Assembly (NCBI RefSeq): GCF_000737315.1
Contig: NZ_JMCB01000001.1
Span: forward strand, 744,001-808,000
Reading direction: 5' to 3'
DNA: 64,000 nt
Origin: Hyalangium minutum
GTDB taxonomy: Bacteria > Myxococcota > Myxococcia > Myxococcales > Myxococcaceae
Positions 1 through 64,000 of the stretch are shown in pieces (position 1 is the stretch's first letter; every line of letters starts with the position of its first letter). The position numbers and the translations under genes are program-made. Below the pieces are notes generated by a model. It had not been told where the DNA came from, ran no database searches, and worked only from the letters and a program-made list of their open reading frames with translations.

Positions 1-876
1 CAGCATCCCCTTCTCCACCATCTTCTGGAGGAAGTCCGGGGTGGCGAACGTGTCACGGCGCTCATCGTGGGCGAGCGTGTCGTAACAGTTCTTCGCCACG
101 TGGATGAAGGTGTCCAAGCCGACGATGTCCGCAGTGCGGAACACGGCAGACTTGGGGCGGCCCATGGCGGGGCCAAAGATCTTGTCCACCTCCTCCACCG
201 TCATCTCCGCCTCGCGCATGGCGGAGATGGTCCGCATCATCCCGTACACGCCGATGCGGTTGGCGATGAAGTTCGTGGTGTCCTTGCCGTAGACGATGCC
301 CTTGCCGAGCACCTCCTCGCCAAAGCGGTGGATGGTGCGCACCACCTCGGGATCCGTCTCCTTGCCGGCCACCAGCTCCAGCAGCTTCATGTAGCGCACG
401 GGGTTGAAGAAGTGCGTCACCAGGAAGTTCTTGCGGAAGTCCTCACCGCGCCCCTGGAGCATCCCCGCGATGGAGAGACCCGAGGTGTTGGAGCTGATGA
501 TGGCGCCCTTGCGCGCGTGCTGCTCCACCTTGGCGAACAGGGCCTGCTTGACGGCCATGTCCTCCTTCACCACCTCGATGACCCAGTCGCACTCGGCGAT
601 GCGGGCCATGTCATCCTCGAAGTTGCCCACCTCGATGGCGGTGAACACCTGCTCGGAGACGATGGGGCTGGGGCGCTGCTTGCGCATGTTGGCCAGGGCG
701 CCCAGCACGAACTTGTTGCGGAAGGCCTTGGAGGAGGTGTCCTCGCCCGGTGCCGCCTTGGGGGGGACGATGTCCAGCAGGAGCGCGCGCACGCCCGAAT
801 TGGCCAGGTGCGCGGCAATACCACTGCCCATCACGCCAGCGCCCAGGACTGCCACTTTGCGGATCCGCGTCGTCAT
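1..876 (-). CDS. 3-hydroxyacyl-CoA dehydrogenase / fatty-acid oxidation protein, N-terminal part (runs off the window edge)
   Basis: Not in the ORF track. Manual translation from ATG at 876 gives MTTRIRKVAVLGAGVMGSGIAAHLANSG (Rossmann GxGxxG), later WVIEVVKE, SSNTSG and HFFNPVRYMKLLE. SD-like GGGAG upstream. Confidence 0.9.
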   Translation of the reverse strand, partial: MTTRIRKVAVLGAGVMGSGIAAHLANSGVRALLLDIVPPKAAPGEDTSSKAFRNKFVLGALANMRKQRPSPIVSEQVFTAIEVGNFEDDMARIAECDWVIEVVKEDMAVKQALFAKVEQHARKGAIISSNTSGLSIAGMLQGRGEDFRKNFLVTHFFNPVRYMKLLELVAGKETDPEVVRTIHRFGEEVLGKGIVYGKDTTNFIANRIGVYGMMRTISAMREAEMTVEEVDKIFGPAMGRPKSAVFRTADIVGLDTFIHVAKNCYDTLAHDERRDTFATPDFLQKMVEKGML

Positions 877-922
877 CAAAAAAGCTCCCTTATTGGGATG
901 AGGGGACTGCACAAATGTCGTC

Positions 923-942
923 GATTGACCCGAAAGTCAATC
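923..942. promoter_or_regulatory. Perfect inverted repeat GATTGAC-N6-GTCAATC, candidate operator between divergent genes
   Basis: Seen directly in the 113-bp divergent intergenic region. Confidence 0.45.
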
Positions 943-989
943 TGACTGTCTCGCCAGGGGGTGCCCCTTGCGACTACAACCCCCTGGCC

Positions 990-2744
990 ATGCCCCGCCT
1001 CGATCCCCACTCGTACAACGACAGCACGCAGCCCGAGACCGAATCCCTTGACTGGAAGGCCCGAGTGGACTTCCGGACGCGCAGGCTGCACGCGGAGGTC
1101 ACCCTCACCCTCAAGGAGCCGTCCGCCGGTCCGTTGGACCTGGACACCCGGGAACTCGACATCCGTGCAGTGGTGGACGATCAGGGAAAACCCCTGCCGT
1201 TCCACCTGGCCCCCCCGGAGCCCATCCTGGGCAGCCGGCTGCGGATTCAGCTCCCGAAAGGCCTGCGCCAGCTGACGGTGCGCTATCGCACCTCGCCCCA
1301 GGCCAGCGCGCTCCAGTGGCTGACGCCCTCGCAGACGGCGGGGGGCCAGCACCCGTTCCTCTTCAGCCAGTGCCAGGCCATCCACGCCCGTTCCGTGATT
1401 CCCCTGCAGGACACCCCGCGCATCCGCATCCGCTACAAGGCGGCGCTGACGATTCCCAAGGCGCTCAAGGCGGTGATGGCAGCGGGCTTCGTGCGCCGCG
1501 AGGAGCCCAGCGTGGAGGCGGTGGAGCACTACGAGATGCCCCAGCCGATTCCGCCGTACCTGCTGGCGTTCGCGGTGGGGAGCCTGGCGGCCAAGGAGCT
1601 GGGTCCGCGCTCGCGCGTGTGGGCCGAGCCCGAGCTGCTGGAGGCCGCCGCCTCCGAGTTCGAGGACGTGGACGCCATGCTGCGCATGGCCGAGTCCCTC
1701 TTCGGGCCGTATGACTGGGAGCGGTTCGACTTGCTCACCATGCCTCCCTCGTTCCCGTACGGCGGCATGGAGAACCCGCGGCTGACGTTCCTCACGCCCA
1801 CGCTGCTGGCCGGGGACAAGAGCCTGGTGAATGTGGTGGCGCACGAGCTGGCGCACTCGTGGACGGGCAACCTGGTGACCAACGCCTCCGCCGAGCACTT
1901 CTGGCTCAACGAGAGCTTCACGGTGTTCGCCGAGCGGCGCATCCTCGAGGCGCTGGAGGGCCAGGAGGAGGCCACGCTGCACGCCGCGTTGGGTCGGCGC
2001 TCGCTGGAGACGGCGATCGAGCACTTCAAGGCGCACCCGCAGCACACGGTGCTGCGCACCCACCTGGCGGGCATTGATCCGGACGATGTCTTCTCTCAGG
2101 TGCCCTACGAGAAGGGCTACCTCATGCTCTGCGCCATGGAGCAGGCGGTGGGGCGCCCGGCCTTCGATGGGTACCTGAAGCGCTACATCGACACGTTCCG
2201 CTTCCAGGCGTTGACCACGGAGGACTGGGTGGCCTTCACGGAGCGCGAGCTGCCCGGAGTGCTGGCCAAGGTGAGCGCGGACGCGTACCTGCACCAGCCG
2301 GGGATTCCCTCGGCGGCGCCCTCGGCGCGCTCGGGCAAGCTGGAGGAGATCCAGCGGCTCAAGGGCACCGTGCCCTCACCGGACGCGGTGAAGGACTGGA
2401 CGCCCACCGAGTGGCAGCTCTTCCTGGAGTGGCTGCCGGTGAACTTCTCGCGCGACAACATCCGCGCGCTGGACGAGCGGTTCCGGTTCACGAACAGCAC
2501 CAACTCGGAGGTGCTGGTGTCGTGGCTGGTGGCGGCGCTGCGGGCCCACTACCCGCCCGCGCTGGAGCGCACGGAGACGTTCCTAGGCGAGGTGGGGCGC
2601 ATGAAGTACCTCAAGCCCCTCTACAGCGCGCTCCACTCCTCCAGGGAATACCGGGGCAAGGCGAAGGAGATCTTCCAGAAGTACGCCGATCGCTACCACC
2701 CCATCGCGAAGCAGGGCATCGAGGGCATCCTCAGCCGGGCATGA
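990..2744 (+). CDS. M1 family aminopeptidase (leukotriene-A4 hydrolase-like)
   Basis: GGMEN exopeptidase motif, HELAH-x18-E zinc motif, VPYEKG and a C-terminal LTA4H-like domain. Start chosen at MPRLDPHSY. Confidence 0.92.
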   Translation: MPRLDPHSYNDSTQPETESLDWKARVDFRTRRLHAEVTLTLKEPSAGPLDLDTRELDIRAVVDDQGKPLPFHLAPPEPILGSRLRIQLPKGLRQLTVRYRTSPQASALQWLTPSQTAGGQHPFLFSQCQAIHARSVIPLQDTPRIRIRYKAALTIPKALKAVMAAGFVRREEPSVEAVEHYEMPQPIPPYLLAFAVGSLAAKELGPRSRVWAEPELLEAAASEFEDVDAMLRMAESLFGPYDWERFDLLTMPPSFPYGGMENPRLTFLTPTLLAGDKSLVNVVAHELAHSWTGNLVTNASAEHFWLNESFTVFAERRILEALEGQEEATLHAALGRRSLETAIEHFKAHPQHTVLRTHLAGIDPDDVFSQVPYEKGYLMLCAMEQAVGRPAFDGYLKRYIDTFRFQALTTEDWVAFTERELPGVLAKVSADAYLHQPGIPSAAPSARSGKLEEIQRLKGTVPSPDAVKDWTPTEWQLFLEWLPVNFSRDNIRALDERFRFTNSTNSEVLVSWLVAALRAHYPPALERTETFLGEVGRMKYLKPLYSALHSSREYRGKAKEIFQKYADRYHPIAKQGIEGILSRA

Positions 2745-3086
2745 GCGATCATCCTCCCCCTGGCCACGGCTCAAGGCCGTTGTTAATGTGTCTCCCGACG
2801 CGCCACCCGCGTCGACCATGATCGCCTCCGTCTGACACATCCGCTCCTTGCAGCGGCTCTTCCCAACGAGCTGGACCACCCAGGTGGCCCGGCTCCTCGG
2901 AGCCGTGACGAGCGAGCAGCCACGCCCGTGACCCTCCGGTTCCCGTGAGGGCCTCCGGAGTGCGCATGCGAGACGAAGCGGATCCTCCCCGCGAGCGATC
3001 ATGGACCCCAGGCCTGCCGCCTGGCGGCTGCTGCTCACGCTCGCCCATCCACCGACCGAAACCTTCGAGCTGATGGAGAGCCTTTT

Positions 3087-3578
3087 ATGAGTCCAGAGAC
3101 CGCGTTCCAGATCATCAACCTGGGTGTTCTTCCCTTCTGGCTGCTGCTGCTGTTCGCCCCCCGCTGGAAATGGACGCAGAAGATCGTCCAATCCGTGCTG
3201 ATCGTCGCAGCCCTCGGGCTGATCCACTTCCTCACGGTGCTCAAAGCGGACTTCCCCGAGGGCACCAGCGGCATGAGCCTCCGCGCCGCCATGCTCATGT
3301 TCGATGAGCCCTGGGGCATGGTGGCGTGCTGGGCGCACTACCTCGCGTTCGATCTATTCGTCGGCGCGTGGCTCGTGCGGGATGCCATCCGGCGGAACAT
3401 TCCCCACCTGGCGGTTGTCCCCTGCCTGGTGCTGACGAACATGCTCGGCCCCACGGGCTTCCTGGCGTACCTGATCCTGCGCGCCGTCCTGCGTAGGACG
3501 CTCACCTTCCAGGAAGAGGCCCCCTCGGGCCGGGTCCCCGCTCCCCAGCAGCATCTGGGCGATCGGGTGACCGCGTAA
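3087..3578 (+). CDS. ABA4-like (DUF4281) membrane protein
   Basis: About 4 hydrophobic segments, PFWLLLLFAPRW and WAHYLAFDLFVG motifs, GGAG SD upstream. Confidence 0.75.
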   Translation: MSPETAFQIINLGVLPFWLLLLFAPRWKWTQKIVQSVLIVAALGLIHFLTVLKADFPEGTSGMSLRAAMLMFDEPWGMVACWAHYLAFDLFVGAWLVRDAIRRNIPHLAVVPCLVLTNMLGPTGFLAYLILRAVLRRTLTFQEEAPSGRVPAPQQHLGDRVTA

Positions 3579-3638
3579 CCGGCACTGCGCGTGGGGCGGA
3601 TCGAAGCGGGTCCGCCCCACCCCGCGGCGTGCCTGGGC

Positions 3639-4502
3639 TCAGCGGGAGACGGCGTCCAGGCGCTTCTTCGTGAGCTCCAGGTACTTCGGATCCAGGTCGA
3701 TGCCCGTGTAGCGGCGGCCCAGCTTCAGCGCGGCCACTCCCGAGGTGCCGCTGCCGTTGAACGGGTCCAGGATGGCCGCGTCCTCGGGCGTGCTCGCCTC
3801 GATGATGCGCTCCAGCAGCGCCACCGGCTTCTGCGTCGGGTGGCTGCCGAAGGCCTTCTCCTCGCGGCGCGGCGCAATCTGCGTCCACATGCGCCCGGAG
3901 CCATCCGCCGTCAGCTCCTCCTCGCCCGTGCGCGGCAGGTTCCACACGTCGCGCATCTGCTTGCCGCCGTTCTCCGCCTTCATCCGCGCGTAGTTGAACG
4001 TGTGCTGCAGCGTCTTCGTCTGCTTCGGCGACGCCCAGATGAGCAGCTCGGTGGAGTGCGTGAAGTACCGGCACGACAGGTTCGGGCTGGCGTTCGGCTT
4101 GTACCAGGTCACCGTGTTGAGCAGCTTGTAGCCCAGCTTCTGCATCGCGAAGCCGACGTTGAAGATGACGTGCTGGGTGCCGCTCACCCAGATCGTCCCG
4201 GTGGGCTTGAGCAAGCGCTGGCAGGACTTCAGCCACTCCATCGTGAAGGCGTGGTCCTCCTCCACCCCGCGCGACACATCCCACGCGCCCTTCTGCACCG
4301 AGGCGCGCTTGCCGCTCTTGCAGGTGAAGCCCCCGTTGGACAGGAAGTACGGCGGATCCGCGAAGATCAGATCGAACTGCTGCTCCGGGAACTGATTCAT
4401 CAACTCCACGCTGTCACCCTGATACAGCCGGTACGCCTCGCCCTTGGCAAAGGGAACCAGGGAGCGCTCGGCAATCTTCAGGGCAGTGGCTTCCGCGGAC
4501 AT
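3639..4502 (-). CDS. Orphan beta-class N6-adenine/N4-cytosine DNA methyltransferase, DpnA (M2.DpnII)-like
   Basis: IFADPPYFLSNGG, PNLSCRYFTHSTE, GKQMRDVW, HPTQKP and DPFNGSGT. DPPY precedes FxGxG. No endonuclease is adjacent. Confidence 0.88.
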   Translation of the reverse strand: MSAEATALKIAERSLVPFAKGEAYRLYQGDSVELMNQFPEQQFDLIFADPPYFLSNGGFTCKSGKRASVQKGAWDVSRGVEEDHAFTMEWLKSCQRLLKPTGTIWVSGTQHVIFNVGFAMQKLGYKLLNTVTWYKPNASPNLSCRYFTHSTELLIWASPKQTKTLQHTFNYARMKAENGGKQMRDVWNLPRTGEEELTADGSGRMWTQIAPRREEKAFGSHPTQKPVALLERIIEASTPEDAAILDPFNGSGTSGVAALKLGRRYTGIDLDPKYLELTKKRLDAVSR

Positions 4503-4550
4503 CTCGCCTCCGTGAACGTCGTTGAACGTGGCGCAATGTGCGGCGACTTG

Positions 4551-4582
4551 AGTGCTACGTCCAAATTTCGATCTGTAGCACT
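4551..4582. promoter_or_regulatory. Inverted repeat AGTGCTAC-N16-GTAGCACT enclosing a GATC, upstream of the methyltransferase
   Basis: Seen directly. Perfect 8-bp arms, with GATC at 4570-4573. Confidence 0.45.
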
Positions 4583-4688
4583 TGAAAACTTGACCGCTGA
4601 AACGCCGCGAGCAGGGCGGGAGAGCTTCCGAAGAAGCGCTCCGTCACCCTGCTCGACGGGGACTGATCAGGCTGTGATCAACAGAGAG

Positions 4689-5006
4689 CTAGGCCTTGGC
4701 CTCGCCCTTCTTGCCCTTCTTGCCAGCGCCCTCGGCCGGAGCGGCGGCAGCGCCCTCGCCACCCGCAGCGGCGGCAGCGGCAGCAGCCTCCTTCTCCTTG
4801 GCGGCGTTGGTGGCGGCGTACTTCTTCCGGAAGCGGTCGACGCGGCCCGCCGTGTCGAGCAGCTTGTACTTGCCGGTGAAGAAGGGGTGGCAGTTGGAGC
4901 AGATTTCCACGGCGAACGAGCCGCGCGTGGACTTCGTCTCAACGATATTGCCGCACGCGCAGGTGATGCGGGCGGGGGGATAGACCGGGTGAGTCTCTGC
5001 CTTCAT
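4689..5006 (-). CDS. rpmE: 50S ribosomal protein L31 (zinc-binding type) with an Ala/Lys-rich C-terminal tail
   Basis: [29 protein letters not shown] and [20 protein letters not shown] before ATG 5006. Confidence 0.95.
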
Positions 5007-5073
5007 GGTGACTTCTCCTACGCCTTGCCCCTCCCACCCTTGGGAGGAGGTCTGGCGATTGGGGTGGCCGGCG

Positions 5074-5102
5074 CTTATAACGGCGCGCCGGGTGCTACAC
5101 AA
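5074..5102 (-). promoter_or_regulatory. sigma70-type promoter of rpmE (TTGTGT-17-TATAAG)
   Basis: Read on the minus strand with 17-nt spacing. Confidence 0.6.
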
Positions 5103-5114
5103 GCCCGCCCACGC

Positions 5115-6230
5115 TTAGTGGCCGTGGCCGTCATGCCCCCCTCCTGGGGGCTCCAGCTTTTCCACCAGCTTCTGGACGGTAGGGTCGGAGGGTACATCCG
5201 TCCCCAGCTGCAGGTACGAGAGTAGATGCGTCCGGGCCGTTCCCGTTGCGCCCGCCTTCACCTGCTTCTGCAAGGCTACCCGCCTGGACTCGAAGGTAGC
5301 GACCGTCTCCTCGAGTGCCTTCTTGGCGGCCGGATCCTTTGTGGTGGCCAGGCGCTCCTTGGCCCGAGACAGGTTGGCCTCGATGTTCTTGAGGCTCTGC
5401 TCGGCCTGTCCTGCCGTGGCCAGGTCCACGAAGGCGCCCGGACCATTCACGGACAGCTCCAGGCGAGCGAGCTGGCGTCCCCGCTCTCCCGGCGGGATCA
5501 GCGTGGCCAGGCCATCCTTGGCGGCAATGCCTGGGGGACGGCCCTCGTGGGACTGGATCACGAAGTCCACGCCCTCGCCCTGCTGGGCCAGCCGCCGTGC
5601 GAGATCGTACGGTACCGCGGCGAGCACCACCACCACGTCCACCTTGTCCTTCTCGCGCAGGCGCTTGGCCTCGGCCAGCACGGCGGGAATGACGGGCTTG
5701 CCCTCGGCCCCGGGCAGAACGCCCTCGGGAGAGGCTCCCACCACGCCGAGCTTCAGCTCCCCAGCGGTGAGCACCGTGGAGGCCGGGAACGGCGCCTTGC
5801 CCTGCTTGTCCACGAGGTTCACGGACAGGACCTTCATCTTCGCGCCCTTCGCGGCGCCCTTGAGGAAGTCCAGCCCGAGCGTCAGGTCGCGCGCGCCCAC
5901 GGCCATGGCCGAAGTGCCCTGCGCGTCCATCTGCTTCAGGATGAGCTCCGCGCGAGCCTTCTCGTTCGCCTCCCCGCTGCTGGTGGGGAACTTGAAGAGC
6001 GCGTTGCCCGCATCCAGGACGAGCTGCGGCATCCCGCGTCCCCGCTCCTGGTCGATCATCATCTTTCGTCTGGCCAGACCGCCAGACGGGTTGTGGATTC
6101 AACCACAGGGGGCGATTTCGCCCCCGTTGTCTCCCGTGAACAACAGGGCCAGCTTCTTGGGCGCCGCGCCGGCCACGAAAGGCACCAGCAGCAGCGCGAG
6201 GGCGGCCAGAGCCACCTGTCGCAGTCTCAT
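5115..6230 (-). CDS. Secreted UshA/5'-nucleotidase-fold protein with an in-frame TGA at codon 44 (candidate selenoprotein, 371 aa)
   Basis: ATG 6230 gives a signal peptide, then LALLFTGDNGGEIAPCG-TGA(6099-6101)-IHNPSGGLARRK, in frame with ORF 5115..6062. ATGA overlap with the upstream stop. SECIS-like hairpin follows the TGA. Confidence 0.85.
6067..6088 (-). promoter_or_regulatory. Bacterial SECIS-like hairpin CGUCUGGC-GGUCUG-GCCAGACG
   Basis: Perfect 8-bp stem starting 10 nt after the UGA. The loop starts with G, 18 nt after the UGA. Confidence 0.75.
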
Positions 6231-7111
6231 TTGCTCCCCTTCTTCGGCGCCGCCGGAGCAGGTGCGGGTTTCGGCGCGGGCTTCTTCGCCTTGTCCAGCT
6301 CCGCCAGCTTCGTCTTCGCCGTCTTCGCCGCGTCCGACTTGGGGAAGGCCTTCACCAGTTCCTCCAGCGCCAGCCGCGACTCCTCCGTCATCTTCAGCTT
6401 GCCGAAGCAGTCCGAGGAGCGCAGGTACGCCTCCGGAGCCGACGGCGTCTTCGCGAAGTCCTGGATGACCTTGCCGTACTCGAAGAGCGCCTCGCGGCAC
6501 TTGTTCTCCGTGTAGTACGTCTCGCCCATCCCGAAGTGCGCCTCGCCCATGAGCGGGTCCTTGGCCCACTTCTTCATCCACTCTGAGTAGAGCTGACGCG
6601 CCAGGGCCAGTTCCCCGGCCTTGGCCTTCTCCTGCGCCATCGCGAGGAACTCCTTCTTGTCCTCCGGGCGCTTGAGGGCCTCGGCCTGCTTCTTCGCCTC
6701 GGCCTCCTTCTGCGCGTCCGCGCCCTGCTGGGCCAGCTGCTTCTTCTCCGCGTCGGACAGGAGCTTGCCGAGCCCCGCCTCCAGCTCGCCAATCTTGTAG
6801 AGGTACGTCTCCACCTGCCCGCGCAGGTTGGCCAGGTCCTCCACCGTCTTCTGCAGCTGGATGCCGATGTCCGCGGTATTGCGCCGCGAGCCCTTCTCCA
6901 GGCTCTCCAGCGCCTGGGTCACCTCGGCGACCTTCTCGTCGATGCGCGGCAGCGTGGCATCGAGCTGGGCGCGGGCCTGCTTCAGTTCCTCGGCCATGCG
7001 CGCGTTGTCTGCGCTGAGCTTGTCGACCTTTGCCTCGAGCGTGCGGCCCCGGCTGGCCGGATAGAAGCAGCCCGAGAGGGCGAGCAGGGCTAGCAATGCG
7101 AGCCGTCTCAT
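6227..7111 (-). CDS. CpoB/YbgF-like lipoprotein (coiled coil plus TPR)
   Basis: Lipobox LALSG-C, a long coiled coil, C-terminal TPRs (EAHFGMGETYY, APEAYLRSSDCF) and a Lys/Pro tail. Confidence 0.75.
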   Translation of the reverse strand: MRRLALLALLALSGCFYPASRGRTLEAKVDKLSADNARMAEELKQARAQLDATLPRIDEKVAEVTQALESLEKGSRRNTADIGIQLQKTVEDLANLRGQVETYLYKIGELEAGLGKLLSDAEKKQLAQQGADAQKEAEAKKQAEALKRPEDKKEFLAMAQEKAKAGELALARQLYSEWMKKWAKDPLMGEAHFGMGETYYTENKCREALFEYGKVIQDFAKTPSAPEAYLRSSDCFGKLKMTEESRLALEELVKAFPKSDAAKTAKTKLAELDKAKKPAPKPAPAPAAPKKGSK

Positions 7112-7184
7112 AAGGGGGCGTATCTTAAGACCAAATCCCTCGCGCGTCCGAGCCTTCTCGCACGCCCTGTTGGCCACCGAGCCT

Positions 7185-8969
7185 TCAGCGGGGCCGTCCC
7201 CCGCCCCCCTCCATCCGTGCGATGGCCTTCTCGCAGGCCACCCGGAGCCGGGCATGGTTGAGGAAGAACGGCGTGGGTCTCGCGCGGCCCTCCTCCAGGG
7301 AACGAAGCGCCTTGCGGTACTCGGCGGCCGCGTCAGCGAAGGACTCGCGCAGTTCCAACAGCATCGCCAGCAGGTAGCGCGCGGCGGAGAGGTCCGGATC
7401 CAGCGCCAGGCAGCGCCGCAGGTAGTCCTCGGTCTGCGAGTCCGACTCCGCCACCCCTTCGAGCACCTGGGTGAAGAGGCTGTCGGCCTCGGCGAAGAGG
7501 GGCTGCTCCTCCTGGCGCTCCTGCGACTCCGAGGGCTTCACGGTGGGGAACTGCCCGGAGGAGGGGCTTCCCCCCTGCGCCGGAGCAGCGCCCACCGAGG
7601 GAAACCGGCCCGAGTCTCGCCTCAGCTCCGTGCTGCCTCCCACCGAGGGGTACCGGCCCGAATCTCGCGGTCGTGGCTCCGAACCACCTCCCACCGAGGG
7701 GTACCGGCCCGAGTCTCGCCTCAGCTCCGAGCCGCCTCCCACCGAGGGGAACCGGCCCGAGTCTCGCTGGGGCTCGGTGCTGCCCACCGAGGGGAACCGG
7801 CCCGAGTCTCGCGACTGCGGCTCCGAGCCTCCTCCCACCGAAGGGAACCGGCCCGAGTCTCGCCTCAGCTCCGAGCCGCCTCCCACCGAGGCCAACCGGC
7901 CTGAGTCCCGCCGCGTCTCCGAGCCGCCCACCGCGGCAAATCGCCCGGACTCTTTCCGCGGCTCCGAGCCGGGCGCTGGCGGTGTCCCGGAGGGCGTCCC
8001 CGCCTCACGGGCCCAGTCTGGCGGAGGAATCTGCGGCAGGCCCCCTGTCATCGGCACCGTCTCCCGCCGGCGCTCCAGCCCCGAGACCGGCAGCTCATGG
8101 GGGAGCAGTCCCATCCCCGCCGTGCGGAAGCCCTGAGACGCGCTCATGTCCGGCGTGCGGACATAGAAGAAGGCGTGCTGGCTGCGGATGATGCGCAGGC
8201 TCGGCGGGGCGTGCAGCAGCGGCTCCGCGGCCGACAGAATCAGCGTGCCCCCTGGCGCGAGCCGCTCGGCCAGCGCGCTCACCACCCGCTCGAAGGCCTC
8301 GGGGGTGAAGTAGATGAGGACGTTGCGGCAGAAGATGACGTCGAAGCCCTCGCCCCCTCCTCCGGATGGGGTGGGGTATGGCGTCTCCATCAGGTTGTGG
8401 TGCTGGAAGATCGCCCGCTCGCGCAGCTCCGGTATCAGGATGGCGCGCGAGCCATCCGGCATGAAGTAGCGCTCGCGCAGCGAGCCCGGCAGCCTCCGCA
8501 CCTGCTCCCCGGGGAAGCTCAGCGTCCGCGCCCGGTTGAGCGCCGCCTCGGAGATGTCCGTGCCCAGCACGGTGCTGCCCTGATCCGCCCGCGCCTCGTC
8601 GAGCATGATGAGCAGCGTGGCCACCTCCTCGCCCGTGGCGCAACCCGCGCTCCACACGCGCAGAGGCCGCCCCAGTGACTTCGAGACCAGCGGCTCCAGC
8701 ACGTGAGCGCGGAAGTCCTGCAGCTGCACCTCGTCCCGGAACAGGTCCGTCTTGTGGACGGCCACCACGGAGATGAGCGTGGAGAGATCCGCCGCGCCCG
8801 AGGGCGACTGCAGGTGGAGCAGGTACTGTTGCTCGGAGAGTGAGCCCTGCAGCACCGTCAGCCGCTCATCCAGTCTGCGCCGCTGTGCCCCGCTCAAGGC
8901 CATGCCCGTCCGGGCCGCGATATAGGCCTGGACGAGCAATGTGGAGCGGGGAGGCGCCAAGCCGGTCAC
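7185..8969 (-). CDS. cheR: CheR methyltransferase with an internal tandem repeat and C-terminal TPR (CheR3-like)
   Basis: [41 protein letters not shown] overlap with cheB. Confidence 0.9.
7591..7960 (-). repeat. Coding tandem repeat, 8 copies of ~45-51 nt encoding (R/S/Q/P)RDSGR(F/Y)PSVGGG(S/T)E
   Basis: Repeated cccaccgaggg(a/g/t)accggcccgagtctcg blocks, all in frame in cheR. Confidence 0.9.
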
Positions 8970-10024
8970 CGCCCCTGGGCGAGAGGTTCACCCCGCGTCA
9001 GCCGCACCAGCGACGTGGCCACCTCGTCCCCATGGACCAGGTGATCCACCGCGTTGCGCTCCACGGCCGCCCCGGGCATGCCGAACACCACACAGGACTC
9101 CTCGTTCTGAGCCACGGTGACACCGCCGGCCTGCTTGATGGCGAGCATGCCCGCCGCCCCGTCCTCGCCCATGCCGGTGAGGATGACGCCCAGCGCTCGC
9201 CGCCCGTACGCCTTGGCCACGCTCTCCAGCAGCACCGTGGCCGACGGCATGTGCCCGTCCCGCTCCACGCCCGGCTTGAGCGCCACGCGCCCTCGGAACG
9301 GAATCACCATGTGCATGCCGGGCGGAGCAATCAGCACGTGCCCCGGCATCAGCAGCTCGCCGTCCTGCGCCAGTCGAACCTTCAGCTTCGAGGAGTTGGC
9401 CAGCCACCCCGCCAGCGACTCGGCGAACGCGGCGTTGATGTGCTGGACGATGGCGATGGGCGCCGGGAAGTCCGCGGGCAGCTCGGAGATCATCCGCTGG
9501 AGGATCTGTGGCCCCCCCGTGGACGCGCCCACTGCCACCATGCCCACGCTGGCCGGAAGGACCGAGGGCAGGGTCTCCGGCTTGAAGGCCGGTGTAATCC
9601 GCTTGGGCCCTCGCAGGTGGCGGATGACGCGCACCGAGGACAGCAGCTTCAGCTCCTTGGCCAGGTTCCACGCCTCGAGCCCATCGTCGATGGACGGCTT
9701 CACGCGCAGGCCCAGCGCGCCGAGCTCCAGCGCGCGGCACGTCAGCTCCGGAGCCTGGCTGCGCGGGTCCGCGGTCAGCACCAGGATGGGCGTGGGGCAC
9801 TCGGCCATGATGTGCTCCACGGCCGTGAGCCCATCCATCACCGGCATGTCCACATCCATGGTGATGACGTTCGGGCGCAGCTCCTTGACGCGAGCCACCG
9901 CCTCCTTGCCATCAGCGCACGTGGCGACGACCTGGAGATCCGGGTCCTGCCCCAGTGCTTCGCAGATGAGCTGTCGGCAGATGAGCGAGTCATCGACCAC
10001 CAGCACCGACACTTTCTTGCCCAT
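8966..10024 (-). CDS. cheB: CheB methylesterase (receiver plus esterase), CheB3-like
   Basis: VVDDS and TMDVDMP receiver. Catalytic GASTGG, VQH and TGMGEDG. Start at MGKKV. Confidence 0.93.
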
Positions 10025-10093
10025 TACCTGTGCATACCCCGTGCGCGCCCTCAGGAGTATACCCAATGGCTCCCGGTGTCCTTAGGGCGGCCT

Positions 10094-12598
10094 TTACCCC
10101 AACAAGCGCTTCACGACATCCACCAGATCCTGGCGCACCAAATCTCCCTTGGTGATGTAACCGTCCGCCCCCACCGCCAACCCCTTCTTCCGGTCTTCCT
10201 CCCCTCCACGGGTAGTGAGAATAATGACTGGGAGTCGGTTAAGGGTGTCATGGCCCTTGATCTGGCGGGTGAGCTCCAGTCCGTCCAGGCCGGGCATCTC
10301 CAAGTCAGTGACGACCAGGTCCACCTGGGTGGTGGAGAGCAGGTGGATGGCCTCGGCGCCGTCCGCGGCGGAGATGGTGTCATACCCGACCGCCTCCAGG
10401 AGCGCGGCGATGAGCTCGCGGGTGAGGGGTGAGTCATCCACGACCATGATGCGGCGGCGGTGGACCTCCTGGGCCCGCTCGGAGGTGCGGGGCAGACGGG
10501 CCGTCAGGGAGCCATAGGCACCTGCGGTGAGGTAGGCGGCGGCGAGCACCATGGCCAACCGGCCGTCCGCCAGGGTGGTGGCACCGCTGAGGTGCCCGAA
10601 CCGGCCCAGCAGGCCTCTCAGGGGAAGGATCGCCTGGACACGCTCCTCCAGCACGCGCTCCACGGCCAGCGCGGCGGTGGCGCCCTGGCTGCGGACCACG
10701 AGCACCAGCGTGCCATCCGTGGGAGGCCGCTCGGGGGCCAGCCCCAGCAGGCTCGAGAGGTGGCAGAAGGGCAGCACCCGGCCGTCCACGTTCAGCGCCG
10801 GCCGCCCGGCCAGCTCCGTCATGGCCGACAGGTCCAGCTTCACGGCCCGGGAGACATGGGTGGCGCTCAGCGCCAGCGTCTCGTCCCCCGCCTTCACGAA
10901 GAGCAGCGGCGCCACCGTGAGGGACACGGGGACGCGAATCTCGAAGATGGTGCCCCAGCCGGGCGCGGACTCGACGCCCACATCTCCGCCCAGCAGCTGC
11001 ACCGCGCTGCGCACGGCGTCCAGCCCCACGCCGCGGCCGGAGATGTGCGTGGCCACCTCGCGCGAGGAGAAGCCGGAGAGGAAGATGAGGTCTCTCGCCT
11101 GGCCCTCGGTGAGCGACGTGGCGGTCATCTCATCCAGGAAGCCCCGGCGCACCGCCACCTTGCGCAGCATGGCCGTGTCCAGGCCCACGCCGTCATCCTC
11201 TACCCGGAGGACGATGCGGTTACCCTCGCGCGAGGCGCGCAGCGTGAGGCAGCCCTTGGGGCGCTTGCCCGCAGCCACGCGGTCCACCCGGCTCTCCAGG
11301 CCGTGATCCAGCGCGTTGCGGATGAGGTGCAGGAGCGGCTCGCGCAGGGCCTCCACCACGGCGCGGTCGGCGCGGGTGTCCTCGCCGTCCATCACCAGAT
11401 CCACTTCCTTGCCCAGCTCGCGGGCCAGATCGCGCACCACCCGGGGGTAGGGCTCGAAGAGGACCGACAGCGGCAGCATGCGGACCCGCTGCACCTCCTC
11501 CACCACCTGCCCCAGGTCCCTCAGCTCCTCGTTGGCGAGCAGCTTGGCCTCGCGGTGCAGCGCCGCGGCCAGGTCCTTGGCCTTGTTCAGCTTCGCTGCG
11601 AACGCCGAGCCCGCCGGGCCCAGGTCCTCGGCCTCGCGGGCCAGCTGCGCCAGCTCCCGGGCCAGCCCGAGGCGGCGGCCATTGGCCAGCTCCCGCCGCC
11701 GCGCCACCTGCGTGAGGTTGGTGGCGGCACTGGTGAGCAGATCCAGGCTGGAGACATCGATACGAACCGACCTGTCCGCGCGCGGCTCCGGCCTCGCGGG
11801 CTGAACGGAAGGGCCCTGCGCGGCAGAGGAAGCGGCCGCGCCGGGACCGCTGAGCGGAGGCCCGGACCGGACCGGCGCCTGGGGCGACAGGTTCGGGGCC
11901 AGCGGGCGCATTGGCTGAGACTGGCCGCCCGGCGACACAGACGCCGTGCCTCCCGAGGGAGTCGCCCCGGGGTTACCGGCCCTGGATGCCGAACCCGCCC
12001 CAGTGGCTCCGGACGCAGCGCCCTGGAGCGCCGCGGTGGGCAAGGGAATCGGCGTGAAGAAGCGGGGGGCGGGCACCGGCTGGCTCGGCGCGGAGGGCGG
12101 CGAGGCGTGCTGCGAAGCCGCGGAGGCCGTTCCCGGAGCGGGAGTTTGCGCCGGGGTGGAGGCCGGCTTCGGAACCGCGGGGAGGACCACCGGGTCGGGA
12201 ACGGAGCTCCCATGCTGGGACTGCTCGCTCTTGGTGCGCTCCCGCAGCCACGTCACGAGCTTCTCCACCTCGGGGGCATCGTCGGACGCCACCAGGCCGG
12301 AGAGGATCATCACCGCGTCCGCGGACTTGAGGAGCGCGTCAGCGGAGTCATGGGACATCGAGTAGGAAACAGGCTCACTGGATTTGACGAGCTCCTCCAT
12401 CTCGTGGACGAGCACGTTGATGCTGTCGAAGCCCATCATCCGGGCCTCGCCCTTGAGGCCGTGGAGCTCGCGAAGCGCCTTGCGCCCCGTCTCCACGTTG
12501 CCTCCGGAATCCAGCTCCACGATGGCGCGGTTGATGCGCTCCAGGCGCACCCCGACCAGGTCGCGGAACTGCTTGAGCAGACGATCCCGCGGTGTCAC
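10094..12598 (-). CDS. cheA: Hybrid CheA (Hpt - Pro/Ala linker - HATPase - CheW - receiver), CheA3-like
   Basis: LRELHGLKG Hpt, HLIRNALDHG, EDDGVG, GFSSR, SGRGVGLD, and a C-terminal receiver (VTDLEMP). Confidence 0.93.
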   Translation of the reverse strand: MTPRDRLLKQFRDLVGVRLERINRAIVELDSGGNVETGRKALRELHGLKGEARMMGFDSINVLVHEMEELVKSSEPVSYSMSHDSADALLKSADAVMILSGLVASDDAPEVEKLVTWLRERTKSEQSQHGSSVPDPVVLPAVPKPASTPAQTPAPGTASAASQHASPPSAPSQPVPAPRFFTPIPLPTAALQGAASGATGAGSASRAGNPGATPSGGTASVSPGGQSQPMRPLAPNLSPQAPVRSGPPLSGPGAAASSAAQGPSVQPARPEPRADRSVRIDVSSLDLLTSAATNLTQVARRRELANGRRLGLARELAQLAREAEDLGPAGSAFAAKLNKAKDLAAALHREAKLLANEELRDLGQVVEEVQRVRMLPLSVLFEPYPRVVRDLARELGKEVDLVMDGEDTRADRAVVEALREPLLHLIRNALDHGLESRVDRVAAGKRPKGCLTLRASREGNRIVLRVEDDGVGLDTAMLRKVAVRRGFLDEMTATSLTEGQARDLIFLSGFSSREVATHISGRGVGLDAVRSAVQLLGGDVGVESAPGWGTIFEIRVPVSLTVAPLLFVKAGDETLALSATHVSRAVKLDLSAMTELAGRPALNVDGRVLPFCHLSSLLGLAPERPPTDGTLVLVVRSQGATAALAVERVLEERVQAILPLRGLLGRFGHLSGATTLADGRLAMVLAAAYLTAGAYGSLTARLPRTSERAQEVHRRRIMVVDDSPLTRELIAALLEAVGYDTISAADGAEAIHLLSTTQVDLVVTDLEMPGLDGLELTRQIKGHDTLNRLPVIILTTRGGEEDRKKGLAVGADGYITKGDLVRQDLVDVVKRLLG

Positions 12599-14415
12599 CC
12601 GTCACTCCTCGGGGGCGGCACCTGGCTGAGGTTGATCTGGAAGCGCTCCACCACGTTGCGAAGATCCAGCGCGAGCACCAGCAGATCACCGTTGGCCGTG
12701 CTCACCTGCTTGGTGGCGTTCAGGCTCTGCTGGGTGATGCGGAGGATGTCCGCCATGGTGTCCGCGAGCTGATCGGTACCGGTCTGCTGCTGCTGGGTGG
12801 CCAGCGAGATGGAGCGCACCGCGTCCGACGTCTGGCCGGCCAGATCGAGGATCTGCTTGAGGGACTCGGAGACCTGCTGCGCCAGCGAGGTGCCCGTGTC
12901 CGTGGCGCGCACGCCGCCCTCCGTGGCCGCTACCGCGGCACGCGAGGCCTCGCGCACCTCCTCGATGAGGCCTTCGATCTCCTTGGTGGACTCCAGCACG
13001 TTCTCCGCGAGGCGGCGCATCTCCGCGGCCACCAGCGAGAAGCCCCGGCCCACCTCGCCCGCCTTGGTGCCCTCCAGCTCGGCGTTGAGCGCCAGCAGGT
13101 CCGACTTGTCGGCCACGCCGTTGATGAACTCGACGATCTTGCCGATCTGCTGCACGCGCTTGTTGAGCCGGGTCACCGCCGAGGCGATGGCCTGGTTGTC
13201 GTTGCGCATGCGGCTCATGGAGGCCAGGAAGGCCTCGGCGCTGCCCTGCCCGCCCTGGGCCGCCGCGAGCGTGCGCTGGGCGATCTCCGCCACCGAGCCC
13301 GCGTTCTCCGCGATCTGCCGCGCGCTCCGCGCCAGTTCTTCCGTGGTGGCGCTCGTCTCATCCAGCGAGCTGGCCTGCTCGGCGGCGCCCGCCTCGTAGC
13401 GGCCCGAGGTGCTGAGGATCTCCTCCGTGGTGGCGCTGATCTGCGCGCCCGCGCGCTGAAGCTGCGAGAGCACGTCCGCCAGGTGCGCCCGCATCATCGC
13501 GAAGGCCGCTGAGACGGCCCACACCTCATCCTCGGCGGGGATCAGCCGGGGCGAGGCCAGGTTGCCGTCCGCGATGCGCCGCGCCTCCTCGGCGAGCTGG
13601 CGGATGGGACGTCCCACCAGCGTACCGCCCAGGTACGCGGTGGTGAGCGCCAGCCCGAACACGAGCAAGCACAGCGCCCCGCCATAGATGAGGGCTTCCT
13701 CGCGCAGCTCCTTCACCCGCACCAACTGCTCCTCCTGGGGCGTGGCCAGCACCTCCGCATAGGTGCGCTCCGCCAGCGAGGAGGCGAGGTTGGAGGTGAG
13801 CAGCGCGGGCGTCACCACGGCGATGGCGGTGAAGAGCACCAGCCGCACGCGGATCTGCGCACGCCGGGGCAGCGCGGCGATGAGCTGCGAGTGGCTCAAC
13901 CCGAGCTCGCTCAGCCACAGCACCACCTGGCGGGCCCTCAGGGTGACCATGCAATGGACGAGCAGCGCGGTGATGGGGCCAAAGAGGAACCCCAGACCGG
14001 CCGCGCTCAAGCCCAACCGCCAGCCGGCATGGCTCCCCGTGGCCAACACAACGCCCAGCACCGACGTGCTGAGCAGCCACATGGCCAGCGACTTGACGAA
14101 CGTCGTGTCCGCGGCGCGGGTGGCCTCCACCGCAGCCAGGGACAGGTTCTCCGGGGTGGGGGCCACATCGCCACGCTCCAGGCCGCGCAACACCCGGACG
14201 CTCCTCATCAACATCGCGCCGCCCGCAACCGAGGCGGCCGCACAAGCCAGCACGCCAGCCCACATCACCCAGGCGAAGGAGCCGTCCAGCTGGTCCTTCA
14301 GCGTGAGCGCGGCGTAGTAGGAGGCCAGCCCCGCCCCGATGAGGTTGCCCACGGGGACGGGGACCGCAAGGTGCCGGCTGAACGAGGCGCGCCGGGAAGT
14401 GCCGCTCGTGCTCAT
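12595..14415 (-). CDS. Membrane-bound methyl-accepting chemotaxis protein (Mcp3B-like)
   Basis: Multi-TM N-terminus, HAMP domain, IADKSDLLALNAELEG/GRGFSLVAAEMRRLA-type signalling hairpin. Confidence 0.9.
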   Translation of the reverse strand: MSTSGTSRRASFSRHLAVPVPVGNLIGAGLASYYAALTLKDQLDGSFAWVMWAGVLACAAASVAGGAMLMRSVRVLRGLERGDVAPTPENLSLAAVEATRAADTTFVKSLAMWLLSTSVLGVVLATGSHAGWRLGLSAAGLGFLFGPITALLVHCMVTLRARQVVLWLSELGLSHSQLIAALPRRAQIRVRLVLFTAIAVVTPALLTSNLASSLAERTYAEVLATPQEEQLVRVKELREEALIYGGALCLLVFGLALTTAYLGGTLVGRPIRQLAEEARRIADGNLASPRLIPAEDEVWAVSAAFAMMRAHLADVLSQLQRAGAQISATTEEILSTSGRYEAGAAEQASSLDETSATTEELARSARQIAENAGSVAEIAQRTLAAAQGGQGSAEAFLASMSRMRNDNQAIASAVTRLNKRVQQIGKIVEFINGVADKSDLLALNAELEGTKAGEVGRGFSLVAAEMRRLAENVLESTKEIEGLIEEVREASRAAVAATEGGVRATDTGTSLAQQVSESLKQILDLAGQTSDAVRSISLATQQQQTGTDQLADTMADILRITQQSLNATKQVSTANGDLLVLALDLRNVVERFQINLSQVPPPRSDG

Positions 14416-14418
14416 CGG

Positions 14419-16215
14419 CTAGCCCTCTCTCCCGGCCAGCTGGAAGCGCTCCACCACCAACTTGAGGTCGCGCGCCAGCGTGGACAGATCGCTGTTGGCC
14501 GCCACCATCTGCTTGGTGGCCGAGGCGTTCTGCTCGGTGACGCGAAGAATGTCGCCCATGGCGGCGGCCAGCTGGTCGGTGCCCGTCTGCTGCTGCTGGG
14601 TGGCCAGCGAGATGGAGCGCACCGCGTGCGAGGTCTGCCGCGCCAGCTCGAGGATGAGGCTGAGGCTCTCGTCCACCTGCGCGGCCAGCAGCGTGCCCGC
14701 GTCCGTCGTCTTCAACCCCGCCTCCGTGGCCATCACCGCCGCGTGCGTCGCATCGCGGATCTCTTCAATCAGCTGCTCGATGGTGCGCGTGGAGCGGATG
14801 ACGTTCTCCGCCAGGCGGCGCATCTCCGCGGCCACCAGCGAGAAGCCCCGGCCCACCTCACCGGCCTTGGTGCCCTCCAGCTCCGCGTTGAGCGCCAGCA
14901 GGTCCGACTTGTCGGCGATCTCGTTGATGAACTCGACCACCTTGCCGATCTGCTGCACGCGCTTGTTGAGCCGCACCACCGCGTCCGCGATGGACTGGTT
15001 GTCCTCCTTCATCCGCTGCATGGCGGTGAGGAAGGCGGCGGCGTTGCGCTGGCCATTCTGGGCCGCGGCGAAGGTGCGCTCGGCGATGCCCGCCACGGAA
15101 TCCGAGTTGCCGGCGATCTGCTGCGCGCTCCGGGCCAGCTCCTCCGTGGTGGCGCTCGTCTCATTGAGGGAGCTGGACTGCTCGTCCGCGCCCGACTCCT
15201 GCTCCGTGGAGGTGGCCACCAGCTGCTCGGTGGTGCTGGAGATCTGCATGCCCGCGCGCCGCATCTGCGCCAGCGCCTGCCCCAACTGGGCCTGCATCTG
15301 CACGAAGGCGGCCGAAGCGGCCCACACCTCATCCTCCGCGGGGATGACGCGCGGCGGCCGCAGGTCTCCCTTCGCGATGCGCGTGGCGTCCTCGGTGATG
15401 GCGCGCAGCGGCTCGGACAGGGCGGAGCCGGCCGCATACGCGGTGCCCAGCACCAGCAGGATGACGAAGCCCGACAGCAGCCCCAGCGCCAGGTTGTGCT
15501 CGCTCCGGGCCCGCGCCACCACGGCCGCCTGCGCCTCCGGGCTCTGGGCCTGGAGGATCTCGTCCATCACCCGTACCGCCCGGGAGATGGACACATCCAG
15601 GATGAAGAAGGAGGGGCACAGCACCGCGATGGCGGTGAAGGTCAGCAACCGGCGGCGCAGCTTCTGCCGCCGGGGAGGCACCGCTTCGATGAACTCCAGC
15701 GCGGACAAACCCTCGTTGGCGATGCGATCGGCCGCCGTGCGGCTGCGGCGCATCACCAGCAGGTGGACGAGCAGCGCGCTCAGGGGCCCCAGCGCCATCA
15801 CCACCAGGGCGATGCGCAGGCTCACGTTCCACGGCTCGTTCACCAGGGGCGGGAAGGCCAGGGCCACCAGCAGCGAGCCACCGCACCAGCCCAGCAGCGT
15901 GAACCAGAAGCAGCGCTCCGGCATGGCGCGCGCTTCCTGCAGCGCCTGGCGCAGGTTGTCCGGCGTGGCGGGCACCTTGCCCTTCCCCACCGCCCAGAGC
16001 GTGCGCAGCGCGCGCCGCTCGAGGATGCGCGACAGCCCCAGCGCCAGCGCCACCGCCAGCGCCACCAGGAAGAAGTAGGCGCGCCACGCGCCCGCGGGCG
16101 GCGTGTACTCCAGTTGCCCATAGGACAGCCCGAGCACCAGCCCCAGCCCACCGACGAGCCACGAGGGCCGCGTCAGCCACTGCGCCAGCCCTTGGATTCC
16201 CGTGGGCGTGCTCAT
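14419..16215 (-). CDS. Membrane-bound methyl-accepting chemotaxis protein (Mcp3A-like)
   Basis: Paralog of the neighbouring MCP with a near-identical signalling domain. ATGA overlap supports the start at MSTPTG. Confidence 0.9.
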   Translation of the reverse strand: MSTPTGIQGLAQWLTRPSWLVGGLGLVLGLSYGQLEYTPPAGAWRAYFFLVALAVALALGLSRILERRALRTLWAVGKGKVPATPDNLRQALQEARAMPERCFWFTLLGWCGGSLLVALAFPPLVNEPWNVSLRIALVVMALGPLSALLVHLLVMRRSRTAADRIANEGLSALEFIEAVPPRRQKLRRRLLTFTAIAVLCPSFFILDVSISRAVRVMDEILQAQSPEAQAAVVARARSEHNLALGLLSGFVILLVLGTAYAAGSALSEPLRAITEDATRIAKGDLRPPRVIPAEDEVWAASAAFVQMQAQLGQALAQMRRAGMQISSTTEQLVATSTEQESGADEQSSSLNETSATTEELARSAQQIAGNSDSVAGIAERTFAAAQNGQRNAAAFLTAMQRMKEDNQSIADAVVRLNKRVQQIGKVVEFINEIADKSDLLALNAELEGTKAGEVGRGFSLVAAEMRRLAENVIRSTRTIEQLIEEIRDATHAAVMATEAGLKTTDAGTLLAAQVDESLSLILELARQTSHAVRSISLATQQQQTGTDQLAAAMGDILRVTEQNASATKQMVAANSDLSTLARDLKLVVERFQLAGREG

Positions 16216-16586
16216 GCGGCCTCCCGGGCAGCATCCGACAGGAAGTGCTCGAACTCCACCAGCCGCACCAGCGGCCAGAGCTCCCCTCGCACGGCGATGA
16301 AGCCAATCAGACACCCACCCGCCACGCGCTCCAGCACCCGAGGCGCGGGCAGCACGCGGTGCACCTCCGCGTCGATCTCCAGCGTGTCCACTCCCACCGT
16401 CTCTCCCGAGGGCGCCAGCAGCACGCGCGAGGCCCCCGCCGGCAGCCCGAAGGCCTGGCTCGCCGAGCGCGAGCGCCCCGCGTGCAGAGAGGGCACGTCA
16501 ATGACGGCGACATCCACCGCCGGGAAGGCGATGCGGTGTGGCCCGGCATGGCACAAGAGCGTGCCGCTGACCTGAAGCCCCTGCAT
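16212..16586 (-). CDS. CheW-like protein (divergent)
   Basis: Short CheW-like fold (GFIAVRGELWPLVRL) at its expected operon position. Confidence 0.65.
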   Translation of the reverse strand: MQGLQVSGTLLCHAGPHRIAFPAVDVAVIDVPSLHAGRSRSASQAFGLPAGASRVLLAPSGETVGVDTLEIDAEVHRVLPAPRVLERVAGGCLIGFIAVRGELWPLVRLVEFEHFLSDAAREAA

Positions 16587-16589
16587 GGC

Positions 16590-17024
16590 TCAGGCTCCCT
16601 GGCTGAGGTGATCGAAGAGCCCGTCGGTATCAATCACCGCCACATCCCGCTGGGCACCCTTGGCCGGGCCGCGCAGGTGCACGTGCACGCCACTGGAGCC
16701 CAACGGCTCCAGGCTGCCGGACACCAGGGACACACCGGCCACCGTGCTCGCCGTCAACGCCAGCGAGCCCCGGGGCAGCCGGACGAGCACCGCGCGCTTG
16801 GTGGACTGGCTGCCGGTTCCCACCAGCAGCCCCATGTCCACCACGGGGATCACCTCACCCCGGTGCGCGAAGACGCCCAGCAAATAGGCAGGAGCCCCCG
16901 GCACCCGCGTGAGCTCCGGGAAGGTAACCACCTCCGCCGCGCTCTCCGCAGGCACCGCGTACCAGCTGCTCCCACATGCAAACACAAGGTAGGATTGTCG
17001 CCCTTCAGACTCAGAGACGGCCAT
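16590..17024 (-). CDS. CheW-like coupling protein
   Basis: LTRVPGAPAYLLGVFAHRGEVIPVVDM signature. Which of the two CheW-like genes is crdC and which is cheW3 cannot be decided here. Confidence 0.85.
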   Translation of the reverse strand: MAVSESEGRQSYLVFACGSSWYAVPAESAAEVVTFPELTRVPGAPAYLLGVFAHRGEVIPVVDMGLLVGTGSQSTKRAVLVRLPRGSLALTASTVAGVSLVSGSLEPLGSSGVHVHLRGPAKGAQRDVAVIDTDGLFDHLSQGA

Positions 17025-17045
17025 CGGGCGACAGCCTACCTCAGA

Positions 17046-17801
17046 TCAACGGCGAAACTCGACGCGGCGGTTCTGGCTCCACGCTTCCTCGTCTGAGGCC
17101 TGGTTAAGCGGGCGAGTCTCGCCGTAGCCCACGGTGTCCAGGCTCTTGGAGGGGATGCCCAGGTCGACCAGGTAGCGCTTGACCGAGGCGGCGCGGCGGT
17201 TGGAGAGCTGGAGGTTGTACTCCTCGGTGCCGCGATCGTCCGCGTGGCCCTCCAGGGTGATCTTCCCGGAGGCCTTGGTGGACTTGATGCAGTCGGCCAG
17301 CTCGGACAGGCGGCTCTGGCCCTCGGAGCTCAGCGTGGCCTCATTGAAGCCGAAGCGGATGGGCTCCCAGTTGCACTGCTTGGGGCCACCGGCCACGCAC
17401 TGGCCGGCCTTGCACTCCTGGCCCTCGCCGCAGTCGGCGCTGGAGGAGCAGGTGTTCTGCGGCGCCTGGCAGCGGCCGCGCTCGCACTTGCTGCCGGAGG
17501 GGCACTGGGTGTCGCCCTTGCACTGGGCTGGGGCGCACTTGCCCGCCTCGCAGATGCGGCCATCACCGCACGCGGTGTCGGTGGTGCACTCGGGGGCCTT
17601 GGGGACGCACTTGTTGGCCTGGCAGGAGAAGCCTTCCTTGCAGTTGGCATCGGTGGCGCACTCCTGGCACTGCCCCTGGACGCAGACCTCGCCGTGGGAC
17701 TGGCACGCCTCGTCGTTGTCGCAGTTGGGGTAGGGCTTGGGGCAGCCCGTCATGAACGCCATGGCGAGAGCGAGCCCTGCCACCATCGAAATCCTACGCA
17801 T
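17046..17801 (-). CDS. crdB: Lipoprotein with Cys-rich repeats and an OmpA/Pal peptidoglycan-binding domain (CrdB-like)
   Basis: Lipobox FMTG-C, repeated CxxDxxC..C..GxC units, EGHADDRG/YNLQLSNRRA/NRRVEF. First gene of the che operon. Confidence 0.75.
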   Translation of the reverse strand: MRRISMVAGLALAMAFMTGCPKPYPNCDNDEACQSHGEVCVQGQCQECATDANCKEGFSCQANKCVPKAPECTTDTACGDGRICEAGKCAPAQCKGDTQCPSGSKCERGRCQAPQNTCSSSADCGEGQECKAGQCVAGGPKQCNWEPIRFGFNEATLSSEGQSRLSELADCIKSTKASGKITLEGHADDRGTEEYNLQLSNRRAASVKRYLVDLGIPSKSLDTVGYGETRPLNQASDEEAWSQNRRVEFRR

Positions 17802-17988
17802 CGTTCCCTCCGAAATCCGTCGAATGAGTGCCCGTCCTGGGACGGGACGCCGCGCTCGCGTCTAGACCCAAGGAGGCAAGTGAGTCAACGCAATTGGGTC
17901 AACAGAGGGGGAGGCTTTTGGCTTCTGTTCCGTCGACGGGAAAACCTTGAATCACCTCATTCATTTCGGAACAGTTCCCCGGGTCCGC

Positions 17989-19545
17989 ATGGCCGCGTCT
18001 TCCTCCCCTTCGTTCGAGCCCCTACCTTCGACACGGGGGCAGGTGCTGGCCGGGCTGTGGCTGTTGCTGGTGGCCACGCTGCTGTTCCGCCTGCCGGCGC
18101 TGCTCAACGCGCGCGGGGTGCACTCGGATGCGGCGGTGGTGGGGCTTCAGGCGCGCCACATGCTCCAAGGGGAAGGGTCCTGGTTCCTCTGGGGCGCGGG
18201 CTACCAGGGCTCGTTCGATGCCCTCATCACGGCGCTGGCCTTCCAGGTGGCGGGCTCCTCCCCTCTGGTGCTGATGCTGGTGCCGCTGGCGGGCCACGTG
18301 CTGGTGGAGGTGCTCACCTTCGACATCCTCCAGAAGCGGGTGGGAGCGGCGCTGGGGCTGGTGGCCACCCTGCCCGTGGTCTTCACGCCCCAGGCCATCA
18401 GCGCGGTGGTGCTCTATGCCCCGCGCCAGTGGAGCATCACCTGCATCTTCGTGGGGCTGTGGCTGCTGGATGGGGCGGCTGCCTCTGAGCGCCCGCTGCG
18501 GCGCTACGCCCTGGGCGCGCTCATGGGGCCGCTGGCGCTCTACCTGGATCTGTACACGCTGCAGCTCATGCCCGCCTTTGGCATCTTCGCGCTCGCGTGC
18601 TGCGTGGATGCGTGGCCGGGGCTGGCGGGCGGGGCGCGGCGGCTGGCAGCCACCGTGGCGGGTGGAGCGGTGGGGTGGCTCAGCCTCCAGTGGCTGCGGC
18701 AGCACGCGGGGGCCTCGGCCTCCACGACGCACCTCTCCCTCGAGCCGCTGGAGCGCAATGCCCGCCTGCTGTGGGACACCTGTCTGCCCTGGGTGCTGGG
18801 CTACGGCGTCTACGTACCAGGCCACCACCTCTATCCGGACCGCTGGGAGGCCCCCCTGCCCTTCGCCCTCGTCCAGAAGGTCGGGGCGGGGCTGCTCGTG
18901 CTGGGAATCATCGTCGGCGGGCTCTCGCTGTTCTTCCGGCGGCTGCCCTGGGGCGCGCGACGGCTGGGGCTCCTCGGAGCAGCGGTGAGCGGGGCGGCCG
19001 TGGGTGGCTTTCTGGTGTCCTCGATGCCCGCAGACATGTGGTCGGCGCGGTACCTGGCGCCCATCGTCTGGTTCGCCCCCTTCGCGCTGGCCCCGGCGGC
19101 CCTCTGGCTGAGAACCCGCCGCTTCACCTGGGCGATGACTCCGTACGTCCTCAGTGCGGCCGTGGGTGGATGGCTGAGCTACGGGCTGTACGTGGACGGC
19201 CCACTGCCCCGGCTCGATGCGCGAGGGGTGGCCCAGGAGGAGATGGAGGTGGCGCGGGTGCTGCGGGAGAAGGGCGTCACGGCGGGCGGGGCGCACTACT
19301 GGCTCGCGTACCGGCTCACCTTTCTCTTCGAGGAGAACCCGGTCCTCATACCGCTCGAGCCCGCCGAGGACCGCTACCCTCCCTACCGGGAAGCGTTCGA
19401 CCGGGCGAAGAAGGTGGCCTTCGTCTTCCACCCCTCCGAGCCCCGGGCGCAGCCGGAGTACCTCGAGAGCTTCCTCCGGAGCATCCACGCCCGCTACGAG
19501 CGGCTCGAGGTGGCGGGCTTCACGGTCCTCATCCACACCCGCTGA
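17989..19545 (+). CDS. Polytopic membrane protein, probable GT-C (ArnT/PMT-like) glycosyltransferase
   Basis: More than 10 TM segments, acidic HSDAA motif in the first loop after TM1, soluble C-terminal domain. Start uncertain (17947 TTG or 17989 ATG). Confidence 0.5.
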   Translation: MAASSSPSFEPLPSTRGQVLAGLWLLLVATLLFRLPALLNARGVHSDAAVVGLQARHMLQGEGSWFLWGAGYQGSFDALITALAFQVAGSSPLVLMLVPLAGHVLVEVLTFDILQKRVGAALGLVATLPVVFTPQAISAVVLYAPRQWSITCIFVGLWLLDGAAASERPLRRYALGALMGPLALYLDLYTLQLMPAFGIFALACCVDAWPGLAGGARRLAATVAGGAVGWLSLQWLRQHAGASASTTHLSLEPLERNARLLWDTCLPWVLGYGVYVPGHHLYPDRWEAPLPFALVQKVGAGLLVLGIIVGGLSLFFRRLPWGARRLGLLGAAVSGAAVGGFLVSSMPADMWSARYLAPIVWFAPFALAPAALWLRTRRFTWAMTPYVLSAAVGGWLSYGLYVDGPLPRLDARGVAQEEMEVARVLREKGVTAGGAHYWLAYRLTFLFEENPVLIPLEPAEDRYPPYREAFDRAKKVAFVFHPSEPRAQPEYLESFLRSIHARYERLEVAGFTVLIHTR

Positions 19546-19548
19546 GCC

Positions 19549-19570
19549 GGGAGCGTTCGGCCGCTCCCTT
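19549..19570 (+). terminator. Possible intrinsic terminator or hairpin GGGAGCG-N6-CGCTCCC-TT
   Basis: 7-bp stem 3 nt after the stop codon, with only a short T tract. Confidence 0.35.
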
Positions 19571-19673
19571 GCATCATGCTGGACCCTGTAGCGCCGAAGT
19601 CCTTGAATCCTCTCACCCTTTCTCGAACAGTGTGGCCCGCTGGCCACACCCCGCGCCCCGAGGTCCACGCTTC

Positions 19674-21188
19674 ATGCCCGCGTCCGTGCTGATCGTCGAT
19701 GACGAGAAGAACATCCTGCTCACGCTGAGCCAGTCGCTGCAGCTGGCCGGGTACCACACAGAGCTGGCGAGCTCCGGGCAGGTGGCGCTGGACGTGGCCT
19801 CGGCGCGGCCGGTGGACGCAGTGCTGATGGACGTGAAGATGCCGGACATGGATGGGCTCACGGCGCTGGGGCGCCTGCACGAGATGAAGCCGGAGCTGCC
19901 CGTCATCATGATGTCGGGGCACGGGACCATCGACACGGCGGTGAAGGCCACGCAGCTCGGGGCGAGGGACTTCCTGGAGAAGCCCATCGCGCGGGACCGG
20001 CTGCTGGTGGCGCTGCGCAACGTGCTCAAGCACCAGGCGGTCATCGAGGAGCTGCAGGAGCTGCGGGCACAGCTGGGCCGCTACGACATGGTGGGCACGG
20101 GGCCGGCCATGCAGCGCATCTTCTCGCTCATCCAGCGCACGGCGCCCTCCGAGGGCCGCGTCCTCATCACGGGTGAGAACGGCACGGGCAAGGAGCTGAT
20201 CGCGCGGGCGCTGCACCAGCACTCGCGGCGCAAGAACGAGCCGTTCGTGAAGCTCAACTGCGCGGCGGTGCCGCACGAACTCATCGAGAGCGAGCTGTTC
20301 GGCCACGAGAAGGGCGCCTTCACCGGAGCAGTGAGCGTGCGGCGCGGCAAGTTCGAACTGGCGCACGCGGGGACGCTCTTCCTGGACGAGATTGGCGACA
20401 TGCCGTCCGCCATGCAGGCCAAGCTGCTGCGGGTGCTGCAAGAGGGCGAGCTGGAGCGCGTGGGCGGCGCGGAGACAATCAAGGTGGACGTGCGGGTCAT
20501 CGCCGCGACGAACAAGAACCTGGAGAAGGAGATCGCGGACGGCCACTTCCGCGAGGACCTCTACTACCGCATCAACGTGGTGCAGATTCACTCCCCTCCT
20601 CTCCGGGAGCGGCGCGAGGACCTGCCGGATCTGATCGACACCTTCCTGACGGAGTCGTGCGCGCGCAATGGGCGCAAGCCGCTGAAGCTGTCGCCGGAGG
20701 CGCTGTCGGTGATGGCCTCGTACGACTACCCAGGCAACGTGCGCGAGCTGCGCAACCTGGTGGAGCGGCTGGCCATCCTCTGTGAGGGCCCGGTGGTCTC
20801 AGGCCCCGAGGCCGTGGAGTTGCTCCCCCGAGGCAGAGGAGGCGCAGTGCCGATCCCCTCCCCGGCCGCTCCCTCGGCGGTTTTCCCGGCGGTGGCGCCC
20901 CCCATGGCGCCAGCCTCACCTCCCTCCGAGGCGGCTCCCACCCGTGCTCCCGAGCCGGCGCCCCAAGTGGGCTTCCGTCCCCGGGTGGACCGCACCTTCC
21001 GGGAGCAGGTGGAGGACGCGGAGCGGGAGATCATCCTCCACACGCTGGCGCACACGCAGGACAACGTGACGGAGGCCGCGCGCCTCCTGGACCTGGAGCG
21101 CGGCCACTTCTACAAGAAGATGAAGGCCCTGGGCCTGCGGCGGAGCGCGGCGGACAAGGAGCCCACGCAGGGCCCCAGCGGAGAGTGA
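19674..21188 (+). CDS. crdA: NtrC-like sigma54-dependent response regulator (CrdA-like)
   Basis: Receiver (MDVKMP), GENGTGKE, ESELFGHEKGAFTGA, LFLDEIG, YPGNVREL and a Fis HTH. Divergent from crdB. Confidence 0.82.
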   Translation: MPASVLIVDDEKNILLTLSQSLQLAGYHTELASSGQVALDVASARPVDAVLMDVKMPDMDGLTALGRLHEMKPELPVIMMSGHGTIDTAVKATQLGARDFLEKPIARDRLLVALRNVLKHQAVIEELQELRAQLGRYDMVGTGPAMQRIFSLIQRTAPSEGRVLITGENGTGKELIARALHQHSRRKNEPFVKLNCAAVPHELIESELFGHEKGAFTGAVSVRRGKFELAHAGTLFLDEIGDMPSAMQAKLLRVLQEGELERVGGAETIKVDVRVIAATNKNLEKEIADGHFREDLYYRINVVQIHSPPLRERREDLPDLIDTFLTESCARNGRKPLKLSPEALSVMASYDYPGNVRELRNLVERLAILCEGPVVSGPEAVELLPRGRGGAVPIPSPAAPSAVFPAVAPPMAPASPPSEAAPTRAPEPAPQVGFRPRVDRTFREQVEDAEREIILHTLAHTQDNVTEAARLLDLERGHFYKKMKALGLRRSAADKEPTQGPSGE

Positions 21189-21198
21189 GGACAGAGCC

Positions 21199-21873
21199 TC
21201 AGGCCGCGACGCGCTCGATGCACTCGGGCACGTCGTTGCTGGGCGAGTTCACCACGCGCGCCACCTCGTACATGTCGAGAGCGTCCTCCGCGTAGGGCAC
21301 CAGCAACGGCATCAAGGCCGCGGCCTCCTGCGGCTCCGGACGCAGCCACTGCTCCTGCCCCTCCTTCGAGAGGATGACGGGCATCCGATCGTGGATGGGG
21401 GTCACGAGCGCGTTGGGGCCCGTGGTGATGAGGCAGCAGGTGCGAATCACCTCGCCCGTCTCGGGAGAGGTCCACTCCTCCCACAGCCCAGCGAGCGCGA
21501 GCGGCTTCCGGTCCTTGCGGTGGAAGAAGAACGGCGTCTTCGGCTTCGTGGACTGCTTCCACTCGTAGTAGCCGTCGACGAGCACCAGGCAGCGCTTGCG
21601 CTTGAGCGCCGAGCGGAAGCTGGGCTTCTCGGCCACCGTCTCGCAGCGCGCGTTGATGAGCTTGTTGGCGATGGACGCGTCCTTCGCCCAGCCAGGGATG
21701 AGCCCCCAGCGGTACGTATCCAGCATCCGCTGCCCGTCATTGGCGACGATGGGCATCATCTGCGTCGGGGCCAGATTGAACCGGGGACGCTCGATGGCAT
21801 TGCGGATACCGGCAAGGCCGAACTCACGCGCGAGGTCCACCGCAGGGGTCTGAACGGTCACACGTCCACACAT
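21199..21873 (-). CDS. SRAP / YedK (HMCES-like) abasic-site protection protein
   Basis: N-terminal MCGR, FNLAPTQ, INARCET, GYYEW and IHDRMPVIL. Confidence 0.92.
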   Translation of the reverse strand: MCGRVTVQTPAVDLAREFGLAGIRNAIERPRFNLAPTQMMPIVANDGQRMLDTYRWGLIPGWAKDASIANKLINARCETVAEKPSFRSALKRKRCLVLVDGYYEWKQSTKPKTPFFFHRKDRKPLALAGLWEEWTSPETGEVIRTCCLITTGPNALVTPIHDRMPVILSKEGQEQWLRPEPQEAAALMPLLVPYAEDALDMYEVARVVNSPSNDVPECIERVAA

Positions 21874-22075
21874 GGGCCGGAGTATCGCCCCGCCGAGCGG
21901 CCACTCCAAGCACTACTCGGGGGGAGCAGCGAAGCCCTCCAGGAAGGTCGTCGAGGGACCCGCCAGCCGGGCCAGCGTCTCCTCGAGTGCGTCCTGGCTG
22001 CCCCCGCAAAGAAAACCGGCGTGGGACCGGAGCGCTCCGTTCCCACGCCGGGAAGACATTGCCAGAGGCCGTGGA

Positions 22076-24076
22076 CTACTGGGTGATGTTCACCCCGGCC
22101 TCATCGAGGAAGAAGCTCGTGGCGGCCGACGCGTCCTCGGTGCCGTTGAAGTAGATGCGGATCGTCTGGCCCTTGTACGCGGACAAATCGAAGGTCTTCT
22201 GCGCGTAGGCCGTGGACTTATCCAGGTTGCTGTAGGTGGCCAGCGTCGCCTTCACGGTGTTCGCGCTGTCGCGGACCTGGATGGCCAGCTTGTCGTAGGC
22301 CGTCGCCGTGGTGGTCTCCGACGTGGTGATCTTCACGAAGAACGTCAGCGAGGCGCTGCACGCAGTCGCCGGGATGGAAATCTGCTGGTAGGCGTAGTCG
22401 GTACGAGCGCTGCCGTAGCCGTTCAGCCACGCCTTGGAGGTGCCCGCGTACGGCGCGCTGCCGCTGGTCGTCGCGTTGATGACGCCCGAGCTGGTGGTCC
22501 AGCCCGAGGTGCCCTCGAAGCCCGGGTTGATGAGCAACTGGGTCGCGGTGGAGCAGCTGCCCGTGGTGTTGTTCACCGAGACAGACACCGGCGCGGAGGT
22601 GGCCGTGTTGCCGGCCGCATCGAACGCCTTCGTCGTCAGCGAGTAGGTGCCATTGGCCACCGTCGCGGTGTTCCAGTCGAAGCTGTACGGCGAGCTGGTG
22701 TCCGAGCCCAGCAGCGTGGTGCCCGAGTAGAACTCCACCTTCGTCACGCCCACGTTGTCCGAGGCGCTGGCGCTGATGGTGGCGGTGCCGCCCAGCGTAG
22801 CGCCCCCGGCCGGCGAGGTGATGGAGGTGCTCGGCGCCGTGGTGTCCACCGGAGGAGGCGTGCCGCCGCCGATGAAGCTGGTGTACAGCAGCACGTTCGG
22901 CGAGCCCGTGCCGGGGCTGGTCACCTTGTTCTGAGTGCCGTTGCTCACCAGCGCGTCACGCACCTGCTGCGGCGTGGCGGTGGGGTTGGCGCCCAGGTAC
23001 AGCGCCGCCGCGCCGGCCACGTGCGGGCTGGCCATGGAGGTGCCGCTCATGGAGGTGGAGCCCGTGTTGCTGCTGTTGGAGGCCGAGGTGATGCTCGAGC
23101 CCGGCGCGAAGATATCCAGGCACGTGCCGTAGTTGGAGAACGAGGAGCGCGCATCGCTGCTCGTGGTGGAGCCCACGGTGATGGCTGCCGGGGCGCGGGC
23201 CGGCGAGTAGTTGCAAGCGTTGGTGCTGTCGTTGCCCGCGGCGACGGCGAACACGATGCCCGCGTTGACGGCGGCGGTGACCGCGTCATCCAGAGGCTGC
23301 GAGGCGTCGCCACCGAGGCTCATGTTCGCCACGGCCGGCTTGACGTGGTTCTGCACCACCCACTCGATGCCGGCGATCACCTGCGCGTCCGTGCCGTAGC
23401 CGCTGCAGTCCAGCACGCGCACCGGGTGGATCGTTACGCCCTTGGCGACGCCCCAGGTGGTGCCGCCCACCGTGCCCGCCACGTGCGTGCCATGGCCGTG
23501 GCAGTCCGCGCCGGTGCCGCCCGTGGTGATGGCGTCGAACCCGTTGCCCATGCGGCCCGTGAACTGGCTGTGCGTCAGCCGCACGCCCGTGTCCACGATG
23601 TACGCGTGCACGCCGCTCGCGTCGTTGTTGTAGGTGTAGGTCTGGTTCAGCGGCAGGCTCGTCTGATCGATGCGGTCGATGCCCCAGGTGGCGCCCGTCT
23701 GGGTGGCACCCACCTGCACGTAGCCGTTCTCCTGCACGTAGGCCACGCGAGGATCCTGCAGCAGCTTCTGGACCTGCGCCTCGGACAGCCGCAGCGTGAA
23801 GCCCTTGAGCGCCGCCTTATAGGAGTGGAGCACCTGCCCGCCGTGCTTGAGCGCCACTTCCTGCGCGATGCTCTCCGAGCCGAGCTGCGCTACCTCCTTG
23901 AGCTCGTTCTTCAGCACGACGATGTACTCGCCAGGGACGGGCTTCGAGCTCCGCAGGAGCTGGGCCACCTGGCCGACCTTCGGCTCTTCGTCCAGGAACT
24001 CCTGGCCTTCCATGCCACCGCATGCGGTGACTGCCAGGAACGAGAGGGTGCACGCAGCTTGCTTGATGCGCTTCAT
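22076..24076 (-). CDS. S8 subtilase (aqualysin/proteinase K-like) lipoprotein with I9 propeptide, Ig-like domain and C-terminal beta-sandwich
   Basis: Lipobox-like VTA-C. Catalytic triad in IVDTG, HGTHVAG and GTSMASPH. AAGN oxyanion motif. Confidence 0.92.
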   Translation of the reverse strand: MKRIKQAACTLSFLAVTACGGMEGQEFLDEEPKVGQVAQLLRSSKPVPGEYIVVLKNELKEVAQLGSESIAQEVALKHGGQVLHSYKAALKGFTLRLSEAQVQKLLQDPRVAYVQENGYVQVGATQTGATWGIDRIDQTSLPLNQTYTYNNDASGVHAYIVDTGVRLTHSQFTGRMGNGFDAITTGGTGADCHGHGTHVAGTVGGTTWGVAKGVTIHPVRVLDCSGYGTDAQVIAGIEWVVQNHVKPAVANMSLGGDASQPLDDAVTAAVNAGIVFAVAAGNDSTNACNYSPARAPAAITVGSTTSSDARSSFSNYGTCLDIFAPGSSITSASNSSNTGSTSMSGTSMASPHVAGAAALYLGANPTATPQQVRDALVSNGTQNKVTSPGTGSPNVLLYTSFIGGGTPPPVDTTAPSTSITSPAGGATLGGTATISASASDNVGVTKVEFYSGTTLLGSDTSSPYSFDWNTATVANGTYSLTTKAFDAAGNTATSAPVSVSVNNTTGSCSTATQLLINPGFEGTSGWTTSSGVINATTSGSAPYAGTSKAWLNGYGSARTDYAYQQISIPATACSASLTFFVKITTSETTTATAYDKLAIQVRDSANTVKATLATYSNLDKSTAYAQKTFDLSAYKGQTIRIYFNGTEDASAATSFFLDEAGVNITQ

Positions 24077-24287
24077 ACGACCTCGGGGGATGAGAGAAAG
24101 AAGTGGCGCCGCGGAGCGCCGGGATGACACGGCGCGTGAAGGTACAGGCCCCAATTCCTTTCGGTCAATCCCCGCTAAGTCGAATTCGTCAGGTTTACAT
24201 GTATGACTTTGATTGTCGCAAGAGCAAAATTTTCCATTTTTGAGCTACTGTAACTCAGTAACACCTGCCTCCGAGCTTCGGGCCGGT

Positions 24288-25709
24288 TCAGGCCGGAAGT
24301 TTGATGCCGGACAGCCGCTGGTAGAGCTCCACGGCGAAGCCGTCGGTCATGCCGGAGATGTAGTCGGTGACACAGAGCAAGCGCTGGTACGGGGTGAGGT
24401 TGCTGATGGCCTTGTTGCGATCCAGCTCGTGTCCGCCTGGCCTCTGGAGGAACTCGAGCGGGAGCAGCTGGCGCAGCTTCTTCTCCTCCTTGTTGGGAGC
24501 GTCCGTGACGATGGAGGAGGCGAACATGTCCAGCAGCCCGCCCAGGGTCTTGAAGCCCGCACTCTCGATCTGCAGCACACGCTCGCTCTGGTAGCCCTTC
24601 TCACGGGTGATGTTCCGGATGGCGTCCACGCGGCTCGACATGGACTCGCGCACGGAGACGAGTGACTTCTCCCAGCGCCCCTGCTCCATCTCCTGGACAG
24701 TCTCGGAGAACACGGCCACGCACTCCTGGATGAGCACCCCAATGGCGCCCGAGCGCAGCACGCCCAGGCGGCTCTCGGACTGGAGCTCAGTCTGCGGGCC
24801 CTCCGGCGGGGGCTCCTGCGCGGAGGGGCCTGACTCCTTCATCCGCGCCAGCCCCTCTAGCAGCGAGCAAGCCGTGTCCATGGGGATGAGGCCCAGCATG
24901 GCCGAGTCCTCCAGGTCGATGACCGTGTAGCAGATGTCATCCGCGGCCTCGACGAGGAAGGCCAGCGGGTGACGAGCAAAGGAGCCCGGAGCGCGCTCGG
25001 CCAGAGCGAGCTCCTTGAAGGCCTCGCGCGCCAGCTCCGCGTCGTCCTGGAAGTACCCGAACTTCTTCTCCGAGATGAACTGCTTGTCCCGTGCCCGGCC
25101 TGGGATGACGGAGGGACTCGGGTACTTGCTCATGGCGCCCAGCGTGGCGACGGTGTAGCGCATGCCGCCCTTGCGCTCGCGGGCCTGGAGCCGGTTGAGG
25201 ATGCGGAAGCCCTGCGCGTTGCCCTCGAAGCGCATGAGGTCCTGCCACTCGGCCTCGGAGGCAAAGAAGCTCGGTGGGCCCGAGGGCTTGGGCGGCCAGG
25301 CGGGAAGCTTCTGCTCGGCCCAGTGCTGGATGGCGGCCTCTCCCGAGTGGCCAAACGGCGGATTGCCGATGTCGTGCGCAAGGCATGCCGCGGCGACGAT
25401 CGTGCCCAGATGGGCAGGCTCCACCTCCACGCCCTGGCGATTCAGGGCCTTGCCCGCGAGCTGCCCCAGCGTGCGCCCCACGCACGAGGCTTCGATGCTG
25501 TGGGTCAGCCGCGTCCGCGTGTAGTCGCTGGTGGAGAGCGGGAAAACCTGGGTCTTGTCGTGCAGCCGCCGGAAGGCGCTGGAGAAGACGATGCGGTCAT
25601 AGTCAATGTCGTACTCGGTGCGCTCCTCATTGACTCGGGGCGGGTAGCGGGAACCGAGGCGCTGTCCCGACAACAGCTGCTTCCATCGCTCGTTTCGTTC
25701 CTTGCTCAC
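24288..25709 (-). CDS. dgt: dGTP triphosphohydrolase (HD domain)
   Basis: DYDRIVFSSAFRRLHDKTQVF, RTRLTHS, LAHDIGNPPFGHSGE, FEGNAQ, EAADDICY and DYISGMTD. GGAGG SD before GTG 25709. Confidence 0.92.
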   Translation of the reverse strand: MSKERNERWKQLLSGQRLGSRYPPRVNEERTEYDIDYDRIVFSSAFRRLHDKTQVFPLSTSDYTRTRLTHSIEASCVGRTLGQLAGKALNRQGVEVEPAHLGTIVAAACLAHDIGNPPFGHSGEAAIQHWAEQKLPAWPPKPSGPPSFFASEAEWQDLMRFEGNAQGFRILNRLQARERKGGMRYTVATLGAMSKYPSPSVIPGRARDKQFISEKKFGYFQDDAELAREAFKELALAERAPGSFARHPLAFLVEAADDICYTVIDLEDSAMLGLIPMDTACSLLEGLARMKESGPSAQEPPPEGPQTELQSESRLGVLRSGAIGVLIQECVAVFSETVQEMEQGRWEKSLVSVRESMSSRVDAIRNITREKGYQSERVLQIESAGFKTLGGLLDMFASSIVTDAPNKEEKKLRQLLPLEFLQRPGGHELDRNKAISNLTPYQRLLCVTDYISGMTDGFAVELYQRLSGIKLPA

Positions 25710-25769
25710 GGTGGGCGCGTCCTCCAAATTGCTGGCGGCGCATCCTGATTCTCTTACCGGGAGGTAGCA

Positions 25770-26297
25770 ATGAGGCTGAAGGCACTGTGTGTCGCTGTGT
25801 CGTTTCTGGCGGTTCCGGGCATGGCCCTGGCTCAGAGCCCGCTCGACAAGTTCAAGAACGCCGCAGGCAAGAAGGTGGAGGAGACGACCAAGGGAACGCT
25901 GGAGAAGAAGGTCAACGCGAAGCTGAAGGACGAGGCCAGCAAGAACCAGTGCAGCTTCAAGTCCGGCACGGACGTGCTGGAGCCGGGCTGTGACCAGAAG
26001 CTGAAGAACCTGTCCAACGCGCTGGTGGACGCGAAGAAGCAGCTCGATTCCTCGGGGGTCAAGAACTACAAGTTCGAGGTCTCCGGCCACACGGACTCGT
26101 CTGGCGACGCGGCGAAGAACAAGCAGCTGAGCGAGAAGCGCGCGGCCGTCATCGTGAAGGAGCTGGTGGCGCGCGGCGTTCCCCAGAGTGAAATCATCGC
26201 CATCGGGCGCGGCTCGGAGCAGATGCTGGTGAAGCCGGACAACACGGCCGCGAAGAAGGCGAAGAACCGGCGCTACGAGATCCAGGTCCGGTTCTGA
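25770..26297 (+). CDS. Small secreted OmpA-C-like peptidoglycan-binding protein
   Basis: Signal peptide, VSGHTDSSG, NKQLSEKRA and NRRYEI. GGGAGG SD. Confidence 0.8.
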   Translation: MRLKALCVAVSFLAVPGMALAQSPLDKFKNAAGKKVEETTKGTLEKKVNAKLKDEASKNQCSFKSGTDVLEPGCDQKLKNLSNALVDAKKQLDSSGVKNYKFEVSGHTDSSGDAAKNKQLSEKRAAVIVKELVARGVPQSEIIAIGRGSEQMLVKPDNTAAKKAKNRRYEIQVRF

Positions 26298-26461
26298 CCG
26301 AAGGCCGTGGGCCCCCTCGGCCAGCAAGGGTCGAAGGGGGGCGGCCCCAGGGCTTGGCGGAACACTGCGTCACAGAGAAGCGGGCCTGGGATAGCGCTCA
26401 ACTTCTCAGGTCCCCATCCGATTGGAGTCGCCTGCCCGGCCAGCATCCATACAATTGGGCC

Positions 26462-28855
26462 ATGCGCCTGGATGAATCCGCTTTCGAGCCGACCCGCCTG
26501 CACCTCTGGGGAGCACGTGCCGCGCTGGAGGTGCGGTGTCCCATGCCGGGCGTGCTGCGCATCCGGCACGCGCCCTCCTCGGCAAGCTTCGGCTTTGCCC
26601 ATCCTCAGCTCGCTCCCAAGCAATCCTGGGCGGTCGTCACGGACCAGAACCTGCCGCTCCAGGTGAACGAGGACTCGGGCACGTTCCTCGTCACCGTGGA
26701 GGGCCTCTCGCTGGAGCTGGCGGCCTCCACGGGGACCTGGACCCTGCGAGACACGCATGGCCGGGAGCTGGTGCGCTGCGAGTCGGTGTCCGGAGAGTCG
26801 CACCCCAACATGCCGCTGAGCCACCACCGCTCGCGGCTGGCGCTGAATGCGCCTCCGGGCGAGGCGTACCTGGGCTTTGGCGAGAAGGTGGGCGCGCTGG
26901 ACAAGCGGGGGATGCGCTTCACGTTCTGGAACACGGACGTGATGCCGCACCACCCGGACACGGATCCGCTCTACATCTCCATTCCTTTCTGCCTGGGGCT
27001 GCGCGAGGGGGTCGCCTGGGGGTTCTTCCTGGACGAGCCGTGGCGCTCCGAGGTGGACGTGGCGTACGGGGAGCCAGACCGGGTGCGCTGGGAGAGCTGG
27101 GGCCCAGAGCTGGACGTGTACCTCTTCGCGGGTCCGCACCCGGCGGACGTGGTGCGCCGGTACGTGACGCTGACAGGGCGCCCGCCGCTGCCTCCGCTGT
27201 GGAGCCTGGGGGCGCAGCAGTCGCGCTGGGGCTACGAGACCGCGGATGACATCCGCGGCGTCATCCAGGCCTACCGCACACGAGGGCTGCCCCTGGACGT
27301 GGTGTACCTGGACATCGACTACCTGGATGCCTTCAAGGTGTGGACGTGGGACCGGACGCGCTTTCCGGATCCGCAGGGGCTGACACGCGAGGCGGCAAGC
27401 GCGGGCGTGCGGGTGGTGCCCATCATCAACCCCAACGTGAAGGCCCAGGAGAGCTACCCCATCTACGAGGAGGCGAAGGAGCAGGACTTCCTGGTGCGAG
27501 CGGACAGCGGGGACGTGCTGCTGGGCGAGGTGTGGGCCCGGCCGGCGGTGTTCCCGGACTTTACGCGCGAGGAGGTCCGGTACTGGTGGGGGGACCTGCA
27601 CCAGGAGTTCCTCGAGCAAGGCATCGCGGGCTTCTGGAACGACATGAACGAGCCAGCGTGCTTCGAGCTGCTCGAAGCGGGCGGGAGCGTGTCGGCGATG
27701 GGCGGGCGAATGGAGGAAGCCAAGCGGCGCGAGGGCAAGACGCTGCCCTACGCGGCGAGGCACGGGAAGCGGCGGCACGTCGAGGTGCACAACGTCTACG
27801 GCATGGCGATGACGCAGGCAGCCTTCGAGGGCTTCCGGCGGCATGCGCCCCAGCGGCGTCCGTTCCTGCTGACGCGCGCGGGCTATGCGGGAATCCAGCG
27901 CTACGCGGCGGCGTGGACGGGAGACAACTCGAGCCACTGGGAGCACCTGGAGCTGTCCATGCCGATGCTCATGGGGCTGGGGTTGTCAGGGGTGGCGTTC
28001 ACAGGGGTGGACATCCCGGGCTTCATCGGCCGGCCGAGCGCGGAGCTGTTCGCGCGGTGGACGCAGCTCGGCACGTTCTATCCGCTGATGCGCAACCACG
28101 CGGCGAAGCCGATGCCCTTCCAGGAGCCGTGGCGCTTCGGGCCGCAGCACTTGGAGCTGGCCAAGGCGGCGCTGGAGCGACGCTACCGGTTGCTGCCCAC
28201 GCTGTACTCGCTGATGCACGAGGCGGCGGAGAATGGCCTGCCGGTGCTGCGCCCGCTGATGATGCTGGACCCGGCGGACACGGAGGCGCTGCAGGCGTTC
28301 GATCAGTTCCTCTTCGGGAGGGATTTGATGGTGGCGCCCATCACCAAGCCGGGCCAGACGAAGCGGATGGTGTACCTGCCCAAGGGGCAGTGGCTGGAGT
28401 GGCCGAACATGGAGCGGCCGTGCTCGGTGAAGGAGGGAGGCCAGCACATCATCGCGGACGGCCCGCTGAACACGATTCCCACCTGGCTGCGGGCGGGTGG
28501 AGCGCTGGCGCTCACGAAGCCCGCGCTGCACACGACGACGGCGAACTGGCCGTACCTTGAGTGGCACATCCACGTGGGCCCGGACGTGCGTGCCCGGCTC
28601 TATGAGGACGAGGGCGATGGCTACGGGGAGTCCCGCCTCTCGCTCATCACGGGGAGCTTCGACCGGGGCCGCTTCACGCTCGAGCGCCGCGTCCAGGGCA
28701 AGCTGGCTCCCGTGCGGCAGCAGGAGACGCTGTACCTCTATGGCCTCAAGGGCGTGCGCTCCGTCACGGGCGCGCTGGAGCTGGGCGCCTGGAAGGACGG
28801 TGTGCTCGAGATCCCGATGGGAGTGGACTGGGACCGGCTCGTGGTGAACGTCTGA
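26462..28855 (+). CDS. GH31 alpha-glucosidase
   Basis: YLDIDY, nucleophile motif WNDMNEP, acid/base motif WTGDN, LMRNH and DQFLFG. Confidence 0.92.
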   Translation: MRLDESAFEPTRLHLWGARAALEVRCPMPGVLRIRHAPSSASFGFAHPQLAPKQSWAVVTDQNLPLQVNEDSGTFLVTVEGLSLELAASTGTWTLRDTHGRELVRCESVSGESHPNMPLSHHRSRLALNAPPGEAYLGFGEKVGALDKRGMRFTFWNTDVMPHHPDTDPLYISIPFCLGLREGVAWGFFLDEPWRSEVDVAYGEPDRVRWESWGPELDVYLFAGPHPADVVRRYVTLTGRPPLPPLWSLGAQQSRWGYETADDIRGVIQAYRTRGLPLDVVYLDIDYLDAFKVWTWDRTRFPDPQGLTREAASAGVRVVPIINPNVKAQESYPIYEEAKEQDFLVRADSGDVLLGEVWARPAVFPDFTREEVRYWWGDLHQEFLEQGIAGFWNDMNEPACFELLEAGGSVSAMGGRMEEAKRREGKTLPYAARHGKRRHVEVHNVYGMAMTQAAFEGFRRHAPQRRPFLLTRAGYAGIQRYAAAWTGDNSSHWEHLELSMPMLMGLGLSGVAFTGVDIPGFIGRPSAELFARWTQLGTFYPLMRNHAAKPMPFQEPWRFGPQHLELAKAALERRYRLLPTLYSLMHEAAENGLPVLRPLMMLDPADTEALQAFDQFLFGRDLMVAPITKPGQTKRMVYLPKGQWLEWPNMERPCSVKEGGQHIIADGPLNTIPTWLRAGGALALTKPALHTTTANWPYLEWHIHVGPDVRARLYEDEGDGYGESRLSLITGSFDRGRFTLERRVQGKLAPVRQQETLYLYGLKGVRSVTGALELGAWKDGVLEIPMGVDWDRLVVNV

Positions 28856-28862
28856 CAACTGC

Positions 28863-29939
28863 TCACGGTGCCATCACGGCCGCGCGCGCGGTGTGCCAAA
28901 AAGGCGCGGTGGGCCAGCGATCCTCGATGGCGTAGACGATGGCGCGGTGCTCCCGGTAGCGTCGGCGAACCGAAGTGAGGCGGGCAGCGTAGGCGCCGAG
29001 GGCGTCGCTCGTACCTGCAAGCACAGCTTGGGCGCCGCGCAGGCCAGTGTAGAGGGCATGGAACAGGCCCTGGGAGCTGAGAGGGTCAAAGGCCAGGGAG
29101 GCGTCACCGACAGCGAGCCAGCCAGGTCCGGCGGGCGGATCGGTGACCGCGCCGCTGGCGTCGACGGCGCGCACCGGTGGAGGGAGCGGGGACGGCCACA
29201 GCCGGCGAACATGCGTGGTGGCGCTGAGGGCTTCGTGCCACGCGGTGGCGCTGCGGCGGATCGCCTGGGCGTGGGCGGGTGTCGTGTGCAGCACGGCGAT
29301 TCGCTGCGCGCCCGGCAGACGAGAGCTGTACCACCAACCCTCCTGCGTCCCTTCCACGAGCGTGCGCATCTCCGCGTCCTCCGTGGCAGCGGACGCCCAG
29401 GCAGGCAGGGCAATGAGCGGCGTGTCGCGTCTGCGTCTGGCGCCCACCCGGCGAGCGATAGCGGCGTAGCGGCCGGTGGCGTCAATGACGAAGCGGGCGC
29501 CAAGACATTCGCCCTGGGTATTCACCACCTGCCAGCTTTGCGGTGCGCCACGGATGGCGCGGACATGACCTGGATGCAGCTGCGCGCCAGCGTTCAGCGC
29601 CACGGTGCGGAGTTGCTGGTCGAAGAGGCTCCGGTCCAGGTGCCAACCCGGGCCGTGGGGATCGCGGATGAAATCGGTGGGCACGAGGGCGTCGCTTCCC
29701 CACGCGCTGACGTTGCCCGGCGCCAGGGCGTGGGTGCTGTCCACCATCTCGACCAGCCCCAGATCCCGCAGGAGAGGCCGCGCAGCGCCGGGCAGGGACT
29801 CGCCCACGCGCGGCGCCAGACGCTCCACTGGCAAGTCATCCATCAGACGCACCGTGAGGCCCGCGCGGGCCAGGACCAGGGCAGCCACCGCCCCCGCCGG
29901 ACCCGCACCCGCCACCAGCACATCCGTGGTGCTGCTCAT
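28863..29939 (-). CDS. LodB/GoxB-like FAD-dependent protein (CTQ cofactor maturation)
   Basis: GAGPAG, RVGESLPG, IDATGR and GDASLAFDPLSSQG. ATGA overlap with the upstream LodA-like gene. Confidence 0.8.
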   Translation of the reverse strand: MSSTTDVLVAGAGPAGAVAALVLARAGLTVRLMDDLPVERLAPRVGESLPGAARPLLRDLGLVEMVDSTHALAPGNVSAWGSDALVPTDFIRDPHGPGWHLDRSLFDQQLRTVALNAGAQLHPGHVRAIRGAPQSWQVVNTQGECLGARFVIDATGRYAAIARRVGARRRRDTPLIALPAWASAATEDAEMRTLVEGTQEGWWYSSRLPGAQRIAVLHTTPAHAQAIRRSATAWHEALSATTHVRRLWPSPLPPPVRAVDASGAVTDPPAGPGWLAVGDASLAFDPLSSQGLFHALYTGLRGAQAVLAGTSDALGAYAARLTSVRRRYREHRAIVYAIEDRWPTAPFWHTARAAVMAP

Positions 29940-31906
29940 GGCTTGTGGCCAAAGCGCGCCGACCGCGCGGCCTCCAACTGCTCGTCGCTGCTCCAGCCAG
30001 CGCGGGCCAGGCGGGTGTCGAGCCGGGGCCTGGGGCCGGCCGCGGCTTTCACCAGCAGCGCCTTCTGGGGGCTGGGCCCCACGGGCACCTTGGGGAAGTT
30101 GGCGACGAACATCACCTTGGGCAGGTCCGGGTGGTCCACCCCGGGCATGGCCAGCACGATTCCCTGCTCACTGAAGGTGTCCACCATGAGCTGGGAGTTC
30201 ACGCCCACCGACGGCGACGTGAAGCGGCTCAGCCAGTTGGTCCGTTCCTGGAACGCCGCGATGCGCTCCGCCCACGGCCGGCTCTCGTCCATCACCTTGG
30301 CGTAGGCCTCGGGCATGAGCACCTGGTTGGGTACCCGCGCTGGCCAGAAGGTGGGCAGGTAGGGGTCATACTGGGGATCGTAGCCCGAGCGGCAGTACGT
30401 GGTGTCCTCCTGCCAGGGCAGCGCCATCCACCGGGAGATGTCGCCGGGCCGCTGTCCGTAGAGCGGGCCGTTCGGCGCCAGCGCCGTCTGTTGGCTCATG
30501 GTGCTGCCCATCTCGGGCCCGAGATCGCCCTGAGTCCGGTGGCGGATGCGGAACGGCGCCATGTACAAGGTCGCGTGCCGCATGGGCCACGTCATCTCGC
30601 AGCCGGGATGGAACGCGTCGGCCAGGCAGAAGTGCAGAGCAGCCTTGTCGAGCATGGCCGGCTGCTGTGCCACGGGCACGTCCTCAATGCGCCGCGGCGG
30701 CTCCGTCTGCGCCCCCTCATCGCCGACAAAATCCCCGTCCACCCACTTCTTCAGGATCGCGCCCTGCACATCGGGGAGCTGCAGGTACACATTGGGGGCG
30801 GTCTTGGTATCCGTGCCATACGCGTCGCCGTAGATCCACGGCCAGGTGCTGGGAGTCGCCGATTGCCCCTGGGTTGGCCGGAATGCATTGAACACCGTAT
30901 TGCGCAGCTCGTGCCACGGATCGCTGCCGTCCTGGGCTCGCGGCGTGGCCAGCCTGGCGATGAGGTTCGGGTCATCGAAGTTCAGCGGTCCGCTGGCGCC
31001 GAACATCGCGGCAAAACCCTGGTTGACCCACTGCAGACCGGTCATCCGCTGCAGGAGCGGCAGCACGTCGCGGCTGAAGCGGATCTCGCTGGGAAAGGGA
31101 ATCCAACCCGCTTGGGTGCTCACCGCTTCGAGCAGATCATAGAGCGTGCGCCACCCCACCGCGTTGGGCGCGAAGTCCGGGGGCGCAGTCACCACCCACG
31201 CGGGATCCACGGGGATCGATGCGCCGTCGATCTGCAGTGTGGCGGCCACGCTGCCGTCGCTGGTGTCGTCGTACCAGCCGTCGGCGTTGTTGAAGCCGTA
31301 CTGATTCTTCTCGTCGTAGATAGGCGCGCCCGAGGGCGACGCCGCCTTGCCGTGTCCCCCCAGAAAGAGCAGCCGTCCCTTCGCGTCGGTGCGCAGCTCG
31401 CCGAGGTTCACCGGCGTGCCTTGGAAGGCGCCGTCGAGCTGATAGCCAGCACCTTGGGTGGAGGTCCCGGAGATGCTCTTGGGCCCTGAGTCGATCACGA
31501 GCGAGGAGCGCTTCCCCGCTGGCACCGCGGGGTTGCGCAGTGGCACCGCGAGAGTGGCGGCCTCCGGGATGTCCATGGCGCAATCGAAGGCGTACCACTC
31601 GGCCTTGCGATTCGCCACGTGCACGGTCCACTCGAAGGACATCCCCTGCTCGCCGGCGGTGAGCTCCCGGACCACCTCGCCTTGCGCGTTGTAGCCGTAG
31701 AGGCGGAACAGCGCGCCCTGCCGCTTGATGGCGCCGGTGGCGTCGCGGATGTCCTCGGGCTTCATCAGCGGCGGCGTCGTGACCTGCGGTCCGATGTAGT
31801 AACCATCCCCCTGGGTGCTGTTACCCACCCGGGCGATGCCGATGGCGGGGTGGATGGCCGCGCGAACGATGCGTGTGTCGGTAGGAGTTGCGAAAGGCGT
31901 GCTCAT
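29936..31906 (-). CDS. LodA/GoxA-family CTQ-dependent amino-acid oxidase
   Basis: IHPAIGIARVGNS, GWYDDTSDG, FHPGCEMTWP, WMALPWQEDTTYC and FWPARVP. Confidence 0.88.
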   Translation of the reverse strand: MSTPFATPTDTRIVRAAIHPAIGIARVGNSTQGDGYYIGPQVTTPPLMKPEDIRDATGAIKRQGALFRLYGYNAQGEVVRELTAGEQGMSFEWTVHVANRKAEWYAFDCAMDIPEAATLAVPLRNPAVPAGKRSSLVIDSGPKSISGTSTQGAGYQLDGAFQGTPVNLGELRTDAKGRLLFLGGHGKAASPSGAPIYDEKNQYGFNNADGWYDDTSDGSVAATLQIDGASIPVDPAWVVTAPPDFAPNAVGWRTLYDLLEAVSTQAGWIPFPSEIRFSRDVLPLLQRMTGLQWVNQGFAAMFGASGPLNFDDPNLIARLATPRAQDGSDPWHELRNTVFNAFRPTQGQSATPSTWPWIYGDAYGTDTKTAPNVYLQLPDVQGAILKKWVDGDFVGDEGAQTEPPRRIEDVPVAQQPAMLDKAALHFCLADAFHPGCEMTWPMRHATLYMAPFRIRHRTQGDLGPEMGSTMSQQTALAPNGPLYGQRPGDISRWMALPWQEDTTYCRSGYDPQYDPYLPTFWPARVPNQVLMPEAYAKVMDESRPWAERIAAFQERTNWLSRFTSPSVGVNSQLMVDTFSEQGIVLAMPGVDHPDLPKVMFVANFPKVPVGPSPQKALLVKAAAGPRPRLDTRLARAGWSSDEQLEAARSARFGHKP

Positions 31907-31971
31907 GTTGGCTCCCGTGGCGCCAGCCCCTTTGGAATGTCCCAGCAAGCTTTCAAGGGCTGAAGTCCCTG

Positions 31972-33657
31972 TCAGATGATAGTCTTCCGGGACCTGAACA
32001 GCACATGCTTATCCATGCTGCACGTCTGCTTGACTTCGCGCAGCGCGGCATAGCTCTCGTCAAAATAGATTTGCGTCCGTACCGAGCTGTCTTTGAAGCT
32101 GATGAACGCGCCGCCAGTGCCGGGGATGGGATAGTCCCGGCACGCCTCGATCCAGTCCTCCGCGCGGTTGTCCCAGGGCCGGTTCGCAAGGACGCCGTGC
32201 TCAATCTCGGAGCATGAAGCCGTCGGCACCCCGTCCGCGTTGAGGTACTGGTTCCACCAGGCTTGGAACTGGATGGTAAAGAGCCGGTCTTTGTAGGGGA
32301 AGGCGCTGGGCGGCTGCTGGCTCTTGTCGTAGGTGGCATAGAAGGGCCCCGTGATGGCACCCAGGGTGATGTACTGGGTGATCGCGAAGTTGTTCGACTT
32401 GCCACCCACTTCGTCTGGCGTTGGCACCAGGGATGACTGCAAAGCGCAGATCAAGGCCTTCCTGCCCTCGTCATTCCACCCAGAGGCCTCGGCGAGCCTC
32501 GAGGTGATCTTGTGCGGAGCCGGTCCGTCGCCATCCAGTGGGATGTCCGGGTTGATGGGGGTGGAGCCCGTGGCCAGCCGCTTCAATCGCTGCACCTGGC
32601 TCGGCACATTCCGGTCCCAGGACTCGAAGTGCCACTGATTCGAGCGGACTGCCGCCCTGAGGCCGTTGGCTGGGGCGCGATGGACCTGCACCACGCAAGC
32701 TCCCAGGGGCTGGAGCCCGAAGTACCGGGTGATCATGTCCCTGGCCTCCTGCTCCGTGCCCGCGAAGTAGCCATTGAAGGTACAATCCAGGACGGCCTGC
32801 GGATCTGGCTCTTGCCCAGCGGGCAGGTGGGTGGCGACCACCTTCAGGTTGGTGCCGATCAGCCGCGGGTTGTCGTTGCCAGTGATCGCCTTCTCCCAGC
32901 ACTGGAGGATCTCGAGCGCCGGCCGATGAGGCCATGCATCCATGCAGCGGAGATTGAAGCTGCAGAGGTTCTCGGGCAGCTTGAAAGCCTTGAACCGCAG
33001 CTCGGTCACAATGCCGTAGCTGAACCCGCCACCGCCGCGCAGGGCCCACAGCAGCTTTGCCTCGGGGCTGTCCGCGGGAGCGTCAGGCCTGAGGGTGACG
33101 ATTTCGCCGTTGCCCAGCACCAGGGTGGCGCCGATCAACCGCTCACACCCCATGCCATACAGGCGCGTCCACGGCCCCCAGCCACCGCCCAGGGTGTAGC
33201 CGGCGATGCCCACGGTCTCACAGGTGCCATGCGCAATCCCGAGGTTCTGACTGTCGAGGATGGGCTTGATGTGCCGGAAGCGTGCGCCAGCCCCGATGGA
33301 GACAATGGGCTGATCCTCCGTGCCGGCATCCTGCCTGGTCACCGTCACCGAGTTCATCTTTGAGAAATCCATCAGCAGGGTGGCCGTGCCAGAGCACTCG
33401 CCCTCATGGTCATGCCCACCGGAGCGCACCCTCAAGGTGATCTCCGTCGGGAACCTGTTGGCGAACTTGACGATCTCGCTCACCTGCTCGGGGGTCTCAA
33501 CCAGCACAATCGCCGCGGGCCGGAACTGAAACTTGGTGTTGAAGACCTGGCTCTTCAGCAGATACCCAGGAGAGTCTTCCGTCAGCACCTCTGGAGCAGC
33601 GCCAGCGCTGTTCTTCGGCAGCAGCGAGCTCAGTTGCTTCAAGCGTTCGGCATTCAT
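31972..33657 (-). CDS. BBE-like / VAO-family FAD-linked oxidase, probably with bicovalent FAD
   Basis: RPAAIV, RSGGHDHEG (His), GTCETVGIAGYTLGGG (Cys), LWALRGGGG-SYGIVT and a C-terminal BBE-like segment. Confidence 0.82.
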   Translation of the reverse strand: MNAERLKQLSSLLPKNSAGAAPEVLTEDSPGYLLKSQVFNTKFQFRPAAIVLVETPEQVSEIVKFANRFPTEITLRVRSGGHDHEGECSGTATLLMDFSKMNSVTVTRQDAGTEDQPIVSIGAGARFRHIKPILDSQNLGIAHGTCETVGIAGYTLGGGWGPWTRLYGMGCERLIGATLVLGNGEIVTLRPDAPADSPEAKLLWALRGGGGFSYGIVTELRFKAFKLPENLCSFNLRCMDAWPHRPALEILQCWEKAITGNDNPRLIGTNLKVVATHLPAGQEPDPQAVLDCTFNGYFAGTEQEARDMITRYFGLQPLGACVVQVHRAPANGLRAAVRSNQWHFESWDRNVPSQVQRLKRLATGSTPINPDIPLDGDGPAPHKITSRLAEASGWNDEGRKALICALQSSLVPTPDEVGGKSNNFAITQYITLGAITGPFYATYDKSQQPPSAFPYKDRLFTIQFQAWWNQYLNADGVPTASCSEIEHGVLANRPWDNRAEDWIEACRDYPIPGTGGAFISFKDSSVRTQIYFDESYAALREVKQTCSMDKHVLFRSRKTII

Positions 33658-33765
33658 GCGGGTGTCCTCAAGTGATCGAGGGCAAATCTTCGCATGATTG
33701 AGAAAGAGAGAATGTGACGGGCTTCACAATCCTTGCGTGAACCCGGGCATTGCCAGCCCCATGGC

Positions 33766-35400
33766 TCAGCGCGCCACGGCTACGGGCTGCGGAGCCTCTG
33801 TCACCGCCTCCGAGTCTCCGTGCTCCAACTGCTTCTTGGCGGGGACGAAGGTCATGGCGCGCTCAGCCAGCGCGGTGATGGTCAGTGAGGGGTTCACGCC
33901 CGGGTTCGCGGAGACCGCCGAGCCGTCGATGGCGTACAGGCCCTCGTAACCGTAGAGGCGGTGCTGCGAGTCGATGGCGCCCGTCTCCGGCGAGTCACCC
34001 ATGCAGCAGCCACCGAGAATGTGCGCCGTCGTGGGGATGCCCAGAACCGTCTCGTTGGCGAGGCTCATGGGCATGCCGCCCATCTTCTTCGCTACACGGT
34101 GGGCCAGCTCGGCGGCCTCGGGGATGTTGGCGGTGGGCGCGGAGCCGGCCTGCACGGCCGTGGACAGCCCCTGGCGCAGCGCAGTCATCAGCCCTCGCCC
34201 ACGCTTCATGCGCAGGTAGCCGTCCAGCGTGCGCATATAGAGGAGAATGACCGTTTGCTTCGCGTAGTCGCGCGCCGCCATCACCCGCAGCATCTTGAGC
34301 GGGTGGCGCAGCATGACGCCGAAGAGCCGTGCCAGCCGCGACACCGGGCCCTCGCCCGTGACGTAGGGCGCTGAGAGCATCCGGAAGAATCCCGAGCCTG
34401 CCGAGTAGCGCACCGGCTCCAGGTGCGAGTGCTCGTCCGTGTGCAGGATGGAGCCAATGGCGATGCCCTTGGACAGGTCCTTGTCCCGCTTGGGGGTCAC
34501 CACGCCAATGAGGGCCTCAGAGTTGGTACGGACGAAGTCTCCGACGCGCTCCGAGAGCTTCGGCAGCCCTTCCGGGCTCGCCTTGAGCTTCAGCAGCAGG
34601 TCCACCGTGCCCAGCACGCCACCCGCGAAGATGACGTTGCGAGCGGTGAAGCGCCGCTTGCGGCGGGAGAAGATCGAAGTCCCCTCCAGTGCCTCCACCT
34701 CGTAGCCACCGCCGGGCAGCGGGCGCACCCAGGTGACCTCGGTGTCCGCGTGGATGGTCAGCCCGTGCTTCTCCGCGAAGTAGAGGTAGTTCTTGTCGAG
34801 CGTGTTCTTCGCGCCGAAGCGGCACCCCAGCATGCAGCCGCCGCAGGAGTTACAGCCGGTGCGCGCCGGGCCCTCGCCGTTGAAGTACGGGTCCGGCACG
34901 GTGACACCCGGCTGGCCGAAGTAGACGGCCACGGTGGTGGGCTGGAAGTCCGTGCGGCCCATCTCCTGGCCCACCTCCTGGATGACTTGATCCGGATAGG
35001 TGCGCAGCGGGTTCACCGTGGCCCCGAGCATCTTCCGGGCCGTCTCGTAGAACGGCGCCAGCTCCGTCTTCCAGTCCGCCAGTTGGCTCCAGTGGCCGCC
35101 CTGGAAGAAGTGCTCCTTCGGGATGGGGAGCGTGTTGGCGTAGACGAGCGAACCACCTCCCACGCCCACTCCGGAGAGCACGGTGACGTGGCGGAAGAAC
35201 GTCATCTTGAAGAGCCCGCGCCACCCGAGCTGCGGCATCCACAGCCACTTCTTCAGGTTCCAGTTCGTCTTCGGGAAGTCCTCGGCCTGGAGGCGGCGGC
35301 CCTTCTCCAGCATCACCACCCGGTAGCCCTTCTCCGTCAGCCGCAGCGCGCTCACGCTGCCGCCAAACCCCGAGCCGATGATGAGCCAGTCGCAGTCCAT
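33766..35400 (-). CDS. GMC oxidoreductase, cholesterol-oxidase-like
   Basis: IIGSGFGG, GVGGGSLVYAN, GCRFGAKNTLDKNYL, TAHILGG and GVNPSLTI. Confidence 0.85.
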   Translation of the reverse strand: MDCDWLIIGSGFGGSVSALRLTEKGYRVVMLEKGRRLQAEDFPKTNWNLKKWLWMPQLGWRGLFKMTFFRHVTVLSGVGVGGGSLVYANTLPIPKEHFFQGGHWSQLADWKTELAPFYETARKMLGATVNPLRTYPDQVIQEVGQEMGRTDFQPTTVAVYFGQPGVTVPDPYFNGEGPARTGCNSCGGCMLGCRFGAKNTLDKNYLYFAEKHGLTIHADTEVTWVRPLPGGGYEVEALEGTSIFSRRKRRFTARNVIFAGGVLGTVDLLLKLKASPEGLPKLSERVGDFVRTNSEALIGVVTPKRDKDLSKGIAIGSILHTDEHSHLEPVRYSAGSGFFRMLSAPYVTGEGPVSRLARLFGVMLRHPLKMLRVMAARDYAKQTVILLYMRTLDGYLRMKRGRGLMTALRQGLSTAVQAGSAPTANIPEAAELAHRVAKKMGGMPMSLANETVLGIPTTAHILGGCCMGDSPETGAIDSQHRLYGYEGLYAIDGSAVSANPGVNPSLTITALAERAMTFVPAKKQLEHGDSEAVTEAPQPVAVAR

Positions 35401-35521
35401 CGAATCCTCCGCCTGAAGCCAGGCCCCACGCATTATGTTTGTAACGCGCGAGCGTTGGCGACTGCGTGGCACCTCAGGAGCCCTCCTGGCCCCTGGATGA
35501 CCGCTTGCCCCTGAACGCCTG

Positions 35522-36292
35522 TCAGTCCTTGATCTCGATCCAGTACGGCGCGTGGTCCGAGGGCTGCTTGCCCTTGCGCTCCTCGCGGTCCACGTCCGCC
35601 TGCGCCAACCGCTCCACCACCGGCGCTGTCGCCAGGATGTGGTCGATGCGCAGCCCCTGGTTCTTCGGGAACCCCAGCATCCGGTAGTCCCACCAGCTGA
35701 ACTTCTGCACGTCCGGGTGCAGCTTGCGGAACGTGTCCGCCAGCCCGAACGCGCACAGCCGCTGCAGCGCGTCCCGCTCCTTCAGCGTGAACAGCGTCTG
35801 CCCCTCCCACAGCCGCGGATCCCACACGTCGATGTTCTCGGGCGCCACGTTCCAGTCGCCGCACAGCACCATCGGCTCGTCCGGCTTGTGCTTCGTGTCC
35901 AGGTAGCGCCGCAGCCGCGAGTACCACTCCAGCTTGTACTCGTACGCCGGCGAGTCCACCGCCTGCCCGTTCGGCGCGTACACGCTCATCACGCGCACCC
36001 CATTCACCGTCGCCGCGATCACCCGCGACTGGGGATCCTCCACCCCGTCGGGGATCCCCTGCACCACGTCCTTCGGCTCCGCCTTCGCCAGGATGGCCAC
36101 CCCGTTGTACGTCTTCTGCCCGTACAAGGCCGCGTGGTAGCCCGCCTCACGCACGGCCTCCAAGGGGAAGTCCTTCTCCACGCACTTGAGTTCCTGCAGG
36201 CACAGCACGTCCGGCTGCCGCGTCTTCAGCCAGTTCAGCAACCGCTCCTGCCGAGCCCGCACCGAGTTCACGTTCCAGGTGACGATCTTCAT
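35522..36292 (-). CDS. xth: Exodeoxyribonuclease III
   Basis: MKIVTWNVNS, LQELK, YNGVA, YAPNG, CGDWN, RIDH and SDHAP. Confidence 0.95.
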   Translation of the reverse strand: MKIVTWNVNSVRARQERLLNWLKTRQPDVLCLQELKCVEKDFPLEAVREAGYHAALYGQKTYNGVAILAKAEPKDVVQGIPDGVEDPQSRVIAATVNGVRVMSVYAPNGQAVDSPAYEYKLEWYSRLRRYLDTKHKPDEPMVLCGDWNVAPENIDVWDPRLWEGQTLFTLKERDALQRLCAFGLADTFRKLHPDVQKFSWWDYRMLGFPKNQGLRIDHILATAPVVERLAQADVDREERKGKQPSDHAPYWIEIKD

Positions 36293-36393
36293 CGCGCGGC
36301 ACCGTCGCACGTCACCCACGCCCCTTCCACGCTTTTCCCCGCCCTCCGTGGCCCACAGACCACACTTCTCCCCGCTTTCGAGGGAATTCCCCC

Positions 36394-36409
36394 TGGCATG
36401 GCAGTCGCA
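36394..36409 (+). promoter_or_regulatory. sigma54 -24/-12 promoter TGGCATG-GCAG-TCGCA
   Basis: GG-N10-GC spacing and a close match to TGGCACG-N4-TTGCW, 23 nt upstream of ATG 36433. Confidence 0.65.
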
Positions 36410-36432
36410 ATGAGTCCCCTCAGGAGACCGCC

Positions 36433-37392
36433 ATGAAGAAGCCCCTGTCCCCCCGCGCCTGCATGTCCCACCGGCTCCAGTCCCTCGTGCCCTGGATGGC
36501 TGCACTCTCCGTCATGGCGCACCAGGGCCTCTGGAGCTCTCGCTCGTTGCGGCCCACTTCGTCCGACATGGCGAGTGCCACAACCCTGGCTGCTGCGGCT
36601 TCGGATGCCGTGCCTGCTCGCACGCTCTACAGCCTTGTTGTCCCTGCGGCTGATGAGGCGCAGTCCTCCGAGGTGTCTCCCAACGCCCTCGCCCTCCCCC
36701 ACGAGCACATGAACCGCGTGAACCATCTGGCGCGCGCCCGGACGCTGCGGGAGCTGGGTGACCTCGCCGGTGCACTGACCGAGTGCCGCCGCGCCCTCTA
36801 CGACGCTCCCGAGGACACCGAGGCCCTGCGCACCATTGCCCGCCTTGGGCCTCTCACGGGCCAGACCGAGCTCGCGGTGCTCGCGCAGGCGCAGCTCGGC
36901 AGCCTGAACCCGGAGGATGCCTCCCCGCTCGTCCAGCAGGCGCGCCTGCTCCTGTCGCAGGGCCGCTCCACCGAGGCCATCCGCGTGGGCGAAGAGGCTG
37001 TCGCTCGCGACTCGGAAGATCCCGACGCCTACCAGGTCCTCGGCCGTGCTCAGTTGGCCGCGGGTCATCTCTCCGAGGCCGTCCTCCGCTTCGAGCAGGC
37101 CGTCCACCTGGCTCCCGAGCACGGCTATGCGCTCAACAATCTCGGCCTCGCGTGGTTGCGCACCAACGAGAACACCAAGGCCGCCGAGGTACTCGCGCGC
37201 GCCGCAGCCCTGCTGCCCCACGTGGCCTACGTCCACAACAACCTCGGAGTCGCCTACGAGCGGCTCGGCCGCACCGAGGACGCCCAGGCAGCCTACGCCG
37301 CCGCCACCCGGCTCTCGCCCCGCTACGTCAAGGCCCACGTCAACGCGAGCCGCATGAACAAGGTGGCAAGCCTCGGCGTCTCACCTCCCTGA
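36433..37392 (+). CDS. TPR-repeat protein with an N-terminal hydrophobic segment
   Basis: Repeated TPR helices (AYQVLGRA, ALNNLGLAW, VHNNLGVAY). CAGGAG SD. Confidence 0.8.
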   Translation: MKKPLSPRACMSHRLQSLVPWMAALSVMAHQGLWSSRSLRPTSSDMASATTLAAAASDAVPARTLYSLVVPAADEAQSSEVSPNALALPHEHMNRVNHLARARTLRELGDLAGALTECRRALYDAPEDTEALRTIARLGPLTGQTELAVLAQAQLGSLNPEDASPLVQQARLLLSQGRSTEAIRVGEEAVARDSEDPDAYQVLGRAQLAAGHLSEAVLRFEQAVHLAPEHGYALNNLGLAWLRTNENTKAAEVLARAAALLPHVAYVHNNLGVAYERLGRTEDAQAAYAAATRLSPRYVKAHVNASRMNKVASLGVSPP

Positions 37393-37447
37393 CGGTTCCC
37401 GTTGCCCGTCCATCGGTCTAACGTGCGTCCCCTCTCATCCGAGCCTC

Positions 37448-40102
37448 ATGAATCCGGCCCGAGCGATGCCCAACCCTCCCGAAGCCCCAGCCACTCCTGA
37501 GCCACCTCCAGCCGCTCCGCCTCCCTCCGCGAAGCCAGGGCTCGGCGCCCGCATCTGGAAGTGGACGAAGCGGCTGCTCATCCTGGGCGCCGTGGGGCTG
37601 GTGCTCGCCGTGGCCGTGGGCGTGGGCGCCTACCAGTACTTCAGCCGGGACCTGCCCTCCGTGGAGGCGCTGCGCACCTACCAGCCGCCCCAGGTGACGA
37701 AGGTGACATGCGCGGATGGCTCCATCTGCGCCGAGTTCTACCTGGAGCGCCGCACCCTGGTGCGAATCGAGGAGCTGCCCAAGCACGTGCGCGACTCGTT
37801 CCTCGCCGCAGAGGACGCCGACTTCTACAACCACGAGGGCCTCGACTTCTTCGGCATCACCCGCGCCGCCATCAAGAACCTCATCCCGGGGAGCCGCAAG
37901 TCCGGCGCCTCGACCATCACGCAGCAGGTGGTGAAGAACCTGCTGCTCACTCCCGAGCGCAGCCTGGGCCGGAAGATCCGCGAGTGGATCCTCACCCCTC
38001 GCGTCGAGGAGGCGCTCACCAAGGATCAGATCCTCAACCTCTACATCAACCAGATCTACTACGGGCAGCGGCGCTACGGCCTGGAGGAGGCCGCGCTCTA
38101 CTACTTCGGCAAGCACGCCAAGGATCTGAGCATCGGTGAGGCCGCCGTGCTCGCGGGCACGCCGCAGTCGCCCCACCGCATCAACCCGGAGACGAACATC
38201 GTCCGGGCCAAGAACCGCCAGCGCTACGTGCTCACTCAGTTGATGCAGCACGGCTTCCTCCCCAAGGAGCAGGTGGAGCCGGAGTTGGAGAAGCCCATCG
38301 TCCTGGCGCCTCGTCCTCCGCCCCCCGTGGGCGGGTACTACGCCGAGGAGATCCGCCGCACCCTCATCGAGCGCTACGGCGAGAAGATGGTGCTCGAGGG
38401 TGGGCTGCGCGTGGAGATCGCCATGGTGCCGAAGCTGCAGGCCGCAGCCGAGGACGCCGTGCGCAATGGCCTGGAGGCGGTGGATCGCCGCCAGGGCTAC
38501 CGTGGCCCGCTCAGCACCGTGGATGGCGGGCAGTTCGATCGCATCAAGGGGCTCATCGCGCACCGCATCGATGAGGCCGGCCGGCGGCAGAAGGACGCCG
38601 AGTACGTGGCGGACCTGGCCCCGCTGGCCACTGCGGGCCTGGAGCCAGCGGCCAAGGCGGACCCCAAGCCAGAGGCCAAGGCGGGCACGGTTCCTGTCAC
38701 CGCCATTGAGCAGGAGGGCGCGGAGGAGCAGCGGCCCGAGCTCAACCCCGAGGGCGAGGCGCCTCCCTCCGCCGAGGAGTCCCTGGTGGGCTCCGTTCCC
38801 CTGCGGCCGCTGAAGGAGGGACTGCGCCTCACCGGCTTCGTCACCGCGGTGGATGAGAAGAAGGGCATCGCCAAGGTGGACCTCGTGGGCCGCACCGCGG
38901 AAGTCTCTTTCTCCACCGTCAAATGGGCCCGCCAGAAGGGCAAGGGCTCTCCGTCGAACATCGCGGACGTCTTCCAGGTCGGCGAGCTGGTGCGCGTGCG
39001 CATCACCAAGGCGCTGCCCGCGCCCGCCTCCGTGGAGGCCACGCTCGATCAGATCCCCCTGGTGCAGGGCGGCCTCGTGGTCATCAACCCCGCCAACCGC
39101 AACGTGGTGGCCATGGTGGGCGGCTATGACTTCGAGCGCTCCTCCTTCAACCGCGCCACGCAGGCCAAGCGGCAGCCAGGCTCGTCCTTCAAGCCCTTCA
39201 TCTACGCCGCCGCGATGGGCAGTGGCCGCTTCACCCCGCTGAGCACGGTGAATGACGCCCCCGAGGCCATCCGCGACCCGTACACCGGCAAGCAGTGGAA
39301 GCCGAAGAACTTCGACGGCCGCTTCGATGGGCCCATGACGCTGCGCCAGGCCCTCACCAAGTCCAAGAACACCGTGTCCGTTCGGCTCATCGAGGCCATC
39401 ACTCCTGCCACCGCGATCGACTACGCTCGCCGCGCGGGCATCCACTCGGCGCTGCCTGAGAACCTCACGCTGGCGCTCGGAACGGGCGAGGTGACGATGC
39501 TGGAGGCCGTCAACGCTTACTCCACGCTCCAGGCCAACGGCCGCTACGGCGAGCCGCTGCTGGTGCTTCGCGTGCGGGACGCCTCGGGCAAGGTGCTCGA
39601 GGAGCACGCCCCCGCCTTCGAGGAGACGCTGCCCCCGGCCGTGGCCTATCTCACCACCACCCTGATGCGCAGCGTGGTCGAGGAGGGCACCGCCACCGCC
39701 GTGCGCGAACTCAACCGCCCCGCCGCCGGCAAGACGGGCACCACCAACGAGTCCAAGGACACGTGGTTCTCCGGCTACACCATGGACTGGGTCGCCAGCG
39801 CCTGGGTGGGCTTCGATGACAACTCGCCCCTGGGCAGCAGCGAGACGGGTGGCCGCGCCGCCCTGCCCATGTGGCTGGACTTCATGCGCGTGGCCCATCA
39901 GGGGCTGCCTGCTCGCGAGTTCGAGGTGCCGCCCGGCATCGTCCAGGTGCGCATCGATCCGGAGACGGGCCTGCTGGCCGGCAACTCCCGGCCGGGCCGG
40001 CTCGAGCCCTTCCTCGAAGGCACCGCGCCCACCGCCGAGGCTCCACCCATGGGCCAGGTGGACACGAGCACCTTCTTCCTCGAGGACGGCAAGGGGAGAT
40101 AA
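37448..40102 (+). CDS. Class A penicillin-binding protein PBP1A with an OB-like insert
   Basis: GT51 motifs EDADFYNHEG and GASTITQQVVKN. Transpeptidase GSSFK, SKN and KTGT. Confidence 0.93.
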   Translation: MNPARAMPNPPEAPATPEPPPAAPPPSAKPGLGARIWKWTKRLLILGAVGLVLAVAVGVGAYQYFSRDLPSVEALRTYQPPQVTKVTCADGSICAEFYLERRTLVRIEELPKHVRDSFLAAEDADFYNHEGLDFFGITRAAIKNLIPGSRKSGASTITQQVVKNLLLTPERSLGRKIREWILTPRVEEALTKDQILNLYINQIYYGQRRYGLEEAALYYFGKHAKDLSIGEAAVLAGTPQSPHRINPETNIVRAKNRQRYVLTQLMQHGFLPKEQVEPELEKPIVLAPRPPPPVGGYYAEEIRRTLIERYGEKMVLEGGLRVEIAMVPKLQAAAEDAVRNGLEAVDRRQGYRGPLSTVDGGQFDRIKGLIAHRIDEAGRRQKDAEYVADLAPLATAGLEPAAKADPKPEAKAGTVPVTAIEQEGAEEQRPELNPEGEAPPSAEESLVGSVPLRPLKEGLRLTGFVTAVDEKKGIAKVDLVGRTAEVSFSTVKWARQKGKGSPSNIADVFQVGELVRVRITKALPAPASVEATLDQIPLVQGGLVVINPANRNVVAMVGGYDFERSSFNRATQAKRQPGSSFKPFIYAAAMGSGRFTPLSTVNDAPEAIRDPYTGKQWKPKNFDGRFDGPMTLRQALTKSKNTVSVRLIEAITPATAIDYARRAGIHSALPENLTLALGTGEVTMLEAVNAYSTLQANGRYGEPLLVLRVRDASGKVLEEHAPAFEETLPPAVAYLTTTLMRSVVEEGTATAVRELNRPAAGKTGTTNESKDTWFSGYTMDWVASAWVGFDDNSPLGSSETGGRAALPMWLDFMRVAHQGLPAREFEVPPGIVQVRIDPETGLLAGNSRPGRLEPFLEGTAPTAEAPPMGQVDTSTFFLEDGKGR

Positions 40103-41532
40103 TGGTGCGCAGAGCCCTCGCCACGCTCCTGGTATCCACGCTCGCGCTCGCAGCCGAGCCGCTGGCTTCTGCTCCGGCCGCTCCCGCGCCGGCCACGCCC
40201 AAGCCCTCCGCGAGTCCTTCGACCGCCAGCGTTCCCAGCGGGCCTCCTTCGGTCGAGCGGCTCGTGCAGCTCGTCGCGGACGACGTGCGGGCGCTCAGGC
40301 CTGAGCCTCCCGTCGCCCTGCACCTGAGCGGGAGCTCCGCCGAGCTGCAACGTGCCTTCGGGACGATGTTGGCCTCGCGGCTCGCCGCTTCCGAGCTGGG
40401 TCCCGTGGTACTGGATGCGCCTTCTCCCGAGGCTGCGGAGAATCAAGCCCGGGAGCGGGGCGCGCGGTCCCTCGTGCGGCTCACGATCTCCGTGCAGGAG
40501 GGCCAGCTGAGCGCCCGGGGTGATGTGCTGGGCACGTGGATCAACTTCTGGTCCGGACGCACTCCGAGCCGCCCTGTCACTCCCGCCGCGGCCCTGGCCC
40601 AAGCGGTGGATGCGGATGCGGGGACGCTGAGCCTTGCGGCCCTCTCTCCGGTCTTGGCCCCGTCCTCCTCTTCGACGACGACCGTGATGACCGGCCCCCG
40701 CCAGATGCGCTTGATGGGCGCGGCGCTGGTCAAGCTCGATCAGGTCCCCGCAGCCCTGGCCACGGGAGACCTCGATGGGGATGGCAAGGATGAGGTGGCC
40801 GTGCTCACCGAGCGCGCCGTGTCCGTCTTTGCCGCGGATGGGCGCCTCATCGCTCGCCGAGAGCTCGAGAGCCTCCCCCTGAGCTCGGCCCCTCCCCGTG
40901 AGCCCTTCGGCGTCATCTCCGTCATCCCTCAGCCTGCAAGGCTCGCGGCCTGGTCCGCGCGCTATGCCCACGGCGAGGTGCTCACGCTCGACGCGGCCAA
41001 GGGAACCCTGCGCCCCCTCGGCCCGCTGGACACAACCCCACTGGGCGCTACCGAGCGCGGCACGTTCACCTCTGGCCAGACGACGTTCACGTCCGAGGTG
41101 CGGCTCTCGGAGGGCCGGATCCTCACCGTCCCCGCGCCCTTCACCACCGCCAGCATCGTCACGCCGCGCATGCTCTTCGTTCACCTGGACGGCTCGGCCT
41201 CTCTCTACTCGCGCCCCACCGCTCCGCCCCTCCGCATCCAAGGGCTGGGGGCTGGCAGCGCGCTCGGGGACCTGGATGGGGACGGGACGCCCGAGCTGAT
41301 CACCACCTCGCCCCAGTTGTTCCCCTCGCCGGATGTGGTGCGCGTCTATCCCCTCACTGGGGATGACCCCACCACCCACGGCATGCTCTGGCAGACCGTG
41401 CTCCCCCCGGGCCGGGCCTTCCAGGTGGTCACCGCCGATCTGGACCGCGACAACCAGCGCGAGGTGCTGGTGGGCCTCTGGCACTCTGACGGCACCGGTG
41501 AAGTCTTCCTCATGCGCCAGGGTGCGCCATGA
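40102..41532 (+). CDS. Secreted FG-GAP/VCBS-repeat protein
   Basis: Signal peptide, GDLDGDGKDEV, GDLDGDGTPEL and DLDRDNQREV repeats. TAATG overlap gives the start. Confidence 0.75.
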   Translation: MVRRALATLLVSTLALAAEPLASAPAAPAPATPKPSASPSTASVPSGPPSVERLVQLVADDVRALRPEPPVALHLSGSSAELQRAFGTMLASRLAASELGPVVLDAPSPEAAENQARERGARSLVRLTISVQEGQLSARGDVLGTWINFWSGRTPSRPVTPAAALAQAVDADAGTLSLAALSPVLAPSSSSTTTVMTGPRQMRLMGAALVKLDQVPAALATGDLDGDGKDEVAVLTERAVSVFAADGRLIARRELESLPLSSAPPREPFGVISVIPQPARLAAWSARYAHGEVLTLDAAKGTLRPLGPLDTTPLGATERGTFTSGQTTFTSEVRLSEGRILTVPAPFTTASIVTPRMLFVHLDGSASLYSRPTAPPLRIQGLGAGSALGDLDGDGTPELITTSPQLFPSPDVVRVYPLTGDDPTTHGMLWQTVLPPGRAFQVVTADLDRDNQREVLVGLWHSDGTGEVFLMRQGAP

Positions 41533-42911
41533 CGCTCCGCCACGCTCTCGCCTGCCTCCTCCTGCTCTGTGCCACGCCCGGGCTCGCGGCCGGGCGCATC
41601 CCTTATGGTGGCGAGCTCCGGCTGGCCCACAATGGCTCGGCTGACCCGCTCGGAGATCCGACGCTCGCGGACTCGCCCGTGGAGGCCGCGCTCTACAGCT
41701 TCCTGTCCCGCCCCGTCTGCCGGCTCGATGCGAGCGGCGCGCCCCGCCTCGCGGTGGCCCGCGATCTGTCCCGGCCCATGGGCCAGTCGGTGCGCCTGGC
41801 CATGCCCTCGCTGTCGCTGGCCAACACACTGACCCGCGCGTGGATGCGGCTCACCGGTACCGAGGCGCCCACCCCGTATCGCGCGCTCCTCTTCCCCGTG
41901 CAGGGTGAGGCCCGGCAGCTGTCCTCCAACGGCGCCACCGTGGAGCTGCCCCTGTCGTTCCCCTGGCCGGACATGGAGCGCGCGCTGTGCCACCCGGCGC
42001 TGGCTTTGCCATTGACTTCCGTGGCTCCTTCATTGGGGCCGTTCTCCGCCACGGCCGCCAAGGGCCTCTTCGAGGCTCGGCTCGGCTACCCCGAGGGCCG
42101 GCCCTACCTGGATCGACTCCTGCTCACCGCCACGGATGACCGCGGGCTGGCGCGGATGTGGACCGCCAAGCAGGTGCACCTGGAGCTCGGCGTGCGCCCG
42201 GAGGCGGGCGTCCTCACGAGCCCGGCCCTCTACGCCACCTATCTCTCCTTCTCTCAGCGCCGGGTGCCTGCGGACTTCCGTCAGGCCTTCGAGAGCGCCA
42301 TTGACCGGGAGGACCTCACCCGCCTCTTCGTGCGCGCACCGGCCGTGCCCATGCCGCACCTGCTACCGCCTGCCCTGCTGACCCAGGCGCCCAAGCCCCG
42401 TCCCGCAGCCCCCGGGTCCGCGGGTGGAAGGGCGGTGACCCTCCTCTATGACGCCACCAACGAGGATCACCGTGCTGTAGCCGAGCGCATCCAGGTGAAG
42501 CTCCATGACCGTGGCTACAAGGTCGCCCTGGAGCCCCTGCCCCGCTCCCTGCTGCGCACCCGCTGGGCCAAGGGTGACTACGACATGATGCTGCAGTCGC
42601 TGCTGCTGCCCCCCGTGCCCGGCCCAGCGCTGGCCATCGTGCTGGACGCTGCAGGCCGCAAGGATCTGCTCGGCGTGGAGCTGCCCCTGATCGGCGCTGT
42701 GGCGGACATGTCGGCGCGAGATGCCAAGGCCCGCGATCGGGCGGTGGCGCTCGGCCCCTCGGTGCAGATCCTGCCCCTCTATGCTCAGGGACTGGGCATG
42801 CGCGTGGTCCCCGAGCTCGGAGGGCTCGTGCTGGACGCCCAGGGCCTGCCCGTGCTCGACGGCGCGTACTTCGTGCCCGCCGAGCCGCCCCCAGCCGGAA
42901 TGTCCCGGTGA
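41529..42911 (+). CDS. Family-5-like (peptide-binding) extracytoplasmic solute-binding protein
   Basis: Signal peptide and divergent SBP_5 features (GPFS, AIDREDL, AERIQVKL, GDYDMML). No permease or ATPase nearby. Confidence 0.6.
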   Translation: MTLRHALACLLLLCATPGLAAGRIPYGGELRLAHNGSADPLGDPTLADSPVEAALYSFLSRPVCRLDASGAPRLAVARDLSRPMGQSVRLAMPSLSLANTLTRAWMRLTGTEAPTPYRALLFPVQGEARQLSSNGATVELPLSFPWPDMERALCHPALALPLTSVAPSLGPFSATAAKGLFEARLGYPEGRPYLDRLLLTATDDRGLARMWTAKQVHLELGVRPEAGVLTSPALYATYLSFSQRRVPADFRQAFESAIDREDLTRLFVRAPAVPMPHLLPPALLTQAPKPRPAAPGSAGGRAVTLLYDATNEDHRAVAERIQVKLHDRGYKVALEPLPRSLLRTRWAKGDYDMMLQSLLLPPVPGPALAIVLDAAGRKDLLGVELPLIGAVADMSARDAKARDRAVALGPSVQILPLYAQGLGMRVVPELGGLVLDAQGLPVLDGAYFVPAEPPPAGMSR

Positions 42912-42921
42912 GGAACCCGTC

Positions 42922-44571
42922 ATGCGATTGAGGACCCGGCTCGCGCTCGCCTTCGCCCTGTTGGCGCTGGTGCCGCTGGCGGTGGTGGTGCCGCTCACAC
43001 TCAACCGCCTGCGCTCCACCCTCTCGCGAGAGCTGGACGCCCGGATGGAGGGCGCGACCACCGCTGCGCAAGAAGCGCTGGAGCGCTCCGCCGAGCGCGC
43101 CCGCCGCGCCGTGGAGGAGCTGGTGGAGAGCACCGCGATGGAGGATCTCGCCCGCGAGTCCCGCGAGAGCCCTACCCGCGCCATCCAAGCCGACACCGCC
43201 GAGGGGCTGATGAAGAGCCGGGGCCTCACCGTGCTCAGCCTCTTCGATCGCCAGGGCACCACGCTGTCGTCTGGCCACCTTCCTGCCCGGCGTGGCGACC
43301 CGGATCCGGAGCTCTTCGCCGTCACGAAGCAGAAGTCCCCCAAGCCCGTCCCGGTGCGCGTGAGCGTGCGCGGCGACGAGGGACTTCGAGATGTGCCCGC
43401 GCTCGTCACCGCGCGCCCGGTGGACTACGGCGATCTGCGCTTGTGGGCGGTGGGCGGGGTGCTGCTCAACGAGGAGCTCGCTCAGCATCTGGCGCGCATC
43501 ACCCAGGCAGAGATCTCCCTGCGCTCCGGAGACGCGGTGGTCGCCAAGGCCGGAAGCGCGCTCCCCCCGACGGTCGAGCGGATCCTCCCGTTGGGTGAAG
43601 CGGCCGATGTCCGGCTCGTCTTCAGCCGGTCCGCCGCGCTCGAGGCCGAGCAAGGCGTGACGGGAGCCTTCCTGCTGCTGGCCGCATCCGGCCTGAGCTT
43701 CGCGGTGCTGCTGGGGCTCCTGATGTCCCGCCGCATCACCCGGCCGGTGGAGGCGCTCACCGAGGGCGCCCGCCGCGTGGCGGAAGGTGCCCGGGACGTG
43801 CAGGTGAATGTCCAGTCCAGCGGCGAGGTGCGCGAGCTGGTGCAGGCCTTCAACCACATGACCTCCGAGCTGCACTCCACCACCGAGCGGCTGGTGGCCA
43901 GCGAGCGCATCGCCGCGTGGCAGGAGGTGGCGCGCCGGCTCGCCCACGAGATCAAGAATCCCCTGACGCCCATCCAGATGTCGCTGGAGACACTGCTGGC
44001 GGCGCAGAGCGCCCAGGACGCGCGCTTCCCCACCCTGTTCCGCGACAGCGCGGCGGTGGTGCTCGAGGAGGTGGACCGGCTGCGGCGCATCGTCGACGAG
44101 TTCAGCCGCTTCGCCCGGCTGCCCAAGCCGCAGCTGTCCTCCGTGGACCTGGGGGAGCTGGCGCAGAGCGTGCTGTCCCTCTACGCCACACCGCCTCAGG
44201 GCATCACCCTGCTGCCCACGCTGCAGACGGGCGTGGTGGCGCGCGCGGACCGCGATCAGCTCACCCAGGTGCTGGTGAACCTGGTGAAGAACGCGGAGGA
44301 GGCCATGAAGGACAAAGGCGGCCAGGTGCGCGTGCGCGTGAAGGGCACGGAAACGGACGCCATCGTCGAGGTGGAGGACACTGGCCCGGGCATTCCTCCC
44401 GAGCACCGGGCCCGCATCTTCGAGCCCTACTTCACCACCAAGGAGGGCGGCACCGGGCTGGGGCTCGCCATTGCCTCGCGCATCCTCCAGGAGCACGGGG
44501 GCAAGCTGGAGGTGGGCGGAGAGCCCGGCCAGGGCGCGCGCTTCAGCGTGGTGCTGCCGCGCGCCCTGTGA
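42922..44571 (+). CDS. crdS: HAMP-domain NtrY/NtrB-like sensor histidine kinase (CrdS-like)
   Basis: 2 TM, HAMP, LAHEIKNPL, NLVKNA, EDTGPG, FTTKEGGTGLGL. The symbol rests on recalled synteny. Confidence 0.72.
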   Translation: MRLRTRLALAFALLALVPLAVVVPLTLNRLRSTLSRELDARMEGATTAAQEALERSAERARRAVEELVESTAMEDLARESRESPTRAIQADTAEGLMKSRGLTVLSLFDRQGTTLSSGHLPARRGDPDPELFAVTKQKSPKPVPVRVSVRGDEGLRDVPALVTARPVDYGDLRLWAVGGVLLNEELAQHLARITQAEISLRSGDAVVAKAGSALPPTVERILPLGEAADVRLVFSRSAALEAEQGVTGAFLLLAASGLSFAVLLGLLMSRRITRPVEALTEGARRVAEGARDVQVNVQSSGEVRELVQAFNHMTSELHSTTERLVASERIAAWQEVARRLAHEIKNPLTPIQMSLETLLAAQSAQDARFPTLFRDSAAVVLEEVDRLRRIVDEFSRFARLPKPQLSSVDLGELAQSVLSLYATPPQGITLLPTLQTGVVARADRDQLTQVLVNLVKNAEEAMKDKGGQVRVRVKGTETDAIVEVEDTGPGIPPEHRARIFEPYFTTKEGGTGLGLAIASRILQEHGGKLEVGGEPGQGARFSVVLPRAL

Positions 44572-44586
44572 GTCAGGCCCGGAGGC

Positions 44587-46509
44587 TCAGTCCTTGACGG
44601 GCGTGGCCTTGAGGGCGGCCTTGCCCTCCTTCACGTACACCTGGAACTTCACCGTCCGGCAGGCGTACTTCTGCACGAGCTGATCCTTGTTCTTGCGGAG
44701 CTTCTGCACGAACTTGTCGTAGGTGAGGCCGTCGGAGGGCTCGCTGCACTTCTCGCGGGTGATGACGAACTCGCGGAAGACCTCCTGGAAGTGGAACTCC
44801 TCCTCCGAGAAGGCATCGCCGGTGTTGCCCAGGAACTGCTGGTAGTTGGCGCCCGGCGGCGGGATGGCCTGGGCCTGCGGAGCCGGGTCGCCCCACGGCA
44901 CAGGGGCCATGGCGGGAGCCGCCGGAGACGGCGGGGGGGCATACGCCGGCATCTCCTGGGTCGACGGACGGGCCGCGGCCTGGAGCAGCTCGCGAGGAAT
45001 GGCCGCCACGCGCGTCGTCTCTGGGCTGTCCATGGCCACCGCGGCGGCATACGGATCCGCCGCCTGCTGGAGCGAGTACGCCGCGGTGGGCAGTTCCTCG
45101 AAGTGGAAGGCGCCGGCCCGAGCCGTCGCGGTGGCCACCTGCGGAGCGGCAGCCGGAGGCGGCTGGTTCTGCGCGGACTCGAAGGGCATGGAGACCCCAC
45201 CCGGGAGCGGAGCACCGAACGGGTCATCGAACGGCTGAGGCTGCGCCGCCGGGGGAGGCGGGAACGCGAAGGGCTCCGAGACCGGAGGCGGCGCCATGCT
45301 CGCGGGAGCGTCCGGGGCCGAGGGCGGCGGACCGAAGGGGAACTCGCCGGTGGGCGGACGGGCCGGCTCGGCCACGGGCGCGGCAGCGGTCAGCTCGAGA
45401 CCCGGGTGAGTCACGGGCGGAGGCTCGGCGGCGGGCTGTGCGGCCGGAGCCTGCTGCGAGGGCATGGCCGCCATCGCGTTGCTAAGTCCGAGCGTGTCCC
45501 CGCTGCTCTCAGCAGGCGCCCCACTCGCGCGCTTGCCCGAGCCCATCAGTACTGTCCACACCAGGCTGACGGCGAGCAGTGCCCCCAGGCCCATGATCGC
45601 GTTGCGCTGGTAGTCCGCGAGCGTGCCCATCAGCTTGGTGTGAGCGAGGGCGATCACCTCGTAGGGGGTGCCCTCCAGCGCGCGGCGGGTCCCCACCACG
45701 AGGGGAGCCTGACCGCCCATGAAGTCCTTGCCACTGGTGAGGATCGGGAGCTTCACCGGGCCCAGGTTCTGGAGCTGGCCGGTGACGATGGCCGCCGCAG
45801 GCTGGCCCGTCTTGAGCGAGCCCAGCGCCTTCTCGAGGTCGCTCTTCTGCTCCCCCCCACCAGCCACCAGAGCGTTCTCCTTCACCAGCCCGAGCGCGGC
45901 CGCGCCCGAAGCCTTGGCCGCATCCTCCAGGGCTCCCTCCGACAGCAGCGGCACGGCCACCACCAGTGTCGCGGCGAGCTGTGTCTCCAGCTTCTCCGCG
46001 CCCGGGATGCGGACGAAGCGCCACAACAGCGGCACGGAGGCCACCGCATGCGGAGCCCCGAAGGCGTCCACCACCGTGGGCGCATCCGCCTGGGCCAGCA
46101 CCTTCACATCGAAAGCAGCCGCGTCCGTCGAGGGCTCACTGCCCGCGCGCGCGTGCACGGCGCCCGCGTGCGTCACCAGCCCAATCACCACGCCTGGCAG
46201 CTCCTTGGGAAGCACAGCCTCGGCGGCGGTGCGCACCGGGGCGAAGCTCTCGGCGGTCAGCGCCTCCTGGGCGCTCAGCTCCTGGGCAGCGGTCGCCAGC
46301 TCGGCACTCGCCGCCAGCTTCAGCGCCACGGCGCGGGCAATGCCACGGCGCGCCTCCAGGGAGCGCACCACCTCGGCGGTGCCCGCGGAGGCCTGGGCCT
46401 GAGCGTCCTCTGTGGCGCGAGCCCTCATGGGACCCGACAGCAAGGAGAGGTGAGCCAGACCCAGCCCAAGGGCCAGGAGTGCGTAAATGAGGAACTTGAC
46501 GCGAACCAT
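44587..46509 (-). CDS. MXAN_5187-family membrane protein with a Pro-rich linker and conserved C-terminal domain
   Basis: 2 TM, Pro/Ala-rich region, C-terminal FVQKLRKNKDQLVQKYACRTVKFQVYVKEGKAALKATP. Confidence 0.65.
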   Translation of the reverse strand: MVRVKFLIYALLALGLGLAHLSLLSGPMRARATEDAQAQASAGTAEVVRSLEARRGIARAVALKLAASAELATAAQELSAQEALTAESFAPVRTAAEAVLPKELPGVVIGLVTHAGAVHARAGSEPSTDAAAFDVKVLAQADAPTVVDAFGAPHAVASVPLLWRFVRIPGAEKLETQLAATLVVAVPLLSEGALEDAAKASGAAALGLVKENALVAGGGEQKSDLEKALGSLKTGQPAAAIVTGQLQNLGPVKLPILTSGKDFMGGQAPLVVGTRRALEGTPYEVIALAHTKLMGTLADYQRNAIMGLGALLAVSLVWTVLMGSGKRASGAPAESSGDTLGLSNAMAAMPSQQAPAAQPAAEPPPVTHPGLELTAAAPVAEPARPPTGEFPFGPPPSAPDAPASMAPPPVSEPFAFPPPPAAQPQPFDDPFGAPLPGGVSMPFESAQNQPPPAAAPQVATATARAGAFHFEELPTAAYSLQQAADPYAAAVAMDSPETTRVAAIPRELLQAAARPSTQEMPAYAPPPSPAAPAMAPVPWGDPAPQAQAIPPPGANYQQFLGNTGDAFSEEEFHFQEVFREFVITREKCSEPSDGLTYDKFVQKLRKNKDQLVQKYACRTVKFQVYVKEGKAALKATPVKD

Positions 46510-46543
46510 CGCCGTCCTTCTAGCCCGGGGGGTGAGGGTCCCG

Positions 46544-46573
46544 CTTATAACGTTCACCGCTCGGGGCCAGCAA
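46544..46573 (-). promoter_or_regulatory. sigma70-type promoter TTGCTG-18-TATAAG
   Basis: Read on the minus strand, upstream of ATG 46509. Confidence 0.45.
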
Positions 46574-46596
46574 GAATCGGCGATGGCTCACACCCA

Positions 46597-46636
46597 GGGC
46601 TCGGGCACCTGGCCGTTGGCCTGGAAGCCCGAGCCC
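46597..46636. terminator. GC-rich hairpin GGGCTCGGGC...GCCCGAGCCC downstream of the hpf-like gene
   Basis: 10-bp perfect arms with a weak U tract. Confidence 0.35.
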
Positions 46637-46652
46637 CTGTCCACCCGCCCGC

Positions 46653-47015
46653 TCAGTAGGTGGGCACGTTCGAGGCCACGTCCTGCGGCAGCCCCTGGGT
46701 CGACACATCGCGCCGTCGCTCCAGCGTCCGCTTCAGCGCGTTCTCCAGCCGATCCCGGGTCATATCGATGGCCCCGTGCAACGTCTCGCCGGTCTCCGTG
46801 ACATGGATCGCCGACAGCCCCGGCAGCCTCACCGTGACGCGGCATTCCTTGTCGACACCCCCCTTGGGCCCGTTGATGTCCACGAGCGAGATGTCGATCT
46901 CCGACGCTTCCTGGTCGTCGCACAACCTCTCGATGTGATCCACCAGGTGTTCCTGCACATACGTCTTCAGCCCGTCCGTGAGGGACAGGTGTACGCCCCG
47001 CATCAACACCTTCAT
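46653..47015 (-). CDS. HPF/RaiA-family ribosome hibernation factor (short form)
   Basis: MKVLMRGVHLSLTDGLKTYV, ECRVTVRLPG, AIDMTRDRLENALKR. GGAGG SD. Confidence 0.75.
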   Translation of the reverse strand: MKVLMRGVHLSLTDGLKTYVQEHLVDHIERLCDDQEASEIDISLVDINGPKGGVDKECRVTVRLPGLSAIHVTETGETLHGAIDMTRDRLENALKRTLERRRDVSTQGLPQDVASNVPTY

Positions 47016-47161
47016 TGCATCACCTCCGGCCCTGAAGATGAGCAGCGTTGTCCCGGCTGGTGAGGGGGACATTCCCTGCTCCCTTGCTCGCCGTGCCGCC
47101 AGGGAGCGTAGCGCTGCTCCCCCGTGGACGTTTTGGAAGAGGACGTGGGTTGCTCAGGCGC

Positions 47162-47524
47162 ATGGGCACGGACCGCATCAAAGTCTTGCTGGTCGAGGAC
47201 GATGGCGACAGCCGGGAGTTGCTGGCGGAGATCCTGGAGGTCGACTTCGAGGTACAGACCGCGGGCGACGGGCTGGCAGGCCTGGCCGCCTTCGAGGCCG
47301 ATCACCCGGACGTCATTGTTACCGACGAGTCACTGCCAGGGCTGTGCGGCACGGCGCTGGCCCAGCGGGTGAAGGAGCGCTACCCCGAGGTCCGCGTCAT
47401 CCTCGTGTCGGGCTACGCGCAGGTGGAAGGTTCCGAACACTGCGACGTGGTGCTGCGCAAACCCATTGACGTGGAGCGCCTGTCCGCAGCCGTGGAAAGT
47501 CTCGGAGAAGCCGCGCGCCACTGA
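47162..47524 (+). CDS. Single-domain response regulator
   Basis: LVEDD, VTDESLPG, VSG and LRKP. Confidence 0.85.
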   Translation: MGTDRIKVLLVEDDGDSRELLAEILEVDFEVQTAGDGLAGLAAFEADHPDVIVTDESLPGLCGTALAQRVKERYPEVRVILVSGYAQVEGSEHCDVVLRKPIDVERLSAAVESLGEAARH

Positions 47525-47577
47525 TCCCCCGTGCTAATTTGACGGGTCAGCCCCAGTATGTGGGGCAGGGAGGGTGC

Positions 47578-48021
47578 ATGAAATACTGCGTCGAGTGCGG
47601 CTCGGAGTACCAGGACCACGTGACGGAGTGTGCGGACTGCACGGGGAGCAAACTGGTGGACGCAGCGGAGATGCGCCAGCGCGGCCTGCCTCTGCCGCAC
47701 GAGCGCGACACCCGCGAGTTCATCCGGGTCGGTACCGCTGAGGATCCCCTGACGGCCGAGGACTTCGTCCGCATGTTGGAGGCTCAACAGATCCCCGTCT
47801 TCTCGAGGGCCCGCCGGGCGGGCACCGTGGACGTGCTGACCACGGGCAATCTGCAGCCGTGGTGGGAGATCCTCGTGCCCGAGGAGCACGTCGCGCGCGC
47901 TACGGAGCTCCTGAACCAGGAGAAGGTGAGGCTGGACTCAACGGCCGACGAGGCCGCGCAGGCCGCCGAGGATGAGGAGCGCGAGTCCGAGCAGGCGGGC
48001 GCTCCCAGCGTGCTGAGCTGA
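47578..48021 (+). CDS. Zinc-ribbon plus DUF2007-like protein
   Basis: CVECG...CADC and WEILVPEEHVARA. Confidence 0.6.
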   Translation: MKYCVECGSEYQDHVTECADCTGSKLVDAAEMRQRGLPLPHERDTREFIRVGTAEDPLTAEDFVRMLEAQQIPVFSRARRAGTVDVLTTGNLQPWWEILVPEEHVARATELLNQEKVRLDSTADEAAQAAEDEERESEQAGAPSVLS

Positions 48022-48031
48022 GCGGCAGTCC

Positions 48032-48910
48032 TCAGGGGGAGCGGACGACGGCTCCCTCGCCTGCTTCCGGAGGGAGACGGGTCTCGAAGAGGCTCACGCC
48101 CGTCACCTTCCATTTCGTGTACTTCGAGTTGCGGGTGAGGAATGTCTCCAGGTCCTCGTCCACGACGCGCGCATAGCGGCTGCGCGCCGCGTGCCGCAGC
48201 CATGTGCGCTTGCCCTTCTGCACCACGAAGCCCAGGTGGGTGATGCGGGTGGCCTTGAGCGGCAGATCATCCCGCACGACAGCCAACACCGTGCCCGAGG
48301 GGATGTTGCGCGCGCGCGCCAACACCCGGTCCAGGGGGATGACGTTCAGTGTGTACGTCCCCACGGGCTGCCGGTCCTTGGGCAGCTTCAGCTCCTGCGA
48401 GGAGCGGGAGGTCCACGTGCGCGCGGTGAGCGTCTTCTGCGCCTGGAGGGTGTCCTCTCCGCCGTAGCGCCGCGTCACATCCACCAGGAAGCCCTTGCGG
48501 ATGTTGTTGGGCAACCACTGGGCCTCCATGAGGTGGTTGCGGTCCTCGTAGGAAGGGGTGCTCGCATACCGGATGCTCTCGAGCAGCGTGGGCACCTCGC
48601 TGTCCTCGCGCGCCAGGCTGAGCGCCATCGTCTCCTCGACGAAGGTGAGGCAGTCCACGGCGTCGAGGCGGAACGTCGGATCCGGATCCACCCCACTGCC
48701 CTCGCCCAGCGGAGAAACGAGGTACGGCGTCCCCAGGAAGCGCGAGCTCACGTGCAGCAGCCGCTCATGGAGCTTCGCCCCGGGCTCCGCGGCATTCAGG
48801 AGCGTGGCACGCTGCTCGGGCGTCAGGGCGGCCCAGCCTCCGGGAACGGGAGCAGTGGGCGCCTGCGTCAGCAGCAGGGTTACAGCGAGCGCACTGACCA
48901 CGAGCATCAC
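48032..48910 (-). CDS. DUF1460 / AmiA-like papain-fold peptidoglycan amidase, secreted
   Basis: Signal peptide, FLGTPY, DCLTFVE, RNHLMEAQW and ITHLGF. Confidence 0.78.
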   Translation of the reverse strand: MMLVVSALAVTLLLTQAPTAPVPGGWAALTPEQRATLLNAAEPGAKLHERLLHVSSRFLGTPYLVSPLGEGSGVDPDPTFRLDAVDCLTFVEETMALSLAREDSEVPTLLESIRYASTPSYEDRNHLMEAQWLPNNIRKGFLVDVTRRYGGEDTLQAQKTLTARTWTSRSSQELKLPKDRQPVGTYTLNVIPLDRVLARARNIPSGTVLAVVRDDLPLKATRITHLGFVVQKGKRTWLRHAARSRYARVVDEDLETFLTRNSKYTKWKVTGVSLFETRLPPEAGEGAVVRSP

Positions 48911-49887
48911 TTCACCATGCCCGTCGTGCGCAGGATGGCCTTGCGCTGATCATCCGCCAGCTGCAGCGTCTCCAGTTCCTTCTCGTAGGCGAGCTTCTCC
49001 TCTCCCTTGGCCTGGAAGGAGGCAAGCACGAGCCACTCGAGCATCGACTTCTCCCCGCCCTGGTAGAGGATCCGGGCGGCGCCCGCGGCGAGCGACTTGT
49101 CGGCATCCTTGAGCAGCGGGGAGAGCGCAGGCGAGGACTTCTTGGAGGGAACGCCCTCATACAGCTCCAGCCCCTGGCGCCGCACGAAGCGGTCCTGTGA
49201 GGCCAGCAGCTTGCCGGCGAAGTCAAAGCCATCCTGGGCGCCGAGCCTGCACAGGCCCTTGGCCGCGGCGAAGCGCGTGCTCTCCGAGTCGCTGGCGAGG
49301 AACTCCTTCAAGGCGGGCGCCTGCTTCGCGTCCCCGGCGGTACCCGCGGCCACGAGCATCTCGGCGCGCACCTCCAGCTCCGTCTCCTTCTTCGCCGCAG
49401 CGACCAGCACCTTGCTCATGCCCGGGTTGCGCGAGGCGCCCAGCGCCCGGGAGGCCTCCTTGCGCACCCCGAGGCTCTTGTCTTCCAGCAGCGGCAACAG
49501 CACCTGCACCTGGCGGCTGCGCAGCTTGCCCAATCCCTGCGCCGCGTACATCCGCACCGTGCTGTCCGCATCCAGTGCGAGCCTCATCAACATGGGCTCC
49601 GCGGTGCGCGCCTCAATGCCCGCCATGACGGCGGCAATGTTGCGCCGGGTGCGTTCGTCCACCGTCTTCCGCAGGAAGTTCTGGAGGACGTCGGCCGCAT
49701 AGTCCCGCTCGCCGATATAGCGCAGCCGGGAGATGGTGTTCGGCACCGAGGCACTGCCCTCCACCAACTGGGTGGCGACCTCCTCCGCCTCGGCGCGGCT
49801 GCGCAGCCGCTTCTGGGCAGAGGGGGGAATCGCCAGGGCCAGGGGGGCGATCAGGAACAGGGCCAGGCCAAGGGAACGAAAGGGCAT
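48907..49887 (-). CDS. Secreted HEAT-repeat protein
   Basis: Signal peptide and repeated VRxxAAxALG units. Start at MPFRS. Confidence 0.75.
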   Translation of the reverse strand: MPFRSLGLALFLIAPLALAIPPSAQKRLRSRAEAEEVATQLVEGSASVPNTISRLRYIGERDYAADVLQNFLRKTVDERTRRNIAAVMAGIEARTAEPMLMRLALDADSTVRMYAAQGLGKLRSRQVQVLLPLLEDKSLGVRKEASRALGASRNPGMSKVLVAAAKKETELEVRAEMLVAAGTAGDAKQAPALKEFLASDSESTRFAAAKGLCRLGAQDGFDFAGKLLASQDRFVRRQGLELYEGVPSKKSSPALSPLLKDADKSLAAGAARILYQGGEKSMLEWLVLASFQAKGEEKLAYEKELETLQLADDQRKAILRTTGMVK

Positions 49888-49978
49888 GTGCACGGTGTCG
49901 GAACGATGGCAAGGCCTACGGTAGCCTGTCAAAACCTCAGCCAAGGAGGCCTGCCCGCCCTGCGGATGTGCCCGATTC

Positions 49979-50007
49979 TTGACCCCTCCGGACTCGATTG
50001 ATACGAC
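49979..50007 (+). promoter_or_regulatory. Possible sigma70 promoter TTGACC-17-TACGAC
   Basis: Seen upstream of the DUF4398-ompA pair. Confidence 0.4.
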
Positions 50008-50048
50008 CTGAACATTCGTCTTCCAGCCCCTCATCCCAAGGCCTCTCC

Positions 50049-50372
50049 ATGAAGCAGCTGACGGTACTGGTGGCAGTGGCGGGTGCCCTCGCCGGTTGTG
50101 GCCCGGTGCGCTCCACCGCCAACATCCTCGACGCCGAGGTGCAGATCCAGGCGGCGCGCACCGCGGGGGCTGAGCAAAAAGCAGCCTACGAGTGGACCGC
50201 CGCCAACCTCTACATCCACAAGGCGCGCGAAGAGGTGTCCCACTCGGACTACCAGGCGGGCGTGAAGTTCGCCGTGAAGGCGTCCGAGTTCGCCAATGCG
50301 GCCCGTGAGAAGGCCATGGCCTCCGGGGACTCCGAGTCCAACTCCGCGGACAGCCCCCGCCCCACCCCCTGA
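50049..50372 (+). CDS. DUF4398-like small lipoprotein
   Basis: Lipobox LAG-C, AEVQIQAARTAGA and YEWTAANLYIHKA. Confidence 0.7.
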   Translation: MKQLTVLVAVAGALAGCGPVRSTANILDAEVQIQAARTAGAEQKAAYEWTAANLYIHKAREEVSHSDYQAGVKFAVKASEFANAAREKAMASGDSESNSADSPRPTP

Positions 50373-50389
50373 CGTGTGAGCATCCTCCG

Positions 50390-51943
<1,554 letters not shown>

Positions 51944-52003
51944 GGAGGGCTGGCGCTGGGAGAACCGGGGTGAGGGCCTCGCGCCCCACCCCGTCACCGG
52001 GGT

Positions 52004-53020
52004 TCACCCTTCCTTGAGCAGCTCGGCGAGGACCTCGGTGGCGTAGGCCCCCTTGGACAACTCGAAGGCCAGCACCAGATCCTCTCCTTCTGGGGAGAAC
52101 TCGGGGTTGCCGATGCGCACGCGGTAGGGCCTGCGCGTGCCCTCCGTCTCGCCTCCGCCACGCTGAAAGTCCGAGAGCGTCACGCCCTCCTCGGCCAGCA
52201 GCGCGGCCTCGGCCTCCGCCACACCGTGGGCCGAGGGCGTCATCTTCGGGCCGAACATGGGCCCTGCGGGGCTCACCTCGAAGGCGGCTACCCGCGGACC
52301 ATCCACTTCGGGTGCCTCGCAGACGAAGAGGCCGCCGGTGTCCTCCTTGCGAAGCACGTCCCCCAGGAGCGCCTGATCGAAAGTCCCCGCGCGAAGGCGT
52401 GCAGCGAGGGCCTTGTTGAAGAGGCGGGACTGGAAGGCGGAGAGGTACAGCTTGCGCTGGAAGCGGTCCGGGCGCTGAGGCAGCCGCTGGCCCAGGAGGA
52501 GCACCTTGCCCCGATCCGCGTTGTCGCGCTCGCGCCCGAAGCGCTGCTCTCCGAAGTAGTTGGGCACTCCTCGCGCCACTAGCCGGGAAAAGGACTCTCG
52601 GGCAGCGCCAAGGTCCTTTACGCCTCGCAGACGCATCCGGAAGCGGTTGCCCTTGAGGTGTCCGGTCCGCAGCTTGTTCCCGTGGCGGCGCGCCCACAGC
52701 ACGGTCACGCCCTCTAGAGAGAAGGCCGGGAGCTTCGGCTCCGCCCGTGCTGGCACAGAGAGCAACTGGCGGGTGACCGCGTGCCGGTCCTTCATGCCCG
52801 CGACGCCAATCTCGCCCTCGGGGAAGCCGAGCGCCTGAGAGAGCGCGCGCACCAGCTCGCGCGTGTCCCGGCCCCGCTTCTCCACCCAGAGGAAGAGGTG
52901 CTCCCCTTCCCCGCTCGGCAGATAGGCGGGGAGTTCCTCCACCTCGAAGTCCTCGGGGACGAGCTTGAAGGCGCCGCCACAGCCGGGCACGCCCTCGGTG
53001 AGTCGGGGCAGATCCGTCAC
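52004..53020 (-). CDS. truD: tRNA pseudouridine(13) synthase
   Basis: PEDFEVEE, AGMKDRHAVTRQ, GNRF, PNYFGEQRFG and FELSKGAYAT. Confidence 0.93.
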   Translation of the reverse strand: MTDLPRLTEGVPGCGGAFKLVPEDFEVEELPAYLPSGEGEHLFLWVEKRGRDTRELVRALSQALGFPEGEIGVAGMKDRHAVTRQLLSVPARAEPKLPAFSLEGVTVLWARRHGNKLRTGHLKGNRFRMRLRGVKDLGAARESFSRLVARGVPNYFGEQRFGRERDNADRGKVLLLGQRLPQRPDRFQRKLYLSAFQSRLFNKALAARLRAGTFDQALLGDVLRKEDTGGLFVCEAPEVDGPRVAAFEVSPAGPMFGPKMTPSAHGVAEAEAALLAEEGVTLSDFQRGGGETEGTRRPYRVRIGNPEFSPEGEDLVLAFELSKGAYATEVLAELLKEG

Positions 53021-54339
53021 GGGGACTCGAGGGTGGCGAGCAGCTCCTTCACGCGCCGAGCGAGATCTTCATCGGCGCGGGACTCGAGCAGCTCTCCCGC
53101 CTGGAAGAGGAGGAAGAACATCACGTCACTGAGCGCCTGCTTGAAGGAGGCGATTGGCTCGGAGCCGAGGCGCGTGCGGTGGCGCTCGAAGGCCTCGATG
53201 AGCTGCGGCTCGGCGAGGGTGCCATCGGCGGCCAGCGACAGCCCCTGGAGCACCGGCGAGGACGTCAGCGCCTGGCCCGAGAGCGCCACGTTGGCGGCGG
53301 CGATGAACTCGCTGTCCATGCCCTTGCGCGCCACCTCATCCCGGATCTCCTTGAAGATGAGGTTGAAGACACGGACCACCTCACGGTGGTCCACGCGGCT
53401 CTGGCGGACGAAGGGGGCAGGCCGCGAAGGAGTGGCCACAGGGGCCTTCTCCGACACCGATGGGGCCACGGGCACGAGCGGCTGTTCGGAGAGGACCGCG
53501 TAGCCGCCCTCGAGCAGGCGGAAGACGACCTTGGTGATGTCGAACTCGGACAGCTTGGCCAGGAACCCCAACTCGAGGATCGTGCGTCGGCCGTCGAGCA
53601 GGGCCAGCACCCGGTCCTCATCCGCCTCGAGCTTGCCGTCGGAGGCGCGCTTGGGGCCCACATAGAGCCGCCCATGGGGGATGCGCTTCCGGAAGTGCGC
53701 CAGCTCGTCGATCTTCCGGATGCTGTCCATCAGCAGGCTTTGCGTGGACAGCTGGATGTGCGACGCCTTGTCGTCTACCGGCTGGTCGATGAGGAAGAAC
53801 GAGCCCTCGCGGCACAGCACGATGGCGTGGAAGATCTCGCTCACCTGGTGGGTGACGCACTTGAAGAGGTCATGCGCCTGCAGGTAGCCCCGCTCCACCA
53901 GGGCGCGGCCCACCTTGGACGGGGGCTGCTCGCGCAGCACCTGTTCGATCTTGGCCCGGTCCACGTAGCCCAGGCGGACGAGCACCTCCCCGAGCCGATC
54001 CGAGGGGTCATCCGAGCTGGCCCCGCGCACCTCGCCCTCGCGCAGGGTGAGGGAGCGCTCGGTGCCGGGGGTGCGCACGCGGACGAGGCCGCTCCAGCGC
54101 GACTGGCTGAGGAAGGCGATCAGATCCGACAGAGGGAAGCCGCTGGCATCTCCGGTCAGCACCACGCGGGGAGCGGAGGTGGTGCCGCCCTGAGCCGGTA
54201 CCCGCGAGAAGACGAGCAGGTCTGGAGCCGTCGTCATCAGGGCGTACGAGCCCGTCCGGCCCGCCAGCGGGGGCGGACTCTGGCGCTCCTCGGGGACGAG
54301 CTGCGAGGACCCGTCGATGCGGAAGCGAGGCGGCGTCAT
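53017..54339 (-). CDS. DUF4388 / PatA-N-like domain protein
   Basis: LSDLIAFLSQSRWSG, LREGEV, LGEVLVRLG and REGSFFL. Confidence 0.7.
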   Translation of the reverse strand: MTPPRFRIDGSSQLVPEERQSPPPLAGRTGSYALMTTAPDLLVFSRVPAQGGTTSAPRVVLTGDASGFPLSDLIAFLSQSRWSGLVRVRTPGTERSLTLREGEVRGASSDDPSDRLGEVLVRLGYVDRAKIEQVLREQPPSKVGRALVERGYLQAHDLFKCVTHQVSEIFHAIVLCREGSFFLIDQPVDDKASHIQLSTQSLLMDSIRKIDELAHFRKRIPHGRLYVGPKRASDGKLEADEDRVLALLDGRRTILELGFLAKLSEFDITKVVFRLLEGGYAVLSEQPLVPVAPSVSEKAPVATPSRPAPFVRQSRVDHREVVRVFNLIFKEIRDEVARKGMDSEFIAAANVALSGQALTSSPVLQGLSLAADGTLAEPQLIEAFERHRTRLGSEPIASFKQALSDVMFFLLFQAGELLESRADEDLARRVKELLATLESP

Positions 54340-54349
54340 CCCAGGGTCA

Positions 54350-55342
54350 TCAGTCGGCGGCCCACGCGTTGTTGTTCGCGCGCCACTCGAGCTCGTCCTC
54401 GAGGCTCTGGGAGAGCAGGTCCTGCTCGGGCGGGAGCTGGACGCGGCGGCCGTTGAAGAAGATGGACGGCGTGCCGGTGATGTTGGCGCCGCTGCCCTGC
54501 GCCTTGAAGCTGTTCAGCTCCTCCTTATAGGCGTCGCCCTTGAGCATCTCCGTCAGCTTGGCGCCCGACAGGCCGATCTTGTCGGCGATGCCCGGCAGCG
54601 CGGCGGGAGACAGGTTCGCCTGGTTGGAGAAGAGCGCATCGTGCATCTCCCAGAACTTGCCCTGGTCACGGGCCCACAGCACCGCGCGCCCGGCGGAGAT
54701 GGCGTTGGCGTGCATGGGCAGCGGGTACGGCAGGTAGCAGAAGCGCACCTTGGAGGCGTTCTTCTTGGCGAACTCCTCCAGTTCCGGGCGGGCCTTGGCG
54801 CAGTAGGGGCACTCGAAGTCGGAGAACTCGGCCATCGTCACGGGGGCGTTGGCGTCGCCCATGCACATGCGCGGGTCCACCTTCAGGGTCACGCGAGGCT
54901 CCCGGAACGAGGCGTAGTACTGGGACAGGACGTTGATGACCTCGGTGGCGCCTGCGCCATCGGCCACGAACGAGGCCGCCATCCTCGCCATCTTCTTGGC
55001 GTGCTTGCAGCCGGTGTGCTGCTTCAGGCAGGCGCCCAGGGTGTGGGGGCAGCCGCAGTAGCAGAACTCGTCGCTGAAGATGCTCGCCAGCTCGCGCTGG
55101 GCAGACGGGGGCAGCGAGGAGAAGTCCATGCCCGGAATCCCCGTGAGTGCCGCGCCGGGGTTGGCCGGGGCGGCCGGGGGGGCCGCCGGAGGGGCGGGGG
55201 GCGCGGGCGGAGATACCGCGGCCTGAGGGGTCGCCGCGCCCTTGTCGGCGGGGGCGACCTCGGGGTTCTTGGTACAGGCCAGCCCGGTCAGAGACACGGC
55301 GGCGATCAGGAGGACAGCGCGCTTCCAGCAGTAGGAGGACAC
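54350..55342 (-). CDS. DsbA/DsbG-like thioredoxin lipoprotein with an extra Cys-rich N-terminal domain
   Basis: Lipobox LA-C, EFSDFECPYC, ITGTP (cis-Pro), and CYCGC...C...C upstream. Confidence 0.85.
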   Translation of the reverse strand: MSSYCWKRAVLLIAAVSLTGLACTKNPEVAPADKGAATPQAAVSPPAPPAPPAAPPAAPANPGAALTGIPGMDFSSLPPSAQRELASIFSDEFCYCGCPHTLGACLKQHTGCKHAKKMARMAASFVADGAGATEVINVLSQYYASFREPRVTLKVDPRMCMGDANAPVTMAEFSDFECPYCAKARPELEEFAKKNASKVRFCYLPYPLPMHANAISAGRAVLWARDQGKFWEMHDALFSNQANLSPAALPGIADKIGLSGAKLTEMLKGDAYKEELNSFKAQGSGANITGTPSIFFNGRRVQLPPEQDLLSQSLEDELEWRANNNAWAAD

Positions 55343-55350
55343 GCCGGGGG

Positions 55351-55379
55351 GTCTTAGCTACGCGCGGAGGGCTTGTAAA
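55351..55379 (-). promoter_or_regulatory. sigma70 promoter TTTACA-17-TAAGAC, 8 nt before the GTG start
   Basis: Read on the minus strand. Confidence 0.55.
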
Positions 55380-55411
55380 GGAAGGCGGGCTTTGTCAGTG
55401 AAGAGCCGCTC

Positions 55412-56464
55412 ATGCCCAAAGTCCTGCTGCTACATACCGGGGGAACGCTGGGGATGGCTGGGGGGCGGCCGTCCGCGCTGCGGCCCTCGGCCTTCTTCCG
55501 GACCCTGAAGGCGCGCGTTCCCGAGCTCTTCGAGCTGGCCGACATCGAGCTGGAGCTGTTCTCGAACCTGGACAGCTCGGAGATGCAGCCCGAGCTGTGG
55601 AGCGGGATGGCGGCCCACCTCTACAAGAGGCTGCCGGACTTCGATGGGGCGGTGGTGACGCACGGCACAGATACGCTGGCCTACACGGCCAGTGCGCTCT
55701 CCTTCATGCTCCGGGGGTTGCCACGGCCTGTGGTGCTGACGGGCTCTCAGCGGCCGCTGGGGGAGATCCGGACGGATGCACGGCTGAACCTCATTGACTC
55801 GGTGCTCTCGGCGCTCAATGGCCCCAAAGAGGTCACCATCTGCTTCGACTCCCACCTGTACCGGGGCAACCGGACCCGGAAGGTGAAGGTCGCCGAGTAC
55901 GACGCCTTCGAGAGCCCCAACTTCCCGGTGCTGGGGACGCTGGGGGTGGATGCCACCTTCGAGCCTGGCCTGCGACCCCGGGGCGCCTTCCGCCTCTTCG
56001 AGCGGCTGGATCCGCGAGTCTTCCTCTTGAAGGTGTACCCCGGGTTGGACCCAGCGCTCCCGCTTGCGCTGTTGCCGCATGTGCGGGGACTGGTCTTGGA
56101 GGCATATGGGGCGGGCAACTTCCCGATCGATCCATCGCTCGGCCGCTCGCTGCGTCCCCTCTTCGCCCAGGCGCGGGAGCGGGGGATCCCGGTGGTGGTG
56201 GTGAGCCAGGCGTACCGGAACGGGGTGGACCTGACCCTGTACGAGTCGGGGGCGGTGGCACTGGAGGAGGGAGCGATTGGAGGGGGGGACCTGACGCCCT
56301 CGGCGGCGGCGGTGAAGCTGATGCAGGGGCTGGCCTACCACCCGGAGCCGGAGGCCCAGCGGCGCTTCATCCAGACCCCGATTGCGGGGGAACTCACAGT
56401 GGGGCGGCCGCCCATACCGCCCGCCGAACCTCGGAGGCGGAGGCGCCGACCGCACGGGCGGTGA
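55412..56464 (+). CDS. ansA: Type I L-asparaginase
   Basis: HTGGTLGM, LDSSEM, THGTDTLAY, VLTGSQ and GNRTRK. Confidence 0.88.
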   Translation: MPKVLLLHTGGTLGMAGGRPSALRPSAFFRTLKARVPELFELADIELELFSNLDSSEMQPELWSGMAAHLYKRLPDFDGAVVTHGTDTLAYTASALSFMLRGLPRPVVLTGSQRPLGEIRTDARLNLIDSVLSALNGPKEVTICFDSHLYRGNRTRKVKVAEYDAFESPNFPVLGTLGVDATFEPGLRPRGAFRLFERLDPRVFLLKVYPGLDPALPLALLPHVRGLVLEAYGAGNFPIDPSLGRSLRPLFAQARERGIPVVVVSQAYRNGVDLTLYESGAVALEEGAIGGGDLTPSAAAVKLMQGLAYHPEPEAQRRFIQTPIAGELTVGRPPIPPAEPRRRRRRPHGR

Positions 56465-56498
56465 ACCCCCCGGATGTCTCCAAGAGCGGTATGTAAGC

Positions 56499-56528
56499 TT
56501 GCCGCCACGAAATACAGGCCCTTAAGAT
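56499..56528 (+). promoter_or_regulatory. sigma70 promoter TTGCCG-18-TAAGAT, 9 nt before the ATG
   Basis: Seen directly. Confidence 0.5.
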
Positions 56529-56537
56529 GGGGGCCAG

Positions 56538-57449
56538 ATGTCCGAGGAGAAGACAAACGTCCATTCCATCGCGGATCTGCTGAGCAACGCTCAGCAGCAG
56601 AGCGCCTATCTGATCGTGATCAGCGCCAAATCCGCGGCGGGTATCGGGCGGATGTTCAAGCTGGATCGTTCGGAGACGGTGCTGGGCCGCAGTTCCGAGG
56701 CGCAGTTCCAGGTCGAGGACGATGGTATCTCGCGCAAGCACGCGAAGGTGGTGGCGTTGGGGGATGGGCGTTTCCAGCTGATGGATCTGGGGAGCACGAA
56801 CGGGACGTACCTGAACGGCCTGCGGGTGAACACGGCGCCGCTGTACGACGGGGACAAGATCCAGATCGGCTCGAACACGGTGCTGAAGTTCTCCATCCAG
56901 GACCAGTTGGAGGAGCAGTACCAGCGGAGCATCTACGAGTCGGCGACGCGGGACGGGCTGACGCGGCTCTACAACAAGAAGTTCTTCATGGAGACGCTGC
57001 GCAAGGAGTTCGCGTACTGCCTGCGTCACCGGGTGCCACTGTCGCTGGTGATGTTCGACGTGGACCACTTCAAGAAGATCAACGATGTGTACGGGCACCC
57101 GGCGGGCGACTACGTGCTGACGCGGATCGCGCAGCGGGTGAGCGACACGGTGCGTACGGAGGATCTGCTGGCGCGTTATGGCGGAGAGGAGTTCGCGCTG
57201 ATGTTGCGAGAGTCCGCCGAGGAGCAAGCGCTGGCGTGCGCGGAGCGGTGCCGGCAGGCGGTGGACCGCAGCGACTTCATCTTCAGCGGGACGCCGATCA
57301 AGGTGACGATCAGCCTGGGAGTGGCGACGCTGTTGGACTCGGACTTCGCGCAACCCGAGGACCTGCTCGCGGCGGCGGACAAGTACCTCTACCGTGCGAA
57401 GCGAGCGGGCCGGAACCGGGTGGACGCCAAGGCCGTCAGCGGCCCCTGA
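56538..57449 (+). CDS. FHA-GGDEF diguanylate cyclase
   Basis: FHA (GRS, ISRKHA, GSTNGT) plus GGEEF, DVDHFKKINDVYGH and GRN. Confidence 0.92.
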   Translation: MSEEKTNVHSIADLLSNAQQQSAYLIVISAKSAAGIGRMFKLDRSETVLGRSSEAQFQVEDDGISRKHAKVVALGDGRFQLMDLGSTNGTYLNGLRVNTAPLYDGDKIQIGSNTVLKFSIQDQLEEQYQRSIYESATRDGLTRLYNKKFFMETLRKEFAYCLRHRVPLSLVMFDVDHFKKINDVYGHPAGDYVLTRIAQRVSDTVRTEDLLARYGGEEFALMLRESAEEQALACAERCRQAVDRSDFIFSGTPIKVTISLGVATLLDSDFAQPEDLLAAADKYLYRAKRAGRNRVDAKAVSGP

Positions 57450-57587
57450 GCGCAGAACGAATCGTTGGAGAGCGGGACGCCGGGGCGGGCGGACCCGTCA
57501 GCCGACGGGGGGACCCGCCCCGCAGCGAGGGACCCGCGACCTGTGGCCCCTGGGCTGTGCGTCCTGAAGTGCCCTGCCCTACCGTGC

Positions 57588-59177
57588 CTACCGCTTGGAG
57601 AAGCCGAGTTGCTTCAGTGCCTCGCGAGACACGTGCTGAACGTGGGAGTCCGGATCCTTCGCGGCCGCCTGGCTCAGGGCAGCGATGGCGAACGGGCCGC
57701 CCAGCACCCCGAGTGTCTGTGCGGCCACCACCCGGACTGCGGGGACAGGATCCTTTCCGAGACACTCCGAGAGCGCCTTGACGTGCCGGTCCTTGCCGAG
57801 CCGCTCGAGCGCCTGGGCCGAAGCCTGACGCACCTCGTCATGAGCGGACCCGAGCTGCTCCGCGATGGCATCCGCCAGTCCCGTCTGGTGCCTGTGGGCC
57901 GCAGTCTCGATGGCCGCGACGACGACTTCAGGAGCGGCATCCTGCAGCCCCCTCTTCAGGGACTCACTGAGTTCCTCCCCCGAGGCGCCAGAGAGCGCAC
58001 GCAACGCGCCAGCACGCAGCGGGGGCTGGGGCTCGTTGAGGAACGGCAGCACCCGCTTGCTGCGCTCCTGGTTCCAGGAAGCACACTCGGGAAGCTGGGC
58101 AAGCGCCTCTCCCCGGAGGGAGACGGGCTGCTTGAGGTCTTCCGCCACAGCCAACAACGATGCCTGGCAGTTCTTCTCCCGTGCCAGGACCGCCAGCCAT
58201 GGCCTCTGGGCCACCAGGTCACCGCCTGCCTGCAACCGCTTCCCCGCCGCCTCCAGCATCGAGAGTCCCTCGGCCAAGGCGAGCCCGCGCGCAGCAGACT
58301 CCTGCACTCGCGGATCAGGGTCCCGAAGGGCCTGCTCCAGCTCGCGCTGGGCCAGTGGACCGTAGAGCCGCAGCTTGAATACCGCCGTGCGCCGCTTCTC
58401 CGAGTCCCCCGAGGTGAGTTCCGGCTGCAGAGACTGAAGTTCCTGGGAGTAGACGGCAAAGAGCCGGTTGACGCGCTCGCGGTCCGCCGGCTGGGCCACC
58501 TCCACGAGCATCCGCCCCACCGAGAGGGACTTGAGCTCGGCCAGCTCTCGCAGGGCAGCAGCCGCGGTCGCATCCGCGGACTCTGGGCGCCCCTCCATGG
58601 CATCCACCACGGCCCGTGCCGGGGGAACTTTCAAAAAGGTGGCGAGGTGAGAGAGCGCCCGCTGCCGCGTGGAGGTGTCCTCGGAGTACAGCTCCACCTC
58701 CAAGGCTTCACGAATGGCCTCTTTCCGAGCCTGCACACGCGCCGCCGCAGCAGCGCCCTTCTCCCCCGCCTTCTGGAGGAACACCGAGGGGGTATTGCCC
58801 GCCTCGGCGGCGGCTCGGGCAGCAGTCAGGCAGGCAGGCAAATCCGATGACGCCTGGAGTCCCGTGACCCACTCCGCCAGGGCCCGGGGCTCGGACACCT
58901 TGCGCACCTTGGCGCTGGCTCGCACCGCTGCCCAGCGCACCCGCCAGTCCTCATCCGCCAGAGCCGACTTCAGTGAACTTTCGGGTACCGGCTTCGCCTC
59001 CGCCAGCGCCAGCACCCACTCATGGCTGCCCCCCTCTGTCAGGCACAGCCGACACACCTTGGCCCGAAGGGAGGCATCCTGCACGTGCCGCTGGCAGGCC
59101 TTCCAACAACCCGTGGTCCCTGCTTCCCCACGGGGGCTGGTCGAGAGCAGGAGCATCACAAGCAGAGCGGAAGTCAC
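57588..59177 (-). CDS. HEAT-repeat protein, probably exported
   Basis: Hydrophobic N-terminus, Cys cluster CWKAC..C..C, multiple VRxxAAxAL HEAT units. Confidence 0.75.
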   Translation of the reverse strand: MTSALLVMLLLSTSPRGEAGTTGCWKACQRHVQDASLRAKVCRLCLTEGGSHEWVLALAEAKPVPESSLKSALADEDWRVRWAAVRASAKVRKVSEPRALAEWVTGLQASSDLPACLTAARAAAEAGNTPSVFLQKAGEKGAAAAARVQARKEAIREALEVELYSEDTSTRQRALSHLATFLKVPPARAVVDAMEGRPESADATAAAALRELAELKSLSVGRMLVEVAQPADRERVNRLFAVYSQELQSLQPELTSGDSEKRRTAVFKLRLYGPLAQRELEQALRDPDPRVQESAARGLALAEGLSMLEAAGKRLQAGGDLVAQRPWLAVLAREKNCQASLLAVAEDLKQPVSLRGEALAQLPECASWNQERSKRVLPFLNEPQPPLRAGALRALSGASGEELSESLKRGLQDAAPEVVVAAIETAAHRHQTGLADAIAEQLGSAHDEVRQASAQALERLGKDRHVKALSECLGKDPVPAVRVVAAQTLGVLGGPFAIAALSQAAAKDPDSHVQHVSREALKQLGFSKR

Positions 59178-59303
59178 GGGCCCCCTACTTTAGTCCATCG
59201 CCTGGACGCTTTTTGCCGGGCCTTCTTGCGTTTTGCCTCCCGCTGCGCCATATCCGCTGCCCTTTTCACGACTTTTGACGCATAGCGGAAGGAGGTGACT
59301 GCA

Positions 59304-59498
59304 TTGCCCGGTATTCGAGTCAAGGAGGGTGAGTCCATCGAGAGCGCCCTCAAGCGTTTCAAGAAGGCCACCGAGAAAGCGGGAATCCTCTCCGAGATCC
59401 GCAAGCGCGAGCACTACGAGAAGCCTTCCGTGAAGCGGAAGAAGAAGGCCCTCGCGGCCAAGAAGCGCGCGGTGAAGAAGGCGCGCAAGTCGTTCTAG
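59304..59498 (+). CDS. rpsU: 30S ribosomal protein S21
   Basis: [18 protein letters not shown] and [23 protein letters not shown] favours a TTG start at 59304. Confidence 0.96.
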
Positions 59499-59594
59499 TC
59501 CGCGCCCGTGTGAGCCGGGGCGCTCTGCCCGTCAGTCGCCCTGGCTCCCGAACGTCGTCGCCCCTCCCACCTCTATCTGGATGGAGTCTCTGCC

Positions 59595-60056
59595 ATGCCC
59601 ACCCTCAAAGAGCGCATCGACGCGGACCTCAAGGACGCGATGCGGTCCAAGAACGAGCTGACCCTCAGCGTCCTCCGGATGCTCAAGAGCGCCGTCAAGT
59701 ACAAGGAAGTGGAGCCGGGAGCCTCCGCCCTCGACGACGCCGGCATCGAGAAGGTCATCGCCGGCCTCATCAAGCAGCGCCGTGACTCCGTCGATCAGTA
59801 CAAGTCCGGCGGCCGCGATGATCTCGCCAAGAAGGAAGAGGATGAGATCTCCATCCTCCAGAACTACCTCCCCAAGCAGCTGTCCGCCGACGAGCTGCGC
59901 ACCGAAGTCGCCGCCGCCATCGCCGCCGTGGGCGCCAAGAGCGCCAAGGACATGGGCGCCGTCATGAAGGCCGTCCAGCCCAAGATCCAGGGCCGCGCCG
60001 AAGGCCGCGCCGTCTCCGAGGAAGTCAAAGCCCAGCTGGCCAAGCTGTCCTCCTGA
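59595..60056 (+). CDS. GatB/YqeY domain protein
   Basis: LKDAMRSK, LIKQRRDS, YLPKQLS and DMGAVMK. Confidence 0.92.
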   Translation: MPTLKERIDADLKDAMRSKNELTLSVLRMLKSAVKYKEVEPGASALDDAGIEKVIAGLIKQRRDSVDQYKSGGRDDLAKKEEDEISILQNYLPKQLSADELRTEVAAAIAAVGAKSAKDMGAVMKAVQPKIQGRAEGRAVSEEVKAQLAKLSS

Positions 60057-60395
60057 TCAGCCCTTGATCAGGGTCTGCTCCGCAGCTCCCGCCCCACTCT
60101 CGGGCCGGGAGCTTGCCCTCGGGCCGTTCCAACGTTAAGGGCTACTCCCAGCCGGCCTTGCCGCGCCCACCCACCTGGGCGGCGCTGATCCGGTGGGAGG
60201 AGCCGTACCCGTGCCTACCCCGCTGGAGCAGACCTGCCAGGAGCCGTGCCGGCACGGGCCCTTCCTCCCCCCCCCGCTTCCCTCCCTGAACGGAAGGGCT
60301 ACATTCAGGGGGGCCCTGGGCCCATGCACTCAACCCTGGACGTCGGAGCCGTGGGGCATGCTCTGCGGAACTCCCCAAGCCGAGGGTCAGGCCAC

Positions 60396-62210
60396 GTGAT
60401 CCCTGAGCACAAGATCGAAGAAATCCTCGAGCGGGTGGACCTCGTCAGCCTCATCTCCCGCCACGTGGAACTCAAGAAGGCCGGGCGCGAGTACAAGGGC
60501 CGCTGCCCGTTCCACCAGGAGAAGACGCCCTCCTTCTACGTCGTCCCGGAGAAGCGCTTCTACTTCTGCCATGGCTGCCGGGCCAGCGGTGACGCCGTCT
60601 CGTTCGTCCAGCGCTACCTCGGGAAAACCTTCGTGGACGCAGTGAAAGACCTCGCTCGCGAGGTGGGCGTCGACATCGAGGCCGCCCAGGATCCCACCTC
60701 CCGAGAGCGCCAGCAGATCAAGGAAGCCACGGATCTGGCCGCCGAGCACTTCCGCTCCCTGCTCTGGCAGGACGAGGGCCGAGCCGCCCGCACCTACCTG
60801 GCCAACCGCGGCGTCTCCGAGGAGACCGCCCACGCCTTCGGGCTCGGCTGGACTCCCAACGCCTGGAGCCTGCTGGCCGACAAGCTCACCCGTTCGGGCA
60901 TGACCGAGTGGGCCGTGAAGGCCGGCCTCGTCCAGCGCCGCAACAACGGGGACGGCTACTACGACTTCTTCCGCAGCCGGCTGATGATCCCCATCCGCGC
61001 CCCCGAGGGCCGCCCCATCGCCTTCGGCGGCCGCCTCATGGGCGCCGAGGAGGGCCCCAAGTACCTCAACTCCAAGGAGTCCCTCCTCTACAACAAGAGC
61101 GACACGCTCTACGGCATGGAGCAGGCCCGCGACGAGATCCGCCGCCGCAAGGCCGCCATCCTCGTGGAGGGCTACTTCGACTGCATCGGCCTGCACCAGG
61201 TGGGCGTCCGCCACGCGGTGGCCCTCTGCTCCACCGCCATCACCCCCGGCCACCTCCAGCTGCTGCGCCGCGCCGAGGCCACGCAGCTTGTCCTCTTGCT
61301 GGACGGAGATCAGGCAGGCCTTGCCGCCGTCGAGCGGCTTGCCGGTCCCTTGCTTGCTGCCGGAGCAGCCGCCCGCGTCGCTCTTTTGCCGCAAGGGGAT
61401 GATCCGGATACCTTCGCACGTCGTGAAGGTTCAGACGGAGTGGAGCGGCTCATCCACAGCGCGCAGCCGCTCACCTCTCACATCTTCGCCAGCGTCCTCC
61501 CGCAGGGCGCCCAGGCGAGCTTCGAGGAGAAGATGGCAGCGCTCGAGCGGCTGAAGCCCATGGCAGCCCAACTGCCCCTGGGATTGGTGCGCTCGGCGTT
61601 CCTCAACGCCGTGGGCGCTCACTTCGGCCTGCCCGCCGGGGACCTCGAGAGTGCCCTGCGCCCCGCCAAGCCCGCGCCCAAGCCCGTTCAGCCTCCCGCA
61701 GCCAGTGCCCAACGCCCTGCCGCCGCGCCCCGCCCTGCTCCCGTCCGCCCTCCAGACACCATGGAGGCCCTCTACGTCGCCGCCGCCCTGCGCGAGCCGC
61801 GCCTCGTCACCCGGGACTCCTTCCGGATATGTGACGAATTGTCCCACACCGGCCTTCGAATGGTGCTGGCCCAGGCCACCTCAGGCCAGGGTACCGAGGA
61901 CGCCCTGTTTGATGCGGCTGAACCGGTGAAGCGCGCCATCGAGGTGGCCCTGCGACAGCTCCCTGAAGGCGGGGCTGCGCTGGAGACTTTCTTCCTCACC
62001 GTTTGCCGAAAGCTCATGCTGCGGCGGATCGACGAGCAGCTTAACTATATTGAGAAGGCCACCAAGCAGGCTCCAGGCGCCTATGACCTCACGGAAGAGA
62101 CGCGGCGGCTGCTGGCGCAGCGTATCGAGCTCCTGGCGCTGAAGAAGCGCGTCCAGGATGAACTCCGCCCCTCGGTGCCGGGAACAAAGGCACCAATGCA
62201 ACCGGTTTGA
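60396..62210 (+). CDS. dnaG: DNA primase
   Basis: [15 protein letters not shown] zinc finger, [34 protein letters not shown] and DPD. Confidence 0.95.
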
Positions 62211-62218
62211 GTTCGCGT

Positions 62219-62248
62219 TTGTAACTATCCTGCACTTTGCGGTAGATC
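62219..62248 (+). promoter_or_regulatory. Possible internal rpoD promoter TTGTAA-18-TAGATC
   Basis: Seen in the dnaG-rpoD gap. Confidence 0.4.
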
Positions 62249-62298
62249 GGCCGGCTCGCTCCAGGCCAAGCACCTGTTTTTCAAGGAGAAGTACCCGA

Positions 62299-64000
<1,702 letters not shown>

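Follow-up and report, generated by a model that had tools for sequence, protein, structure and literature searches.

In the 64-kb stretch of Hyalangium minutum DNA analysed here (the window), positions 6230..5115 on the minus strand most probably form one functional, conserved gene in which an internal TGA stands for selenocysteine (Sec). We put the probability of this reading at roughly 0.9. The gene is of a known kind, the UshA-like CxU proteins, and represents a short form that is linked to a CpoB-like lipoprotein gene, has no cytochrome part, and is missed by the curated family model.

An earlier note, made from the sequence alone, had proposed that two open reading frame fragments at this locus were one frame starting at ATG 6230, coupled to the upstream stop, and that standard pipelines would split the gene or call it a pseudogene. 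Translation of 6230..5115 (-) gave one frame of 371 codons with no frameshifts, and the only internal stop was codon 44, TGA at 6101..6099, preceded by LFTGDNGGEIAPCG and followed by IHNPSGGLARRK in the protein. The encoded protein held exactly one Cys (residue 42) and, with TGA read as Sec, one Sec (residue 44), both within the motif APCGU at residues 40-44. ATG 6230 overlapped the stop codon of the upstream ORF (ATGA) as proposed, and an in-frame ATG or GTG overlapping the upstream stop (A/GTGA) was present in 50 of the 53 genome TGA loci compared (see below), which fixes the true start and indicates that translational coupling is conserved. The hydrophobic N-terminus, with predicted cleavage between MRLRQVALAALALLLVPFVAGA and AP, suggested an exported protein. 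As anticipated, annotation did not keep the frame whole: the GenBank annotation of H. minutum (GCA_000737315.1, contig JMCB01000001.1) splits the locus into genes of 43 and 314 aa, and the products of relatives are called at 299-324 aa, the database name "5'-nucleotidase" being attached to these truncated sequences. The features of the locus are listed in the table.

Table. Features of the candidate selenoprotein locus and its neighbours (positions in the window)
Feature	Position	Strand	Remarks
rpmE (ribosomal protein L31)	4689..5006	-	Downstream neighbour; NF000612, 97.8 bits, above cut-off
UshA-like predicted selenoprotein CDS, complete	5115..6230	-	371 codons plus TAA stop; one frame by translation
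Predicted bSECIS hairpin CGUCUGGC-GGUCUG-GCCAGACG	6067..6088	-	10 nt 3' of UGA; from folding and conservation; 5' arm 6088..6081, loop 6080..6075, 3' arm 6074..6067
Predicted Sec codon UGA, residue 44, in P-C-G-U motif	6099..6101	-	Homologues carry TGA or a Cys codon
Upstream hairpin GGGGGCG-AAAU-CGCCCCC	6108..6125	-	Ends 6 nt 5' of UGA; about -15 kcal/mol
Predicted Sec-type signal peptide, residues 1-22, MRLRQVALAALALLLVPFVAGA	6165..6230	-	AxA cleavage site; read off the sequence
CpoB/YbgF-like TPR lipoprotein gene, 294 aa	6227..7111	-	Lipobox LALSGC; upstream, translationally coupled

The homologues of this gene were examined in genomes and metagenomes. The scan of genomes, one for each species, yielded 80 loci, every one of them in a Myxococcaceae-like genome. 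The aligned codon was TGA in 54 genome loci (including L081, the window's own locus) and TGC in 27, with TGA genes found in Hyalangium, Myxococcus, Corallococcus, Pyxidicoccus, Archangium, Cystobacter, Vitiosangium, and Citreicoccus. A further 79 motif-bearing loci came from a scan of metagenomes that took divergent truncated relatives as seeds, and the aligned codon was TGA in 71 of them and TGT or TGC in the remaining 8. The flanks in the TGA genes, GDNGGE(I/V)APCG-U-xHNPSGGLARR, were nearly invariant, and the TGA was retained across loci that had diverged to 48% protein identity. Alternation of TGA with a Cys codon at this position, between conserved flanks, was what the selenoprotein proposal had predicted for relatives. 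The joint conservation of TGA, protein flanks and hairpin across the 54 genome and 71 metagenome loci exceeded what chance would give.

The protein search gave the same picture, in that relatives fell into two length classes. Those of 299-324 aa started immediately past the TGA position, and those of 367-378 aa had a Cys aligned with the TGA (GEIAxCGC) and aligned with the window protein from end to end. Among the representatives of 50%-identity clusters (202 matches at E < 1e-30), the Sec position was occupied by Cys in 53 of 57 full-length motif-bearing members and by Trp in 2 distant ones, and approximately 80 representatives were N-terminally truncated, the pattern expected from unrecognised Sec genes. 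Compared with eight relatives, dN/dS was 0.18-0.40 over codons 1-43 and 0.25-0.67 over codons 45-371; for the nearest relative the values on the two sides of the TGA were 0.32 and 0.25.

The TGA genes constituted one syntenic group with the order cheR, CpoB-like lipoprotein gene, UshA-like gene, and rpmE. Of the Sec loci, 52 of 53 from genomes and 65 of 71 from metagenomes had a CpoB-like gene upstream; among the Cys loci only one did. In the window, the upstream lipoprotein matched TIGR02795 (tol_pal_ybgF, E 1.4e-20, under the family cut-off) as well as TPR profiles. The Cys genes were paralogues at other genome sites, and the neighbours listed for these paralogues offered no functional clue. 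The sole exception was L076, which carried TGC within the synteny of the TGA genes and thus represents an orthologous Sec-to-Cys replacement; both RNA hairpins described below were lost at this locus.

The earlier note had also described a perfect stem with a GGUCUG loop ten nucleotides past the UGA and likened it to the E. coli fdhF SECIS. The hairpin was found as described, with a perfect stem of 8 bp and a folding energy of -16.4 kcal/mol. A GGUCU loop beginning 18 nt past the UGA was present in 124 of the 125 TGA genes (54 genome, 71 metagenome), the exception being a very divergent metagenome gene (L158) with a different hairpin, and in the set of 61 distinct Sec-gene sequences GGUCU was invariant and always started at this distance. 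The MG1655 record confirmed that the apex of the fdhF SECIS contains GGUCUG. In both genes the hairpin lies directly 3' of the UGA within the coding region, and GGUC begins 18 nt past the UGA. The stem sequences are unrelated, however, and the H. minutum hairpin has a 6-nt loop on a continuous 8-bp stem with no bulged U evident. The published bSECIS model (PMC13188914, Fig. 2 legend) specifies an apical loop of 3-9 nt, an upper stem of 4-16 bp, a G within the first two loop positions, a UGA-to-loop distance of 16-37 nt, and an MFE of at most -7.5 kcal/mol. The 6-nt loop GGUCUG, the 8-bp stem, the spacing of 18 nt and the energy of -16.4 kcal/mol agreed with every one of these constraints.

Selection on the RNA was apparent from codon usage and from the pairing of the stem. 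For conserved residues in codons 33-55 of the TGA genes, the entropy of synonymous codons was 0.20 bits versus 0.94 bits elsewhere in the same genes (Mann-Whitney p 2e-7), whereas the Cys paralogues showed no such depletion (1.24 versus 0.82). The constrained stretch drew on codons seldom seen in a high-GC genome (UGU, GGU, UCU, AGA, CGA), and the rare GGU is demanded by the invariant GGUCU loop. Divergent members carried compensatory stem changes, so that the stem was again perfect in L125 (CGACGGGC/GCCCGUCG), L138 (CGGCGGGC/GCUCGCCG) and L099 (CCUCGGC/GCCGAGG), and a compensated stem was also found in L149. The codon for Arg-54 covaried with codon 49 (UCU-AGA, ACG-CGU, GCG-CGC). For the 61 distinct SECIS regions, an RNAalifold consensus contained no more than 2 pairs, since the register of divergent members is shifted around a bulged A, and pairs were therefore counted on the named 8-bp structure instead. 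In this structure 81.8% of the stem cells were paired, versus 21-43% with a slid partner, and the 11 stem cells with double changes were equalled by none of 500 shuffles. The conservation and covariation of the hairpin thus came out as the selenoprotein proposal would have them. When the SECIS region was compared with synonymous-codon randomisations encoding the same peptide in GC-rich coding sequence, it was no more stable (z -0.26), so what argues for a SECIS is the identity of the loop, its spacing and the covariation rather than free energy. Rfam searches (gathering thresholds over the whole window, and permissive E-values over 5950..6250) returned no SECIS or other relevant family and only chance-level matches.

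A second conserved hairpin was found before the UGA. The 27-nt element composed of this upstream hairpin and the UGA was identical in 50 of the 53 other genome Sec loci, and divergent Sec genes kept the hairpin with other base pairs, such as GGAGCG/CGCUCC in L086. Relative to synonymous randomisations, the mean z score of the upstream hairpin was -2.27 in TGA genes, of which 81% were below -1.64, and 0.04 in the Cys paralogues; only in the TGA genes did its stability exceed that of the randomised sequences. The published bSECIS model is purely 3' and contains no 5' element (PMC13188914), so the upstream hairpin has no counterpart there. It may pace the ribosome, or it may prevent G/C runs from pairing wrongly with the arms of the SECIS. 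A bolder reading, which we regard as unlikely, would make the upstream hairpin a second cis-element of Sec recoding and the PCGU loop, set into a phosphatase fold depleted of its metals, a new kind of periplasmic Cys/Sec catalytic site linked to the Tol-Pal/CpoB machinery of the envelope. A third small hairpin, UGUGG/CCACA at 6107..6092 with the UGA in its loop, also folds in the window, but it needs His46 and is missing from those metagenome Sec genes that have RANP, and it was dropped and is not claimed here.

The Sec machinery was searched for in the available sequence. ARAGORN predicted no tRNA in the 64-kb window, and tblastn with E. coli SelA and SelB found nothing in the window or in the 80 loci with their fetched flanks. 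An Anaeromyxobacter SelB query (PMC1794560 supplement) gave 120 database matches, all Anaeromyxobacter-like, and was uninformative on H. minutum. Among the organisms listed as Sec-utilising in PMC5029168 Table S2 are Myxococcus xanthus, M. fulvus, M. stipitatus, Corallococcus coralloides, Cystobacter fuscus, and Stigmatella aurantiaca; H. minutum is absent from that table. Sec use is thus established in related Myxococcaceae, and an aerobic carrier is not surprising per se.

Profile searches placed the protein in a family already known for selenocysteine. With Sec written as Cys, the top NCBIfam match was NF041198, "UshA_like_PCGU, UshA-like (seleno)protein" (E 6e-48, 163.6 bits), covering residues 20-359 and profile positions 17-374 of 519, with the score below the curated cut-off of 275. 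Matches to SoxB, UshA, CD73, YfkN and cyclic-nucleotide phosphodiesterases were weaker and all far under their cut-offs, and Pfam returned no match for the window protein, metallophosphatase and 5_nucleotid_C included. The protein shares with NF041198 the P-C-G-U/C motif past the first beta-strand, the Sec/Cys alternation, and the UshA-like N-terminal domain. Five proteins of 511-530 aa were tested as the long form; four scored above the cut-off (298-569 bits) and the fifth reached 249.3, and each of them has four CxxCH motifs at its end. The short forms scored 142-182 bits and had no CxxCH, and the window protein likewise lacks this haem motif in its entire sequence. Unlike the long forms, it therefore has no C-terminal tetrahaem part (4 x CxxCH), in place of which a helical hairpin and a His-rich tail are predicted. 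NF049981, family 2 of the UshA-like selenoproteins, whose motif is CxxU, was not matched (29.8 bits versus a cut-off of 140); the motif here is CxU.

A "COG0737, UshA-like" CxU family was described from the GOS metagenome by Zhang and Gladyshev in 2008 with 76 Sec sequences (PMC2398784), Peng et al. in 2016 listed COG0737 UshA-like selenoproteins in 12 organisms (PMC5029168 Table S3), and reviews of 2022 and 2026 list the UshA-like CxU family with NF041198 (PMC13188914, PMC9312934). The homology, CxU motif, Cys homologues and predicted bSECIS of the 2008 family were all matched here. The selenoprotein reading in the earlier note was supported, and its novelty was overstated, as the CxU UshA-like family has been known since 2008 and an NCBIfam model is even named for PCGU. 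The published COG0737 lists (PMC2398784, PMC5029168) give no organism names and may include myxobacterial genes, and the searchable literature contained no paper tying the UshA-like family to myxobacteria. Descriptions of the published family mention neither the CpoB-linked, cytochrome-less architecture nor the upstream hairpin.

Several other explanations of the TGA were weighed. It could be a nonsense mutation that disables the gene, either just in H. minutum or throughout the lineage, and leaves no full-length protein. GenBank does call two separate genes, and a recent loss of the Sec machinery in H. minutum alone is conceivable. A simple nonsense pseudogene, which the earlier note had named among the results that would overturn its proposal, was nevertheless not borne out. 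Loci that have diverged down to 48% protein identity (54 from genomes, 71 from metagenomes) all retain this TGA, the frame has acquired neither frameshifts nor additional stops, the hairpins pair perfectly in the window, and dN/dS stays under 1 before and after the TGA, even against the nearest relative (0.32, 0.25). The locus might instead hold two genes, one for a 43-residue exported peptide ending at the UGA and one for a protein of about 315 residues starting at ATG 6062. ORF callers give exactly such a split, and in the window this ATG sits 12 codons past the TGA. But the internal ATG is not conserved, relatives carrying ACG, ACC, GTC or other codons in its place, and their called starts are scattered (products of 299-324 aa). 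The residues from the TGA to the ATG, xHNPSGGLARRK, are nearly invariant as protein, the Cys homologues are continuous across the site, and a separate downstream product would have neither the signal peptide nor the fold's first beta-strand. Synteny, the conserved start and dN/dS make both the pseudogene and the two-gene explanation very unlikely, and the non-conservation of the internal ATG adds to this.

Another candidate is non-Sec decoding, in which a near-cognate Trp or Cys tRNA reads the UGA and the RNA structures stimulate generic stop-codon readthrough. In its favour, 2 of the 57 full-length cluster representatives, both distant, have Trp at the site, and the conserved upstream hairpin lies outside the standard bSECIS model. 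Against this, the loop motif and its spacing copy the SelB-binding apex of fdhF, the alternation with Cys is typical of Sec/Cys pairs, NF041198 is a curated (seleno)protein family, and carriers come from genera listed as Sec-utilising (PMC5029168). On balance we consider such readthrough to have only a slim chance of being correct, and Sec insertion at codon 44 is the event to which the sequence evidence points.

Under the Sec reading, the gene would be transcribed together with the CpoB-like lipoprotein gene and its translation would be coupled to that gene. Once a ribosome arrived at codon 44, the hairpin lying 10 nt beyond the UGA would serve as a bacterial SECIS and, as in established bacterial Sec decoding, would recruit SelB-GTP-Sec-tRNA(Sec). 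Selenocysteine would be inserted, and translation would run on to the 371-residue product, which is expected to have a signal peptide and a UshA-like N-terminal metallophosphatase fold with most of the dimetal ligands replaced.

The results point to an annotation error that recurs systematically. In no fewer than 54 genomes of myxobacterial species, and in many contigs from soil metagenomes, the gene either appears in two pieces or is called a "5'-nucleotidase" in a truncated form that lacks both signal peptide and active-site loop. The error arises because the curated family model is tuned to the longer, cytochrome-fused form. Known selenoproteomes of these mostly aerobic, predatory bacteria of the soil contain only 1-3 entries, to which the gene adds a widely conserved selenoprotein that is predicted to be exported. 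The 125 Sec genes, the Cys paralogues and the single orthologous Sec-to-Cys swap also provide a natural data set on how SECIS constraints, the 5'-side hairpin included, are written into coding sequence. Since Myxococcus xanthus is genetically tractable and carries the gene, it is a practical organism in which to study the function of UshA-like CxU proteins.

The proposed UshA-like identity was upheld by the HMM matches and by the fold of a Cys paralogue. The structure modelled was that of a 60%-identical Cys paralogue rather than of the window protein itself (pLDDT 89, pTM 0.84), with lower confidence in the CxC loop (pLDDT about 74). For this model, Foldseek ranked E. coli UshA first, through its N-terminal metallophosphatase domain (E 2e-21; 1oie, 1hp1, 1ush), followed by Thermus 5'-nucleotidase and CD73. 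The fold of the N-terminal domain is thus shared with UshA/5'-nucleotidase and SoxB, which are dimetal calcineurin-like metallophosphoesterases. Unlike in functional UshA, however, most of the metal ligands are replaced: in the HMM alignment to 1ush, DxH (DHH) was replaced by D-N-G/R, GD (GGD) by G-N, and GNHE by G-A-R-D, and the C-terminal 5'-nucleotidase domain was absent. As the long forms of NF041198 fuse the PCG(U/C) domain to a tetrahaem cytochrome, a redox or chalcogen-transfer role appeared the most likely one. With low confidence, we suggest that the PCGU domain, rather than being a nucleotidase, uses a Cys/Sec pair to catalyse redox or chalcogen-transfer reactions in the periplasm, and that in myxobacteria, with no fused cytochrome, it may work with a separate electron partner. 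The C-G-C/U triplet, which holds the only Cys and the predicted Sec of the protein (C42-G-U44), formed a three-residue insertion past motif I, and in the paralogue model the place of the C-terminal nucleotide-binding domain was taken by two long helices, which form a helical hairpin, together with a short tail rich in His.

Selection at the RNA level on the hairpin 5' of the Sec-UGA (window 6108..6125) was confined to TGA genes. When its stability was compared with that of synonymous randomisations, the z value was -2.27 in TGA genes versus 0.04 in the Cys paralogues. The published model of the bSECIS, the bacterial Sec-insertion hairpin, contains no counterpart of this upstream element. A smaller hairpin around the UGA itself also folds, both in the window and among close relatives. 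We found no conservation of it in the divergent Sec genes, which carry RANP in place of RHNP, and it is therefore probably incidental.

Features of the selenoprotein locus and its neighbourhood
Feature	Window position	Strand	Remarks
Upstream hairpin GGGGGCG-AAAU-CGCCCCC	6108..6125	-	7 bp, conserved; 6 nt between its end and the Sec-UGA
Small hairpin UGUGG-UUGAAU-CCACA	6092..6107	-	UGA within its loop
Chemotaxis cluster (MCP, CheA, CheB, CheR)	7185..14415	-	directly upstream of the CpoB-like and selenoprotein genes
CheR-like methyltransferase ORF	7185..8969	-	a 13-14-residue unit repeated in tandem about nine times
CcrM-like adenine DNA methyltransferase	3639..4502	-	NF050803 E 5e-67, under its cut-off; downstream of rpmE

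Only one Cys (TGC) gene, L076:3001-4023 from the MAG Myxococcaceae bacterium MBR_H10.11, shared the cpoB-like/rpmE synteny of the Sec genes, and it is therefore an orthologous Sec-to-Cys replacement. Both the upstream hairpin and the SECIS have decayed in this gene. A very divergent TGA member was found at L158 (metagenome contig Ga0315268_10066002; …DPCG*GVPMGGVARR). Since its downstream hairpin was a different one (GGUAGCCCG…CGGGCUACC, -19 kcal/mol) and had no GGUCU loop, the form of the SECIS is variable in the wider family.

Longer proteins of the NF041198 type (cluster representatives P0361, P0382, P0338, P0352, and P0329) had a C-terminal set of four CxxCH haem motifs, and proteins of about 1200 aa (P0299, P0303, and P0311) joined the same N-terminal domain to four CxxCH motifs at their opposite end. 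These haem motifs point to a redox role of the PCG(U/C) domain.

Linkage of cheR to the selenoprotein locus was retained in most genome loci. In the window, the CheR-like ORF consisted of a methyltransferase part, followed by the tandem repeats and a C-terminal TPR-like part.
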